Shown here piece by piece: positions 1-64,000 of a stretch of DNA of 64,000 nt. The position numbers and the translations under genes are program-made. The notes beneath the pieces are model-generated. The model ran no database searches. It was not told the origin of the DNA and saw nothing but the letters and a program-made list of their open reading frames with translations. Numbering within the stretch: position 1 is the stretch's first letter; each line of letters begins with the position of its first letter. The DNA comes from Candidatus Moanibacter sp. (GTDB lineage: Bacteria > Verrucomicrobiota > Verrucomicrobiia > Opitutales > UBA2987), in NCBI GenBank assembly GCA_965215885.1, contig CBDCEW010000091.1, positions 1 to 64,000 of the forward strand. Direction: 5' to 3'.

Positions 1-238
1 CTATTGAGAAAGGCCTTGAGAGAGTAGATCAGTAACGGCTTTCCCCCTAGACTTAGAACGGCCTTGTCGGTCAATACGTTCCCCATACGGGTACTTCTTC
101 CGGCGGCCAGAAGTATTGCTGCGTTATTCATTACTCTGCGGATAGATAGCGTTCCCTCCGCTAAATACGTACAGGGCGGGGAGAAAGCGTATTTATTGGA
201 GTTTGACAGATTATTTGGAGAGGCAGAAGTCTTTTCCT

Positions 239-1138
239 ATGCCAGAAAGTAAACGTGTATTCAGCCCTGCCAAGGTGAACCTTTTTCTTGGTGTGACCGG
301 TAAACGGAGCGACGGTTTTCACGAGATCGTCTCGATTGTGTCGAAGGTGGGATTTGGTGACATGATGAGAATCAGTGTCGGTGGGAAACGTGAAAATGAT
401 CGACTGGTATGCAATATGAAGGCGCTCGATTGCGGGCCCGACAATCTTATTCGAAAAGCGGCGGATTCATTTCGCGAGGCGGCGCATTTGGATTTCGGTG
501 TGTGCGTAGAGTTGGATAAGGTCATTCCAGTAGGGGCGGGACTGGGAGGCGGAAGCAGTAATGCAGCGACCACATTGATCGCGCTCAATGACCTCTGTGG
601 CCACCCTTTGAATGAATCCGTGCTGCGAAAGGTCGCGACCACGCTCGGTTCAGATGTACCACTCTTCCTGAGAAAAGGACCGGTTATGATCAGAGGGCGG
701 GGTGAGGAAGTTACGGAGCTGCCTGTTTCGCTGACCGAGAGGATCGCGGGAAGGCGCATCCTGATATTCGCGCCGGAGTATACCATCAGCACGAAGTGGG
801 CCTATGCAAGGATGGCAGAGAGGCGCGAGAATTATGCGTCCGCAGACCTGGTGGAAGCGAAGTTGTCGGGTTGGAGTCGGAAGACGAGTACCTGGAAAGA
901 GATTCTCTACAATTCGTTTGAAGGGGTAATATTTCGAAAGTTTCCAGGTTTACCGACTTTGGTGAGAGAACTCGAACGGGAGTTTGATATTCCCTGTCTA
1001 TTGAGCGGCAGCGGCAGCGCCTGTTTTGCAATCTTGCGAAGCGATTCCCCAGTGGATTTGATATATCGGGGGATACAGGAGGGATGGGGAGATGAAGCGT
1101 TTATAGTTGAAGGCAGACTCGAAACTCCCTGTAATTAG
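239..1138 (+). CDS. ispE: 4-diphosphocytidyl-2-C-methyl-D-erythritol kinase
   Basis: SPAKVNLFL..GKRSDGFHEI, KVIPVGAGLGGGSSNAA, LGSDVP and LSGSGS GHMP-kinase motifs; ATG at 239 chosen as start. Confidence 0.95.
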   Translation: MPESKRVFSPAKVNLFLGVTGKRSDGFHEIVSIVSKVGFGDMMRISVGGKRENDRLVCNMKALDCGPDNLIRKAADSFREAAHLDFGVCVELDKVIPVGAGLGGGSSNAATTLIALNDLCGHPLNESVLRKVATTLGSDVPLFLRKGPVMIRGRGEEVTELPVSLTERIAGRRILIFAPEYTISTKWAYARMAERRENYASADLVEAKLSGWSRKTSTWKEILYNSFEGVIFRKFPGLPTLVRELEREFDIPCLLSGSGSACFAILRSDSPVDLIYRGIQEGWGDEAFIVEGRLETPCN

Positions 1139-1217
1139 TCCTATTCCCAGATTTCCTGTTTGGGATAATATGCCCATTTCCCGGCCAACTTTTGGCAGAA
1201 AGGTGCATTGATACGAC

Positions 1218-2978
1218 GTGCCTGAACAAGAAGAGATCACTTTACGCGGGCTTGCAGCTTCGCCGGGTGTAGCCCATGGCCCGATTTTCATGATACATCA
1301 GAAGGAGCTGGATGTTCCCAGGTACGTTGTCCCAAAGGAGAAGCGCGAAGATGAGGTTCCTCGATTTGAGCAGGCAATTCTCGAGACTCGACTGCAAATC
1401 AGCCAGACTCGATCGGAGGTTGCGGAGAAGGTGGGTGAGGAAGAGGCGCAGATATTCGACGCCCATCTACTTGTCCTGGACGATAAAGCGCTTCTCGATG
1501 AAACGGTTCATGAATTTGAGGAATCGGGTCTAAACATCGAACACTGCTTTCAATCGGTCGCTTCACGTTATATGGAGGCCTTCACTCTTATTGATGACGA
1601 ATACCTCAGGGAGAGAGTAGCGGATATACGTGATGTTACGCGGCGCCTGCAGGGGAATCTCCTCGGAAAGTCCCAGTACTCTATCGATGAAATGCTGGGA
1701 AAGAGAATCATCGTTTCAGAAGACCTGACGCCTTCTGAAACGGCCACTCTCGATGTAGCGAAAGTACTTGGAATAGCGACCGATGCAGGCGGGCCGACCA
1801 GTCACGTAGTTATCATGGCGCGGTCGATCGAGGTTCCCGCGGTTGTTGGCCTGCATAATATCAGCGACGTGGTGAATTCCGGGAATACTTTGCTGATCGA
1901 TGGTTATGGCGGGATTGTAATCGTAAACCCGACGGAGCAGAGCCTTCGACGCTATGGCAAGATCAAGCTCAAGCATCAGCATCAACACGATGTCTTTGAA
2001 GCAGGCGTTCACGAGCCGGCGACTACCCGAGACGGGCACGACCTTATCCTGCGCGCGAATATCGAGGGCTATGAGGACACTAATCGTTTGAAAGACTGCG
2101 GGGCGGACGGGGTTGGCCTCTTCCGGACCGAGGCCGTTTTTTTGAGAGTGGAAGGATTTCCCAGTGAAGAGGAACAGTTTGAAGTGTATCGCCACGTCGT
2201 TGAGGACTTGAGTCCTCAACCGGTGACAATACGCACTTTGGATTTAGGCGGAGATAAGGGACACCATGGCGAATACTTTCCCAAAGAAGACAACCCCTTT
2301 ATGGGCTTTAGAGGAATTCGCTTTTGCCTGGATCAGGTTGACGTATTCAAGAATCAGTTGCGGGCCATTTTGAGGGCCAGCGCCTACGGTAAAGTAAAAA
2401 TCATGTATCCTATGATAAGCGGAAAGCGAGAGATGGTGGAAGCAAGGCGCATATTTGAGGATGCGAAGGAAGACTTGATAGCGAAGGGTCAAGCGTTTGA
2501 TCCGGAAGTCGAACAGGGGAGTATGATAGAGGTGCCGAGCGCCGCTCTTACCGCCGATCTGCTGGCGAGGGAATGTGAATTTTTCAGCATCGGGACAAAT
2601 GACCTCGTGCAATACATTTTGGCGGTTGACCGGGTGAACGACCGGGTTGACCACCTTTATGATCCGAATCACCCTGCCGTGCTACGGACATTAAAAAATG
2701 TCATCGATGCAGCTCATCGAAACAGGATTCCCGTTGCGGTATGTGGAGAGATGGCCGGAGATCCGGTTTACACGGCGCTCCTGTTTGGACTCGGCGCCGA
2801 TGAGTTGAGCGCTACACCAGGCTATTTGCCCGAGATAAAATACCTAATCCGTAAGATGGAGCTTTCGGATGCAAAGAGGCTGGCGGATGAAGTGCTCCAG
2901 TTCAACGACTCAGAGGAGGTCTACCCCGTTTTGCGGAAGTATTACGCTGAGCACTTGGGAGCGGCGGTTATGAACTAG
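1218..2978 (+). CDS. ptsI: Phosphoenolpyruvate-protein phosphotransferase (PTS enzyme I)
   Basis: GGPTSH phospho-His motif, GVGLFRTE, RTLDLGGDK, NPFMGFRGIR, SIGTNDLVQY, VCGEMAG. Confidence 0.95.
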   Translation: MPEQEEITLRGLAASPGVAHGPIFMIHQKELDVPRYVVPKEKREDEVPRFEQAILETRLQISQTRSEVAEKVGEEEAQIFDAHLLVLDDKALLDETVHEFEESGLNIEHCFQSVASRYMEAFTLIDDEYLRERVADIRDVTRRLQGNLLGKSQYSIDEMLGKRIIVSEDLTPSETATLDVAKVLGIATDAGGPTSHVVIMARSIEVPAVVGLHNISDVVNSGNTLLIDGYGGIVIVNPTEQSLRRYGKIKLKHQHQHDVFEAGVHEPATTRDGHDLILRANIEGYEDTNRLKDCGADGVGLFRTEAVFLRVEGFPSEEEQFEVYRHVVEDLSPQPVTIRTLDLGGDKGHHGEYFPKEDNPFMGFRGIRFCLDQVDVFKNQLRAILRASAYGKVKIMYPMISGKREMVEARRIFEDAKEDLIAKGQAFDPEVEQGSMIEVPSAALTADLLARECEFFSIGTNDLVQYILAVDRVNDRVDHLYDPNHPAVLRTLKNVIDAAHRNRIPVAVCGEMAGDPVYTALLFGLGADELSATPGYLPEIKYLIRKMELSDAKRLADEVLQFNDSEEVYPVLRKYYAEHLGAAVMN

Positions 2979-3005
2979 GAATCTGTCGGACTTAGCATTC
3001 CTAAT

Positions 3006-4889
3006 TCACTGCTTTGGCGCAACCGTCTCGTTTAGCTCAACCCACCTTGAGATGCTCTTTATGGTCCAGGTCTCCTCGGTGTCGTCGATGACTGTAGTGA
3101 CGGTATTTCCTACTTTTTTCGAGATTAAACTCTGTCCCAGAGGAGTCTTGTAGGATAGGACATTTTCTTCCGGCTTGCTATCCCAAGCGCCCATGATATA
3201 ATAGGTAACGGTCTTTCCGGTGGATCCAACTTCCAATTCGACAGCGTTTCCTACGCCTATGGTGTCTGTTCGAGCATCCCCAAAATCTGTTACACGGGCC
3301 CGTTCCAATTCGTGTTCCAATTGGGATTTACGGGCAAGGAGGGCATCCTGCTCCTCCCGCGCCATTTTGAATTCGGAGTTTTCTCTCAAATCTCCGAGTT
3401 CACGGGCGGTCGCGATGGCTTTTTTATTTTCCGGTATTTTATTACGCACCAAATTCTCATATTCGCTCTTCCGCAGGTCGAGACTCTGCTGTGAGACAAT
3501 AAGCTGATCGCTCGTATCGACCTCGATGTCATCATCTCCGGAAACGAGACTCTGCACATTGGGAAACTGGCGGATGAAACGGGCGAGCAGGGACTTCTTG
3601 GTGAGGTCCTCGAAGCCCTGATTCAATATCAGGGTGGTGGCCAGGTCGCTCGCCGTCTCCGGGGTCGCTTCGGCTAACAATTCGGGGATGAGTTCCTCAT
3701 CGTCGCTGAGGAAGTCGGCGAGGGGGATACGACGGATGGCAACATTTTGCAGCGCTTCGTGATCGATGGCGTAAAAGATCGCTTTGAATAACCTCGGCGA
3801 GATGAGATCATTGAGCAACTTGGAATATTTGCGGGAATTTCTATACTTAACCACCCAATGCAGTAAAGGGCCCTTAATGATCTGCTCATCGAGCCAACGT
3901 CGTAGTGTCTCTTCGAGGAGGTCTCCGCGTTGAGTCTCAATAAGGAAATTTATGCATTCAGTAGTAAGCTTGCCGGAACTGTTTTTCAAAAGGTCGAAAG
4001 TGATCTTTTCCCAACGTTCCGGGTAGACCCTATGGAGCAGGTCGAGAAAACGCCGGTAGTATTTGCCTGGTATCTGTTCCGCAAGTTCCGACAAATTATG
4101 GACCTCCTCCAGGATCGAGGCGGAAGTAGGTAGTAGCTTCTCGACGTCCTCGTGAATGAAGCGTGCAAGATCGTTGCGAACCCATAGGCCATGGAGGCGC
4201 TCTCCCTGGTTGAGCAATCGGGTTTCTTTGAGCGCCGTGGTCAGCGTCTGAAGTATATCCGGTAATTGATCTTTGATCTCTTCATGGGAGAGAGAGAGTT
4301 CCAGCAGCTTTTCGGCCAGCGCAATTTGTTTCTTGGGTGCCTTAATATCGAAAAATTCCTCCAGGATTTCCTCTTCTGCCCTTACCGGTTCTTCTCGCAA
4401 TAAATAGGGTTCCGTCTTTTTGCTCGGGACCGCAACTCGGGGATCTTTGACGAGGAGCTTCTTTGTCGCGGACCACCACTTCTTGTATTTGGAGGGTCCC
4501 ATTATGCGGATGAGGTTGTTCTCAATTTCGGTGCTCGGGGCTGCCTGGCCCGCTAAGTGTGAGAGGAGTTCAACAATGAGGTCAGTGGGCCGCTTCTTTA
4601 TCATCTCTTCAACCACCTCAGGCTCGCGACGGTGGCGCGCCACAATATGCTCGTGGGAGAGTATCTCGAGTTTTCCAATACAAAATACCGGATCCATGGC
4701 ATGGCCGGTTTTGTCGTCTTCGAAATCAATGATCAGCTTGTTATCCTTGTCGGCATAGGATTTAATCTGCCCAAGGCCCCAACTGCGGTGAATGCAAAAA
4801 GCGCCCGGTTGCATGGATTCGAGTTTCGGCCGTGCCGATTTCAGTTGAGGGTTCTCCGTGATTAGGAGATCGATTGCTTCTTCGTTCAT
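3006..4889 (-). CDS. greA: Transcription elongation factor GreA with a long N-terminal extension
   Basis: C-terminal ARELGDLRENSEF and IMGAWDS...LSYKTPLGQSL GreA motifs; ~460-aa extension of the kind known from PVC and spirochaete GreA. Confidence 0.88.
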   Translation of the reverse strand: MNEEAIDLLITENPQLKSARPKLESMQPGAFCIHRSWGLGQIKSYADKDNKLIIDFEDDKTGHAMDPVFCIGKLEILSHEHIVARHRREPEVVEEMIKKRPTDLIVELLSHLAGQAAPSTEIENNLIRIMGPSKYKKWWSATKKLLVKDPRVAVPSKKTEPYLLREEPVRAEEEILEEFFDIKAPKKQIALAEKLLELSLSHEEIKDQLPDILQTLTTALKETRLLNQGERLHGLWVRNDLARFIHEDVEKLLPTSASILEEVHNLSELAEQIPGKYYRRFLDLLHRVYPERWEKITFDLLKNSSGKLTTECINFLIETQRGDLLEETLRRWLDEQIIKGPLLHWVVKYRNSRKYSKLLNDLISPRLFKAIFYAIDHEALQNVAIRRIPLADFLSDDEELIPELLAEATPETASDLATTLILNQGFEDLTKKSLLARFIRQFPNVQSLVSGDDDIEVDTSDQLIVSQQSLDLRKSEYENLVRNKIPENKKAIATARELGDLRENSEFKMAREEQDALLARKSQLEHELERARVTDFGDARTDTIGVGNAVELEVGSTGKTVTYYIMGAWDSKPEENVLSYKTPLGQSLISKKVGNTVTTVIDDTEETWTIKSISRWVELNETVAPKQ

Positions 4890-4953
4890 TGCTTCAGAAA
4901 ACCATTACACTGATCAAACTTGCCTCTCGGTCAACAAAATCCCATCGACAGAA

Positions 4954-6266
4954 ATGACGAGCCAATTTCGCAGTATATCCAACAGTTGGATTCTGGCGGT
5001 TCGGTTGTGTGAAACCTATATTAAGAGGCCACGTAAAACCGATGAGATACTCCAGGACCTGCCGGATTCGCTGCCGCCTAACGAGAGACGACGGTGTCAA
5101 TTTCTGTTTCTCGGGGTTATACGCAATTTATCCCTGATCGTTTGGACGATCGATTCGTTGGCAGGAAAGGAACCGAGACGTAAGCTGAAGTCAATACTAT
5201 TTGTTGCAGTAGGTGAAATGCTGGCAGCCGAGGAAGGGGATGTTCCCAAGGTCATCGATTACGCGGTGGAGAATGCAAAAAAGCTCCTGTCGGAGAAGGA
5301 AGCCGGCTTTATCAACGCGATAATGCGTCGTGTCGGACCTCTTTTGAAAGGGATAAAAGCTGAGGTCGATACGGCGCACGGAGACGGAAATGGAGTGGAA
5401 AAAGTGGAGTCTTTGGCCCTCTATTACAGCCATCCCGAATGGTTGGTGCGGCGCTGGATTAAGGATTACTCGGAGGAGTCGACAAAGATGCTGTTGAGGT
5501 GGAATCAAGAACCGCCGCCCGTCTACCTGCGCATTTTTAAAGGCGAGCGCGGAAGTTGCCTGGCGGAGGGATTGGAAGAGACGAATTGGAGGGACTTTTA
5601 TTCCTGTGAGGGAGCGGAATGGAAGGCCGTCCACACGATTCTGGAAGAGGTTACGTGATGGATGCGGCGGGGCGATTGCCCGTGCAGCTGCTCAATCCGA
5701 TAAGAGGTGAGAACGTGCTCGACCTTTGTGCTTCGCCGGGAGGAAAGAGTGTGTTGATCGCGGAGCACGTTCAAGGCTCTTCCAGCCTTCTTGTGAGTCT
5801 GGACCGGCCCGGGTCGAGGATGCCGCGATTACATAGGAATCTGGCGGGAATTAAGGATCTGCGGTTCCGGGTTGTTGAGAGTGATCTACTCGACGCGAAT
5901 CCGGAGACATTTGAAGCCCAGAGTTTGCCGGGCTTTTATGATGCCGTATTGATTGATGTCCCGTGTTCAAACACCGGAGTATTGCGCAGACGTCCAGATG
6001 CTAAATGGCGTCTGGTTCCGGGCCAAATTAGAGCCTGCGCGGACCTTCAGAGCAAGCTTCTCCATCGGGCGTCTGATTTTGTGAGAGCCGGGGGCCGGTT
6101 GGTCTACAGTACATGCAGTATTGAGCCGGAGGAGAATGAAGGCGTCGTCGAATCGTTTCTGAAGCGGAAGGCCGGGGACTTCAAGTTAATCGATTGCTCT
6201 CTCAGTAAGCCATGGGAAAGGGAACACGATGGCGGCGCAGCCTTCCTCTTATCCCGGAAATCTTAG
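4954..6266 (+). pseudogene. rsmB: RsmB/Sun-type rRNA m5C methyltransferase (NusB-like domain + MTase), frameshifted near 5650
   Basis: ORF 4858-5658 has GFINAIMR and YSHPEWLV; ORF 5619-6266 has VLDLCASPGGKS, DVPCSNTG.LRRRPD and LVYSTCS; one added base in 'gaagagg ttacgtg' joins the frames; may be a sequencing error. Confidence 0.85.
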
Positions 6267-6631
6267 ATTTCCGGGATAGGTGTAAAAATATCATAAAACT
6301 AGGGTTAAGGGGTTTGAGCGGTTAAAGTTGGCCGTCACCGTGGGCGATGATTTAGTTATGGAATTTTCGTTTAACATCTCCTCTCCGCCATTGATTCGTC
6401 CGGTTCCAGAGATTCTCAAAGCTGTGGAAAATGAGAAATTGACAGTATCGGAGGTTGGAAGTGGTTCCGGTAGAATGCAAAGTTCAAACCAGATCGAACT
6501 GTCACTTAAGGGGCAGAAACAACGAGAAGAGGGCAAAGCATTGACTGAATCCGGCAGCGATCCTGGATATTCTGATGGGGAGGCAGGTACCATCCTGAAT
6601 ACGGTGGCTTAAGTCGGATGAATGGAGAGGA

Positions 6632-6714
6632 TGCCCGAGGAGGGACTCGAACCCTCACGACCTTACGGTCAGCGGATTTTAAGTCCGCAGCGTCTACCAT
6701 TCCGCCACCCGGGC
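6632..6714 (-). tRNA. trnL: tRNA-Leu (anticodon TAA), CCA not encoded
   Basis: Reverse complement GCCCGGGTGGCGGAATGGTAGACGCTGCGGACTTAAAATCCGCTGACCGTAAGGTCGTGAGGGTTCGAGTCCCTCCTCGGGCA folds into a cloverleaf with a long variable arm and GGTTCGAGTCCC T-arm. Confidence 0.97.
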
Positions 6715-6720
6715 AAGATG

Positions 6721-6817
6721 TTAATCGCTTCGGGTTTAATTCCCCGAAGCTTGCTTCGTTTCTAATTCATAAAGTCTAATATCAAATGCCTCGGGGCTTG
6801 CCCCGAGGATCTTTACT
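6721..6817. mobile_element. Palindromic mini-element (IS200/IS605-derived PATE-like), copy 1
   Basis: 97 bp identical to 27070-27166; hairpins GCTTCGGG..CCCGAAGC and CCTCGGGG-CTTG-CCCCGAGG; ends in TTTAC. Confidence 0.8.
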
Positions 6818-7044
6818 TATCAATAAGTTCTGAAATATTTTCCGAATTCGTCAAATCTGGAAAATGTCCGAATATACCCAAAAATTACATAGCTCAAAGG
6901 GTTATAATTCTGACATTCCGTGGGATTAGCATACTAAGTCTGGAGAACAGCACGAGTCAATCCTGCCCTGCGGTGGAGAGGAATCGCTCCAGCCGTTCTG
7001 ATAGACTTGCACGATTACCCGTTTTCAGCGAAGCTTTGGAGGCG

Positions 7045-7173
7045 GGAAGCCATCATATATTTACAAAATCAGGCGTCAGAGATCGGAATAATCTTCAAGC
7101 GGATGGATCCAAGGCCAAAGGCTACCAGGTTCGGCAAGTCCGTAAGGTATTAACCGAGAATGAGTTCGAGTAA
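7045..7173 (+). pseudogene. hicA: HicA-like toxin remnant (5' truncated)
   Basis: GSHHIFTK...NLQADGSKAKGYQVRQVR matches the HicA C-terminal half, directly upstream of hicB; no HicA-like N-terminus. Confidence 0.7.
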
Positions 7174-7174
7174 G

Positions 7175-7390
7175 ATGAATGAATTCAGATACGAGGTGAT
7201 CGTTTATTGGGACGATCCAGACGGAATCTTTGTAGCGGAAGTTCCTGAGCTTCCCAGATGCATGGCGCATGGAAAAACCAAGGCAATTGCGCTTCAAAAC
7301 GCGGAGGAAGCCATCGCACTGTGGGTGCGGACAGCGCAGGAGGATGGACTGAAAGTTCCAGAGCCCAAAGGCAAGCTGATGTTCGCCTGA
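7175..7390 (+). CDS. hicB: HicB family antitoxin
   Basis: YEVIVYWDDPDGIFVAEVPELPRCMAHGKT..AL.NAEEAI..W......G..VPEPKG. Confidence 0.9.
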   Translation: MNEFRYEVIVYWDDPDGIFVAEVPELPRCMAHGKTKAIALQNAEEAIALWVRTAQEDGLKVPEPKGKLMFA

Positions 7391-7407
7391 TTATTCGAAG
7401 CGCAAGC

Positions 7408-7467
7408 GCACAAACAATCGCTCGTGGCAATCCGCCTTCGCCGGCCGCCACAGCTCGGACGTTAGCT
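7408..7467 (+). other. attC site 1 (degenerate R'' box)
   Basis: ACAAACAATCGCTCGTGGC...GCCACAGCTCGGACGTTAGCT: imperfect palindrome ending in a GTTRRRY-like core. Confidence 0.6.
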
Positions 7468-7500
7468 CATCTAAGAAAATTTATAATATTGGAAAGATCA

Positions 7501-8151
7501 ATGGAGCAACTCAGGGACAAGAAACCAGTAAAACAGATTATCAACGGTAAAATGGAAAGGGGTGAGGAAGTTCTCTGGCATGAGCAACCCATTCCAAAAT
7601 ATGCTCTGTGGAGCGGTTTTCCCGGTAAGACATGGTTTGCTCGATCATTATATATATTGTGTGCATTGATTGCTATACAACCATTTAGCTTATCTGGGTT
7701 TTATATAAGTAAGGTTGCTTTACAGACACTTTTCAACCCCAGCGGCATGACATCCTTTTTCGCTGGATTCTGTATGACAATACTTGGGTTGATACTAGCG
7801 ATAGGCCCATATCACTACGCAATACGGGCTAGGGTTAACAGCTGTCGAAACGCCAAGTACGCGCATTATGTTTTAACAAACCGCCGAGCGATGCTTCTCT
7901 ACATAAAGAAAGGTAAAATCGAAGAGGAACGAATCAAATCTTTGCATCATATTTCAAACCCCTGGATAAAGATGGTGAATTCAAAAGGTATTGGAGATGT
8001 GATCTATGATGCAGGAGGCGCGGTTCATAACGGTGGAGATGGCCCTGAATATTCTAGCCACTATGATATCGGGTTTGAAGGTGTCGCGAATGCTGAAGCA
8101 GTGCTAGAACTTTTGAATAGGTGCATAGCAACATCCAGAAAAAAGAGCTAA
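7501..8151 (+). CDS. Integron cassette: membrane protein of unknown function
   Basis: Low-GC ORF with two hydrophobic segments and a YVLTNRRA motif (bPH-like); its stop lies in the attC R'' box. Confidence 0.7.
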   Translation: MEQLRDKKPVKQIINGKMERGEEVLWHEQPIPKYALWSGFPGKTWFARSLYILCALIAIQPFSLSGFYISKVALQTLFNPSGMTSFFAGFCMTILGLILAIGPYHYAIRARVNSCRNAKYAHYVLTNRRAMLLYIKKGKIEEERIKSLHHISNPWIKMVNSKGIGDVIYDAGGAVHNGGDGPEYSSHYDIGFEGVANAEAVLELLNRCIATSRKKS

Positions 8152-8236
8152 CAAATCGTACCAGCGAATGCCGGTTGATGCCGTCCGTTCCAATATCGAC
8201 CACTTGGCCCGGCCTCGCTGCACTCAAACGTTAGCG
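8146..8236 (+). other. attC site 2
   Basis: GAGCTAAC (8145-8152) is the exact reverse complement of the cassette start GTTAGCTC (7461); ends CAAACGTTAGCG. Confidence 0.85.
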
Positions 8237-8240
8237 TAGA

Positions 8241-8482
8241 AAATTGCGCGGTTTTCTTAAGGGCATCGATACGACTGTCCAAAGGGAATCCTCTGATCGT
8301 GTATGAACATCGTGGATCCCGGGTTGGCTATTCAGGCAGCGGAATTCTCGGCAGACGAGAAAGCACCGATGGCAGACAGCATAATATATGTATTGGCGAA
8401 GACCCATGACGCTACTCTATGGACTCAGGACCAAGACCTGAAGGATCTGCCAAATGTCAAGTTCCAGGAAAAAAAACGCTAA
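8241..8482 (+). pseudogene. Decayed VapBC cassette: antitoxin C-terminus (8241-8306) plus internally deleted PIN toxin (8303-8482)
   Basis: KLRGFLKGIDTTVQRESSDRV* overlaps (ATGA) MNIVD-PGLAIQAAEFS..KAPMADSII...HDATLWTQD.DL..LPNVKF; the PIN N-terminus is fused straight to its C-terminus. Confidence 0.7.
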
Positions 8483-8536
8483 CCATTGCGTCGAGTTAAC
8501 GCGCTGAAGCGCGTACCTCATTCTTCAGCGTTCTGC
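8477..8536 (+). other. attC site 3
   Basis: ACGCTAAC (8476-8483) complements the cassette start GTTAGCGT (8230); central hairpin ACGCGC-TGAA-GCGCGT; ends GTTCTGC. Confidence 0.8.
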
Positions 8537-8547
8537 CAAGAAACAGG

Positions 8548-8578
8548 TTGACACCCGAAATTAAACCATTTTTATACC
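8548..8578 (+). promoter_or_regulatory. Possible cassette-internal sigma70 promoter for brnTA
   Basis: TTGACA at 8548 and an AT-rich TTTATA/TATACC -10 candidate just before ATG 8582; spacing and -10 are imperfect. Confidence 0.35.
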
Positions 8579-8581
8579 TAA

Positions 8582-8845
8582 ATGGAATTCGAGTATGACT
8601 TGGAAAAGTCTGAATCGAATCGCGAAAAACACGGCATAGACTTTGTCGAAGCCCAACATTTATGGAACGATCCGAAGCATATAATCGTCCCGGCGCGGTC
8701 AAGCACGGAGGATCGATACGCGCTCATCGGTGCCTACGGCGGCGGCGAATGGACGTGTATTTTCACGATGCGAGGTTCGAACTTGAGAATCATTTCGGTA
8801 CGGAGGGCAAGAGATGAAGAAAAAGAGGAATACTATCACCGCTGA
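8582..8845 (+). CDS. brnT: BrnT family toxin
   Basis: MEFEYD..KS.SN.EKHGIDF.EA..LW.D...EDRY..IG...RIISVRRAR.EE...Y. Confidence 0.92.
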   Translation: MEFEYDLEKSESNREKHGIDFVEAQHLWNDPKHIIVPARSSTEDRYALIGAYGGGEWTCIFTMRGSNLRIISVRRARDEEKEEYYHR

Positions 8846-9080
8846 GGAATTTGACAGACGATTTGATCGCGGCGAGGACATCAGCGAATATTTGGATTGG
8901 AGCAGAGCGAGACGCCCGAAGCTGGAGCAAAGGCGAGTAAACGTAGATCTTCCCACTTGGATGATCGACACGCTTGACCTGGAAGCGAAGCGAGTCGGCG
9001 TTACCCGTCAGTCCATTATGAAAATGTGGCTGTCCGACCGGATAAAGGCAGAACAAGGCGTGGCAGAGAATGTCGGCTAG
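8814..9080 (+). CDS. brnA: BrnA/CopG-like antitoxin
   Basis: AEEFDRRFDRGEDISEYLDWS...RVNVDLPTWMI..LD.EA.R.GVTRQSI.K.WL; overlaps brnT. Confidence 0.88.
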   Translation: MKKKRNTITAEEFDRRFDRGEDISEYLDWSRARRPKLEQRRVNVDLPTWMIDTLDLEAKRVGVTRQSIMKMWLSDRIKAEQGVAENVG

Positions 9081-9111
9081 CGCCTCCATCTCTGCACTTT
9101 GGACGTTGGGC
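9048..9111 (+). other. attC site 4
   Basis: GGCAGAAC (9047-9054) complements the cassette start GTTCTGCC (8530); ends GGACGTTGGGC. Confidence 0.8.
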
Positions 9112-9155
9112 CGGGGGAATGGATGATGGAATAAGATGGATGCCTGAAATGCACC

Positions 9156-9299
9156 ATGAGCGGATTCAACCCAAAGGCTTACGAAGTTGAGTTTGTTACG
9201 TTTTCCGGAAAGACGGCGGCTTTGGTGACACTCGACCCTGAACAGGTGCGGGCGGTTGCCTCCAATGAGATTGCCCACGCCCGGGAATTGGCAACCTAA
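9156..9299 (+). pseudogene. DUF4926-like protein, C-terminal half only (cassette remnant)
   Basis: KAYEVEFVTFSGKTAALVTLDPEQVRAV...EIAHAREL* resembles DUF4926; followed by an attC-like left arm GGCCGAAC (9306). Confidence 0.6.
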
Positions 9300-9305
9300 A
9301 GGGAA

Positions 9306-9385
9306 GGCCGAACCAGGCGTACGAGGCAATGCTGGTGCCGCCAGTTGCAAAAGACCTCGCTCGGCCCGGCATGCCTCCACTCTTC
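9306..9385 (+). other. Degenerate attC site 5 (R' core missing)
   Basis: GGCCGAAC is a 7/8 match to the complement of GTTGGGCC (9105); GAGGCAATGC...GCATGCCTC arms; no terminal GTT. Confidence 0.45.
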
Positions 9386-9878
9386 GAAACGCAGGAAAGG
9401 ACATCGAATATCGCACTGGTGACGTTGGCTACTTTCCTCATCACCAGGCTCACCGCTCTGTTGAGGCTTTGAGGGATACGACGGCGTCATGTACAGGCGA
9501 GCAGGCACTTTGAGAAATACATTCAGGAAAGGCCCAGAGGGCTGGTGCTCCTATGACTATCATGCGAGCATGGTCGCAGGGGAACAGAACGTCTTCTTCC
9601 TGACGCCATGGGAAAAGAACGGGGGTGTTGATATGAAGATCACGGACGTGCTTGTCTACGAACTTGATGGGCAAGGCGCGTGGCGAGTCCGTGTGCCGTC
9701 TTCTGGGCGGACCTGTAGCGGAAAGCGGAAGCTTTTCGATTCTTGCGAATTATCGAGAACGAGGACGATTTCTGATCTGCCAGACAGGCAGTTTTCGCCC
9801 TCGAAAAGCCGAAAAATCTCGGCCGGAAACCCGCATGGGCAGAGAAAGTCGGATTAGATGGAGTAAGAGGGGGAGAAT

Positions 9879-11168
9879 TCAGGAAGATAGGGTTTGTAGC
9901 GCATCAACCCGCCCCTCGTAGTCGAAACATTCCAGCTGATTTCTTTGCAAAATACGCTCCGCGATTTGCATTGCCTGATTCTCCGTGATCTGCCCCTCAT
10001 TCACTTCATCGCTCAGCGCTTGGGCAATGCGATCGCGCGCCTGAATGGAATAGGCTACTGCTGCCCGCGGCCGCATGGTATCGCCGCCAAAGGCAAAGAG
10101 CTTGTTGATCGGAGCGGCGTGCAGATAGTGGCGAAGAAAGTCCTGCGATGCGCTCGGATTGATCGACCACGCCCAACACAAATCCACCCACACATTCTTG
10201 TAGTGTTTAGCTAACGCGATCAACTCCTCCTGATAGGGGTAGGAAATGTGCATGAGGACGAATCGCGCCTCCCGATATTTGGCGAGAAGTGAACAGAGAT
10301 TTCCGGCTCTTATGAAGTCGACGGGCATGCGATAATTTCCCGCATAGTAACCGGTGTGAATCTTGAACGGAAGATTATGCCTGATGGCCAGTTCTACCCC
10401 CCTCGACCAACACCAGTCTCCCAGACAGTTCTTCTCCCCGACGGCGAGTTCCTTGCCGCTTATAAGCTCTTTTAGTACGGCTGCGGCTTCACTGTCCCGG
10501 CGTTCCTCCCAATTCAACGTACGATTGTAGGCATGTTGCGCTTTAACTGCGATGGCGAAGGGTCCGTAACGGGCAAACAATGCCTCCATCGCTTCACCCA
10601 GGGTGTCCAGATCGTTAACTTCGAGGTCTGTCTCTTCTTGGAGCTGCTCCAAATTGAAGGTCCCGGAACAGAAACTGGCCCAGGAGAGGTCATAAAGGAA
10701 GAAATCAGGGCCCGATTCATCCCTTTTGCAAGCCCAGCAAAAGTCATCGGTTTGAGTGTGATGGAGTTTCCCGTCCTCCTTTAGAATACGCATCCGGTCT
10801 CCGGTCTCCCAGCGCTCCGGCAAGGTCTCCTGTTGGCGGACAAGGTTGTCTGTTGTGATCTCGTCGATACCAAAGAATCTTCGGGCAACCAGCCTCGAGG
10901 CTTCACCGTACCCCGTATATTGAACTGCCTTCCAGACTTCCTTAACGGGATCGAATCGCGCTTGAATATCAGGATCTGTCGCATCGAGTAACCGATTTGC
11001 ATCGCTCTCGGAAGCTCCGGCACTGACAAAGTCGGCTCGCACATAGTTGTCGAATAATTCGCAGAGGATATCAGGCCTGTCGTTCTCCCACTTGTCCTGC
11101 TTCCACAGATGCTCATGAGTGTCACAGAGTTCTATTTGATTCACGAATTCCTGAAGTTTCTGGATCAT
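9879..11168 (-). CDS. Amidohydrolase-superfamily protein (uronate isomerase-like TIM barrel)
   Basis: DTHEH metal motif, IHTG, VLMHISYPY, DLCW, FGGD; start set at MIQKLQ. Confidence 0.8.
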   Translation of the reverse strand: MIQKLQEFVNQIELCDTHEHLWKQDKWENDRPDILCELFDNYVRADFVSAGASESDANRLLDATDPDIQARFDPVKEVWKAVQYTGYGEASRLVARRFFGIDEITTDNLVRQQETLPERWETGDRMRILKEDGKLHHTQTDDFCWACKRDESGPDFFLYDLSWASFCSGTFNLEQLQEETDLEVNDLDTLGEAMEALFARYGPFAIAVKAQHAYNRTLNWEERRDSEAAAVLKELISGKELAVGEKNCLGDWCWSRGVELAIRHNLPFKIHTGYYAGNYRMPVDFIRAGNLCSLLAKYREARFVLMHISYPYQEELIALAKHYKNVWVDLCWAWSINPSASQDFLRHYLHAAPINKLFAFGGDTMRPRAAVAYSIQARDRIAQALSDEVNEGQITENQAMQIAERILQRNQLECFDYEGRVDALQTLSS

Positions 11169-11349
11169 TTTGGTATTACCACCTTTCACTATTTCGAATG
11201 GGCTTTGTTTCTGTTTTGCATAAAACGACGCAAAATTGCACCCTCGATCAATTCCGGATGTATGAAGGCGGATTCGGGTCCAGACAGGCCTGCGATCTGG
11301 ACCGGATCGAACCCTGCCGTAGTACGTGTTTAGTGTTCTTTCGGTTACT

Positions 11350-11492
11350 GGCTCCCCCGGTCTCGTGCCGGGGTGGCGCTGAATCCGTGCTACAAAATGG
11401 GCAGCCCACCGACCCATCCCCCGGCCCTTCTCCCCCAGTCGGGTGTGGTAGCTGGAAACCTGGCGCCACCCCGGCACGAGACCGGGGGAGCC
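11350..11492. repeat. REPIN/MITE-like element with a perfect 30-bp inverted repeat
   Basis: GGCTCCCCCGGTCTCGTGCCGGGGTGGCGC (11350-11379) and its exact reverse complement (11463-11492). Confidence 0.8.
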
Positions 11493-11697
11493 TCAAACAC
11501 GCTATGCAGGTGCCTTCCCTACGGGAGGGTGAAACTTTAAGCAGTGGCTGGCCGAAATGCTCCCGTACAGGCGAGCCGGGACTACGCTCAAGTTCGACAC
11601 CCGTCGTAGCGGAACGCGGGAGCGTTTCGATGGCAACGTAAGCGAAGTTAGACCTCATGAACCGGCCCCGAACACGCATATAGAGCGAAGTTTCAGA

Positions 11698-12420
11698 TTA
11701 GACTCCTCTTCTCTCCAACAATTTCTCCAGCGCCTTCAGGGAAGAGGACAAACAGGTCTCACCGTGTTCGGCCGAGGCATCCCGGGGATCTTTCCCTCCT
11801 ACGCCTTGCGGCCAGACGTCCCGATCTTCAGGCAATCGTGAGAGGTCCACCAGATCGGGTCGAAGGGCCAGCATGATGGAGGTTTCGTTTTTTGCGGCAT
11901 GATCCGTTTGGCAGTCCCACCCAAGCTCTCTCAGTTCCTGCGTGACACCCAGGAGTTTCATCCCAAATCGCACCTCGCGCTCCTCGAGATCCTCGACCCA
12001 GGACTTTCTGGATGGACCATGACCATCCGCGAAGACGGCACAAAATCCCGCTCGTTTCACCTGAGCTAAGATTGAATCAACGAGCATCTTAAAAAACCCT
12101 TTCGCTATCCAGTAGCAACTTCCGTCCAATTGGCGATCGGGAGCAGTGGTATCGGCGGAATCCATACCGTAAAGGAAAGAACCATCGCCGATTGGAACGG
12201 CGCGGTCAGGGCCCAGGTGGATCGGAGGCATTACGATACCTCCCAATTTCCGGGCGCACCTGATCATCAACCCTTCGCTTTGAATCGCATCGGCTCCCAG
12301 TGCAATGTGCTCCCCGTGCCACTCCAATGTTCCAAGAGGAAGGTAGGCGATTGGCCTTTTCTCCAGCCTCTCGCGAAACTCGAAGGGGAGTAACTCGGTG
12401 TACTTTACTTTCTCTGTCAT
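11698..12420 (-). CDS. Creatininase family protein
   Basis: LPLGTLEWHGEH..LGAD, GHG, DHAAKNETS motifs. Confidence 0.88.
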   Translation of the reverse strand: MTEKVKYTELLPFEFRERLEKRPIAYLPLGTLEWHGEHIALGADAIQSEGLMIRCARKLGGIVMPPIHLGPDRAVPIGDGSFLYGMDSADTTAPDRQLDGSCYWIAKGFFKMLVDSILAQVKRAGFCAVFADGHGPSRKSWVEDLEEREVRFGMKLLGVTQELRELGWDCQTDHAAKNETSIMLALRPDLVDLSRLPEDRDVWPQGVGGKDPRDASAEHGETCLSSSLKALEKLLERRGV

Positions 12421-12640
12421 CTTAGTGCCGTTCCAGATTCATTCATTTGTCCGTCCTCGTAACCCGGGTGAAATCGACGTATCGTTTATTCTCTACGGAG
12501 GACTCAATCAGTTCGAGTCTGTATTGATTGAATCGTTCACGACGAGTTCGCTTCTTCACTTTAAAGGTAGATTGATCGCAATCGCAGTCGCGAAGAACGG
12601 AAGAGCACATTAGGCCTCGAACAAGTGTGATTGGAATATA

Positions 12641-14464
12641 CCTAACGCAATAAAAAGCTCGAAACGCGCTTAGATACTGGGAAAACTGTTAATCGACCAA
12701 AAAAACCACCCAGAAAAAAAGGACGTTTCGAGTGAAAAGAAGATACCGCAAGAACCTCCACAATAGCAAGAGAAGAATAAAGCATCGGCTTAGAAATCGG
12801 GGCTGGCCTGAACAGGCCAAACCGATGTTCAAAGCGAGCAACATCCACTACGAGACGGCCGAACGAGGCAAAGGGGTGAGTTGTGGAGGGATAGGAGCGA
12901 TTCACCTGATGGTGAAGAGACTGGGGTTGGTGGAAGAACTCGACCAGAGCGTGCAGTTGCTCAAGCGCCACCTGCCGTATCATGAGAGTGATCATGTGCT
13001 CAACATAGCCTACAACGCATTATTGGGAGGGATCCGGCTCGAAGACATCGAATTGCGCCGCAAGGACGAGGTTTTTCTGAATGCCTTAGGAGCGCAGAGG
13101 ATACCGGATCCGACGACCAGTGGAGACTTCACCCGACGCTTTGATGAAGGCGCGATCGAAAAATTGATGGAAGGGATCAACCGGATACGGCAAGGGGTGT
13201 GGAACAAGCAGGCAAAAGGATTCATGGAGGAGGTGTTCATCGATGTGGACGGGACGATAGCGCAGACGAGAGGGAAGTGCAAAGGGGGTATGGGAATAAG
13301 CTATAAGGGGATCTGGGGCTATGCACCGCTGATCGTGAGTTTGGCAAATACCAGGGAAGTGCTCTACATGGTGAATCGACCGGGCAATGAGACAGCCATG
13401 AGGGATGCGTAAAGTGGATTGATCGGGCGGTGGAACTTGTGCGTGCGCATGCGGGGAAAATCTGCTTGCGAGGGGATACGGACTTTTCGTTGACAGAAAA
13501 CTTCGATCGGTGGGATGAAGAAGGAACGGGATTTATCTTCGGAATGGATGCGCATCCCAAAGTGGTGGGACTGGCCGAGGAGTTCAGAGAGACGGCCTGG
13601 AGCGAACTGGAGCGGTTGCCCAAGCATGAAATAGCGACCGAATCGAGAGCTAAAGCGCCGCGAGTGAAGGAAGGGATCGTGCACCAGAAGGGTTTTGAAA
13701 ACAAGGTGCTGGAGGCAGAAAGTGTGGCCGAGTTGGACTATCGGCCCAACAAGTGCAAAAAGACCTATCGGATGGTGGTGGTGCGTAAGAACATCAGTGT
13801 GCAAAAGGGCGAAGTAGTGCTCTTTGATGAGATCCGCTACTTTTTTTATATCACAAATCGTAGGGACCTGACTAAGGAGCAGGTGGTCGCCTTTGCGAAT
13901 CAACGCTGCGATCAGGAGAACGTTATTGAGCAACTCAAAAACGGGGTTAATGCGATGCGTATGCCCGTGGATGATCTTTTGAGCAATTGGGCCTATATGG
14001 TAATGACAGCATTGGCCTGGAACCTGAAGGCGTGGTATGGATTACTCATGCCCAACCGCCAGCGGGGGTTGGAGATCGTGAAGATGGAGTTTCGGCGCTT
14101 CCTTCACGCCATCATCTTGCTCCCCGCGCAAATCATCCGAAGCGGGCGCCGAATTGTTTATCGGCTTTTAAGCTGGAACGAGTGGATGGGAGATTTTATC
14201 AGCACCTGGGAGCGATTCCGATCTATGTCGCCTGGGTAGCAGATCAAGTAACCGCGAACGCACAGCCACAACGGAAGGACTGTCGGCGTATCCCAAAAAG
14301 GGGACAGAACTAACGTTAAAACAGAACGGATATGACTCAAAAAAAGCAAAACATGAAACCAGCCCAAGGGTGGCGGCGGCAAAACTACCGCCAGCATGGC
14401 AAATAACGTTAGGAATAACGAAGTTTCCTGTTCAACCTTTAAACGCGCTTATTTTAGGATTAGG
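12641..14464 (+). mobile_element. IS1380-family insertion sequence
   Basis: Imperfect terminal IRs CCTAACGCAATAAAAAGC / GCTTATTTTAGGATTAGG flank the transposase; no clear target duplication, so ends are approximate. Confidence 0.75.
12732..14239 (+). pseudogene. IS1380-family DDE transposase, frameshifted at ~13392
   Basis: HLPYHESDHVLN, IPDPTT.GDF.RRF, IDVDGT, RGDTDFS, RCDQENVIEQLK; one missing base in 'aat gag ac agc cat gag' breaks NRPGN.xSHEG. Confidence 0.88.
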
Positions 14465-14496
14465 AGTGTCTCGGAGAATATCCGCGCTCATTAATT

Positions 14497-14580
14497 CCTA
14501 AGGTGGCCTTCGACCGCAATCAAACCGGAACCCTGATAATACAGAAGAGGAGACCTGGCGCAGCAAAGCCGCAACCAAAG
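14497..14580. repeat. 'GGCCGCAACCAAA' family interspersed repeat
   Basis: CTAAGGTGGCCTTCGACCGCAATCAAA and GCAAAGCCGCAACCAAA; related copies at 20579-20758 (inverted pair) and 25926-25953. Confidence 0.6.
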
Positions 14581-14955
14581 AGATGAGAAAAACCGCAAAT
14601 GCACGCGAACCCTACTAACGAACCTTGTCGACTGCAACACATTCGATTCCAACCTCTTCTACTCCAGACTCTTGCTCAATAAATAGGAAGCTACGAGATA
14701 AGTCTCTGAACGAAGTAGACAAGAGATTATTTCGTTCGCAGCCGTAAGGGCCTATTCATGCTCGGATTGCGCTGGAAATTCCCGGTTTGGATTGCTTCCA
14801 TTACATGGTGGGTCTAGTGGGAGAATCGATGCGAACAATGCGCCTCCTTTTCTCGCTAATTCCGGCCTCGGCATCGGGAATGTTGTCGGCTGGGCCATCG
14901 AACGGAAATCTCCATTCTCTTGGCGTGGTTCGAACGGGTATTTTGCGGAACCTTA

Positions 14956-16072
14956 ATGGATAAAGCGACCGATGTAGCCATCGTAGGGGGCGGAGTCATC
15001 GGATGTGCAATCGCCTACTACCTGGCCAGGCACGGCATCCGGAGTACCGTTTTCGAGCAGAGCCGGTTCGCCTCCGGGGCATCCGGAGCCACGGCTGGTC
15101 TCGTCTCACCTCTGTGGCATGTCGACCACACCCACCGGGCTCTCTTTTCTCTGGGGTTGAGAAGCTTGGAGATTTTTCCCGAATTGAGCGCCGAGTTGAT
15201 TGAGTCAGGTATCGATCCGCTATTTCGCTCCTGCGGCATTCTCAAGTTCGCCATAACGTTGGAAGAGGCGGAGACGTTGCGAAAGGACCTGGCCTGGCAA
15301 GGCGAACTGGGGCTGGACGTGAGCTGGGAGGAGCCCGGCGCCGTATTTGAGCGAGAAAGGGAGATCAATCCGGCCGTCCTCGGTGGAGTATTTTCACCAT
15401 ACGAGGGACACGTTTGCGGTCAGCGCCTTGTTGATGCCCTTGTCCACGCATCCAGCAAACTCGGGGCGAGGTTCTTCGAATGCGTGGAGGCGATCGGTCT
15501 AAAGACGGAGGGTCGACGAGTGCGGGGGGGTGCGGACGGCAAAGGACTGCTACTATGCGGACCACACGGTGTTGGCCGCGGGCCCTTGGACGGGTATTAC
15601 CGGTCGATGGATTCCCGAGCGCCTGCCTGTCCGACCTGTCAAGGGGCAGCGCGTGCTGCTGCGGAAGACAGGGTTTCTCCCTGAGTTCGTGATCCACAGC
15701 TTCATGGGCGCTGCGATACCTCAGGCGGATGGGAGCATCCTGGTAGGAGCGACTCGGCACGAGGGGGAATTCGATCAGGAGATTACTGGGGACGCCATCA
15801 GCGAACTCATGACAATGGCCAAATCCATTTTACCTACCCTGGCAAATGCCAGGTTCGTGGGTGCCGCCGCCGGTGTCAGGCCCGGGTCCCCGGACGGTAT
15901 CCCGATTATGGGACCCATCCCAGAATGGGAGGGGCTTAGCATGGCGACGGGGCATGATGCCGTAGGTGTCATGCTGAGCCCGGGCACGGGCCAGTTGATG
16001 GCGGATTACATTCGCACAGGTGAGGTCGCCCCTTTGCAGCCCTTCAGCCTGTCCAGGTTTACAGATTTGTGA
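14956..16072 (+). pseudogene. thiO: Glycine oxidase ThiO / DAO-family FAD oxidoreductase, frameshifted in a G7 run (15524-15530)
   Basis: DVAIVGGGVIG, GASGATAG, VLAAGPW, VRPVKGQ, AGVRPGSPDG.PI.G; removing one G restores RVRGVRTAK; ThiO specificity uncertain. Confidence 0.7.
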
Positions 16073-16122
16073 TCGTTGATTTGGGCCGCATCGGTGGTTA
16101 GGGATCAGTCGGACTTAGCATT

Positions 16123-16304
16123 CTAGCCCGGATATTTCACACACTTCGCAGCGAGACAGCGTAGATCGTTGCGTATCAGAACATTTCCGCAGGTCGGCGG
16201 GCGACAGTGTGTTGGAACTCTCTGAGGTCGCCGAGCAAGGGAAGGGGTTGAGACGCAGTGATATCCGCGGTCGTAGCAGAAGGTTTGTGAAATTTTCGGG
16301 CTAG
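16123..16304 (+). mobile_element. 182-bp CTAG-ended MITE, copy A
   Basis: TIRs CTAGCCCGGATATTTCACA / TGTGAAATTTTCGGGCTAG; same length as and nearly identical to 39308-39489. Confidence 0.9.
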
Positions 16305-16611
16305 ACATCCTTGAGGTACCGATTCTCAGGTGAGAGATGGAGATTCGGAAGAAAATGAGACCGACAGATTCCTAAATACCGGCAAGCCGGGAGGAGGTCG
16401 CTGACTCGACTGCATTGTCATCGTGCGCGGCCTGTCTTGAGCCCGTCGAATTGATTGAGAAGTACATTCGGAAGAGACTGTCTCTATTAATTGCTCCGGT
16501 AGCGACCCGGCTGGACATCGAGATGACACGAACGACGAAGTCGTCCGGCTGCTAAGATAAATGAAATCGCTGATGAGGGTAGCCGGATCGCTGCGCGATT
16601 CGGACTGTTTC

Positions 16612-17484
16612 CTAATCCATCTCGAACCCACCGTCCACGTTTAAGGTTTGGCCGGTGATATAATCGGCCTCGGACGAGCAGAGAAAGGCGATGGCACCGG
16701 CAATGTCCTCAGGCATGGAAGCGCGTTTGAGCGGCACATTCTGGATAAATGCCGCCATGGCCTCACCGGGTCTCGCACCGAAGAGATGAGCGCGGTCCCT
16801 GTCGATACCTGCCCACATGGGAGTTGCTACGATGCCGGGAGCCACGGCGTTCACATTGATTTTATAGGGCGCCAGAGCCAGTGCGGCCGACTGTGTGATG
16901 CTTATTAAGGCGGCTTTGCTGGCAGCGTAATGCGTTTGCAGAGGACGCCCGCGCCGGCCTGATATCGAGGCAAGGTTCACAATCTTGCCAAAGGTGCCAA
17001 AAAAGGGCTCTGTCTGTTCGGTTTCTTCTTTCCGTAGGCTGATAACATCCGCCGGCACCTGGGCGACCCTCAGCTCCTCGGGCACCTGTCGGATCATCTG
17101 CCGCGCAACTATCTGCAGACAGAAGAAGGTGCCGCGCATGTTGACGTTGAGGACATGATCCCAGTCTTCTTCCGTCAATTCCATCATCGGCTTCGTCTGC
17201 ACCACGCCGGCGTTGTTGATGAGGATGTCGATGTGCTCGAAGCGCGCCACAACGTCGACCGCCATCTGTCGCACCGACGCTACATTGGAGATATCAACCG
17301 GGCAGGCCAGAGCGCGCCGACCCAGCCCCTCTATCTCCGCGGCGGTACTCTTGGCTGTTTCCCTATTGTACTCTGCGACCACGACATCGGCGCCTTCACG
17401 CGCCAGGCGCAACGCTATGCCCCTGCCAATCCCCTGCCCGGAGCCGGTAACCACGGCGACTTTTCCTGAGAGCCTCTCTGCCAT
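16612..17484 (-). CDS. Short-chain dehydrogenase/reductase
   Basis: TGSGQGIG, NNAG, YAASK, NAVAPG, GQTLNVDGG. Confidence 0.92.
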   Translation of the reverse strand: MAERLSGKVAVVTGSGQGIGRGIALRLAREGADVVVAEYNRETAKSTAAEIEGLGRRALACPVDISNVASVRQMAVDVVARFEHIDILINNAGVVQTKPMMELTEEDWDHVLNVNMRGTFFCLQIVARQMIRQVPEELRVAQVPADVISLRKEETEQTEPFFGTFGKIVNLASISGRRGRPLQTHYAASKAALISITQSAALALAPYKINVNAVAPGIVATPMWAGIDRDRAHLFGARPGEAMAAFIQNVPLKRASMPEDIAGAIAFLCSSEADYITGQTLNVDGGFEMD

Positions 17485-17819
17485 TTCTCGATTGAGAGTT
17501 ATTCGAACAGCACGGCTGGTTATATCTGCGGTTAGGAAAAATCCACTTGCGAAAACAAGCCTTTTTAAGATTGTGGTATAAAGTGGCGCTTCACGACTAG
17601 AATTACAACAGGTTATTTTTGAGCGTAGTTGACTTGGGAGAAGTCGTGACTAGCTCGTTTTCCAACGATCGAAGTCCGGAAGAACTCACAGTTTCGCGAT
17701 TGGGCCGTTCGGGCACCGGGTCGGTGGCAATGGCCTTGAGCATCTGATCGATTGCCGCTGCTTTGCGGCGCGATCTGTGCCGTAGCGCATCAATAGTCTG
17801 AGCCCATTGGAGAATGGTA

Positions 17820-18021
17820 TCGAGGCTGCCCTTTTCCGCCCTTCGTTCATGATGTGTTCGAAGTTGAGACCGACAGCGTCGTCGCGAAAGAGATTCTGAC
17901 CCGGATAAAGAATATGGTTCAACGGGTTGAAACCGGATCCCGATCGATCTCTGTTTGCCTTATTGTCATGAACGACACCCGTCAGATATCCGTTATCAAT
18001 TCTGGTGGATTGAACGCCCAT
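17820..18021 (-). pseudogene. N-terminal fragment of an unknown conserved protein
   Basis: MGVQ...SGFNPL.H....GQNLF.....GLNFEHIMN then runs into unrelated sequence. Confidence 0.35.
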
Positions 18022-18155
18022 GCGATGAGTTTCCCCTGTTCGACCTATTGACCTTTCGAATACGCGTTCAGTTTAAGATTGTGTTCTCCGCCCCCCATCC
18101 GCGGTACTGCGGAGCCATCCGTGGGAGTCTATCTGCGGAATCGAATCTAGACATT

Positions 18156-18700
18156 CTACCCTCGTGACGGTTCCGTCATTCTGGACTTGGCCTCACGCAC
18201 GGATTCAGCGAGACAGTCCTGATGGTCCAGGACCTGCTGAAGATGCACCATGCGTTTGGTGTTTGCTGTTCGCAACATGGCCTCGCCGTAAACCGAACCT
18301 ACCCAAAAGCGGGCAAGTGCGTTAATTTCATTGCGGAGGTAGGGCAGCTCTTCATCGTTGTAGCGTTGGGTGCAGTTAATCGTGAACATGCGCCGTCGTT
18401 TGCTACCGCCAAAGGAGCTGTGCTTGAGATTCTGATTGAAGATCACAACATCCCCGGGAGTTGTCTCCAGGGCAACTGCCGGAATGTCTGCACCCGCGAT
18501 GCCTAAAGTATCTTTCGACTTTGGCACGTTCCGGTGAATCGAATCGGAGAAGTCGTCACCATATCGATGGCTTCCGGGTATCACCCTCAGGGCACCGGTT
18601 TCGCGTGTCAGCGGGTCGAGATAGAGCGCCAGTTTATAGAAGATGCGAGGCGGGTTGCCGCGCATTTCGCTACTCCATCCGTCGGAATGCCAATGTATCC
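18156..18700 (-). pseudogene. PhyH-family Fe(II)/2OG dioxygenase, 5' truncated
   Basis: In-frame WHSDG upstream of the called start, then YLDPLT..TGALRVIPGSH and PGDVVIF....KHSS; no start codon before an upstream stop. Confidence 0.75.
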
Positions 18701-18968
18701 AACTAGCTCCGCTACGGTTCTCGCTTACCTGGAAGGGCAGGAGGCAGTGAGGTATTCTAACGAATGGGTATTATTCCACGTCGGGAGCAGTGGAAGAACC
18801 GATGCAATTGAAGACTGTTCCAATGCTTCTTGAATTGTTGGGCTCAGATCTTTCCTTGAATTCGATGTTCGATTTTGGGTGGGTGTTTGACATTGTCGTT
18901 AGTTTCGTAACCCGCTTATCTTTGAAGGTAGCTCCGACTGAAGTTTGCGAGATAAGCGGGTTAGGCGC

Positions 18969-20573
18969 ATGAAGGGGATTTTTCAAATAGTTGCATCAGC
19001 GATTCCGTCCCGAATTCGCCGGTGGTATGCGCCTCGGACTGCGCTTGCGAATGAATACCAATTAACCCGCTTTCTGATCATCCGGCTGCTCGGCCTTTGT
19101 TACACAATGGCGTTTCTGGTCTTCGTTCGGCAAGCTCCCGGACTGATAGGCGAAAACGGCATCCTTCCCATCGATCGCTACGCCGATCTCGTCGTCCGAA
19201 ACTACGGCGGCGTTTCCGCTGCGTTCTGGAAAATGCCTTCGATCTTCTGGTTCGGACATACCGACGGGTTTCTGCTCGCCGTCGCCTGGATTGGTCTTGT
19301 GATATCGATCGCCGTGCTTTGCGGCTATGCCAACAGCGTGATGCTTATCATTCTGTGGGCGCTGCAGCTCTCCATCGTGCACGTTGGTCAGCTCTTTTGG
19401 GGCTACGGTTGGGAAACGCAGTTGCTTGAAACGGGGTTTCTGGCGATCTTCCTCGTCCCCCTACTCGACGGGCGGCCTTTTCCGAAATCGCGGACATCAC
19501 GCATCGTAATCTGCCTCTATTGCTGGCTGATCGCGCGAATCATGCTGGGCGCCGGGCTTATCAAGCTGCGCGGCGACCCGGTTTGGGACTGGAGCGAATT
19601 GTCCGCTCTCTTCTACCACTTTGAAACCCAGCCTATTCCCAATGGGTTCAGCTGGTACATTCACCACCTGCCGCGTTGGATGCTCAAGGCCGGAGTCGTT
19701 TTCAACCATGTCGTCGAATTGTTCGTTCCGGTACTGCTTCTGTTGCCGCGTCCATTTCGCAACGGTGCTGGATTCTGCATGGTTTTGTTTCAAATCCATC
19801 TAATCGTTAGTGGCAATCTTTCTTTTCTCAACCATCTAACGATCATCCCCTGCCTGGCCTGCATCGACGACCGTTTTTATCGCCGTATTCTCCCCGGAAG
19901 ATGGTGGGCACGCATTCGCGAACCGAAGCCGCCCCGGTCGTTAGATTGGTCTGGCAAGATCACCTTCGGAATCCGCCTCGCGCTTTTTGGGTTGGTTTGT
20001 TTTCTCAGCATCGCGCCGGTGACGAATCTCTTATCGCCGAATCAGCGGATGAACACCTCCTTTGAGCCCTTGCGCCTCGTCAACACCTACGGCGCCTTCG
20101 GCAGCGTGGGCAAGGTGCGCTACGAAATTGCGGTCGAAGGCACGGATCATCCGGTTCCTCTCAGCCCCCGGGCCCGATGGCTCGAATATCGCTTCTATGG
20201 AAAACCCGGCGATCCGAAGCGCCGGCCGCCCTTCTTTGCGCCCTACCAGCACCGCATAGACTGGGAAATCTGGTTCGCCTCATTCGGTTCCATCAAGGGC
20301 GAGCTCTGGCCGGCTTATTTCGCCGCGCGTCTACTTCAGAATGAACCGAATGTGCTCGCGCTCCTGCGCAAAAATCCGTTCCCCGACGCCCCACCGCGTG
20401 CTATTCGCATGACTCGCCACATTTACCGCTTTACTACGCCGGAAGAGCGCGCCGCAACCGGTGATTGGTGGGTACGGAAATTCCACCAGGATTTTCTTGC
20501 GCCTGTGTCACTCGACGGACCTCTCCTTCAACAGTTGGAGCAACGATATCAATGGCCGCGGAAGATGAAATGA
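18969..20573 (+). CDS. Lipase maturation factor (LMF) family membrane protein
   Basis: GLIGENGILP, GYGWETQLLETGFL, AGLIKLRGD, HFETQPIPN, NTYGAFGSV, PYQHRIDW.IWF. Confidence 0.93.
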   Translation: MKGIFQIVASAIPSRIRRWYAPRTALANEYQLTRFLIIRLLGLCYTMAFLVFVRQAPGLIGENGILPIDRYADLVVRNYGGVSAAFWKMPSIFWFGHTDGFLLAVAWIGLVISIAVLCGYANSVMLIILWALQLSIVHVGQLFWGYGWETQLLETGFLAIFLVPLLDGRPFPKSRTSRIVICLYCWLIARIMLGAGLIKLRGDPVWDWSELSALFYHFETQPIPNGFSWYIHHLPRWMLKAGVVFNHVVELFVPVLLLLPRPFRNGAGFCMVLFQIHLIVSGNLSFLNHLTIIPCLACIDDRFYRRILPGRWWARIREPKPPRSLDWSGKITFGIRLALFGLVCFLSIAPVTNLLSPNQRMNTSFEPLRLVNTYGAFGSVGKVRYEIAVEGTDHPVPLSPRARWLEYRFYGKPGDPKRRPPFFAPYQHRIDWEIWFASFGSIKGELWPAYFAARLLQNEPNVLALLRKNPFPDAPPRAIRMTRHIYRFTTPEERAATGDWWVRKFHQDFLAPVSLDGPLLQQLEQRYQWPRKMK

Positions 20574-20578
20574 GACGC

Positions 20579-20758
20579 TGCGGTAGCAAAGCCGCAACCT
20601 AAAAGGAGGGGAAAGAGAACCACAGTTGAACGCGAATGGGCACGAATGGGAAGAAGGAGGAACATCCAACATCGAATACTCTCGGCGCGCCGGGATTCAA
20701 TTCTCTTCCTTATTCGTTGCTAACTCATCTCTTTGGTTGCGGCCGAAGGCTACCTAGT
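20579..20758. repeat. Inverted 'GCCGCAACC' repeat pair (MITE-like)
   Basis: GCAAAGCCGCAACCTAAA ... TTTGGTTGCGGCCGAAGGCTACCTAG. Confidence 0.55.
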
Positions 20759-20778
20759 AATTACTAATCAACAGCTCC

Positions 20779-21606
20779 ATGCCGCCTCCTGCACCACCCA
20801 CTTCCGAACGGAAGCTCGCCCTCGCCTACGAAACGAGTTACCGGAAGTATGCCCCGACCCTTTGCTCTGGAACCGGCGGCTGGGTTATCAAAGAAGACGA
20901 TATCTGTGTTCACGCGAGACCAACAGCTTCGTTCGGTAACGGGCTTTACTATTCGCCTTGGAAGGCGCCTGACGTGTCGGAAAAGCTCAGGCGTGCCATT
21001 CGCCTCTATCAGCAGACCGGACAAGGGATGGGCGTCATCACGGGACCATCGTCGCCGGCAGATGCAATGCGCGGGGAACTGAGAACTCTTGGTTTCAAAT
21101 GCGCCTACCACCTTCCGTTCATGCGTCTCGACCTGAATAACATACGTTATCCCGCTAAACCGCCGAACGGAACCAAGGTATGCAGAGTAACCGATTTCTC
21201 AGTTTTTCGAAAACACGAGCACCCCTGGCATGGCAAAGCCACGACCAAACCCCGACGGGCTATCTTTTCCTTTTTTGAGAAGGAGACAAACGCGCCACGC
21301 CAGCGACTTTGGCAATTCATCGCCTTCGAAGGTGAAGTTCCTGTGGCTTCCGCCATGATCTTCCGAACAGGTAGGATCTGCGGTGTTTACGACGTTGCTA
21401 CGGTAAGGAGTCATCGGCGCCGTGGCATTGGCCACTTTATCATGGCTACGGCGTGCGAATTCGCCCGCGACCAGGGTATGACCGTAGCCGCTCTTGGGGC
21501 CAGCGGTAAAGGTGTGGGGTTGTACGAGAAAACCGGATTCAAACTCTGTGGAAGTTACGGTGAATACTACCTGGGGAAAGCCAGGTTGGCGGCGCTTCGA
21601 GTGTAG
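20779..21606 (+). CDS. GNAT family N-acetyltransferase
   Basis: VYDVAT..SHRRRGIG and G..LYEKTGF motifs. Confidence 0.85.
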   Translation: MPPPAPPTSERKLALAYETSYRKYAPTLCSGTGGWVIKEDDICVHARPTASFGNGLYYSPWKAPDVSEKLRRAIRLYQQTGQGMGVITGPSSPADAMRGELRTLGFKCAYHLPFMRLDLNNIRYPAKPPNGTKVCRVTDFSVFRKHEHPWHGKATTKPRRAIFSFFEKETNAPRQRLWQFIAFEGEVPVASAMIFRTGRICGVYDVATVRSHRRRGIGHFIMATACEFARDQGMTVAALGASGKGVGLYEKTGFKLCGSYGEYYLGKARLAALRV

Positions 21607-21654
21607 CGGGAGATCTCTTCGTGCGGATTCCAATTAGAACATTTGTATACCCCC

Positions 21655-21752
21655 GTCATTGCGAGGAAGGATGACGAAGCAATCCAGGAGTAGGAGTTCG
21701 ACGTTGATTGACCCTGGATCGCCACGCCTCCCTGAGGTCGGCTCGCGATGAC
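21655..21752. repeat. RPE-like palindromic repeat (GTCATTGCGAG...CTCGCRATGAC)
   Basis: Self-complementary ends with internal GCAATCCAG/CTGGAT; related copies at 26188-26280 and 33875-33980. Confidence 0.75.
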
Positions 21753-21765
21753 AAGAAGAAGGGAC

Positions 21766-22615
21766 CTAGCCCGAACATTTCAGACAGCGCCGATTAAAAC
21801 CGGCAGTAAGTAGTGAATGAAAGAGTCATACAGTAAAGAACTAGCCAATCGTACTGGCCCCGAGTCATGGCGGTATATCTGAGAGGGTATGCTGCAAGCG
21901 TTGACAGGGGAAGATGCAGGCTGGGTGATTGAGCCGCGAAAGTTGGGCAAGGTTTGGAGGGCCGACCTTCTTGAAATATGGGGAAGGCAAAATCGGACGG
22001 GTCGCAAAGACGAAGAGCCGTCCGGCCTCTGCGCGGTCGGAGAGCGGGGCATGCAAGGAAGCTTACTGAGCGGGAATCGGGAGAGCCGAGGGCTGGCAGC
22101 GCAAAGCAGCGTTGTCGGCACCGCGAATCCAAGGAGTAATGCGGTGATGAACGGTCCACGGCAGTCGGACAGGTCCGTAGTACCGAAGAAGGCGGCGAAC
22201 AAAGATGGTGCTGCGGCACTGTTGGCGGAGTCGCTGGAGGAAAGGGACCTGCCCAAGGGGAATCCTCAAGAGCAAACCAACCGCCGGACACAGGACCGGG
22301 AAAGCTTGTCACAAGCGCAGGCGAGGATACGGCGAGCGGCACAGTACGCTTGCGCGTTAATACCCGAGGGAGGAGCCCGGTGCGGTAATTCCGCTCGCCG
22401 GGATCTGTGCGGGGGGTCCCCGGCGACGGGGATTCCTACCGCGACCAAATCTACTACTACGACGACGGATCTCATCGCGTGTCAATGCCTTCCCTTGCCC
22501 GGCGACCTCAGAGGGTCTTAACACACTGTTCCCGTCTTGCCGGGACTACGCAAAGGCTCTGATATGCAGCAATCTACGCGGTCTCGCTACGAAGTGTGTG
22601 AAATGTCCGGGCTAG
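21766..22615 (-). mobile_element. CTAG-ended MITE, copy C (inverted, more diverged), interrupted by a group II intron
   Basis: 21766-21782 joined to 22446-22615 aligns with the reverse complement of copies A and B; both CTAG ends present. Confidence 0.85.
21783..22445 (+). ncRNA. ORF-less group II intron (IIB-like, probably bacterial class E) with the RT ORF deleted
   Basis: D5 GAGCCCGGTGCGGTAATTCCGCTCGCCGGGATC (22373-22405); D6 with bulged A22438 at -8; 3' AC; D1 motifs GGCCCCGAGTCATG and GCGTTGACAGGGG; EBS1 TGAAAT complements the 5' exon ATTTCA. Confidence 0.9.
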
Positions 22616-23296
22616 TCAGAAGTCCGCCGAGTCCCCGATAGCCAAAAGCACCAGTTCCAGATTCCGGTCTGCGAATTGCCTCTTTGCCGCGTCGTGATCG
22701 ATTGTGATGTAGGGGAAGGTGTCAAAGTGGATTCCCAGTACTTTGCTGACTCCAACAAACTCTGCCGCCCTGGCCGCATCTCTTGCGCCCATCGTAAAGT
22801 TGTCCCCAATGCAGAGGGCTGCCCAGTTGAGTTCCGTTGTTTCGCCGATGAGTTTCATGTCGTATGTAAGGGCGGCGTCGCCTGAAAAGTAGAAATTGCC
22901 CTCCCCTGACTCGATCACGAATCCGCCCGGATTGCCTCCGTAGGTTCCGTCGGGAAGCGCACTACTGTGAATCGCGTTTACATAAGTGACCCGGCCAAAG
23001 TCGAAGTCCGATCCTCCTCCGTGATTTAGTGGGTGCGCATTGTCGATCCCTTTCCCTCCATACCAGAAGAGGATTTCCGGATTCGATATGAGTGTGGCTC
23101 CGGTTCGCTTCAGGATGGATTCGGCATCCGCGACATGGTCTGCATGCCCGTGACTGAGCAGGACGTAGTCAGCTTCAATCGCATCAATGTCGATATCCCT
23201 GGCAAGTTCGTTTGGGCTGATGAAAGGATCGAAAATAAGCTTTTTTCCGGAGATTTCCACATGGATGCAGGATTGGCCGTAATAAGTAACTTTCAT
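22616..23296 (-). CDS. UPF0173 metal-dependent hydrolase (metallo-beta-lactamase fold)
   Basis: IFDPFI..N, SHGHADH, AIHSS, YFSGD, IGDNFTMG, IHFDTFP. Confidence 0.92.
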   Translation of the reverse strand: MKVTYYGQSCIHVEISGKKLIFDPFISPNELARDIDIDAIEADYVLLSHGHADHVADAESILKRTGATLISNPEILFWYGGKGIDNAHPLNHGGGSDFDFGRVTYVNAIHSSALPDGTYGGNPGGFVIESGEGNFYFSGDAALTYDMKLIGETTELNWAALCIGDNFTMGARDAARAAEFVGVSKVLGIHFDTFPYITIDHDAAKRQFADRNLELVLLAIGDSADF

Positions 23297-23458
23297 GAAG
23301 GGGTTATGCCGGATTCAAGATGTATTTCCAAGGGAATTCTGCCTCCGAGAATCTGTGAGATTTTCGGAAGTACAAGTTGTGTTGAAACTAACTTACGAAT
23401 ACGAGGACGAAAACTTTACTCGCCAACAATTAAGGAAAAGCTAAAGTAGCTACCTATT

Positions 23459-23980
23459 ATGAAAACAATCACTTCTATCACATTCTTCGTTGCGTTGCTG
23501 CAAGGCGCGCATCTGGCAGCTATGCAGGGCCAACAGCCGTACCAGGGATCGGCCGAACTCGAGCGAATTAAATCGCTTGCGGGCCAATGGAAGGGCAAAA
23601 TGGAACAGGCTGAGGGCCCGATGGACATCACCGTGGAATACCGTGTCGTCGCGGGTGGCAGCGCTGTAGAGGAGCGCACTTTCGCCGGAACGCCGATGGA
23701 GATGGTCACGATGTACCACGACAGGGAGGGAAAGCTTGCGCTGACTCATTACTGCATGCTGCACAACCAGCCGGGCATGATCTTGAAGAGCGCGGACGAC
23801 ACATCGATCAGCTTCGACTTCGATGAGAGTTCCAGTATCGACGTTTCCAAAGAAGCGCACATGCACGCGTTGACCCTCACCTTGAACGAAGACGGCACGC
23901 TTACTCATGACTGGACGATGTTCGAAGAAGGCGAGTCTAAGGGGGGTCATCCATATACTTTGACCCGCGCCGATTCGTGA
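23459..23980 (+). CDS. Secreted hypothetical protein
   Basis: Signal peptide; conserved-looking L.G.WKG...EMVTMYH...LTHYC...NQP. Confidence 0.75.
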   Translation: MKTITSITFFVALLQGAHLAAMQGQQPYQGSAELERIKSLAGQWKGKMEQAEGPMDITVEYRVVAGGSAVEERTFAGTPMEMVTMYHDREGKLALTHYCMLHNQPGMILKSADDTSISFDFDESSSIDVSKEAHMHALTLTLNEDGTLTHDWTMFEEGESKGGHPYTLTRADS

Positions 23981-24017
23981 GCGGTTGTTTCCTGAAGCAA
24001 TGCTGCTCAGTTGAGCA

Positions 24018-24098
24018 ACTCCCTCGTTCTTGCGAACGCGGCTACTTTATTCGGTGAGTCGTTGAGATTTGTAGCCGCGTTCGCAATAACGTGGGAGT
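24018..24098. repeat. GTAG-type REP doublet (REPIN)
   Basis: CGTTCTTGCGAACGCGGCTAC ... GTAGCCGCGTTCGCAATAACG inverted pair. Confidence 0.75.
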
Positions 24099-24421
24099 GG
24101 ATCCCGAGGGGACGACATTCTTATCGGAATCGATAGGGATTCTTCCGAAGAGCCCGAATCGCGCAGCGATCCGGCTACCCTTGTCAACGAATTAGGTTAT
24201 CATAGTAGAGGGACAGTGCTTGTCGCAGACCCCGAGCTCCTTCGAGGGTTTCGGGATCTTCGAGAAGGTGGGGCTAATTCGACCCATCCGATTGGGTCCG
24301 CGCTCTGCCGCGCGGCAGAGCGATGAGGAAGATGTCGCTGGTCGAATCGGCTGCAATTCACGATTGCATCGGATAGCGGATTGTTCTCCGCGAATTTGGA
24401 AAGCTAATGTGCGACAGATTC

Positions 24422-25891
24422 CTAGGGCGTCCACATGGGTGCCTCCCCAGGAGGTGGCCAATGGGTGCCGCGCTGGCCCGAGTAGCTATGATCGATGGGG
24501 AGTGAAAACTCCTTGTTCGGAAGACCTGACAGTTTACCGTCGCGGACCCATGATTCGTCGCCCCCATACAGCTCACCGATGAGCTTCTTTTCGAGATGTT
24601 CTCGGATTGAGGCGTGTTCCTGTGATTTGGACAGATCGTGCAATTCATCCGGATCGTCCTCGAGATCGAATAACTGCACGCAATTGCCAACCGGGTAGTA
24701 AATGAGCTTGTAGCGACTGATGCGAACCATGCGGGTGGCGGTGCTGCCTTCCCCGACTTCGCCGTAGAGGTGATCCCGGGTATTGGCACTCACGAGCGAA
24801 CGACCTTCAACGGTGTCTGGCACGGGCACGCCTGCCAGATCCAAGAGAGTGGGCATTATGTCCTGCCAACCGGCGAGCCGAGGATCGATTCGATTTTCTC
24901 CGACTCGCTCGTCGGCGCCGGGGCCTGAGAGGATCAAGGGAATATTGGCGGACTCTTCGTAGAACAGTTTCTTGGCCCACTGACCGTGCTTGCCGAGCAT
25001 GTCTCCGTGATCAGAAGTAAAGAGCACGATGGTGTTGTCGGCCAGGCCGTTTTCCCGCAGAGTCCCAAGGACGACGCGAAGTTGGTGATCGATGTGGGTG
25101 CAAAGGGCGTAAAATGCGGCGCGGGCATAGTTCACCTGCGCGTCGTTCATGGGAAGGTCGTGCCCCCGACGCGCTTTCAAGGCGTAGGGCCATGACGACG
25201 GATCCTTTGCCCAGTTTCCCCGTTCCGGAGGCTCCCACTCGACTCCGCGATACATCTCGAGGTAGTCTCGCAGTGGTGCAAGGGGCGGATGCGGGTGAGA
25301 ATAGGAGAGGTACCAGAAGGCGGGGCGCTTCGGATCGCGGCGCGCAACAGTGCGGCACATCTGTCCTGTCAGCCAGTTGGTAACGTGAGCATCCTCCGGC
25401 AGGTGCCAGGGACGCGCCAGGTAATCGTTATTGCACATCCCGTGGCTGAATTGCTTGCCCGCGTAGCCGCGATCGCCCAGGAAAAGTTCGTAGTCGTCAA
25501 GCGTCCCGAACTGCACTCTGCCCTCTTCGCATAGTATGACGTCATCAAAGCCGATCCGATCACGCTGCGGGTAGACATGAAGTTTCCCGACCGCGTAGGC
25601 CTGGTAGCCGGAATCGCGGAAGGTCTGGGCCAGAGTGGGGATACCTTCCGGCATTTCCAGAGTGGAACGGAATACGCGGTCGCCGTGAGTGCGGCAGGTG
25701 GTTCCCGTCATAAGTGTGCGGCGAGCCGGAATACAGACGGGGCACTCGCTGTAGGCATTGGGAAAGCGAACCCCGTTCTGTGCCATGCGATCGAGGGTTG
25801 GAGTCTGGATGATCGGGTGCCCCGCGCAACCCAGGAGCCGCCCCGGCCAGTGGTCGGTGCAGATCAGTAAGACATTCGGTGATTCAGGCAT
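24422..25891 (-). CDS. Formylglycine-dependent sulfatase
   Basis: PNVLLICTD, CIPARRTLMTG (CxPxR), GKLH, FTSDHGDMLG. Confidence 0.93.
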   Translation of the reverse strand: MPESPNVLLICTDHWPGRLLGCAGHPIIQTPTLDRMAQNGVRFPNAYSECPVCIPARRTLMTGTTCRTHGDRVFRSTLEMPEGIPTLAQTFRDSGYQAYAVGKLHVYPQRDRIGFDDVILCEEGRVQFGTLDDYELFLGDRGYAGKQFSHGMCNNDYLARPWHLPEDAHVTNWLTGQMCRTVARRDPKRPAFWYLSYSHPHPPLAPLRDYLEMYRGVEWEPPERGNWAKDPSSWPYALKARRGHDLPMNDAQVNYARAAFYALCTHIDHQLRVVLGTLRENGLADNTIVLFTSDHGDMLGKHGQWAKKLFYEESANIPLILSGPGADERVGENRIDPRLAGWQDIMPTLLDLAGVPVPDTVEGRSLVSANTRDHLYGEVGEGSTATRMVRISRYKLIYYPVGNCVQLFDLEDDPDELHDLSKSQEHASIREHLEKKLIGELYGGDESWVRDGKLSGLPNKEFSLPIDHSYSGQRGTHWPPPGEAPMWTP

Positions 25892-26187
25892 AGGTCATCT
25901 CGATTGAGCTTCTGATAGAGTAAGGCCTAAAGCAGCTTTCGGCCGCAATCAAAGAGTTCAGTTTTCAGTAGACACCGTATGACCGTGGGACCGTAGGACG
26001 GAAAAAGCAAAAGTGAAGATGGAATGATGAAATCATCGGCACTTTTTCGTTTTCCAGCAATCCCTTATTCCATTCCGCTCGTCGGGACCAGCATTCCAAA
26101 AAAGTAAACAGCAGATTGGCTAGTTTGGCGCGTAAGGGCCTAACTAATCCGTCTTGCCTCTGTGAGGACAGTTATGTTTCGAATGGT

Positions 26188-26280
26188 TGTCATTGCGAGA
26201 GCCGCGTAGCGGGGCGTGGCAATCCAGCGTGTTGGCTAAGCGTTTCCTGGATTGCTTCGTCAATCTTCCTCGCAGTGACA
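26188..26280. repeat. RPE-like palindromic repeat
   Basis: TGTCATTGCGAG...GCAATCCAG...CTGGATTGC...CTCGCAGTGACA. Confidence 0.75.
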
Positions 26281-26419
26281 ACTATAGTGGATGGTTTGCT
26301 GCGTAGGGCCTTCGCAGCCAGAGGTTTCGCTTCGGCGTAGGTATCTTACCCGTACACCGATAGGATGAATGGCCCGTATCGAGTCTTGCCTTTCAGGAAA
26401 ACCATCTTACCGCTGAGTT

Positions 26420-26662
26420 ATGCCATCACTTACGAGCAGGCTCCCTCCTGCCATGAAGGCACGTCTGGAAGCGCATGCGAAGCTCGCCGGCAAGAGCGTC
26501 TCGGCGCTGGTGTGCGAGTGCATCGAGCGAAGTCCAGCCATACAGGATAGCACCGAGAACGAGCCTTCGCTATATGATCTGGCCAAAGACCTTTGTGGCT
26601 GCTTCGACAGCGGCGTGAGCGACCTTTCGACGAACCCGAAGCACATGAATGGGTTCGTATGA
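26420..26662 (+). CDS. Ribbon-helix-helix (CopG-like) antitoxin
   Basis: RLP..MKARLE..A...GKSVSALV.E.IE and C-terminal DL.G...SGVSDLSTNPKHM.GF, typical of VapB-like proteins. Confidence 0.8.
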   Translation: MPSLTSRLPPAMKARLEAHAKLAGKSVSALVCECIERSPAIQDSTENEPSLYDLAKDLCGCFDSGVSDLSTNPKHMNGFV

Positions 26663-26766
26663 GCGAAACCATGCCTGACAGCATCATTTTTACACTCGAC
26701 CGGGATTTCACGATATATCGCCGAAATCGTAGCAGGAAGATTCCCCTCCTCGCTCCTTTCGTATAA
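26659..26766 (+). pseudogene. PIN/VapC toxin remnant (C-terminal 35 aa)
   Basis: MSE..PDSIIFTLDRDFTIYRRNR...IPLLAP; ATGA overlap with the antitoxin; catalytic N-terminus absent. Confidence 0.7.
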
Positions 26767-26850
26767 GATTCCATTAGTATGGGGGAGCGCGAATTAGAGC
26801 AAATTGAAGGTAAATTTGATCTGAGGATCTTGTAGGCTTGCGAATCGGGA

Positions 26851-28484
26851 ATGAAAATGAAATCTCGTTTTGGAATATGTTGTCTGCGGTTCTCCCTAAC
26901 GATCGCGGCATTAGCCTTGGCTGTGTCCAACCTGTCAGCTAAAGCAAGATGGGTAATTGGAACCGTGGAGAACTTCACTGTCTACTCGAATACGTCGGAG
27001 AGACAGACTTTGCGGGTCATCAATGACCTGCGTGAAGTAAAGGCGATCGTCGCGCAAACGTTTCCGTTATTAATCGCTTCGGGTTTAATTCCCCGAAGCT
27101 TGCTTCGTTTCTAATTCATAAAGTCTAATATCAAATGCCTCGGGGCTTGCCCCGAGGATCTTTACTATTGAGGAATTCCAATCCAATACGCGTGTTCATA
27201 TGTAAAAACAGTGCAGCAATGCGTCGATACGCACCGCTACATAATGGTGAGCCAAGAACAATTGGCGGTATGTATACGCGGGACTTCGCGGGAGACCTCA
27301 TTCTGGTCAATGGGGGAAAAGAATTCGATGAGGTCCGCAAATCCGTATATCATGAGTATATCCACGCCATTCATTCAGGTGGAAGCAAGTATCTGCCTCC
27401 GTGGCTGAGTGAGGGAATGGCTGTCCTCTATTCCACAATCCGTATTTCGGAAAGTAAGGCTGAAATTGGAAGAGCCGATATGTGGAATGTGTCCAATTTG
27501 CGAAACAGAAACCTCATCCCACTGGAGCGATTATTCTGGATCGGAAGGCTGTCACCTGAATACAATAGTAAACAACACGGACGGAGCATATTTTATTCTC
27601 AATCCTGGGCGTTAATGCACTTCCTGATGTTTGGAGAGGCAGGTTTGTCCGAAGGAGCCTTCGAGAAGTTCATGAGTACCGTCATTTCGGAGCCAATTGT
27701 TTTGGAGGATACTTTTCGGAAATTCACGGGGTTAAGCTTCGATGAAACTGAAAATCACCTGAAGCGAAAAGCAGCTGTCGGAAACTATCAGACTATTACA
27801 TTGGAGAAGCCGGCGCTACCGCCCGATGATACCTTAACGCTATCGGTCGCTTCGGAGGGCGAGATAGATCTTATCGCAGGCATGCTGCTCCTTGCAACAC
27901 GGGATCCGGAAGAGGCGTATGCACCTCTGGAAAGCGCCTATCGAAAGCTTCCGAGTTCACCGGAAGCGGCGGCATACCGGGGTTTTTACTTATACAAGCA
28001 GAGATTATTCGATGCGGCGACAGATCTCTTCGAAGAAGCGATTGAACGTAAAATCAAATCGGCTTCGACATATCTCTTTCATGCTGCCTCGATCTTGCGA
28101 AAAGAAAATCCACGAGCCAAAGTTGGAAGGCGTATCTTCGACAAAGGTGAGACGGCCCGACTCCTGAAATCTCTTCTCAAGGCTAGAGAACTTGGCGAAT
28201 CACGCGCAGAACTCTATCGTAACATTGGAGAAGTGTTGCTGAACTCGGCAGTAGCGGTTCGTGAAGTCGATATTGAGGTATTAATGGAAGGGTTCAGACT
28301 GCATCCAGACGACGAGATGCTTGGGTATTCCTTGGCTCAGCTACTCTTCAATATTGAGCATTACGATAGTGCCAGGACCGTAATCGGAACTTTTCTCGAG
28401 AGAGAAACGGCGGGAATGTTAAAACGGCGTTTCCTTGATCTTGAGGATCAAATAAGATCGGTCAGCCAAGAAAAGCGGAAGTGA
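26851..28484 (+). pseudogene. Secreted HExxH metallopeptidase-like (DUF1570/MA-like) TPR protein, interrupted by a 95-bp insertion
   Basis: Signal peptide, YHEYIH, PPWLSEGMA, FYSQSWALMHFL; deleting 27071-27165 joins ...QTFPLL to LRNSNPIRV in frame. Confidence 0.8.
27070..27166. mobile_element. Palindromic mini-element (PATE-like), copy 2
   Basis: Identical to 6721-6817; sits inside a CDS with no target duplication. Confidence 0.85.
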
Positions 28485-28576
28485 TTCTTGCTCAAAGAGT
28501 AAGAAGTTGAACGACTGAAATACGGCGCGGTAGGGATGGAGAATTGCGGCTCAGATTTGCTCGCAACTCAAATGAA

Positions 28577-29683
28577 TCACCCCACCCGGTGTTCCTCCAG
28601 CAACTCATAATCCGGCTCGACTCCCAATCCGGGACGATCCGGAACCTGAACGAATCCTTCTTTATCGAGCGTAAGGGGGTTCTTAAAGATTCGCCCCCGC
28701 AAGGGATCGACTGTTTCGCGATAGAATTCCAGAATCAACCCGTTTGATATAGCCGTCACCAGATGAATATGCACTTCCTGGGCACCGTGAGGTGCAATAC
28801 GCAGATCATATGCCGCGGCCAGCGCCGCGACGTTCATGAATTCGGTTATTCCACCCAGTATCTGTGCGTCCGCGTTGAGAATAGCCGCTGATTCGTTCTC
28901 GATCAGATCGCGGAAGCCGTAGCGGGTATATTCATTTTCTCCCGTGGCGACCGGAATTCTTGTGGCCTGTGCTACCTGGGCGTGCCCGCGATAGTCGTCC
29001 GGCGCCACCGGTTCCTCAAACCAGAACACCTCATAGGATTCAATCTTGTGCGCGACCTCTATTGCCTCGTAAGCCGCATAGGCGTTATTGGCGTCTACGA
29101 GCAGCTTGATTTCAGGACCGATCGTCTCGCGCACTACCCGCACCCGCTCGACATCCTCGTTTATCGGCACACCGCCGATCTTCATCTTCACCGCCCGAGC
29201 GCCCAGATTCAGATTGTCCTCCATCTCCTCCGCAAGCTCTTTGAGCCCCTTGCCCTCCTCGTAATACCCACCAGCGATATAGGCCGGAATGCGATCTCTG
29301 AATCCGCCCAGCAGTTTATGAACGGACTTTCCAAGCGTCTTGCCCATCAGATCCCAGAGTGCAATATCGATGGCGCTAATCACGTGAGTCGACATGCCGC
29401 GGCGCCCGACAATCTTGGGCAGCCACATATTCTCCCAGATGCGCCGGTAGGAAAAGGGATCCTCGCCGATAAGAGCTTGTTTGAAGTGTTCGACGAGAGC
29501 GCCCGCCACCGCGCCCGGCCGGGTGGCGGCAGTACCTCCGCCCCACCCAATGCCGGTCAAGCCAGCGTCCGTATGCACCTGGATAAGATTCAGCGCCACG
29601 GCAGTGTAGGTATACTTCCCGTTGCGAATGGGTTTCGGCTTTGGCCACGAATACGACTGTAAGGTTACATCTGTGATCTTCAT
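28577..29683 (-). CDS. Mandelate racemase / muconate lactonizing enzyme family protein
   Basis: SAIDIALWDL.GK, KMK, LVDAN, WFEEP, TGENE, APHG, PDRPGLG. Confidence 0.93.
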   Translation of the reverse strand: MKITDVTLQSYSWPKPKPIRNGKYTYTAVALNLIQVHTDAGLTGIGWGGGTAATRPGAVAGALVEHFKQALIGEDPFSYRRIWENMWLPKIVGRRGMSTHVISAIDIALWDLMGKTLGKSVHKLLGGFRDRIPAYIAGGYYEEGKGLKELAEEMEDNLNLGARAVKMKIGGVPINEDVERVRVVRETIGPEIKLLVDANNAYAAYEAIEVAHKIESYEVFWFEEPVAPDDYRGHAQVAQATRIPVATGENEYTRYGFRDLIENESAAILNADAQILGGITEFMNVAALAAAYDLRIAPHGAQEVHIHLVTAISNGLILEFYRETVDPLRGRIFKNPLTLDKEGFVQVPDRPGLGVEPDYELLEEHRVG

Positions 29684-30366
29684 AGACACTTACGGCTGCT
29701 TTTTGGAATGGTGGAATCTTGGAGTGTTGGAGTGTCGCGAAAAGTGATAGAGATTCCGGACGGATTCTAGAAAACAACGGATTAGGTTGAACAGGGCAAG
29801 AAAAGCCCAACCGATTCCTGGTGAATTTCCAGTGAAATCGCGTCTACTCTTTGCCATCATGAGAATTTATGATACACGACACCAAAGTTAACAATAATCG
29901 AATTTACCCAATTACATTTTGCTTCAAGAGTCGATCGACGAAGCTGACGACAAAGTTCAGGACGTGCTCGCACCACCGCTGGAACCTCTCATAAACTTCA
30001 TCGTAAGGACTAGTCGTAAACGATCAGATTGTGCGAATCGATACAAGCTACATCCAACGATAAACGTAGTCGTTTTCATGGTCACCGAAGCACAATCGAG
30101 AAACTCGCAGCAGACATACCGAAGAACCCCACCCCTCCAGCCCGCGGCCGCGACGCGTATTTGTTCGATTGTCGGAGCTACGAGTGGTCAGCTCGAATCT
30201 GAAGGAAAACAATTCAGGTATGATTTGACTCTTTATTGCTAATTTGCCTACATACTTATTCTACGCAAATCGCATTGAAGCTACGGGAAAAGAGACTACA
30301 CTTGATTCGGGACTTTGCCCGAAAGAGGTACCTTTCTCCCGCTGCCTCGGAAAAAGGGAGCGTATT

Positions 30367-30780
30367 GTGAAGAAGATATTCATCGTCGAAGATGAGCTTC
30401 TCATGGTAAGGATCATGGAGTCCTTCCTTGAATGGGAAATTCCTGACGTCGAAATTGTGGGACATTCGACTGGAGGGGTTAATACCGTCAATGATTGCCT
30501 TAGTAAAGAACCGGATCTCGTTCTACTTGACCTTATTTTGCCGGAAATAAACGGACTTGATGTTTTAAAGGAAATCAAAGCAAAGGCTCCCAACACCCGA
30601 GTGATCGTATATTCGGGAATGCTTACCGAGGAATCGGTGCTATTGGCTAAAGACCTGGGAGTCGATGGGATTCTCCTGAAAACTGCAAAAAAGGAAGTTG
30701 TCGTTGAGGCGGTGAAGGAAGTCTTAAAAGGTGAGAAATTCGTCGATCCGGAGGTGAAGAAATGGACGGATGGTCCCTGA
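30367..30780 (+). CDS. Stand-alone response regulator receiver (NarL-like, no DNA-binding domain)
   Basis: IFIVEDE, PDLVLLDLILPEINGLD, GILLK. Confidence 0.85.
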   Translation: MKKIFIVEDELLMVRIMESFLEWEIPDVEIVGHSTGGVNTVNDCLSKEPDLVLLDLILPEINGLDVLKEIKAKAPNTRVIVYSGMLTEESVLLAKDLGVDGILLKTAKKEVVVEAVKEVLKGEKFVDPEVKKWTDGP

Positions 30781-30906
30781 CCTATTCTTAGCCTTCGTCA
30801 GCTACGGGAACTCAAGCGCTTGCTGGGTACCGGCGTCGACGTGTACCTACGGGATTCGGATGGGTGGCAATTCCGTTGCGCGGCAACGGGAAAAACCCTC
30901 ACCCGG

Positions 30907-31950
30907 TCAATCTACCAGGGGCAGGTTTACGGTGGCCCCGGATTCAACGGAGCGAAAGACAGCTTCGGTAAATTCCATGTATTTCACTCCTTCGTAAAAG
31001 GTGGATTCCGGATTCGTCATCCTTCCCTGGATGGCATCGACGAAGTCCTGTTCGACCCGCCACTCGCGCGCTTCATCCTCGGGGATTGCTAAATCGCACA
31101 ACTGCTTTTCGGCGCTCCTACCGCCCAAGATGCGGTGCGTTCCCAATTCGTAGATGAGCGTCCCGTCGCTTCCGTAGGCTTCGATCCGATCGTTGGAAGC
31201 CATCTGTGCCACGCCGGAAAATATGAACACCGCCTCAGCCCCGTTCTCCATCCGCGCGAGAATATGCACGGAGTCGGGTCGGTCTACCGGCGCAGTCCCT
31301 CCTTCATCGAGCGGACGCTCTTCGGTAAATCGCTTGGCGTGCGCCGTGACCGAACTGGCAAAGCCGAACCAGCGGTGCACGAACTCTACAAGCATCCCGA
31401 GCTGAAGCGTGTTCAAGCCGGAGTAACGCTCGATCTGGCGCCAGTGGAGGGGCCGATTCGGGTCGGCCAGTTCGCCTGTCATGGACCGCACGTAAATTCC
31501 GTAGATCGTACCCAGATAACCCTCGCGCACCATCCGCCGCATGAACCAGTCCCCTTTCAGGCAGTGGGGTGGCGGGCAGATCTGTGTTACGAGACCGGTC
31601 TGCCGCGCCATTGCATACATCTGTTTCGCTTCTCGCAGACTCATCGCCATGCGGGCCTGGACAAATGCATGTTTACCTTTCTCGAGCGCCTCGAGTGCAA
31701 ATGGAGCATGTTTGTAGGGCCACGTGCCGACCATCACCGCGTCGACGTCATCCCTGGAGATAAGGGCATGCGGATCGGTCATGATGTCCGCCTCCAAGCC
31801 GAACTCCTCGGCTATCTTTCGCCCGCTCTCTTCACTCCGGTTGCAGATCGCAACAACCTCCGCCTCCGCGATCGGGGCTAGCCCCGGAAAATGACGTGAG
31901 CGAAAAATCCCGCCTGCTCCGATTACTCCGATTCGCGTTTTTTCTGCCAT
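30907..31950 (-). CDS. Gfo/Idh/MocA family oxidoreductase
   Basis: RIGVIGAGG, DVDAV.VGTWP..H, GKH. Confidence 0.9.
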   Translation of the reverse strand: MAEKTRIGVIGAGGIFRSRHFPGLAPIAEAEVVAICNRSEESGRKIAEEFGLEADIMTDPHALISRDDVDAVMVGTWPYKHAPFALEALEKGKHAFVQARMAMSLREAKQMYAMARQTGLVTQICPPPHCLKGDWFMRRMVREGYLGTIYGIYVRSMTGELADPNRPLHWRQIERYSGLNTLQLGMLVEFVHRWFGFASSVTAHAKRFTEERPLDEGGTAPVDRPDSVHILARMENGAEAVFIFSGVAQMASNDRIEAYGSDGTLIYELGTHRILGGRSAEKQLCDLAIPEDEAREWRVEQDFVDAIQGRMTNPESTFYEGVKYMEFTEAVFRSVESGATVNLPLVD

Positions 31951-32280
31951 GAATAAGCTCCTTTGGTGATCTAGCAGTCTTTAGCCGGCTATCGAGAGAG
32001 TTTCTCGGTTATATTCCGATCCCGGCTTGCCCGGACTGGCAATAAGAAAATGAATCCCAATCCCGGCAAGCCGGGATCGCTCGCCCATCGACAAGCTCAG
32101 GGTCTTCGACGAGCGAGCTTCCTACCCTCACGGTAATTCTACCCAGATTGGCCATTTCCCCGGCCCTCCATTTGCCATCCTCTGGGTCTCTTATTGGGCT
32201 TTTTACGGTAATCCGAAAATCTGTTTTAGATCCTGAACGGACCTTGCTTACATGTGAGGCCAGGTTAAGAATATACTCCT

Positions 32281-32958
32281 ATGCGATTGCTGGTGGTGGG
32301 GGCGGATCATCCTCTGGGTAGGGCGGTAGTGATACGCTTCGCTCGTGAACATGATGTCAAGAGTGCGACTTGGGCTGGGCCCTACGGGCAGGATAATGCA
32401 GCGAAGGACTTAACAGTTGTCCATCACACACGGAAAGCGGAGATCGATTGTCTGGTAGAGGGCGTCGATACGATCGTCTATTTGATCGAATACGAATCGC
32501 AAGAGAGCAACGAAGATGAGGCATGGCTAATTGAAAGGGCGACGCTGGCGCCGTATCGCCTCTTACAAGCAGCAAGAGAGGCTGGCGTGACACGGGTTGT
32601 CTTAGGAAGCACCTTGCGGCTCTTCGATTCCTACCCGGAGGACTGCGTCATCGACGAGCAATGGATGCCGCGGCCCAAACCTGAAGCGCGGGCGCTCGCT
32701 CCACACCTCTGTGAACAGACCTGCCGGGAGTTTGCGCGTGAAGGGCCGATGGCGGTGGTCGCCCTCCGGTTCGATTCATCAGAAATTGAAAATGATGGAA
32801 CCGTCGCGCTCTCTGCGATCGAAAAGGCATTAGAGTTACCGATGACGATTCCAGGCTACCGGTGGCAGGTGTTTCATATCGCAAATTTGGACCGTTACGT
32901 GACGCGACAGGCACAGATTCGTCTCGGCTGGGCAGGAAGGAAAGGGATTGGAAGTTGA
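32281..32958 (+). CDS. NAD-dependent epimerase/dehydratase-like protein (divergent)
   Basis: MRLLVVGA...LG, LLQAAREAGVTRVVLGST; catalytic YxxxK not evident. Confidence 0.7.
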   Translation: MRLLVVGADHPLGRAVVIRFAREHDVKSATWAGPYGQDNAAKDLTVVHHTRKAEIDCLVEGVDTIVYLIEYESQESNEDEAWLIERATLAPYRLLQAAREAGVTRVVLGSTLRLFDSYPEDCVIDEQWMPRPKPEARALAPHLCEQTCREFAREGPMAVVALRFDSSEIENDGTVALSAIEKALELPMTIPGYRWQVFHIANLDRYVTRQAQIRLGWAGRKGIGS

Positions 32959-32959
32959 T

Positions 32960-33760
32960 ATGGCGACGGTAAAGAGTGGAACCATTTGTATTTTCGGGGC
33001 AGGCGGTCCGGTTGCGGCGGTCGTCGCGGAGGCGTTGGCTCCCCATTACACCTTGCGTCTCGCCGATGCGCTTACGATAGACGAAATCCTTGCGCGTCCT
33101 TTCCAACACGAAGGGTTTCCGTGTCCACAGAGGCTTGAGTATCCCCATTCCTGGGAGGTGGCGGACATCACGGACTATGCTCAGGTGGGCAAGATTGTCG
33201 AGGGCTGTGATGCCGTAATCAACCTGACGGTGAACCGCGACGTGGAAGGTGCGGCTTTTGCCGTGAACGTGCTCGGGGCCTACCATGTGATGAAGGCGGC
33301 GGTGGAATTCCGTTTGAAACGGGTTATCCATACCGGTCCGGAAGCCGCCCACCCCCAGTTCGAGGGCGACTACTATCACGATTTCCGCATACCCGACGAA
33401 GCTCCCCCCCGCCCCGGCACGGCGCTTTATGCGCTCACCAAATTTCTGGGCCGTGAAGTCGTCGATGTCTTCGCGCGCGAGCGGCCGGAAGTCGAGGTGA
33501 TGACTTTTCTGGTGTCGCGTCTGCGTCCTGCGCACGAAAAGGATGGCCGCGACGATGATGTGGTGGTGGCGTATTCTACGGCATGGGAGGACCTCGGGGA
33601 CGCTTTTTTGTGCGGGTTGCGCGCTCCGTCGATGCCACGTCCGAATGAAGTCTTTCATATCTGCGGCAGGCTTCCCATGGGAAAGTTCTCTCCCGACAAA
33701 GCAGAGCGCCTGCTCGGCTGGAAACCGGAGCATGACTTTAGACGCTTTTACACCCGCTAA
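32960..33760 (+). CDS. NAD-dependent epimerase / uronate dehydrogenase-like protein
   Basis: IFGAGG, DITD, VNVLGAYHV..AA, YALTK. Confidence 0.82.
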   Translation: MATVKSGTICIFGAGGPVAAVVAEALAPHYTLRLADALTIDEILARPFQHEGFPCPQRLEYPHSWEVADITDYAQVGKIVEGCDAVINLTVNRDVEGAAFAVNVLGAYHVMKAAVEFRLKRVIHTGPEAAHPQFEGDYYHDFRIPDEAPPRPGTALYALTKFLGREVVDVFARERPEVEVMTFLVSRLRPAHEKDGRDDDVVVAYSTAWEDLGDAFLCGLRAPSMPRPNEVFHICGRLPMGKFSPDKAERLLGWKPEHDFRRFYTR

Positions 33761-33874
33761 GAGCCTGTCGGACTTTGCCGGCAGGCTCTTAGCGGAGAAT
33801 CTGTCGGACTCCAGGTCCGACAGATTTGGAACTTTAAGATTCGCAGATCTTTGGGTTAGCGGAGTAGCAATGGT

Positions 33875-33980
33875 TGTCATCGCGAGCCGACCGAAAGGGA
33901 GGCGCGGCGATCCAGGAAAAGGGATGGGCAGCGAATCCATTTCTGGATTGCTTCTCCCGCTGGGCGGGATCGCAATGACA
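33875..33980. repeat. RPE-like palindromic repeat
   Basis: TGTCATCGCGA...GATCCAG...CTGGATTGC...TCGCAATGACA. Confidence 0.7.
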
Positions 33981-34045
33981 GTGATTTCTCTTTGGTCTAT
34001 TTGTCTCAAAGAAATGGACGGCCTTAGTGTCTACAGGATGACCCC

Positions 34046-35131
34046 GTGAATCCTACCCGCATACTGACATTTTTCGCTACCAGTACGAACGGTGAAAGTC
34101 GGGGGATTTACCGTTCGTGGTTTGACGCGACGCGGGGCGCCTTTGCGGAAGTAGAACTGGCGATGGAAGCGCCCAATCCGACCTTCCTTGCTGCGTGCGC
34201 AGGGCGCGGGTTGTTGTACTCAACCAGCGAAGTGCCTGAGACCGAAGGCCGAGCTGAGGGGGCTCTCTACGCCTATTCGGTGGAGGAGGAGAACGGCGCA
34301 CTGGGGCTAATCAACCGTGCCTTCACCGGCGGTATGGGCCCATCCTTCGTCGATTGTGATTGCACCCCGAGGACCGTCATCACGTCGAATATCTGGGGTG
34401 GCAGTGTGGCTTCTTTCCGGATCGAAGACGATGGCCGGCTGTCGGATCCGGTCTCTGTCGTTGAGCACGTTGCTGAGGGGGGCGGTGTGCATCCTCGATT
34501 ACAGGACAGGCCCCATCCGCACTCGATCCGATTCGATCTTTGTGGCCGCTTTGCCCTGGCGTGCGATCGTGGCGCCGATCGCATTTTTATCTACCGGCAC
34601 GAGCCTGAGACCTCCCGCCTGGTTCCGCATGAGCCTTACGAAGTTGTGGCCGCTCACGGAGCGGGGCCGCGGCACCTCTCCTTCCATCCCAACGGCCGTT
34701 TTGTCTTTGTCCTCAATGAATTGAACAGCACGATTACGGTCTACAGCTACGATGCGGATGAGGGAAGGACTCAAGAAGAGGAGACCGTAGGCACCTTGCC
34801 GCACGGGTTCCAGGGCGAGAACATGACCGCCGAAATCGAGGCCAGCGCCTGCGGACGCTTTCTCTACAGTTCCAATCGCGGCCATAACAGTATCGCGATG
34901 TTCCGAGTCGATGCCGACAAAGGGCGCCTCGAACCGCTTGGACATTGCAGCACCCGCGGCGATTGGCCCCGCACATTCAGGATCGACCCCACCGGATCCT
35001 GGCTTGTGGCCGCCAACCAAAGAACCAGTGACGCCTTCGTCTTTCGCATCGATCCGGAAAATGGCGGCCTCACACCGGCGGGTGACCGCCTCGCCGTCAT
35101 CAACCCGACCTGTGTTCGGTTCTTTTGCTGA
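34046..35131 (+). CDS. Lactonase, 7-bladed beta-propeller (6-phosphogluconolactonase family)
   Basis: Q..PHPH, GAGPRHL.FHPNG, NEL.ST, SNRGHNSI, WPR.F. Confidence 0.92.
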   Translation: MNPTRILTFFATSTNGESRGIYRSWFDATRGAFAEVELAMEAPNPTFLAACAGRGLLYSTSEVPETEGRAEGALYAYSVEEENGALGLINRAFTGGMGPSFVDCDCTPRTVITSNIWGGSVASFRIEDDGRLSDPVSVVEHVAEGGGVHPRLQDRPHPHSIRFDLCGRFALACDRGADRIFIYRHEPETSRLVPHEPYEVVAAHGAGPRHLSFHPNGRFVFVLNELNSTITVYSYDADEGRTQEEETVGTLPHGFQGENMTAEIEASACGRFLYSSNRGHNSIAMFRVDADKGRLEPLGHCSTRGDWPRTFRIDPTGSWLVAANQRTSDAFVFRIDPENGGLTPAGDRLAVINPTCVRFFC

Positions 35132-35457
35132 CCCCAAAAATTGAATGTAGATGTGGTCTGGCGGCCGGAACTTTCAGTGCGAGTTGCCTGGTCAGTAGCG
35201 GAAAGCGGGAGCTTTTCGACACGCGGATAAGACTGAGTCGCCGAATTTATTTGCACGAAGGCAGATTTCCCACTGAATGTACGAAAAGCTCCCGCTTTTC
35301 CGCTACTGACGTTTCTCCGTTCAAAGGAAGCAGGACGAACTTTGGTGCCTCACCGGGTTGTCGCGTGGGAGATCCGATAGAGAATCTGGGCGCTACGATT
35401 CTTTTGGGAGTGCCGTAGATTTATATCGTTTGTATTCGAGATTTGAAAGCACGGGCT

Positions 35458-38310
35458 CTACCTATAGGTTTCCTTCAGTTGTCTGACCAATCTGGGGTAT
35501 TCCTCAAGAAGCCGGGTAATCTCTGCAACATTAAGGGCTGAGAGCGGTGCCTTCAGATCTGCGGCGAACCGCGACACTTCATCGCACTGATATTGTTCTC
35601 CCAATACTCCCACTCGATTCGCGAATTTCTCGATCCTCGCGACCCGCCGCCGTTTCGTGCACACTTCGTATTCGCCGGCCAAATCACCTTCAAGGAGAGC
35701 CAGAAGTTCGTCGATTTGGGGAAGTCGGGAGGGCTTCCGCTGGACCGCCTTTTCCGTTCTTTCCCGTATCTCGGCCAGGGCTTGACCTTTTTTCTGTTCC
35801 GATCTGGCTGAGCGGTAGGGAAGGAAACGTTTCAATTCAGCAATCACTTCAGACCGCTGCACTGGTTTGGTAAGAAACCCGTCAGGTTCAAATCCAGGGG
35901 TGATAAACTCTTCCGGCTTGGAAAGGGATGCGGTCAGAATAACGATTGGTATCTGTCCTGTTAGCGGATCGCTACGTATCTCTCTGGACGCCGCTTTACC
36001 GTCCATAACCGGCATCATAATATCCATAAGGATAAGGGCGGGCTGGTGTCTTCTGGCCATAGCTACCCCATCGATGCCGTCCTCGGCTTCAAGCACGGAC
36101 AGACCGGTATTCACCAGGAACTCGCTTAGAACCTGGCGATTAAACTGGTTGTCCTCCACAATCAGTATCGTTGCGGGGTCGAAGACAGACTCATCCTCAG
36201 TGCCGCTCTTATCGGATACGACATCTTTCTCATCAACCGCGGTTACTTCCAACTCTTTAAGTCTGACAATGAAAACTGTACTTTTACCCCGCTCACTTTC
36301 CACTTCAATGGTGCCGCCAATCAGATCGACGAGGCGCTTTGTTATGGCCAGTCCGAGCCCGGTTCCGCCAAATGTGCGAGTACTTTGTCCGCTCTGTTGC
36401 ACAAATTGTTCGAAAATGCGGTCCTTCTCTTCCTCTTTGATTCCTACCCCTGTATCCTCTACTCGAAAGACAAGGTCGATCTTGCCTGGATCACCCTTGA
36501 CGGCTGACTTACTTACGCCCAATCGGACGTGACCGGATTCCGTGAATTTGATCGCATTATCAAGGAGGTTCAGGAGCACCTGCCTTAATCGTACTTCATC
36601 CAGGAGAATCCACTTGGGCAGCGCCGGATCAACCTCAAGAATTAAGTCCAGGCCCTTTTCCTTAGTCTGCAGTTCGAAAATCCTTTCGATCTCATTGATT
36701 ACCGAAGTGACATTGACCGGCTCCCATTCGATACTCAATTTTCCGGCTTCGATCTTGGAGAGATCAAGTAGATCATTAATCAAACCCAACAGGATCTTAC
36801 CGCTCGACGATATAGATGCGAGGTAGCTGCCGAGAACCTCGTCATCTATCTTTTTTTCGAGTAGTTCCGTAAAGCCGAGGATGGCATTCATGGGCGTGCG
36901 AATTTCATGACTCATGTTTGCTAGAAACTGACTTTTTGCACGATTGGCTGCTTCCGCCTCACTGGCCAGTCGGTTAGCCTGACTTTTGGCCGCTTCCAAG
37001 TCACTGTTAGCCTGCCTCATAGCCAGCTCAGCCTGTTTTCGCAGGGTAATGTCCAGGCCGTAGATATTCACACTGGAGGTATCGCTACCCGGACGCGAAA
37101 AAGTAAGTAACATAAAGTGACCATCGTGTTCTATTTCCTCCTTTTGGGTCGTCCCGTTTTGGGATACTTCTCGAACCAGTGGCCTCCACTTCTTCGGGAT
37201 AGTTTTCTCAAAGCCGGTATTCCAGAATCCCAGCAGCGCACTGCTGGATTCATTGGCGTAAGTAACCGTTCCATCAAGAGAGACTTTCATTACAGGATTC
37301 GGATTGTCGCCCGGGAATCGCCCCATGACACGCAGGCGTTCTTCGGTTTTTTCTCGCTCAGCTATCTCCTTAAAGAGACTATTCATCGATTCCCTGAGTT
37401 CTCGCGTTCGCTCCTCTACGGCGGCTTCAAGTTCCGCGCGGTGCGAGGTCAGCTCATCAAGACTGCGCTTGAGCCGCTCCGTCATATTGTTAAAAGCGGT
37501 GGCCAATTCCCCTGTCTCGTCTCTGCGTTTGAAATTGAAGCGATAATCGAGATCGCCTGCTCCTATCTTTTCAGCGCCCTCGGTCAACGCTACGATAGGT
37601 TCTGCCAAGCGCCTTCCCATCCACCAGCCAATCCCGAGAGGAAACGGTATGAGCCCCAGAAAAATCAAGACAGACAGCTTCAGGAAACCCTTCTCTCTCG
37701 CCAGCACGCTTTCGGCCGAGATACTTAGCGAGAGGACGGCTTCCGTCTCCCCACTATGGTCGAAAACGGGAGCAAAGCCAGTCAGGCGCGCTCCCCAGTT
37801 CGTTGTGTGAAAGTCCCTGTTTACGTAGGGTTTCTTCAGGTTAGCAAAATCCGCGATCTGTTCTCGGCTCGCATTCACCCAGACGTCACCCACGTGACCT
37901 ACTCGAGCAGGATCGAACCCCGGAATGCCCTCGTACCACGAATCGGCAACCACCGTGATCTGACCACTTTCATTCTGGCGCAAAGTGACGACCGCGCTGA
38001 TGTCTTCCCCGGAATCGTGGATCTTGCGTAGAATCTGTTCGATTTTAGAATGAGTGGGATTTCCCTCCTGGGAGCGATTAACTATCGTGCTGTGTGCGGC
38101 AGCGTCCACCAGATGGGCGCCGATGCTGACACTTTGCTCCAACCGCTCCCGAAAATCTTCTCGCAATTCGTTGCGCGCGAATTCAAACAGGACAAAAGTC
38201 AGCAGTGCAGCCACCAGAATAGCAAGAGACGCAAACGATAGTCCGAGTTTAGTCTCCAGCTTGATGAAATTCCGCCTTTGCGCGCCACCTCTCGTACGCT
38301 TGCTCATCAT
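35458..38310 (-). CDS. Hybrid sensor histidine kinase (TM-HAMP-PAS-like-HisKA-HATPase-REC)
   Basis: FLANMSHEIRTPMNAILG, NLLDNAIKFT, DTGVGI, GTGLGL, ILMDIMMP. Confidence 0.95.
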   Translation of the reverse strand: MMSKRTRGGAQRRNFIKLETKLGLSFASLAILVAALLTFVLFEFARNELREDFRERLEQSVSIGAHLVDAAAHSTIVNRSQEGNPTHSKIEQILRKIHDSGEDISAVVTLRQNESGQITVVADSWYEGIPGFDPARVGHVGDVWVNASREQIADFANLKKPYVNRDFHTTNWGARLTGFAPVFDHSGETEAVLSLSISAESVLAREKGFLKLSVLIFLGLIPFPLGIGWWMGRRLAEPIVALTEGAEKIGAGDLDYRFNFKRRDETGELATAFNNMTERLKRSLDELTSHRAELEAAVEERTRELRESMNSLFKEIAEREKTEERLRVMGRFPGDNPNPVMKVSLDGTVTYANESSSALLGFWNTGFEKTIPKKWRPLVREVSQNGTTQKEEIEHDGHFMLLTFSRPGSDTSSVNIYGLDITLRKQAELAMRQANSDLEAAKSQANRLASEAEAANRAKSQFLANMSHEIRTPMNAILGFTELLEKKIDDEVLGSYLASISSSGKILLGLINDLLDLSKIEAGKLSIEWEPVNVTSVINEIERIFELQTKEKGLDLILEVDPALPKWILLDEVRLRQVLLNLLDNAIKFTESGHVRLGVSKSAVKGDPGKIDLVFRVEDTGVGIKEEEKDRIFEQFVQQSGQSTRTFGGTGLGLAITKRLVDLIGGTIEVESERGKSTVFIVRLKELEVTAVDEKDVVSDKSGTEDESVFDPATILIVEDNQFNRQVLSEFLVNTGLSVLEAEDGIDGVAMARRHQPALILMDIMMPVMDGKAASREIRSDPLTGQIPIVILTASLSKPEEFITPGFEPDGFLTKPVQRSEVIAELKRFLPYRSARSEQKKGQALAEIRERTEKAVQRKPSRLPQIDELLALLEGDLAGEYEVCTKRRRVARIEKFANRVGVLGEQYQCDEVSRFAADLKAPLSALNVAEITRLLEEYPRLVRQLKETYR

Positions 38311-38490
38311 CCTGTTGACTCCGTAATTGATACGGAAATATGGGCGAGTTCAAATTGGGCTTCCATGATAGCTAAACAAACATAATTATGGCCTCATCGT
38401 AAGGACAAATATGAGAATAGTCAGTTCATTCTAGACACCGCTCGTAATCCCACACTTGCAATGCCTTAATTGATCCGCGATAAACACCAG

Positions 38491-39276
38491 ATGGCTGAAC
38501 GACTGGAAGGAAAAGTTGCCCTCGTAACTGGCGCCTCGCGTGGGATCGGGCGGGCGATTGCCTTGCGCTTCGCGGCAGAGGGCGCGTCTGTGGCGGTGCA
38601 TTATCGGGCGAATACGGAGATGGCTGAGAGCGTATGCCAGGAAATTGCGGCCGCGGGCGGAACCGCCGTTCCAGTTCAGGGAGATGTTGGCGATGCGGAT
38701 GCCATCCCAGATTTTGTGGAGGCGGTGCATGATCGTTTCCAGCGGATTGACATCCTTGTCAACAACGCCGGGATTTTCCTTCCCTCCTCCTTCGCCGAAG
38801 TATCCCTGGACAACTTTGAACGCCTCATGCGGGTCAACGTTTTCGGGCTGGTCGGTGTCACCCGAGCGGTCATACCGGGTATGATTGAGCGACGTTATGG
38901 AAAGATTGTCAATCTTGCCTCAATCGCTGCCCTCGGCACAAAATTCGAAGGTACCAGCGGCTACGGCGTAGCTAAAGCCGCAGTCGTTGCCGTTACTAAG
39001 CGAACGGCCCGCGATTTAGGACCTCACAATATCAACGTCAACGCCATCGCGCCCGGATTGATCCGAACGGATATGGGAATGCCGGAGGCCGATGAGGCGG
39101 AAAGAGAAGCCAGAGAACAGAGCTTCGCTGGGAATGCGGTCCTTGGAAGGATCGGCGAACCGGAAGAAATCGCGCACGCCGCCGTTTTCCTTGCCTCTGA
39201 CGAGGCGTCATTTATCACGGGACAGGTGCTCGTGATCGACGGCGGCCGCACGGATTACCTGACTCATTCGATGTAG
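38491..39276 (+). CDS. Short-chain dehydrogenase/reductase (FabG-like)
   Basis: TGASRGIG, NNAG, YGVAK, NAIAPG, GQVLVIDGG. Confidence 0.92.
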   Translation: MAERLEGKVALVTGASRGIGRAIALRFAAEGASVAVHYRANTEMAESVCQEIAAAGGTAVPVQGDVGDADAIPDFVEAVHDRFQRIDILVNNAGIFLPSSFAEVSLDNFERLMRVNVFGLVGVTRAVIPGMIERRYGKIVNLASIAALGTKFEGTSGYGVAKAAVVAVTKRTARDLGPHNINVNAIAPGLIRTDMGMPEADEAEREAREQSFAGNAVLGRIGEPEEIAHAAVFLASDEASFITGQVLVIDGGRTDYLTHSM

Positions 39277-39307
39277 GAATCTGTCGGACCCAAAGTCCGT
39301 CAAATTC

Positions 39308-39489
39308 CTAGCCCGGACATTTCACACACTTCGCAGCGAGACAGCGTAGATCGCTGCGTATCAGGGCCTTTCCGCAGTTCGGCGGGCGACAGTGTGTTGG
39401 AACCCTCTGAGGTCGCCGAGCAAGGGAAGGGGTTGAGACGCAGTGATATCCGTGGTCGTAGCAGAAGGTTTGTGAAATTTTCGGGCTAG
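39308..39489 (+). mobile_element. 182-bp CTAG-ended MITE, copy B
   Basis: TIRs CTAGCCCGGACATTTCACA / TGTGAAATTTTCGGGCTAG; the right CTAG supplies the stop codon of 39486-40109. Confidence 0.9.
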
Positions 39490-40109
39490 AGTATCTCCTT
39501 ATAGACCTCCCTTACCTCGATTCGGGCATTGCCGGGAGTAGAGTTTCTGATCTCCTCTGCCACGCTGTGCGCCAGGGGCAGCATCACCGATCGCGGATGG
39601 GATCCGGGCACTTCCAGGGACTGACGTTTTGAGCCCAGAATCGTCAACCCCGCCGCGAAATCCTCCGTTTCGAAACTCTTCCCTTCTTCAAGATTCTCAA
39701 GGTTCCGAATTTCTAGACTCTCAATTGATTCGATGGGAATCGAATTTGATTTCTTCACGAATCTGATCTTTTCTGAGGCCGCGAGGATCCCGTCAGAGAT
39801 CCGAATCTCTGTGTGATGCAGGTTCAGCGCGGTGAGAATTCCCATCAGGATGATAAATATGCCAAGCAGAAAGGGTGGTACGCCCAGGAAGGCGAAGCCG
39901 ATGATGATCCACCGGAAAATGCCGGATTCCGGCAAACTCAGGAGTGGAACCGCGATCCATGTGAACATGAAGAGACAGATCATAATCCCGAAAAGAATCA
40001 CCATGATGCCGTTTTTCAAAGATGGCATGGCATCCGCCTTCGGGAGCCTGTAAACGGTTCCTCGTAGCGTTTGCGATTGCACAATCCCAGGGGGCAGATC
40101 GGTTTTCAC
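39486..40109 (-). CDS. Membrane protein of unknown function (possibly 3' truncated by the MITE)
   Basis: Two hydrophobic helices; stop codon coincides with the MITE end. Confidence 0.6.
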   Translation of the reverse strand: MKTDLPPGIVQSQTLRGTVYRLPKADAMPSLKNGIMVILFGIMICLFMFTWIAVPLLSLPESGIFRWIIIGFAFLGVPPFLLGIFIILMGILTALNLHHTEIRISDGILAASEKIRFVKKSNSIPIESIESLEIRNLENLEEGKSFETEDFAAGLTILGSKRQSLEVPGSHPRSVMLPLAHSVAEEIRNSTPGNARIEVREVYKEIL

Positions 40110-40275
40110 GTAAGGATTTCGGGCGTTAGGCCGGGAATGTCGGGGTCGGCGGGGAAGAAGGGACGCTGGAGGCGACTAAAGGAGACGTCTTTGACAGAGG
40201 CCGGCGTCGGTCCTGGAGTGTCGAGGACGAAGATTCCCTTGGCGGTGGAACCATAGGCGTTGCGATAATTCATTG
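40106..40275 (-). pseudogene. MlrC (M81 peptidase) C-terminal remnant
   Basis: YR.AY...AK.I.VLDTPGPT.......F.RL.RP.FP.D resembles the MlrC C-terminus. Confidence 0.5.
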
Positions 40276-40369
40276 CACTCCGTGAAAATAGCACCGAGGG
40301 CGATGCGAGGCTGGGATTTCACCATTTGAAAAGTGGATTGTTACGAGTGCAGGGGAAGTGGGGTGCTCG

Positions 40370-42574
40370 TCACGATACGGTCTCCAGGAATTCGCGCCAG
40401 GCTTCGACGAAACGATCGAGCTGATCCTGACCCATGGGCGTAGAGATATTTCCGACCAGTTGGTTGCGCAGGAAGATTCCCCGGTTTAGAAGGAAAAAAA
40501 ACAGCCTTTCCCGAAGTGCTGCGTTCTGCTTGCGCGCGCTTCTATAGTCAACAACAGGATTTTCGGTAAAATGGATACCGAAGAAGGATCCGATTCCCGT
40601 AACTTGAAGAGGAACGTTTCGTTCGGGAGCCTCGGAAGCGAGGCGCTCCCGCAGAGATTCTCCAAGATCGTTCAATCGCGCATAGACCGCTTCGTTCAGT
40701 TTGTGGAGGGCTGCGAGGCCTGCCTGCATCGTCATGGGATTGGCGTTGAACGTGCCGCCGTGAGGAATTCGGGGATGACCCGCGACCCCGTCGAAGGCTT
40801 CCATGATGTCGGCGCGTCCGCCGAACGCTCCAACGGGGAGCCCGCCGCCTATGATTTTTCCGAGACTGGTCAGGTCTGGGATTACTCCGACAAGAGCTTG
40901 CAGGCCTCCAGTCCCCAGGCGGAGTGTTTGCACTTCGTCGAAAATCAGGAGTGTATGCGTTCCGTCGCACGCCTTACGCAAGGTGCCGAGAAATTCAGGG
41001 GTTGCGGAGACGTATCCGATATTGGCCATAGCGGGTTCCACGATGACTGCCGCGAGGTCGTCGCGATGAGACTCGATGATTTGCTTGGCGGCGTCGCAAT
41101 CGTTGAAGGGCACCACCACTACTTCAGCGAGTGTGCTCGCCGTGAGACCTGCGGAGCTGGGCACGGCCAGAGGGGAGTCGGCTGGTCCGGCGTGCGCCAA
41201 GTCGGTGGTTTCACTGACGGACATGAGGTCGGAGGTGCCGTGGTAAGCTCCCTCCATTTTGGCGATCTTTGACTTTCCCGTGAAGGATCGAGCGGCGCGG
41301 ATGGCCATGGCGACGGCTTCAGTGCCGCTGTTGGTGAAACGCAGCTGGTCGAGGGAAGGAATCTCTTCGACAAGAAGCTCAGCCAGATCTATCTCCGGCC
41401 TCGTGGGATGGGTAAAGGCGGTACCTCTAACGGCCTGATCGGTCAGCGTGGCCGTAATGGCCGGGTGGGCGTGGCCGAGTATCAGAGATGACGCGTTATT
41501 GTAGAAATCGATACGCGAATTTCCGTCGACATCGTAGAGCAGGTATCCATCCCCACGTTTCACGTAAAAGGGAAAAGGGCGGAAAAATGCCGTCAGCCGG
41601 GAGTTCCCCCCCGCCAGGAATTGCCGTGCCTCTTGATAGAGCGCATCCGATTTGGAGTTACGCTTTCGATATTCCGCGACTTCGTCCGCAAGGACGGGAC
41701 ACTCGGGGGCGACAAGGGAGGCGGGTGAAGGTGTATTCACCGGATTTGTAAGACCCACACACTTCCTCAGCTTCTCAAGGCCCTCGCGCGCGGCCGTATC
41801 CGGGCCCTGGTCCCAGTAGCTTTGGTTGAACAGCTCCAGGGAAAGCATACCCTCGTATTGAATCGCATTCAAGCTCCCCACGATCCGATCCCATGGGGCT
41901 AATCCATCCCCGGGATAGACACGATCGGCATCCGTCAACGAGTCTCGGCCGGGTATTTCGGGATAGTCATTCACATGAACGAGCCCCAACCGGCCTGCTC
42001 CGAAGTGCTCGAACCCAAAGTAGTGATCGCTCCCCTTATACATGTGGTAGACGTCGGCCAGAAGCTGCACGCCTGATCGCCCACACTCCGCCGCGACAAA
42101 GAGGGCCTCGCCCGTCGTCCCCAACGTTTTCGCGATCCCCCAGAATTCGAGGAGCGGGGTGACACCATACTCTGCAGCCAAGTCGACCAGGACGGCGAAC
42201 CGCTCGGCGACCTGATACAGGTCCACCTTGCGATCGTGGATGCCAAAGGGTGGGGCAGCCAGGTAAGGACAGCCCAGCGCATGCGCCATCTTCAGGCAGC
42301 GCTCAGCTTCTTCGAGACCTTTCGCCCGACAGTCGTCCTCCGGGACTGCCCACTCGGGGAACGCGATCAGGTTCACGATCTGGATGCCGCGAGACTCGGC
42401 TCGATCTTTGATCTCTTCGAGCGAACCGCCGTTTTCGACCCACTGGTCAAGCTCGTTGACCCACGGTTCCAGGCCATCGAATCCGGCGTCCGCTGCCGTA
42501 TCAATCGCATCCAGGACAGACGCCCCTTCACTCCGGATCGTGCTCGTATTCAAGCAGAACTGAAATCGGCTCAT
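40370..42574 (-). CDS. Fusion of a sugar phosphate isomerase/epimerase (AP_endonuc_2 TIM barrel) and a class III aminotransferase (GSA-aminomutase-like)
   Basis: N-terminal CLNTSTI, LEFWG, DVYHMYKG, VHVND, SLELFN; C-terminal RFTNSGTEA, GAYHG, LIFDEV, GKIIGGGLPVGAFGG, GTFNANP. Confidence 0.88.
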   Translation of the reverse strand: MSRFQFCLNTSTIRSEGASVLDAIDTAADAGFDGLEPWVNELDQWVENGGSLEEIKDRAESRGIQIVNLIAFPEWAVPEDDCRAKGLEEAERCLKMAHALGCPYLAAPPFGIHDRKVDLYQVAERFAVLVDLAAEYGVTPLLEFWGIAKTLGTTGEALFVAAECGRSGVQLLADVYHMYKGSDHYFGFEHFGAGRLGLVHVNDYPEIPGRDSLTDADRVYPGDGLAPWDRIVGSLNAIQYEGMLSLELFNQSYWDQGPDTAAREGLEKLRKCVGLTNPVNTPSPASLVAPECPVLADEVAEYRKRNSKSDALYQEARQFLAGGNSRLTAFFRPFPFYVKRGDGYLLYDVDGNSRIDFYNNASSLILGHAHPAITATLTDQAVRGTAFTHPTRPEIDLAELLVEEIPSLDQLRFTNSGTEAVAMAIRAARSFTGKSKIAKMEGAYHGTSDLMSVSETTDLAHAGPADSPLAVPSSAGLTASTLAEVVVVPFNDCDAAKQIIESHRDDLAAVIVEPAMANIGYVSATPEFLGTLRKACDGTHTLLIFDEVQTLRLGTGGLQALVGVIPDLTSLGKIIGGGLPVGAFGGRADIMEAFDGVAGHPRIPHGGTFNANPMTMQAGLAALHKLNEAVYARLNDLGESLRERLASEAPERNVPLQVTGIGSFFGIHFTENPVVDYRSARKQNAALRERLFFFLLNRGIFLRNQLVGNISTPMGQDQLDRFVEAWREFLETVS

Positions 42575-42696
42575 CTGTGACCTTTCTTTTGTGCTGTTTT
42601 CAAGGGAGACTCCTATGTCTTTGGGTGATGCGTTTTCTCATTCATATGGAATGTGTGGATTCAGTTGAATTCGGATCGAGTTCCCTGGGAGTCTTG

Positions 42697-43554
42697 TCAG
42701 ACGCTGTCGCTCCCAAAGTGATACAAAGTGAAGTCACAGACTGGTTTATACCCGATCCGCGCATAAATGGAGTTCGACGTCGGATTTGCCAAGTCGGTAA
42801 ACAAGACGCAGAAGGATTGCCCGTCCTTTAGAAGATGTTCACTCAGCCGGGCAACACATGCGGTTGCAAACCCCTGCCGGCGCCACTTTGGAGGCGTGTA
42901 GACGGCACCTATCGCGATTCCACGCTGCGTAGCCCGTGTGCTCGCCGCCATGCTCCTCGGTTCGTTATCCTCCCAGAAGTAGATCTCTCCACGGTCGATG
43001 CGCCGCTTTGCGGTCTTTCGTGCCTTGTCAAGTGCGTCTTCTTGTAGGACTTCCGTAGCGAAGGCTGCCATCCAACGACTGACCGTATCGAGATCCGTAT
43101 CTCGCGCTCGTCGGAACCCGCCGTCCGGAATCGGTACTTGTCGAAGCTTCGTCAACTTGTAGAGGCGCTGCCGCATGCCGATTCGGACGGGTTTCCCTGA
43201 AGTCTGATTCCACATCCGGGCAAACGACTCGGCTACTGCGTTCGGTGCAATAACGCCGGACACAATAAGATCGGAGGTGAGCAAATATTCGATGACGAAT
43301 TCCAGAGTTTTAGTGTCATCGGACCCCATAGTGGACAATACCAACGGATTAGGCGGAGTCATAAGTACTGTAACCAACACTCCGTCGTCGCTTTGCACCG
43401 TGGCAAAGAACGGGGGGTTATTCGATGCAGTTGGACTTTCCCGAAGGCGGAGGGCGAGACCCAGTATAAGGTTATGCGCGGCCTCGCGCTTCTCCAACTC
43501 CAGTTGCGAATCACCCAGGAACGATTCCGCATCCTCGTATCTGATCAACTGCAT
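42697..43554 (-). CDS. GNAT family acetyltransferase
   Basis: VYTPP.WRRQGFA, LFTDLANPTSNSIY.RIGY. Confidence 0.9.
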   Translation of the reverse strand: MQLIRYEDAESFLGDSQLELEKREAAHNLILGLALRLRESPTASNNPPFFATVQSDDGVLVTVLMTPPNPLVLSTMGSDDTKTLEFVIEYLLTSDLIVSGVIAPNAVAESFARMWNQTSGKPVRIGMRQRLYKLTKLRQVPIPDGGFRRARDTDLDTVSRWMAAFATEVLQEDALDKARKTAKRRIDRGEIYFWEDNEPRSMAASTRATQRGIAIGAVYTPPKWRRQGFATACVARLSEHLLKDGQSFCVLFTDLANPTSNSIYARIGYKPVCDFTLYHFGSDSV

Positions 43555-43719
43555 GGTAATCGCTCTCAGGAAATGTCCGAATGATCCTCCCCTTGCAAGT
43601 TCTCATTGGGGTGTGGTCTTACAGTCTGGCTTGAAATTTCAATGTGGAAGCCGGTCTCCGGGCGATGGACTAACGCTATCGCAGGGCAGCAACTTTCGGC
43701 CGGATCGGAGCGCCGATGA

Positions 43720-43948
43720 AGTTATCGTGCTCGTCCTCGTCCTCGGAGCGCAGCGATCTTTATCGAACGATCTATCCGAGAAATCACTCTTACTACTCTC
43801 CATTTTACTTTGATCGAGCGTCAGCTTTGATTCTTGACCTGTTTCGAGAATCCCCGTGAGCGGGATCCCTCGGAGCGAAGCAATCTTAGCCAGACGTTCT
43901 GAGCAGAGCGAATCGAGGACGAGCATGAGGACGATTACGAGAACGAAA
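43720..43948. repeat. 'GACGAG/CTCGTC' low-complexity inverted intergenic repeat
   Basis: ATCGTGCTCGTCCTCGTCCTCG ... CGAGGACGAGCATGAGGACGAT. Confidence 0.5.
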
Positions 43949-44055
43949 AGTAGGATACTCCTGTAGAGTAGATTCCCAGCTGGTCGTTCGCCGCCCGCCA
44001 GGGACGGCTTGCAACGCGCCTGGTGGGGTATAACATTTGAGCGACATTCTTTCAA

Positions 44056-44866
44056 ATGAGAACCTTTAAACTGGGATACGCCACCCTGCATTGGCGGAAC
44101 GCGGATCTGGAACCCGCTCTGCGAGAACTACAGGAAGCCGGCTGGGAGGGTTGGGAGGGTAGGATGGGGCAGGAAGCGTTGGGTCCTCCCGAACATCTCA
44201 AGCGGATATGCGAGGATACGGGTATGCCGATGGTGGTGTACACGGCGGCCGGGTCGCCTGACAATCGCGAATCGGAGAACATCGAGCGAAACAAGCGGAG
44301 AATGGATTTCGCCGCTGCCATGGGAGTCGATTGCTTCATGTACATGAGTGGTCGCAGACCGAAGAATTCCATCGTTAGTCGTGATGATATTCAACGAGCG
44401 GCCGAGGATGCTGAAACATGGGCGGAGTACGCGAGTGGTTACGGACTCGAATTGTCTTACCACATCCACACAAATATGCTCGTGGATTCGATCGAGGAGT
44501 GGAAGTTCTATATGAGCTTTCTGGAGAAATCAAAGCTCTGCATCGACGTCTCGCACGCGGAACTGTGGGGTTACGACCCGGTGCAGGCGATCGAGGATTT
44601 CCGTGACCGGCTCAACTATATTCATCTCCAGGACTACTCATCCTGCACCGTGCGGGAAAAAGGAAAGTACAATCCGACTTGGGTGCCTGTGGGAGAGGCG
44701 GAGTGTCTCGATTTCGCAGGAGTATTACGGAAATTGGAAGAGATCGGCTACGATCAGCTGGGTCACGTCGTGTCCCGGAACGCCCCCTCCGTCCGGCGAA
44801 CCGGCCTTCGAGGAAGCACGCCGCAGTCGCGGGATGCGGGAGTATTTGCGCGGGCTGGGATACTAG
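44056..44866 (+). pseudogene. Sugar phosphate isomerase/epimerase (IolE-like), frameshifted at ~44755
   Basis: LSYHIH, IDVSH, YIHLQD, PVGE..LDF..VL..L..IGY; the plausible C-terminus WVTSCPG...REYLRGLGY is in the +1 frame. Confidence 0.75.
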
Positions 44867-45087
44867 GTCATTCCGAGATCGGCGAGGGTATTTTGTACAA
44901 CCCATCCGCGGAAAAAGGGATTGTCAAAGGTATACCCCACGGCGCTTTCGGGCGTCTTCATCAGTGTCCCTGCTTCCACCAGAGCAGCGGCAGCGTTCGC
45001 GGTGGTACCGCTGTCGCCAAGGGCAAATTGCTGGCGGATCCGCTTTGTCGTGATACCGGCATCGCCGGCGGCCACAGACCTGAGCAC
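44863..45087 (-). pseudogene. C-terminal winged-helix remnant of an AAA/P-loop ATPase-like protein
   Basis: A..ALVEAG.L......YTFDNPFFRGWV motif only. Confidence 0.4.
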
Positions 45088-45300
45088 ATTCTGCTGGTGA
45101 CGGGTAAAATTCAGACCTCACTATATTGCCCCTCTAAAGGCACTATGCAATCGCAAGTTTAATTCTTTCGAAGGGTTTACTCGGCTTCATTCCGACAGGC
45201 TGCTAGACCACTTTTTTTCACTAAATTCAGAAGGAAACTTTAAACGCCAAGGCTCAGGGGCACGGTTTACCGCATCCACCGCAGTAATTCGTTAGGCACT

Positions 45301-46467
45301 ATGCAGGGCTCTCGTTACCGATTTATGCGGATGCTGACGGCGGCATGTCTGCCATATAGCATCGCGATAGCTGAAAGTCCGGACACGGAGAAGGGTGCGC
45401 CACCACCTGCCGTAGAGACGGAACCAAAGAGCGTCTACGAGCAGATATGGAGTCTCGCTGAGATCTACAAAGACGAGAAGAATTCTCTACTGCAGTCGTT
45501 CGTCGTAACTGGCCGCGAACAAATTGATTACGCGACATTTGATGCCGAGCAGGGAGATTACGCAGACTGGGTGGTACGCAGGACCAGGCTTGGTTTCGAG
45601 GTAAAGATGCTTGATTCGATTACGCTGCGTTCAGAGGTGGATCTCGATCTGGAGAATGCGGACCCGCTCTATAAGCGCCTGACTGATACTTACGTTGCCT
45701 GGTCGCCAAGTGATACCTTCACGATGAAGATCGGGAAACAGGGCGTCCGGTTCACCCTGGATGGCGCGACCTCGTCGAAAAAGCTGCTCACCATCGACCG
45801 GAGCAACTTGTCGAATAACCTGTGGTTTCCCCAACAATATATGCCTGGGATAACGATTGGCGGCCGGATGGAATCCTGGAATTATCTAACCGGCATATTC
45901 TCCGCGGGAAGCGCTTCACGCGAATTCGGTCACTTTGACGGGAGTTACTTCTTGCTCGTCTCGATCGGCTATGATTTCACAGATGCCTGGGACGTTGAAG
46001 AAGCTCTTTTGTCATTGGATTACGTCTATCAGGACCCGGATGAGAACAACACGTTTACGCGTCCGCTGGGGCACATCGCTTCGCTGAATTTCCGTTACGC
46101 CACGGGAATGTGGGGATTCCGGTCGGACTTGACGCTCGGGGAGGGATACCGAGGTCAGAGTGATCTGTTTGGGTTGGTGGCGATGCCGTCTTACAATATA
46201 AGCGGCAAGGTTCAGATTGTGGGGCGTTACACCTATCTGAACAGTTCGCAGGAAAACGGAGTCCGGCTAGCCCGTTATGAGAACCGAATCGTTTCCGGTC
46301 GCGGCGACGAATACAACGAATTCTATCTCGGGCTGAACTGGCTTCTTTACGGCCATTTGCTGAAGTTACAGAGCGGGATCCAATATGCCACCTTGAACGA
46401 CGGAGCGAATGACGGTGGAGAATATGATGGCTGGGGCTGGACGACGGGTCTGCGAATCAGTTGGTGA
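45301..46467 (+). CDS. Phosphate-selective porin (OprO/OprP-like) outer-membrane beta-barrel
   Basis: Signal peptide, RRTRLG, LTDTYV, IGKQ..F.LDG.TSS..L.TIDRS, GLNW, terminal aromatic W. Confidence 0.82.
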   Translation: MQGSRYRFMRMLTAACLPYSIAIAESPDTEKGAPPPAVETEPKSVYEQIWSLAEIYKDEKNSLLQSFVVTGREQIDYATFDAEQGDYADWVVRRTRLGFEVKMLDSITLRSEVDLDLENADPLYKRLTDTYVAWSPSDTFTMKIGKQGVRFTLDGATSSKKLLTIDRSNLSNNLWFPQQYMPGITIGGRMESWNYLTGIFSAGSASREFGHFDGSYFLLVSIGYDFTDAWDVEEALLSLDYVYQDPDENNTFTRPLGHIASLNFRYATGMWGFRSDLTLGEGYRGQSDLFGLVAMPSYNISGKVQIVGRYTYLNSSQENGVRLARYENRIVSGRGDEYNEFYLGLNWLLYGHLLKLQSGIQYATLNDGANDGGEYDGWGWTTGLRISW

Positions 46468-46913
46468 TCGATGATCCTGACGATCAGATAGCTTCAATTA
46501 TCCGAAACTGTGTTACGAAGCGAATCGTAAGAGAAACTCCCTCTGAACGAGCACCCTCTACTTCAAACATCTGAAAAACTAACCTGACCGAATTTAGATT
46601 TCCGATGATACCTGATTGATCGCAGCGTTTCGACTATCTAAATTCTCGTTATGCTAAGTACCGGGAAAGGAATCATCCTCCTGGTCAGTTGTTCAATTCT
46701 GGTCATCACTCTCGCTATTGCGTGTCTAATCAGAAAACACCACGTGTCCGCAATCCCTGAAGAAAACCGTGCTTGTCAGTGAGCCTCGCTCCCCTGATCG
46801 AACAGAGACTCGGTTGAGCTTTCCTCCTTCATCGATCGATCACCACAAGGAACAGTGGTATGGCTACTGCATCAGCGGGATAGGCTCAATCCTTCTCGTA
46901 ATCGTCCTCGTGA

Positions 46914-47723
46914 TTCGGCCACCGCACCTCCCATGACGATTGGCCGCCGCTTGCAAAATGGCAGGAGCGCCCGCCCCGCGGGATGTGGAATTACCTGTTC
47001 TGGAGCGACGACAACGGCAGATCCTGGAGCGAGCCGGTAGAATGTGACGAGGTCGGCGGCGAACCGGGATATATCACCGAATTGCACGACGGGACGCTCC
47101 TCTATACCCGAACCGAATCGGCGCGTTCGGACTTGCTGAAAGATGGACCATTGCCCTGGGGCGATGTCTATTATCGCAATCGGGCCGTGTTTTCCGACGA
47201 CGGAGGAAAGAGCTGGGAACGAACGTCGCTGATAACCGACGCGCCGTTCCAAAGCGATTGCGAGACCGGCGTGGTGGAGTTGGAACCCGGTCATCTGCTG
47301 GCGGTGACGCGCATCGGGTTCGGTGGCGGTCGCTTCGGGCAGCCCAGCCGGTTCGTGCACAGTTATGATGGCGGGCGCACCTGGGAGCATCCGACCCTGT
47401 CGCCGATCTACGGCCAGCGGGTGATCGTGCGCATGCTGCGGTCGGGCAGGTTGCTCGCGACCTACCGGAATCGATGGGGAACGCCGGCGAGCTACGCGTT
47501 TGTCTGGGACCCGGACGAGGTTTTTGACTACGAGCCCAGTTCCTACCTTTGGGATGAATCCAGCTGTACCCTGGACGACGGTGTTATGACCTTGAAGACA
47601 AGCGGAACTTCGGAGACGCAGGCGATATTTGGGTTTTACCCGGCGTTGCGCGAGGAATCCGAAGTGGATCTCAGCGTCAACATGCGCTCGTCCGCCTCAA
47701 ACGCATGTTCGGAAAGAAGATGA
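46914..47723 (+). pseudogene. BNR/Asp-box sialidase-like glycosidase fragment
   Basis: Three Asp-boxes (SDDNGRSW, SDDGGKSW, SYDGGRTW); the frame starts at a stop at 46911 and appears 3' truncated. Confidence 0.7.
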
Positions 47724-47866
47724 TGATAAAGATTATGATGACGATGATGAGGGTATCCGCCCGGTTTGTGAGATTTGCGGACTAACTGGTACTCCCAGCC
47801 TACCAATTGAAAAGCGTCGAATCGATTTCCTCCTTGGGATGGCCTATTTTTCGAATGCACGTCGCC

Positions 47867-49301
47867 ATGGAATCGGTTACCTATCACAGATCCCTTCCGT
47901 TACTCGACGAATACGAGGTGATCGTTTGCGGGGGCGGACCCTCCGGTATCCCGGCGGCGCTGGCTGCGCGGCGCGCCGGGAAGAAGACGTTTGTTGGTTG
48001 AAGGTACGGGCCAAATGGGCGGGGTGGGGACGTCGGCGGGCGTGTCGCACCTGCTGGCCAGCCGAACGAACGACAACCAGGTCTGCGTGGCGGGAATTTT
48101 CAAGGAGATTACTGAGGAACTGGCGGCGCGGGGCGGAGCCGTCAATCCCGACACCATCGAGACGCCGGGCAAATTCAATCCTCACGGTTGGACGGGGAAG
48201 GTGAGCAACCTCACCTACGGCGTTCCGTTCGACCCCATTCAGATGGCGATTCTTTTGGATGAGAAGATGCTCGAGGCGGGGGTTGATGTGTTGTACTTTA
48301 CGAGCGTCGTGGACGTCCTTCCGGATCCTGGCGGCGGTGAACGACTGGGCGGGATAGTGGTCTCGAACAAATCGGGGCTGCAGGCGGTTACGGGAAGGGT
48401 GTTTGTCGACGCCACGGGAGACGGGGACGTGGCGGCGCGAGCCGGGTGCGAAGTCGTCAAGGGGCGCGCCGAAGACGGCCTTATGACACCGGCTTCATTG
48501 ATCTTTCATGTCGAAAATGTGGATCAGGACGCGCTTTCCGAATACATCCACGACACCGAGGAGAATCGGTTCCGGAATTTGATTGAAGACCTTCGCCGGC
48601 GCGGTGAATGGGATTTCCCCTACGAGATCTTTATCACCGTGCAATTGACGGACAAGGGCACACTCATGGTCAATACGACCCGCATCTGCGACGTTGACGG
48701 AACGGATGGCCGTTCGATTTCGCGGGGCATGATGCAGGGCAGGCGGGAGGTTAACCGGCTCTTCGATCTCATGAAGCGACACTTTCCGGGATTCGCGAAG
48801 GCGCGCATCAAGCTGGTGGCGCCGGTGCTGGGAATCCGCGAAACGCGGCGAATCGTGGGCGATTTCGTGATGACGGTCGAGGACCTCGTTGAAGGCCGCA
48901 ATTTCCCGGACACGATTGGATTCAGTGGTTATGGGTGGGACCTGCCGGACCCGAAAAAACCGAGTATCCAGACAATGCACGGCATAGAGCGGAAGAGGAA
49001 CTACACGCCCATACCGTACCGCGTGATGGTTCCTCAGCCAATAAAGAACATAATCTGCCCGGGCCGGGCAATCAGTGTGGAGCGGCACGTCCTCGGGCCG
49101 TTGCGGGAACAGGGCGCGTGTTACGCCATGGGCCACGCCGCCGGACTGGCGGCTGCGATGGCGGCTGAAAACGGAACTGCTTTTGCCCGGATCGACGTGG
49201 GAGCATTGCGGGACCGCCTCCGGAAGGAAAATGCGAAAGTCGATTGGGACCAGGAGATCCGGCCCACGTGTTGGTCGGTTGATCGGGTGAATTCGGGGTG
49301 A
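47867..49301 (+). pseudogene. FAD-dependent oxidoreductase (FAD_oxidored family), frameshifted at ~47987
   Basis: EVIVCGGGPSG in 47807-48001; VDATGDGDVA, GIRETRRIVG and IPYR in 47991-49301; extra T in 'acg ttt gtt ggt'. Confidence 0.85.
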
Positions 49302-49325
49302 GGGGAATGCGAAAAAGGACAAGCG

Positions 49326-51336
49326 ATGGATAAAAACGATTTCGACCTCGTCGTAGTGGGCGCCACGCCCGGGGGAATCTCCTGTGCGGTCGCGGCGGCT
49401 CGGGCCGGTTTGACGGTCCTATTGACAAACTGGAACGAGCGCCCGGGCGGATTTTTCGTCAATGGCGGCAGTGTCCTCGACACAATATACGAGGGCAACC
49501 GCGCTCCACTTTTCGCGGAGTTCCTGGAGCGCATTCGGGACTTCAACAAATGCAAATACGGCGAAGACTCGGACCGCTACCGCGAAACGTTTTACGGTGA
49601 CCGGCTCGATTCGAGCGCCCGTCCGCGTATTCGCAATGAGGCGGCGGCAACGGTGTTCCGCGAGTGGATTGAAGCGGAACCGAAGTTGTCGCTTTTGAGC
49701 GGGGTGATTCCCGTAGCCGTGGAACGGTCCTGCAGGCACTTGACGGCGGTCTTCCTGAGCGAGTTGGCGAATGGGAAGCGCCGACGGTATTGCGGACGGA
49801 TCTTCGTGGATGCCACCTACGAGGGCGACCTCGCGGCGGTCGCGGGCGTGGAATACCGGGTGGGAAGGGAGTCCCGGCAGGCATTCGGCGAGCCCCACGC
49901 AGGCAAAATCTGGCGCGATTACGTGGAGGGGAGAAGACGGACACTTCCCCCGGGAGGCGGCCGAGGGGCTGATTAACACGCGGATATTCCGCCTCACCAA
50001 TAAGCAGATATTCGCAGGCAGCACGGGTGAGGGCGATGGCGCGATTCAGGCCTATAACTATCGGATGGCCCCCACGAATGACCCGGAGAAAAGGCGCCCC
50101 ATCACGCGTCCGGACAATTACGACCGGGAACGTTATGCCGGGATTACGGGGAGCGAACAGGCCAGATTGGAGAAATCCTTTCCCATCAAATCCGACGCCC
50201 TTTACAACGGGGTGGAGAAAGTCGGGATGGGCGGGCAATATCACTGTTACCCAGGTGGGAACCATGAATATCCGGAAGCTGACTGGCAAGGACGCCGCGA
50301 AATCCTGAAGGCGCACGCGGACCACATGCACGGGTACTTTTATTTTATTCAGAACGACGACTCGGTTCCGGAAGCCATCCGGGAGCGGAATCTGCAGTGG
50401 GGGCTGGACAAGACCCTTTATCCGGATAACGACAACATCCCGTATGAAATCTACGTCCGGGAAGCACGTCGCATCCGGGGCCGTTATGTCTTCCGGGAAC
50501 AGGATGCCACACTGGCGGAGGGGTATGGCCGGGCGCCCGTGCACAGCGATTCCGTCGGAGTCACCGAGTGGCCCATGGATTCCCACGATTGCACTACCGA
50601 GATGGTGCCCGGAAGCCTCCACGACGGTGTCCTGTTGCTGACCGAAGAGACACGCCCGGGACAGATTCCCTATCGCTCCCTCTTGCCGAGGGATATCGAC
50701 AACCTGATCGTACCGGTTTGCCTCTCGGCCACCCACGTGGCCTGGGGCACGGTCCGGCTGGAGCCGGTGTGGATGCCCTTGGGGGAGGTCGCCGCCCACG
50801 CGGCCGCGCTCTCGCTTCAGCTCGGAACAACGCCCGGAGAACTCGACCCGGAGCACCTCCAATTCCGCCTGGTGGAAAATCGGATCATGGTGTCGTTCTT
50901 CAACGAGTTCGATATGGCTACGGAAGAGCCGTGGGTGCCCGCTGTTCAGTATCTCGGAACGAAGGGGTTCTTCGACGAATATGATGCGCGGCCGGAGGCG
51001 CCTCTGACTGGTCCGGTGGCGCGGGAATGGGCGCACGCTTTTGCCGATTTATGCCAGGGAAATTGCGATTCGCACGCAGTCGCAGGAGCGGTTCACCGGG
51101 TAGCCGGCGATTCCGATCCGGCCGTTAGTGTTGCCGAATTTCTGACTCTCCTGGAAAAAGAGGCGGCTTATCGCGGGTTGCCGGATTCGCTCGTAGGTCG
51201 TGAGGCGGAGGCGATAGGATGGAACGAGGAGGAATCTGTTACGCGCAAAGACGCCTGCCGGTTGATCTTTGCTCTCATTCGCCGGATTCTTTACCCGGGT
51301 GAATCGACGATTAGAGAGCCCATTATTGAAAGGTAA
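49326..51336 (+). pseudogene. FAD-dependent oxidoreductase, frameshifted at ~49930
   Basis: DLVVVGATPGG and VDATYEGDLA, then QAYNYR, YVREARR and VRLEPVWM; extra G in a G4 run; intact paralog at 61935-63935. Confidence 0.85.
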
Positions 51337-51371
51337 CCTGGAGAGCAGACATTTTCATCTGTGAAGGTGAG

Positions 51372-52109
51372 ATGATAGACATTCAGGATCGAGTAGTGCA
51401 GGAAAATATGGATACTCTCTCTGCCGCGTTTGATCGCGATGGTTTTGTGATTCTTCGGCAATTCTTCGATGCCTCAGTAATTAAGCGTCTGAATGGTGAA
51501 ATTGAACGCTACCGAGCCGTTCGGCTTCCTGATGGTGCGCCCGCTGGATACGAAAATCCTTCAGTTCCGGATAGCCTGAAGTCGATGCGGCTGATGGAAA
51601 AACACGACCCGTTTTTCCGAGAATTCTTCATCGGAAATGATCGCCTCAGGGAGTTATCACGTGCGCTGTTGCACTATCCCGAGGTTGAACTCGCCTTTGT
51701 GCAATGGTTTGACAAGCCGCCTCGGATTGGGTCACCCACGCCGGCTCATCAGGACAACGTATTTGACCCATTTGAACCTCCCGAAGTGCTCACCTTTTGG
51801 ATCGCACTGGACACAGTCGACGAGGGTAATGCCTGTTTGCGTTACGTTCGCGGTTCGCATCGAGGACCGCTTCGCGAACACGAGGAATCGCCACACTCAG
51901 GTTTCAGTAGAGTGGTCAAAGATTATACTGATCAGGACAGAGCAAATGAAGCCGCCATTCTGCTTCTACCCGGAGACATCGCGGTGCACCATTTTATGAC
52001 CATCCACCGCACGGATCCGAATCGCAGCGACCGTCACCGCCGGGGAATCGGATTTCGGGTCAAAAGCACGCGGGCGAAAGCGCTGAGTGAGCGTCAACTC
52101 GCTGGGTAG
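51372..52109 (+). CDS. PhyH-family Fe(II)/2OG dioxygenase
   Basis: FDRDGF, FDKPP, TPAHQD, WIALD...GN.CL.YV.GSH, PGD..VHH..TIH. Confidence 0.92.
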   Translation: MIDIQDRVVQENMDTLSAAFDRDGFVILRQFFDASVIKRLNGEIERYRAVRLPDGAPAGYENPSVPDSLKSMRLMEKHDPFFREFFIGNDRLRELSRALLHYPEVELAFVQWFDKPPRIGSPTPAHQDNVFDPFEPPEVLTFWIALDTVDEGNACLRYVRGSHRGPLREHEESPHSGFSRVVKDYTDQDRANEAAILLLPGDIAVHHFMTIHRTDPNRSDRHRRGIGFRVKSTRAKALSERQLAG

Positions 52110-52535
52110 TTTGCATTCCGAGGTTGGTCCCGCGTTCTGCCGGACGGCAGAGTGCTACAAACGTGTTTCCCATTGGCGGTCGATCCTTATTTTTTATTTT
52201 CAATAAATTGAAAATAATAGCGAATTATCATTAAGAATTAGAGGCTCGGTGCTAGGAATAAGAAACCGATTTGGATCCGGATGTTGTTACTCCAATTCGT
52301 GATTACGATGCGGTCCCGGAAAACCTACCCTTAACCCGAAAATCTCGCTACCGATCGCGCTCAGCGGCCCTGCAATAGGGCAGGGTCTTGCAATTTTCGG
52401 CTTCTAGTCCGCTTAATCTGCGAAATAAGCGGACTAAATATGCGAAACAGCGCGAAAAAGGGTGGGTTCGAGTCGAGGCCGTGCATGAATTAGTCTTGCA
52501 AGAATGGAATGGCGCAGACAATGGTGGGCAGGCGA

Positions 52536-52775
52536 ATGGATCCCTTGATCAACTTACAAGACCCGGTTGCGAAGGTGGTAGGGAAACGAAGGCCGCCGCG
52601 CGATTCCTTCAGTGCGGGTATGGACCTCCAGGACACCGTGGTGGCGCTCTACCGTTCCCAACGCATGGGCCTAGTGCCGAAGGGAGTATACCGGTTCAAT
52701 TCTCACGAGGAAGCCGACGAATGGATGTGGGCGATGCTGGCAAGGCGCAGGAAACGGGAGCCGACGACGAGCTAG
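52536..52775 (+). CDS. Small hypothetical protein coupled to the nucleotidyltransferase
   Basis: PKGVYRFNSHEEADEW motif; overlaps the downstream NTase. Confidence 0.55.
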   Translation: MDPLINLQDPVAKVVGKRRPPRDSFSAGMDLQDTVVALYRSQRMGLVPKGVYRFNSHEEADEWMWAMLARRRKREPTTS

Positions 52776-53257
52776 AGTCGCGTGCTCCGCGCGAAGACGA
52801 TCTCGTTCTGATCTGCCGGCGTCTCAACGAACTGGAGGCCGATTACATGGTAATCGGAGGATTCGCGATTATCATGGCTGGATTCCCGCGAGCCACAGTC
52901 GATATCGATCTCCTGGTGGCGACCGATCCGGAAAACGAAGCCCGCGTGCTTGAGGCACTGGAGATCCTTCCCGATCGAGCTGTCAGGGAGCTGAAGATCG
53001 GCGAGATCAACAGTTACGAGGTTGTCCGTGTCGCAGACGAAGTGGTGGTCGATCTTATGAAGAGCGCATGCGGAATCGACTACGCGGAAGCGGCGCGCGA
53101 TGTTGTTATCCGTCAGGTCAAAGGAGTCCCCATCCCATTCGCGTCGCCTCGTCTTCTATTCCGCATGAAAAGAGCAACCCATAGGGAAAAAGATGCCGCC
53201 GATCTTGTTTTTCTTAAACGGTATCTCGCCCAACGCGGCGGCGAGGAATCAGAGTAG
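52721..53257 (+). CDS. Minimal nucleotidyltransferase (DUF6036/AbiEii-like)
   Basis: YMVIGGFA....G.PRATVDIDLL, VDL, L..MK....R.KD..DL. Confidence 0.8.
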   Translation: MDVGDAGKAQETGADDELESRAPREDDLVLICRRLNELEADYMVIGGFAIIMAGFPRATVDIDLLVATDPENEARVLEALEILPDRAVRELKIGEINSYEVVRVADEVVVDLMKSACGIDYAEAARDVVIRQVKGVPIPFASPRLLFRMKRATHREKDAADLVFLKRYLAQRGGEESE

Positions 53258-53324
53258 GGCGTCCACAGGCCTTCGCCTCAAGAAACTGCGAAGCAGTTTC
53301 CCATAACCGGCGCGCCAGCGCCGG

Positions 53325-54161
53325 TTATCCTTTGACCCCGCCGAGCTGGATACCCGCCACGATCTGTTTCTGCATGAAAACAAAAAAGACCACTAGCGGC
53401 AGGACATACATCACGGTGGCCGCCATGAGCAACTCGGTCTGGGCGGCGTAGTCCGATCGAAAGCTCATGAGGCCGATGGGGAGGGTGCGCAGGTAGTCGT
53501 CCTTGATCATCACCAGGGGCCAGAAGAAACTCTGAAAATTGCCCAGATAAGTGAGGATGGCGAGGGTCACCAATCCTGGCCGGGACAGTGGTAGGATGAC
53601 GTCGAGAAAAATCTGCAGGTGGCTGGCGCCATCCATTTTGGCGGCCTCATCATAGGAGCTCGGTAAAGTGAGCATGAATTGCCTGAGCAAGAACGTGCCG
53701 AAGGTGGTGAAAGCCTGGGGCAGGATCAGACCGGTGTAGGTGTTGACCAAACCAAGGCCCACCATAATTTGGTAATTCGGAATGAGCAGCACGATCCCGG
53801 GAATCATCATAGTCGAGAGGTAGAGGAGGAAAACCTTGTCGCGTCCCGGCCAATGGATGCGCGAGAAGGCGTAGGCGGCCATTGCGCTGGTCAATACCTG
53901 CAGTGCGGTCACCCAGGAAGCGACGAAAAGGCTGTTGAAGTACCATTTGGGAAAATCCAGATCGAGGAACTTCTTCGTGTAGGGTTCGGGGGCCATGCGC
54001 AGGACCACGCCGAAATTCTCGACCTGGGCCGATTCCGGCAGCAACTTCAGGGAGAAAATCTCCGGCCGCGACTTAAGGCTGGCCGCAAGCATCCAGAGAA
54101 ACGGAAAAATCAAGAGGGCCGCGAAAAAGACCATGAGAAGATGTTTGAGCATTATCTTCAT
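53325..54161 (-). CDS. Carbohydrate ABC transporter permease
   Basis: NSL, AAYAFSR, EAAKMDGAS (EAA loop), TLPIGL. Confidence 0.93.
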   Translation of the reverse strand: MKIMLKHLLMVFFAALLIFPFLWMLAASLKSRPEIFSLKLLPESAQVENFGVVLRMAPEPYTKKFLDLDFPKWYFNSLFVASWVTALQVLTSAMAAYAFSRIHWPGRDKVFLLYLSTMMIPGIVLLIPNYQIMVGLGLVNTYTGLILPQAFTTFGTFLLRQFMLTLPSSYDEAAKMDGASHLQIFLDVILPLSRPGLVTLAILTYLGNFQSFFWPLVMIKDDYLRTLPIGLMSFRSDYAAQTELLMAATVMYVLPLVVFFVFMQKQIVAGIQLGGVKG

Positions 54162-54420
54162 TGATTTCTTAGCGCATTAAATTCGGAACCAAATTGGAAG
54201 GTCCTTCCGTAGTGAAAAGATTTGAACAGAAGGAAACAGAGATAAACGAAGAGGGATGAGAGAAGAGGAGTAACCCACGGATGGCTCCGCTGTACCACGG
54301 ATGGAAAGAGTGAAATTGGAAAGCGAAAGGGAGCCCTTCATTCATTCGTTGCTGACTCATCTTCCCGCTCAGTGGGATTGCGGCTTTGCGTGAGATTTTT
54401 TCCCTTTTCCTCTCCGTAAA

Positions 54421-54770
54421 CAGATTGGGTTTATCCTCCAGGAGCAATGGGACGATTTCGGGAAGCTGACGATGCTCAAGCGGGGCCGCAAGGCGGCCGA
54501 CTCACTAACGGGGGAACTGAGCCATCTTGAAGAGGGCCTGTCGATGGATTCACTGCCTTGACTCTATCGGGTACAAGCCACAACTGGTTCGCAGCGAAAA
54601 CGGTTTTGTCACCAGCCTGATCGTACCGCAAGGCAATGCGGCAGACTCCATTGAGCTGGCGCCGGCCATCGGCGATTCGATCAAGCGCACCGGTGTCATT
54701 GCTGAACTGATCAGCACCGATGACGGATATGCTTCGGCGAAGGGGCGCAAGGAGGTGCTGAGCATGGGGG
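54421..54770 (+). mobile_element. Fragmented DDE (IS5/IS4-like) transposase relic
   Basis: IGYKPQL.RSENGFV....VPQGNAADS..L and STDDGYAS, preceded by discontinuous pieces (QIGFILQEQWDDFGKLT; LKRGRKA). Confidence 0.65.
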
Positions 54771-55043
54771 TAAACGAAGTCGTGCGCTTCGCGGCCGTAG
54801 CGCCAGTTGACCAGGGTGAGCGCGAAAATGATGACAAACAAAACCCAGGCGATAGCGGATCCGTAGGCAAGGTCCAGCCGTTCAAAGCCTCTGTCCTGTT
54901 CAAAATAGCTAAAGGTTTGACTCTAAACGAAGTCGTGCGCTTCGCGGCCGTAGCGCCAGTTGACCAGGGTGAGCGCGAAAATGATGACAAACAAAACCCA
55001 GGCGATAGCGGATCCGTAGGCAAGGTCCAGCCGTTCAAAGCCT
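54771..55043. repeat. 120-bp perfect direct duplication (54771-54890 = 54924-55043) with a 33-bp spacer
   Basis: Direct sequence comparison; duplicates the 3' end of the permease gene. Confidence 0.92.
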
Positions 55044-56029
55044 TGTTGGTAGATATAGTAAACGAGGGTGGTGGTGGTGCCCGGACCGCCGCCGGTCATG
55101 AGACGGACCGCTTCGAACCCGCCCTGTAAACCGCCGATGACTCCGGTAACAACGAGAAAGAACGTCACCGGGGCGAGTTGCGGGATCGTGATGTAGCGGA
55201 GTTTCTGGAGCCAGTTGGCGCCGTCGATATCCGCCGCTTCGTAGAGTTCCGGCGGGATATTAGCGATACCGGCGAGGTAGAGCAGCATGTGTGTGCCACC
55301 GATGCCGGCCCACAGGCCCATGATCATGATCGCCTCTCGGGCGCCGAGGCCGAAGCCGCCGTTATTGAAATAGTCGGGCAGCGGGAGGAAACCGAGGAGC
55401 GATTTCGTGCTGCGCAGCCAGGTGGGCATGTCCACGTCGAGACCGAAAAAGCCGGTGATAGATCGAAGGACCATGTTGATAAATCCAAAATCCGGGTTGT
55501 AGAGCTGCGCCCAGAGCAGAATCGTGGCGGCGCCGGCGGTGAAATGAGGAAGGTAGAAGACCGTGCGGTAACTGACCGAACCGAAGCGAAATCCCAGAGC
55601 GATGATCAGACCGAGCGCGCAGAGGAAATAACCAACGTCCGCGTAGCCGGCGAGGGCCAATCCGGCGGTGGAGAATAATGCGATCGCCAGACAGATGATG
55701 GCGGAGCTCCGGTTCCGGGAGGGATCCCGAAATTCGAACTTCTCGCTCAAGTAGACCGCGGCAAGAAGGGAACCGAAGATCGACAGGGGCAAGGCGGAAA
55801 GTAGATAAATCGTGTTAAAGAAATAAAAGAGGACATAGCGATCTTGAAAGAGTCGCTTGTAATTCTCCAGACCGACAAACTCCAGCGGCACGGAAACCTG
55901 CAGGCTCCATGTGGAAAAGCTGCCGAGAAAACTCATGATGACCGGCACTGACGTAAAGGCCAGAAACCCAAGGAAATTCGGGGCCAGGAACCCGATGGCG
56001 ATAAGCGTTTCTTTGCTGCGAGTGGTCAT
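54923..56029 (-). CDS. Carbohydrate ABC transporter permease
   Basis: FLAPN, FVGLENY, ELYEAADIDGA, ITIPQL. Confidence 0.92.
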   Translation of the reverse strand: MTTRSKETLIAIGFLAPNFLGFLAFTSVPVIMSFLGSFSTWSLQVSVPLEFVGLENYKRLFQDRYVLFYFFNTIYLLSALPLSIFGSLLAAVYLSEKFEFRDPSRNRSSAIICLAIALFSTAGLALAGYADVGYFLCALGLIIALGFRFGSVSYRTVFYLPHFTAGAATILLWAQLYNPDFGFINMVLRSITGFFGLDVDMPTWLRSTKSLLGFLPLPDYFNNGGFGLGAREAIMIMGLWAGIGGTHMLLYLAGIANIPPELYEAADIDGANWLQKLRYITIPQLAPVTFFLVVTGVIGGLQGGFEAVRLMTGGGPGTTTTLVYYIYQQGFERLDLAYGSAIAWVLFVIIFALTLVNWRYGREAHDFV

Positions 56030-57498
56030 GGAGACGACCCCTTTCCGGCAGGGCCAAGGCTTGCGATTTCCTCGGCCCGGCGGCGCGACTCAACCAGGTC
56101 CTGGTAACGCTTTCGCAACCCCGGGTTACGCGACAGGTTCAATGCGATCAGCGCTTCGGCTTCTTGCTTCGCCTGACGTAGCGCTTCGCGCGTGTCGAGC
56201 GCGGGGTTGGCATTCAACCGCTCAAGATGCCTGGTGATGACCCGATTCAGGTCGATAACGGAGAGAAACGGGCTCTTGCGCGGGCTGTAGCCGTAGGCGA
56301 GCGACTCCACGTTGGCCCGGTGTACTTTGATTTCGGACAATTCGGGATAACCTGGGGATAGGCCGGCGTCGACGAATTCCGGGATGGGTGGCAGGTAGTC
56401 GAGGGTCTGGTTTACGATCCGGCAGTATTCCTCGCTCCTGAGAAACGAAAGGAACCGCAGGACGGCTTCGCGTTTCGTGCTTTGCCGGTTCACCGCCACG
56501 GAACGGGCGCCCACCCCGATTGCCGGGGGCAAACCCTCAAAGTGCGGCATGAGAGTCGCTCCCACTCGGATGACCTCGGGGCGCGGCTTGTTCCCGCGGT
56601 CAGGGTCCGCTTGCCATTTCTCGAGCTGGTCCCGCTGATGGTCGACTGCCTGGCGGAGGTAGGCGAGGAGCGATTTCGGGCGCACGATCATGGCGAACCT
56701 CCCCTGGGCGAAGAGTTCCTGGGAGACATCACCCCCGCTTCGGCCCGTCAATTCGGCAAATTCGTCTGCATTCAACCGCACGCCGTGCACGTCGGCGAGG
56801 TCGCGGTAGAGCTGGACGGCCCGTACCATGGCATCGCTGTCCACCAGGACTTCGGTACCGTCCGGCGAGAAGAATTCCCCGCGCAGGGTGTGAAAGATGT
56901 CGGTGTGGCCGAGTTTGACGATCCCGTAAATCGAGTCGTAGGGATTTTCGGCCATGTAGGTGACGTTCTTTGCGATTTCAATAAACTCGCGCCACGTCAA
57001 CGGAGCCTCGGGGTAGGGAACATTGAACCGATCGAAGATATTCTTGTTGTAGAACAGAATTCGCCCGTTAACCGAGAGCGGCACGCCGTACTGTTTACCG
57101 TCAAAACTCACCTGTTCGCGCAGCCCGGGTCACGCGGTCGCATCGTCGATTTCAAGGCCGTATTGGTCCAGGTAGGGGTCGAGTTCAAGAACAATGCCCG
57201 TCTCGGAACCGGCTTGAATGTAGGCGTCGTAAAAGGACTCAAACATATCGGGCCCGACACCGCTGCTGCACTGCAGGATCAGTTTGCGGAAGTCGCCGAA
57301 GTTGGCGAAATCCGCAATGATTTTGAGGTCGGGGTTGGCCTGGTTGAAAGCCGCGATTTGGTCCGCCCGGGCGGGCGTGCTGTTAGTGGCGTAGACGATG
57401 GCGTTTTCGCCGGCGCTTGGGCTCGGAGGTACCAGCAGTTTAGCGATGATGGTCCAGACCGCGAGACCGACAGCAATCGCAGCAAGAACGGTTTTCAT
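56026..57498 (-). pseudogene. Sugar ABC transporter substrate-binding protein with an in-frame TGA at 57130-57132
   Basis: ORFs 57130-57498 and 56026-57111 share a frame (..ATA*PGLREQVSFDGKQYGVP..); LFYNK.IFD and TW.EF motifs. Confidence 0.82.
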
Positions 57499-59054
57499 AA
57501 GTCGTTTCGTGGGCTGAAGGATGCGCGGAACAGGTCATCATCGAGCCATTCCACCACGCGATTGGGATCGCGAGGTATGCCGGCGGCATCTTCAGCAGGA
57601 AGAAACCGCCGCAAACGGTTAATAACCCGCCGATGCTCCCCTTTGGAGGCGACATTCCGCCACTCGTGCGGATCGTCGCTGTGGTCGTACAGTTCCTCGC
57701 TTCCGTCCGCGTACCGGATATACCGCCAACGAGGTGATCTCAACGAATGGTTGCCGCGACCGTAGGTTGTAAGAACGGGGGACCGGCGTCCCTTTCTTGG
57801 TTTTCTGGTCATTGGGGATATGTCCTCGCCTTCAAGCCGGTGGGAAGTCGGATGCGGAAGACCGCACAAACGAGTCAATGTTGGATAGATATCGATGAGA
57901 CTGACAGGCGTCGAACAGTCGGATGGTTCTCTCTGTGTCTGTCCCGGCACGGACACGAGGAGCGGCACACGCGCACTTCGCTCCCAGAGCGTAAATTTGT
58001 TCCAATGCTCTTTTTCTCCGAGATGATAACCGTGATCACTGCACGAAACGATAATGGTGTTGGAATTATGCGGCGAGGCTTCCAGGGCGTCGAGAACGCG
58101 CCCGATTTGCTCGTCTGCGTACGAAATCGATGCGCAGTAGGCTTGGATTGCGTGCAGCCAGAGGCCTTTTTCGACGAGTGTGCGATGTGTGTCGGGCGTA
58201 ACATTGCGGCTCGCCAGCCACCGGGCCGGAGGCGGCAGATCGTCAAGATCACCGTCGGTGTAGCCGGATGGTGTCCTGAGTTCGCTTACCGGATATAGAT
58301 CGAAGTAACGCTTGGGTACGAACCATCTGGAATGCGGCCGAAAAATGCCGAGCGCGGCGAAAAAAGGAGTATCCTGAACCGTTTCGATCACTTCAGCCGT
58401 CCGTATGGCGTAGCGGGTGTCCTGCTGCATCCTGTCTGGGTCTTCCCGATCCCAGCTATCGGGTAGCGCGCCCCAGGAATAAGGCCAGACCGGATCAATG
58501 CTCGTGACGGATTCCGCTTCCGCGTAAAGTCCCCTCTCGCTTCCCTGTCCGGCGTAGTAACCGTCGCTCCAGGAATGGGCGTCCCGGTCCTGGTACCTCC
58601 CGTGAAAGATCTTGCCGTAACCGGCCGCGAGGTAGCCGTTGGCCTTGAAATGCTGCGGAAGGTTGACGACCTCGCCTAACCAACCGCCCGCGTCGCGGTA
58701 GGATTGGTTGTTGAAATATACGCCCGAAGTTGACGGCCGTATGCCGGTCAGAAAACTCGTGCGGGACGGGCCACAGGCTGGGGCCGAACAATAGGCGCGT
58801 GTAAACACGGTGCTGCGCTTGGCCAGTCGTTCGAGATTCGGAGTGTAGACACGGGTATCGCTGAGCAGCGGGGTCCAGTCGTTCATGTCGTCGAATACGA
58901 TCATGAGGACGTTTGGCCTGTTTGCAGAGCCGGTTTTTGGGTTAAGTTTTGACAATCCGAAATGAGGAACCGTGACCACAGCGCCGGCGGTCAATGTAGC
59001 GCGTTTGAGAAACGATCGCCGACTTTCCGATTGCGCCGTGTCCTTAAAATCCAT
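57495..59054 (-). CDS. Tat-exported sulfatase (iduronate/choline sulfatase-like)
   Basis: SRRSFLK twin-arginine signal, DDMND, CGPSRTSFLTG (CxPxR), GKIFH, SDHGYHLGEK. Confidence 0.92.
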   Translation of the reverse strand: MDFKDTAQSESRRSFLKRATLTAGAVVTVPHFGLSKLNPKTGSANRPNVLMIVFDDMNDWTPLLSDTRVYTPNLERLAKRSTVFTRAYCSAPACGPSRTSFLTGIRPSTSGVYFNNQSYRDAGGWLGEVVNLPQHFKANGYLAAGYGKIFHGRYQDRDAHSWSDGYYAGQGSERGLYAEAESVTSIDPVWPYSWGALPDSWDREDPDRMQQDTRYAIRTAEVIETVQDTPFFAALGIFRPHSRWFVPKRYFDLYPVSELRTPSGYTDGDLDDLPPPARWLASRNVTPDTHRTLVEKGLWLHAIQAYCASISYADEQIGRVLDALEASPHNSNTIIVSCSDHGYHLGEKEHWNKFTLWERSARVPLLVSVPGQTQREPSDCSTPVSLIDIYPTLTRLCGLPHPTSHRLEGEDISPMTRKPRKGRRSPVLTTYGRGNHSLRSPRWRYIRYADGSEELYDHSDDPHEWRNVASKGEHRRVINRLRRFLPAEDAAGIPRDPNRVVEWLDDDLFRASFSPRNDL

Positions 59055-59191
59055 CGGAAGTGAGTGTGTACTACGGGAAGATTGAATCAATAGTCGACGC
59101 GAGGTCAAAAATTGAAACCACGATCTGGCATGGGAGCTGGTCGAAAATTCTTAACGCCCTTCGTTCCTCCCGACTGCGGGGTTTATTCAAC

Positions 59192-60124
59192 TTACTCATC
59201 CAATCCGCTGACTTTGCTTCGCGCGTCAACGTCGGGATAAAATCCGAAGATGCGCAATTTGTCTGACAGCAGCCTGTCCAGGGCTGGAAGGTCGTGTGGA
59301 TACACGGAGATCAGGCGCTTGCCTTCTTGTTGGTAGAGAGTCTGTTTCTTATACATGCTCATCTTGTACTGATGTGTGTCGAGTCCCCAGTACTCAACGT
59401 AGACATCGAGCTCGGGCAGATAAAAGTCGGGCCTGATCTGGAACTCGGCAATGATGCGGAACTTGCCGTCGTAGCGATACCCAAGGCCGTGCGCCGTAAG
59501 CCAAGTCGCGATGCGCCTTTCTCCTTCGGACTGCACTACCGTTCCGTCCCGTGCCTCAATGGTCTTGTTGATCTCGACCTGCGCCTCGAAGTTTCGCCGC
59601 TCAAGGAATACCTCGTCGAAGCACCGGTCGCAGAATACGCGCTGGAATGCCTGTTGCGAGCGCCCAAATTCGTCAGTCGTAACTTGCGCGTTGCATCGCT
59701 GACAGCGTTTCTCGGCGGCGGAAACACTGATTCGCACGGCTTCCTCGATAAATTCCACTGCCCCGGCTGCATCGCGCTGGATGTAGTGCTTTTCAGTAGG
59801 GTTCATTGCCATATCACGTAGATCGGACAGGCATTCTTGCGCCGCCGCGCCGTAAGCTTTCAACGCCTTAATTGCGTATTGGCGGGTCTGTGGATGCGGA
59901 TCCCGACAAGCAACCGATGCAAGCGCTTCTACGGCGGTCGCCTGATCCACTCCCATCCAGGCCAATTTGCCCAGCGCCGAAGCCGATAGCCTACGCACGT
60001 TAGCGGACGAGGACCGCAGCAGCTCAAGCAACTCTTGGAATGCTTCGACCTCACCTTCGCGACCGATCGCTGCGGCGCGGGCCGAAAGCCGCTTGGCAAA
60101 TTGCTTGTCCATGGGATTCTTCAT
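59192..60124 (-). CDS. HEAT-repeat + Zn-ribbon + PD-(D/E)XK-like nuclease protein
   Basis: VRRLSASALGKL and TRQYAIKAL HEAT repeats; CQRC...CDRC; VQSEGERRIA.WL...G..Y.Y...RPDFYLPELDVYVEYWG. Confidence 0.78.
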   Translation of the reverse strand: MKNPMDKQFAKRLSARAAAIGREGEVEAFQELLELLRSSSANVRRLSASALGKLAWMGVDQATAVEALASVACRDPHPQTRQYAIKALKAYGAAAQECLSDLRDMAMNPTEKHYIQRDAAGAVEFIEEAVRISVSAAEKRCQRCNAQVTTDEFGRSQQAFQRVFCDRCFDEVFLERRNFEAQVEINKTIEARDGTVVQSEGERRIATWLTAHGLGYRYDGKFRIIAEFQIRPDFYLPELDVYVEYWGLDTHQYKMSMYKKQTLYQQEGKRLISVYPHDLPALDRLLSDKLRIFGFYPDVDARSKVSGLDE

Positions 60125-60167
60125 TTGTTCGCCGACATCGGCGTCGACGCGCGTAAGCAAAGTCAGC
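59207..60167. repeat. 28/29-bp inverted repeats bracketing the nuclease gene
   Basis: GCTGACTTTGCTT-CGCGCGTCAACGTCG (59207-59234) versus the reverse complement of 60139-60167, GCTGACTTTGCTTACGCGCGTCGACGCCG: 2 mismatches and 1 gap. Confidence 0.8.
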
Positions 60168-60319
60168 CGCTGCCGTCCAAGATCTCAATCGGCTTCTTAG
60201 TCACATGGTTAGTCAATGATCCGCGTTTTCATAGAATGCTGTCGTTTGATGAAATGGAAGCAGAAAGTCTGAACCATCTATGAAGAGTTCGAGAATTCCG
60301 GTAGTGGTCCGACAGAATT

Positions 60320-62029
60320 CTAAGCGGTGTATATAGTTAAACCATCCAGCGTTTTTCGGTCACCGCGAAAAGCCAGGCTGGCGACATACCCAATCAGATA
60401 GCAGGAAGCCATTCCCGTGAAAATATAAACAAAGAAGTGCAGAGGGCTATGCATTTTCACAAAGTACTGTATCACACCGCTTGCGAAGAACCCGACGAGT
60501 ACGCCGGCGCCGTTGGCGCGGGTCGTAAGCACGCCGAGCAGGAATACCCCGCCCAGGCCGCCGCCGAAAAGGCCGAAAAATTCCATCGTTTTGTCGAACA
60601 GGGATCGAATCTCGAAGGTTGCGAGGAAGAGCGCGACCCCGGTTCCGAAGAAACCTAGCACCGCGGTCAGTAAACGTCCGGACAAAAGATAAAAGCGTTC
60701 GCTCGCGGGCGGGCGCAAGCGGCGCTGCAAATCTGTGACGATGACCGCCGATGAGCTGTTAATGGCGCTGTCGAGGCTGGACATGGCGGCCGAAAAAATA
60801 GCCGCGATGAGAAGTCCGGCTATTCCTGCCGGCATCTCGTTGACGATGAATGTGGGAAAGATTTCGTCGGGCGTGCCCATGGACGCGTCGGCGCGCTCCG
60901 GAAAAGCGCGGTAGTAGCCGTAGATGGCGGTGCCCACCGCCAGGAGGAGCCAGCTTGTGAGAACACCGACGAACCCGGCAAGCCAGACGCTGCGGGCAGC
61001 CTGTTTTTCGTCCCGCGTCGAGATATACCGCTGAACCAGCGTCTGGTTGGCGATGTAGTTTTTAAACCCGCCGACCCAATGGAGCATGAAGACCCAGACG
61101 GTTGCGGTCGTAAGATCGAGGTTCCAGTCGAACGCCTTGAGTTTTCCGGCTTCCGACGCGGCGGTGATAATCTCCGGCGCGCCACCGGGTACTCGGGAAG
61201 CGACAAGAATAATCGCAAGCAATGCGCCACCCATCATCACCAGAACCTGCACGAAATCGGTCCAAATCACCGCTTCCACGCCCCCCAAGAGGGTGTATAT
61301 TGTCGCGATCACCCCCATGATCGCGATGCAGACAAAAATATTCATGTCCGCGACGACGGCCAGAGCGATCGCGGGAAGCAGGAAGAGGATGCCCATGCGG
61401 GCGATTTCGTATACCAGAAACGCGGTGCTGCCGACGATCCTGACGCTCAGATCAAAACGCGCTTCCAGGTACTCGTAAACGGTGGTGATATTCAGGCGGC
61501 AGTAGAACGGGATGACGAGCTTCGCGACGAACCAGGCGGCCGCCAGATTTCCGACCGGGAGCAGGAAATACAGCCAGTTGGTGTCGAAGGATTTAGCGGG
61601 CAGCGACATGTAGGAGACCGCACTCAGTTTCGTCGCCACGATGCTCAGACCGGCTGCGTACCAGACCACCCTTTTGCCTCCGCGGAAATAGTCATCGGTC
61701 GACTTTTCCCACTTGGAAAAATAAAAACCGACGAGGAGCAGAAAACCGAAGTAAGCGGCCAGCGCGAAATAATCCATCGATCCGAGACCACTCGATTTAA
61801 CATCAGCGACTTCCCCTACAGTCGCGATAGGGGTTACCGCGAGCGCGGGGTCGACGGCTCCGAACGCGCTCGGCACGACCGTGAGACAGAGCAGAAGCCG
61901 GAGAACGAGAGAACGTCGAAGCGAAAGCAGCACGTCAACTATGGGCGGAAACGCTATACAGAATTGCGCAAGCACGGCCCCTCGTGCAAGGCTGGGTGCC
62001 GTCGCCGGCCCGATCGAACGCGGTTTCAC
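60320..62029 (-). CDS. Sodium:solute symporter (SSS family); true start probably downstream of 62029
   Basis: DYFRGG, GLSIVAT.LS..SY, YEYLEARF, YTLLGGVEAVIWTDFVQ, Q..VQRY, AAMSSLDS. Confidence 0.92.
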   Translation of the reverse strand: MKPRSIGPATAPSLARGAVLAQFCIAFPPIVDVLLSLRRSLVLRLLLCLTVVPSAFGAVDPALAVTPIATVGEVADVKSSGLGSMDYFALAAYFGFLLLVGFYFSKWEKSTDDYFRGGKRVVWYAAGLSIVATKLSAVSYMSLPAKSFDTNWLYFLLPVGNLAAAWFVAKLVIPFYCRLNITTVYEYLEARFDLSVRIVGSTAFLVYEIARMGILFLLPAIALAVVADMNIFVCIAIMGVIATIYTLLGGVEAVIWTDFVQVLVMMGGALLAIILVASRVPGGAPEIITAASEAGKLKAFDWNLDLTTATVWVFMLHWVGGFKNYIANQTLVQRYISTRDEKQAARSVWLAGFVGVLTSWLLLAVGTAIYGYYRAFPERADASMGTPDEIFPTFIVNEMPAGIAGLLIAAIFSAAMSSLDSAINSSSAVIVTDLQRRLRPPASERFYLLSGRLLTAVLGFFGTGVALFLATFEIRSLFDKTMEFFGLFGGGLGGVFLLGVLTTRANGAGVLVGFFASGVIQYFVKMHSPLHFFVYIFTGMASCYLIGYVASLAFRGDRKTLDGLTIYTA

Positions 62030-63935
62030 AGGCCTCGCCGAATTCCCCGTAGGGAGCGAACGCCGTCCTCGCGATGGTCCGAAACTGATCCAAAGTAAGC
62101 GTTTCTACGGGATCATCCGACTTGCTGCGCCGGTAAACCTGCGCGTTTTCCGGTTGCTGCCCGCCGCCGGCTATGAGCGCCGCGGTCGTTTTCGCCCATT
62201 GGCTGGCAGTGTCCGCGTTTAAGGGCGCTTCCGGTCGAGCGTTGTAGCCGTGAAAGAATCCTTTCGTTCCGAAATACTGCACCGCCGAAACCCAATCCTC
62301 GCGACAAGCCATATCAAAGTCGTTAAAGAAAGAGATCATGATTCCATTCTCGACAAGCTTGCGTTGAAGTTCGTCGCACTTCAGTTCAGCGGGCGGGCAT
62401 TTCCTGGCCGAGGCCAGGGCGGCGGCGTAACCGGCGGACTCGCCCACGTGCATCATGACCGGCTCTACACGCAGTGTTCCCCAACCGACATGGCTCGAAG
62501 AGAGGCAGCCGGTGACTATCAGATTATCGATCTCCTTCGGAAGCAGTGTCCTGAATGGGATCTGTGACGGACGGGTAAGCTCAGAAAGTAGAATCTTCCC
62601 GTCGCGGCGACTCCCCGGTCGCGCTTCAAAGCTGACGGAATGCGAATCCATCGGGTGTTCGGCAATGGCGATGCTGTCGTGGTGGATGGGCGCGCGTTTC
62701 AAGCCTGGCGCGAGGGTGGCGTCGTGCTCCGTGAATACGTATCTGCCGACAATGCGGCGCGCTTCGCGCACATACAATTCATAGGGGACGTTCTCGTTAT
62801 CGGCGAACTCGTCTTTCGCCAGACCCCACTGCTGCGCTTCTTCGCGAAGCGCTTCTGGAACCGCTTCGTCGTGCTGCAGAAAGTAGAGAAATCCCAATGC
62901 GTGATCTCGATGCCGCTTCAGGATCGCTTTTCTCGTCTCCCAATCACCGTCGGGATAGTCGTCCGCGCCACCTGGAAGATTGGCGGCATTCCATTTCATT
63001 TTTCCGTTGGCCAATCGAGTGCCGAGACCCCACCGGTTTCGCATTTTGAGAAAGACTTCGCGGTCATATTCGTCGGGCTTTGCCGGGAGGACACGGTTGT
63101 CCGGATGAGAACAGAGACATATGCGCAGGTTGTAAGCCTGAACCTTGCTGTCGCCTGTCCCCGTACTGCCGGCGAAGACTTCACCGGTGCATCCGTCGTA
63201 AGGGACCAGGTTCAGCTGACCCTCCACGGCTTCACGTGGATAACCTCCTTGGCCTATGCGTGAGAATTGTAGCGAAGTGAAAATCTTACCAGCGTGAAAC
63301 TCGCCATATTCGCCGCGGCTTTCCCGACCCACACGGTACGGTATCCCTGCCGCCGCCGCAACGTCCCCCTCGTAGGTGGCATCTACGAATAACGGTCCGG
63401 AGACATTCAAGTCGGGCCTGCCATCAAAGTAACGGAAGATGACGGCGTCGATTGCCCGGCCACATCGTATAACGGAAAGGGGGTAGCACCCTCGCTCGAT
63501 TGAAATGAGGCTTTCCGCCTCGACGATTCGGCGGATTGCTGCTTCTCCGACATGCGGTTCGTAGTGGAGCCGCCCGTAGTAGCCTTTTGAGGTATCCTCA
63601 ACAGGGCGGTCTTCTTCTAGAACCGTTGTCGCCTTTTGATCGATCCAGTACTGCGACGGTGCTCGCGTCAGACACGATCGGTATTCATCGGAGTCCTCGC
63701 CATATTTCTTTCGGTAGTGATTAAGCACCCCTTCACAGAACTCACTCAGGACATTGCATCTCCGCCCGGTGAACTGCGTATCCAGGGTACTGAGACCGCT
63801 ACTGAGGATGCCGCCAATATGGTCGTGATAGTGAGTCAGAAGGACCTGTAATCCTTCACGGGCTGCCCGCACCGAGCAAGCAATGCCGCCCGGAGTAGCT
63901 CCCACCACAATGAGGTCGAACTCTTTCCTTTTCAC
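61935..63935 (-). CDS. FAD-dependent oxidoreductase (FAD_oxidored family)
   Basis: DLIVVGATPGG, VDATYEGD, QAYNLR, YVREARR, LRVEPVMM. Confidence 0.9.
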   Translation of the reverse strand: MKRKEFDLIVVGATPGGIACSVRAAREGLQVLLTHYHDHIGGILSSGLSTLDTQFTGRRCNVLSEFCEGVLNHYRKKYGEDSDEYRSCLTRAPSQYWIDQKATTVLEEDRPVEDTSKGYYGRLHYEPHVGEAAIRRIVEAESLISIERGCYPLSVIRCGRAIDAVIFRYFDGRPDLNVSGPLFVDATYEGDVAAAAGIPYRVGRESRGEYGEFHAGKIFTSLQFSRIGQGGYPREAVEGQLNLVPYDGCTGEVFAGSTGTGDSKVQAYNLRICLCSHPDNRVLPAKPDEYDREVFLKMRNRWGLGTRLANGKMKWNAANLPGGADDYPDGDWETRKAILKRHRDHALGFLYFLQHDEAVPEALREEAQQWGLAKDEFADNENVPYELYVREARRIVGRYVFTEHDATLAPGLKRAPIHHDSIAIAEHPMDSHSVSFEARPGSRRDGKILLSELTRPSQIPFRTLLPKEIDNLIVTGCLSSSHVGWGTLRVEPVMMHVGESAGYAAALASARKCPPAELKCDELQRKLVENGIMISFFNDFDMACREDWVSAVQYFGTKGFFHGYNARPEAPLNADTASQWAKTTAALIAGGGQQPENAQVYRRSKSDDPVETLTLDQFRTIARTAFAPYGEFGEACETAFDRAGDGTQPCTRGRACAILYSVSAHS

Positions 63936-64000
63936 GGATTGGTCGTTAATCCGTCATTCACGATTGGTTGAAGGGAAGGAGAATTCACTGGACCTTATTG

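Follow-up and report, generated by a model that had tools for sequence, protein, structure and literature searches.

The habit of bacterial group II introns of residing in other mobile DNA was reportedly described by Dai and Zimmerly in 2002. In a review by Zimmerly and Semper it is stated that these introns commonly sit in other mobile elements, and RmInt1, found in ISRm2011-2, is one of the cases described (PMC4424553). For RmInt2 of Sinorhizobium meliloti GR4, every copy is reported from an inverted repeat of ISRm17, and retrohoming was shown; the same account describes a 2-nt linker between IBS2 and IBS1 and head-to-tail insertion, and its authors argue that the inverted repeats of an IS double the number of targets (PMC4615759).

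Among introns that have lost their reading frame, TeI3 of Thermosynechococcus elongatus is described as an ORF-less form that arose in one deletion event, retains ORF remnants and is mobilised in trans by the TeI4 'driver' RTs (Mohr, Ghanem & Lambowitz 2010, PMC2882425). C.te.I1 of Clostridium tetani is likewise ORF-less, and is reported as immobile, with an 8-nt shift and a lost branch site (PMC4024640). According to the above-mentioned review, bacteria rarely contain ORF-less introns, which are almost invariably found beside related RT-encoding ones; it also cautions that ORF-less introns whose domain V is structured unusually may have escaped notice (PMC4424553).

In this study, an ORF-less intron located in the terminal inverted repeat (TIR) of a MITE was analyzed. 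The window, i.e. the whole stretch of DNA under analysis, comprises 64,000 nucleotides (G000:C91:1-64000) of the host genome G000, whose 6.36-Mb assembly has a completeness of 90.3% and a contamination of 5.5%. The locus is very probably occupied by a non-autonomous group II intron, an ORF-deletion derivative, that spreads by retrohoming into the TIR of a MITE of approximately 183 bp. The first-pass annotation had placed a 663-nt group II intron at positions 21783-22445 (+), splitting the MITE precisely at ATTTCA/CAAA with no duplication (slashes mark junctions), and both statements were borne out. A cmscan search revealed a match to Rfam model RF02005 (group-II-D1D4-6) at 21822-22046, with 168.7 bits against a gathering score of 49, covering model positions 1-225 of 225. 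Comparison of the occupied site (...ATTTCA/GACAGCG...CGCGAC/CAAA) with unoccupied MITE ends (...ATTTCA/CAAA) revealed zero duplication and excluded alternative registers, so the intron limits are fixed to a single base. The remaining checkable statements of that annotation also hold, small corrections aside. The features of the locus are collected in Table 1.

Table 1 Features of the intron-bearing MITE and of the intact MITE copies (positions are those of the window)
Feature	Positions	Strand	Evidence
MITE, intact and unoccupied	16123-16305	-	
Left end of the split MITE (5' exon): CTAG flank, IBS2 candidate GCCCGA (21769-21774), spacer AC, IBS1 ATTTCA (21777-21782)	21766-21782	+	
Group II intron, ORF-less, 663 nt, 5' GACAG, 3' AC	21783-22445	+	RF02005, 168.7 bits; four genome copies; limits from empty sites
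Domain 1 core	21822-22046	+	cmscan alignment, full Rfam model 1-225
EBS2 candidate UUGGGC, 5' internal loop of the D1 distal stem	21943-21948	+	6 pairs (1 G-U) with 21769-21774
EBS1 UGAAAU, terminal loop of the EBS1 hairpin	21972-21977	+	Rfam structure; compensatory change in G007; 25/34 relatives pair 6/6
RT (IEP) frame remnant in domain 4, first 66 codons; deletion junction near 22340-22346	22147-22344	+	tblastn with the G007 IEP; alignment to the G007 intron
Domain 5: AGC triad, 2-nt bulge, 5-nt loop, G opposite A in the triad helix	22373-22405	+	RNAalifold, 62 distinct family 3' ends, many compensatory pairs
Domain 6, bulged branch-point A at 22438	22408-22443	+	RNAalifold, 62 sequences
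Rest of the split MITE (3' exon), right TIR ...TGTGAAATGTCCGGGCTAG	22446-22615	+	blastn to an empty MITE (query 19-192); flank comparison
MITE, intact and unoccupied	39308-39490	-	

The 5' terminus of the intron is GACAG and not GUGYG; in the genome G007 (see below) it is GATAG, and other relatives begin with GAAAG or with the canonical GUGCG. This terminus is a difference from RmInt2. As in C.te.I1, the 5' splice site does not abut the GUGYG motif and is set by the IBS1-EBS1 pairing; unlike C.te.I1, the lineage described here is retromobile, its offset from the GUGCG-type relatives is 2 nt and the branch-point A is kept. The latter (A22438) is the eighth base from the 3' end of the intron, whose terminus AC fits the AY rule. 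The first-pass annotation had proposed domains 5 and 6, the bulged A and the 3' AC, and these are upheld by covariation in an alignment of the 3'-terminal 88 nt from 62 distinct members of the family, folded by RNAalifold, though the general D5-D6 model RF00029 is silent here. With this model no match was found on 21600-22700 even at E<=1, and its sole match genome-wide was the unrelated C92 intron. Domain 5 has two oddities, both of them family-wide: the G of the AGC triad stands opposite an A, and the loop has five bases. In comparison with ORF-less relatives that are 68% identical, 46 two-sided and 25 one-sided changes keep the pairs and a single change breaks one, a count that leans toward structure because the structure was drawn from the same alignment. 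The intron thus departs from a textbook ribozyme in its GACAG 5' end, the G-A opposition within the D5 triad helix and the RF00029 non-match. Ribozyme activity, splicing included, is assumed from the recent spread of the intron.

The repeat that carries the intron is approximately 183 bp long and present in about 142 copies in the 6.36 Mb. A blastn search with an empty MITE copy returned 233 HSPs, of which 139 were near-full-length (138 copies and one self-reverse match), plus 4 intron-bearing copies. The 138 intact copies have the TIRs CTAGCCCGRACATTTCACA and its complement, with no coding capacity and no transposase, and the motif GCCCGRACATYTCAC occurs 214 times in the host genome (0 for a reversed-pattern control). 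CTAG borders nearly every MITE end, and abutting copies have one CTAG in common, a pattern that may reflect duplication of TA within CTAG targets, as in IS630-type elements. Transposition of the MITE would appear to be ongoing. The split copy (17 + 170 = 187 bp) is, as had been noted, the third in the window, and the intron is inserted 14 nt inside its TIR. The 17-base 5' exon is identical before all 4 intron copies of the genome and matches 92 free left-type ends. The five free GCCCGR-NN-ATTTCA ends counted in the first-pass annotation were all recovered within MITEs of the window (16126, 16301, 22612, 39311 and 39486), and one additional site lies outside them (55379).

Multiplication of the MITE to about 142 copies supplies hundreds of identical, harmless intergenic targets. 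As for RmInt1, a multi-copy mobile element constitutes a harmless and abundant homing site; unlike the autonomous RmInt1, whose site is described as lying within the transposase gene of an autonomous IS, the present intron uses a site in a TIR. An autonomous IS with the MITE TIR (GCCCGRACATTTCAC end) was not found in searches of the host genome and of G007. Several candidates for such a parent were considered and rejected: (i) IS630-type DDE_3 genes on contigs C104 and C69, both without the MITE TIR, (ii) an IS630-like element adjoining a MITE in G007, which has unrelated ends, (iii) TIR pairs 0.6-3.5 kb apart, which turned out to be adjacent MITEs, intron-bearing MITEs or an IS-split MITE and (iv) a 2084-bp TIR pair on C105, which is a MITE interrupted by an ISAs1-type IS.

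An RT-encoding relative was identified in G007, a genome of the same family and another genus (8.3 Mb in 3 contigs). This relative is 1926 nt long, and its RNA parts are 89-91% identical to those of the intron in the window. It encodes a protein of 493 aa with matches to RVT_1 and to the group II RT/maturase model TIGR04416, the latter scoring 348.5 bits where the cut-off is 300. This protein gave no match to an HNH endonuclease; an RT without endonuclease is also described for RmInt2. In G007, the full-length intron occupies the right end of a MITE that belongs to the same family (CTAGCCCGGACATCTCA/.../CACACTTCGTAGC) and is wholly present around it, and a second, truncated copy follows CTAGCCCGCTTTTCTCA.

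Four intron copies are present in the host genome (C91:21783-22445, C103:131645-132307, C49:14826-15488 and C90:117692-118357). All of them have CTAGCCCGAACATTTCA directly 5' and CAAA(T/C)C directly 3', and three continue on the 3' side to ...TGTGAAATGTCCGGGCTAG, the fourth being cut by a contig end. Over their 663 nt, the C91, C103 and C49 introns are separated by 0-1 base. The bodies of their three host MITEs are only 78.8-86.5% identical (18-31 mismatches in ~165 bases), represent different subfamilies (CAAATCT... versus CAAACCATCTGC...) and diverge from position +5 of the 3' exon. The presence of near-identical introns in diverged host MITEs indicates that these insertions were independent and recent. 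The same observation bears on another possible scenario, in which a MITE gained the intron once and the resulting composite of approximately 850 bp was then spread by a transposase. This would account for an intron that is always at one position of one repeat family with the TIRs intact on both sides, and an 850-bp element should be tolerable to a transposase; yet carriers from different subfamilies with introns 0-1 base apart in 663 are contrary to it, as is the G007 intron, which occupies the opposite MITE end. Diverged carriers with near-identical introns exclude, in our view, transposition of a composite, which we regard as extremely improbable. The C90 intron is 95.3% identical and has the same deletion junction as the other three copies, so the ORF-less lineage predates the last burst.

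Retrohoming to the MITE end, which the first-pass annotation had proposed, is in agreement with the position of all 6 junction-bearing copies of the lineage (4 in the host genome and 2 in G007): each lies at one and the same TIR position, in a CTAGCCCG...T(C/T)TCA end. In this respect the intron resembles RmInt2, all copies of which are likewise reported from inverted repeats of one transposable element. One decayed relic (C94:91074-91275, 84% identical) is located away from MITE ends, and its target rule is unreadable because the EBS region has been lost.

The choice of target may be explained by base pairing between intron and exon. The first-pass annotation had proposed TGAAAT as EBS1, in the loop of a CTTC/GAAG stem and complementary to the last six exon bases. 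The complementarity is exact (6/6 pairs with ATTTCA at 21777-21782) and alignment to RF02005 places TGAAAT in the terminal loop of the EBS1 hairpin; the stem needs correction, since the homology-based register is CCUU/UGGG inside GCC/GGC, and TGAAAT is in the loop either way. The sought RT-encoding relative with the same EBS was found in G007 with one difference, namely that its EBS1 is TGAGAT and its target has changed alike, i.e. TGAGAT/ATCTCA in G007 corresponds to TGAAAT/ATTTCA in the window, which is a compensatory change. The pairing was also examined across the wider family, using RT relatives from public genomes with 53-65% protein identity. From 58 sequences, 17 were dropped as they had no loop matching the regular expression and 7 as duplicates, which left 34 to be scored; complete pairing (6/6) between a relative and its own exon was seen in 25 of these 34 distinct sequences, as against 5.3% of 1114 mismatched controls. 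Covariation, both between the two genomes and across the wider family, proves the EBS1 assignment. The ATTTCA and ATCTCA variants account for 199 and 15 MITE ends, respectively, in the host genome; for G007, where 50 of 53 ends were listed, the corresponding figures are 22 and 28. The EBS1 guide tracks the locally common target allele in each genome.

These observations are also relevant to the suggestion that the intron is immobile as RNA and has been copied between MITEs by homologous recombination or gene conversion. Such copying is conceivable in that MITE homology flanks the intron on both sides and no RT able to drive retrohoming was found in the assembly. The homology on the left side is merely 17 bp, though, and on the right side the carriers diverge from +5, so there is no co-converted tract beside the intron; neither the EBS1-IBS1 match nor its joint change between the genomes would be required by conversion. 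We consider this process highly improbable and retain retrohoming as the way in which the intron most likely spreads.

It is known that IIB-type introns carry EBS2 in a 5' internal loop just upstream of the EBS1 hairpin. The first-pass annotation had proposed TTGGGC (21943-21948) and GCCCGA (21769-21774) as EBS2 and IBS2. These sequences can indeed pair, with one G-U, and the counterpart in G007 is UCGGGC facing GCCCGG, where 6 pairs are possible. The family-wide test gave a weak signal (mean score of 4.06 versus 3.61, i.e. 4.61 minus 1.00, in controls; 17 loci had no region matching the regular expression), and the assignment is plausible. As in RmInt2, whose target is described as being read by EBS1, EBS2 and EBS3, the linker between the candidate IBS2 and IBS1 is 2 nt long.

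Of the 254 GCCCGR-NN-ATTTCA sites found genome-wide, 4 are occupied; 98 left-type and 123 right-type sites are free, and the remaining 29 were classed as other. Occupancy was 4/102 for left-type and 0/123 for right-type ends (hand-computed one-sided probability of ~0.04). The 4 sites that contain an intron are all left ends in which position -9 is A, and this base is A in 92 of the 98 free left ends and G in 115 of the 123 right ends. The left-end preference could result from the fact that G at -9 would give the candidate EBS2 UUGGGC two adjacent G-U pairs, and the G007 intron, located in a right end, has UCGGGC. It had been suggested that every MITE offers two potential sites. The right end is indeed used in G007 (1 full-length copy), but in the host genome only left ends are occupied (4/4), and this use of one of two ends distinguishes the intron from RmInt2.

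The absence of an RT gene from the intron and of a transposase from the MITE, as given in the first-pass annotation, was confirmed. Domain 4 retains a remnant of the RT frame that is 76% identical to the G007 IEP over residues 1-66, and approximately 8 last codons are kept at the C-terminal side. Relative to the G007 intron, the internal deletion in domain 4 amounts to ~1.27 kb and has the same junction in all 4 copies. Judging from this alignment, the intron is an internal-deletion derivative of an RT-encoding intron of ~1.9 kb without endonuclease. This is reminiscent of TeI3: a single domain 4 deletion is common to all copies, N- and C-terminal ORF remnants are present and mobility needs an RT in trans. 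Contigs that diverge at 22317 are present in all four public runs; as this stretch encodes a conserved RT N-terminus with depth from many organisms, the contig ends listed carry no weight for or against a full-length version of the intron.

The search for a cognate RT in the host assembly with tblastn was negative, the best match being the RT of an intron on C37 (43% identity, residues 58-480) and the next that of C92 (32%); at 90.3% completeness and 5.5% contamination, this result applies to the assembly and does not establish absence from the genome. The three near-identical intron copies indicate that an RT was available recently. In TeI3, close RT-encoding introns are reported from the same genome, whereas the nearest RT here has 43% identity; furthermore, the targets of TeI3 are described as diverse, some being inside other introns, while the targets of the present intron belong to one repeat family. 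The earlier proposal that both the intron and the MITE depend on proteins supplied in trans is supported insofar as neither element encodes them; as the cognate RT and an autonomous IS were not found, such supply is presumed.

The helper might be the RT of the resident C37 intron, acting as a 'driver' with relaxed specificity within an otherwise unchanged retrohoming mechanism. It is the sole RT of its class in the assembly, its intron belongs to the same RNA class by a sub-threshold RF02005 match, and for Thermosynechococcus it is documented that driver IEPs can each mobilise several introns without ORFs (PMC2882425). Nevertheless, 43% identity is far below that of the pairs shown to work, and heterologous RmInt RTs (from introns 72-88% identical) are reported to have supported splicing with no mobilisation unless distal exon positions were changed (PMC4615759). 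Moreover, ~10% of the genome is missing from the assembly, and repeats are most often among the missing parts. Mobilisation by the C37 RT seems distinctly unlikely to us, and the preferred reading remains retrohoming with an RT acting in trans.

The distribution of the lineage was examined order-wide, and 13 of 201 genomes have an intron match at E<=1e-10. Within the family, the intron or the MITE motif was found in G000 and G007 only, of 9 genomes. The genomes G045 and G112 contain ORF-less relatives (707-726 nt, 68% identical) with another deletion junction, so ORF loss has recurred in the lineage. In G045, full-length and ORF-less intron copies are arranged head to tail, and such a pair is a further likeness to RmInt2. 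A metagenome scan for the 3' junction TTCCTACCGCGACCAMAY gave 0 of 80 examined loci with a MITE-type 3' exon, and a single 'LEFT' call by regular expression was a false positive; the motif is common to many unrelated intron lineages, so the scan is silent on the spread of the intron-MITE association.

The intron is also covered by contigs from four public runs, one of which spans the deletion and the 3' junction with 0 differences. One public run also holds a variant with EBS1 and EBS2 of the G007 type. In a metatranscriptome library, two contigs are identical to 21791-22010 and 22161-22435, and the upstream unique gene at 20779-21606 is uncovered there; no splice junction was seen among the RNA-library contigs covering the intron. 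These contigs may represent DNA carry-over. In 4 of 4 copies, the closest ORF upstream that reaches 150 aa is co-directional with the intron.

Taking retrohoming as the preferred explanation, the following sequence of events may be envisaged. Transcription, probably reading through from the upstream gene, which is co-directional, would yield the intron RNA, and its splicing would be aided by an RT/maturase in trans. The lariat RNP would then reverse-splice into DNA, with EBS1 UGAAAU and, probably, EBS2 UUGGGC pairing with ATTTCA and GCCCGA within the first 14 bases of the MITE end. The cDNA would be made by the RT, for which a primer from the replication fork is presumed because the RT is without endonuclease. 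A more far-reaching view, which we hold to be unlikely, is that the intron represents a long-lived RT-less lineage resembling a bacterial 'SINE'. Such a lineage and a single MITE family would have co-evolved in two or more genera, its EBS1 following the dominant TIR allele, and, having lost its own RT, would multiply via a borrowed, distant resident RT (43%); two non-autonomous parasites, one of RNA and one of DNA, would then live in a stable nested partnership, each with a different borrowed enzyme.

The intron unites two published habits, namely homing into a TIR, as in RmInt2 and ISRm17, and the putatively trans-mobilised ORF-less form, as in TeI3. It differs from both in that the carrier itself is non-autonomous and no close RT is present in the assembly: RmInt2 is described as encoding its own RT and targeting a full IS, while the intron studied here is ORF-less and its carrier is a MITE without transposase. 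In a literature search, homing of a group II intron into a MITE was not found described in print, and the two papers closest to the subject treat the two elements separately. The first-pass idea of the MITE as a self-multiplying landing pad is supported by homing to MITE ends, and it is less new than it seemed, as the doubling of sites was already argued for by the authors of the RmInt2 study (PMC4615759).

The intron adds to the few ORF-less introns of bacteria, with a domain 5 that escapes the general Rfam D5-D6 model. The comparison of two genomes provides an unusually clean natural compensatory change in guide and target. The ribozyme is compact (663 nt), its target rule can be read and the cognate RT is known from a relative, which makes the system a ready substrate for mobility assays. 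It also shows how an intron may escape the cost of its own gene and yet spread, aimed at an end repeat that the transposon must conserve.

The intron lineage begins with GACAG, GATAG or GAAAG, followed by CGCC (window 21783-21789; positions 1501-1507 of locus L009; and loci L022, L025-L033, L046, L047, L054, L064, L065 and L069), and canonical GUGCGCC is the 5′ start of RT-encoding relatives at 53-65% identity. When the two kinds of intron were aligned, the first two bases of the variant starts faced exon bases of the canonical relatives, and in the variant introns IBS1 directly adjoins the GA. This GANAG-type start looks like either a 5′ splice site shifted by 2 nt or a replacement of the GUGYG motif, and the lineage carrying it is, to judge from the sequences, still retromobile.

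Domain 5 of group II introns typically has a G-U wobble at the G of the AGC triad. Throughout this family (window 22373-22405 and 62 family members) that G faces an A, and the domain 5 loop is a 5-nt UARUN, which replaces GNRA. The general Rfam D5-D6 model, RF00029, gave no match to introns of the family.

In one Syntrophomonadales MAG (loci L025-L033), a GAAAG-type relative is present in multiple copies, each located between inverted flanks (e.g. GCATCAYGG-GGACAGTCC/intron/CCRTGATGC); the insertion point is a hairpin loop, which is conserved, while the stems are variable. The 68%-identical relatives from two genomes of the same order (G045 and G112; loci L106, L107 and L108) are all preceded by the same 18 nt, GCTTAACTAAGCGCCATT, which contain a small palindrome, and their 3′ exons are unrelated. 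The common upstream segment and the unrelated 3′ exons suggest that this sister lineage may home to the outer edge or hairpin of another repeat. One of these loci, L106, holds a head-to-tail intron pair (see table) with zero exon bases between the two copies, and the deletion junction of its ORF-less member differs from that of the window intron.

The source genome (G000) contains two further RT-encoding group II introns and three decayed fragments of related introns. In the intron on contig C37 domain 5 is canonical and the domain 6 region is very long; the one on C92 has an ORF of 456 aa with a GIIM domain. The relic on C94 has lost positions 131-473 and is not located at a MITE end.

Introns, mobile elements and other features in the window and in related loci (G000, source genome; G007, same-family genome of another genus; RF02005, Rfam group-II-D1D4-6 model)
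Feature	Location	Strand	Details
Sole non-MITE match to GCCCGR-NN-ATTTCA in the window	window 55366-55379	-	GCCCGACTATTTCA/ATAACG; unoccupied
tRNA gene, long variable arm	window 6632-6714	-	RF00005, 58.6 bits
RT-encoding group II intron	G000:C37:~53300-55350	-	same RNA class; RF02005 46 bits, below cut-off
RT-encoding group II intron	G000:C92:~56400-57800	+	RF00029 55.6 bits
Decayed related-intron fragments	G000:C94:91074-91275; C5:13365-13444; C100:73935-74020		73-84% identical
Head-to-tail intron pair (L106)	G045:C1:1964300-1968600, local 852-3511	reverse	full-length RT-encoding intron, then ORF-less copy of the same intron
MITE copy split mid-element by ~1.9-kb IS (L191)	G000:C105:184400-186800
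IS630-like element, ends GTACAWTRTCC (L190)	G007:C3:2566300-2568800, local ~1048-2275		inserted at MITE-flanking CTAG

In the source genome, MITEs also occur as end-to-end abutting pairs with one CTAG between them, ...CCGGGCTAGCCCG... (G000:C18:14874/14877, C75:18084/18087 and C28:18406/18409). This single common CTAG is as would be expected if each MITE end recreates a CTAG target. The IS630-like element of G007 has ends unrelated to the MITE TIR. The protein encoded by the IS in L191 is 460 aa long and contains DruA-like, DDE_Tnp_1_assoc and DDE_Tnp_1 domains, and GCGACAGT is present as a repeat at both IS/MITE junctions; this MITE copy is interrupted by an IS, and the MITE therefore receives insertions of a second type of element as well.
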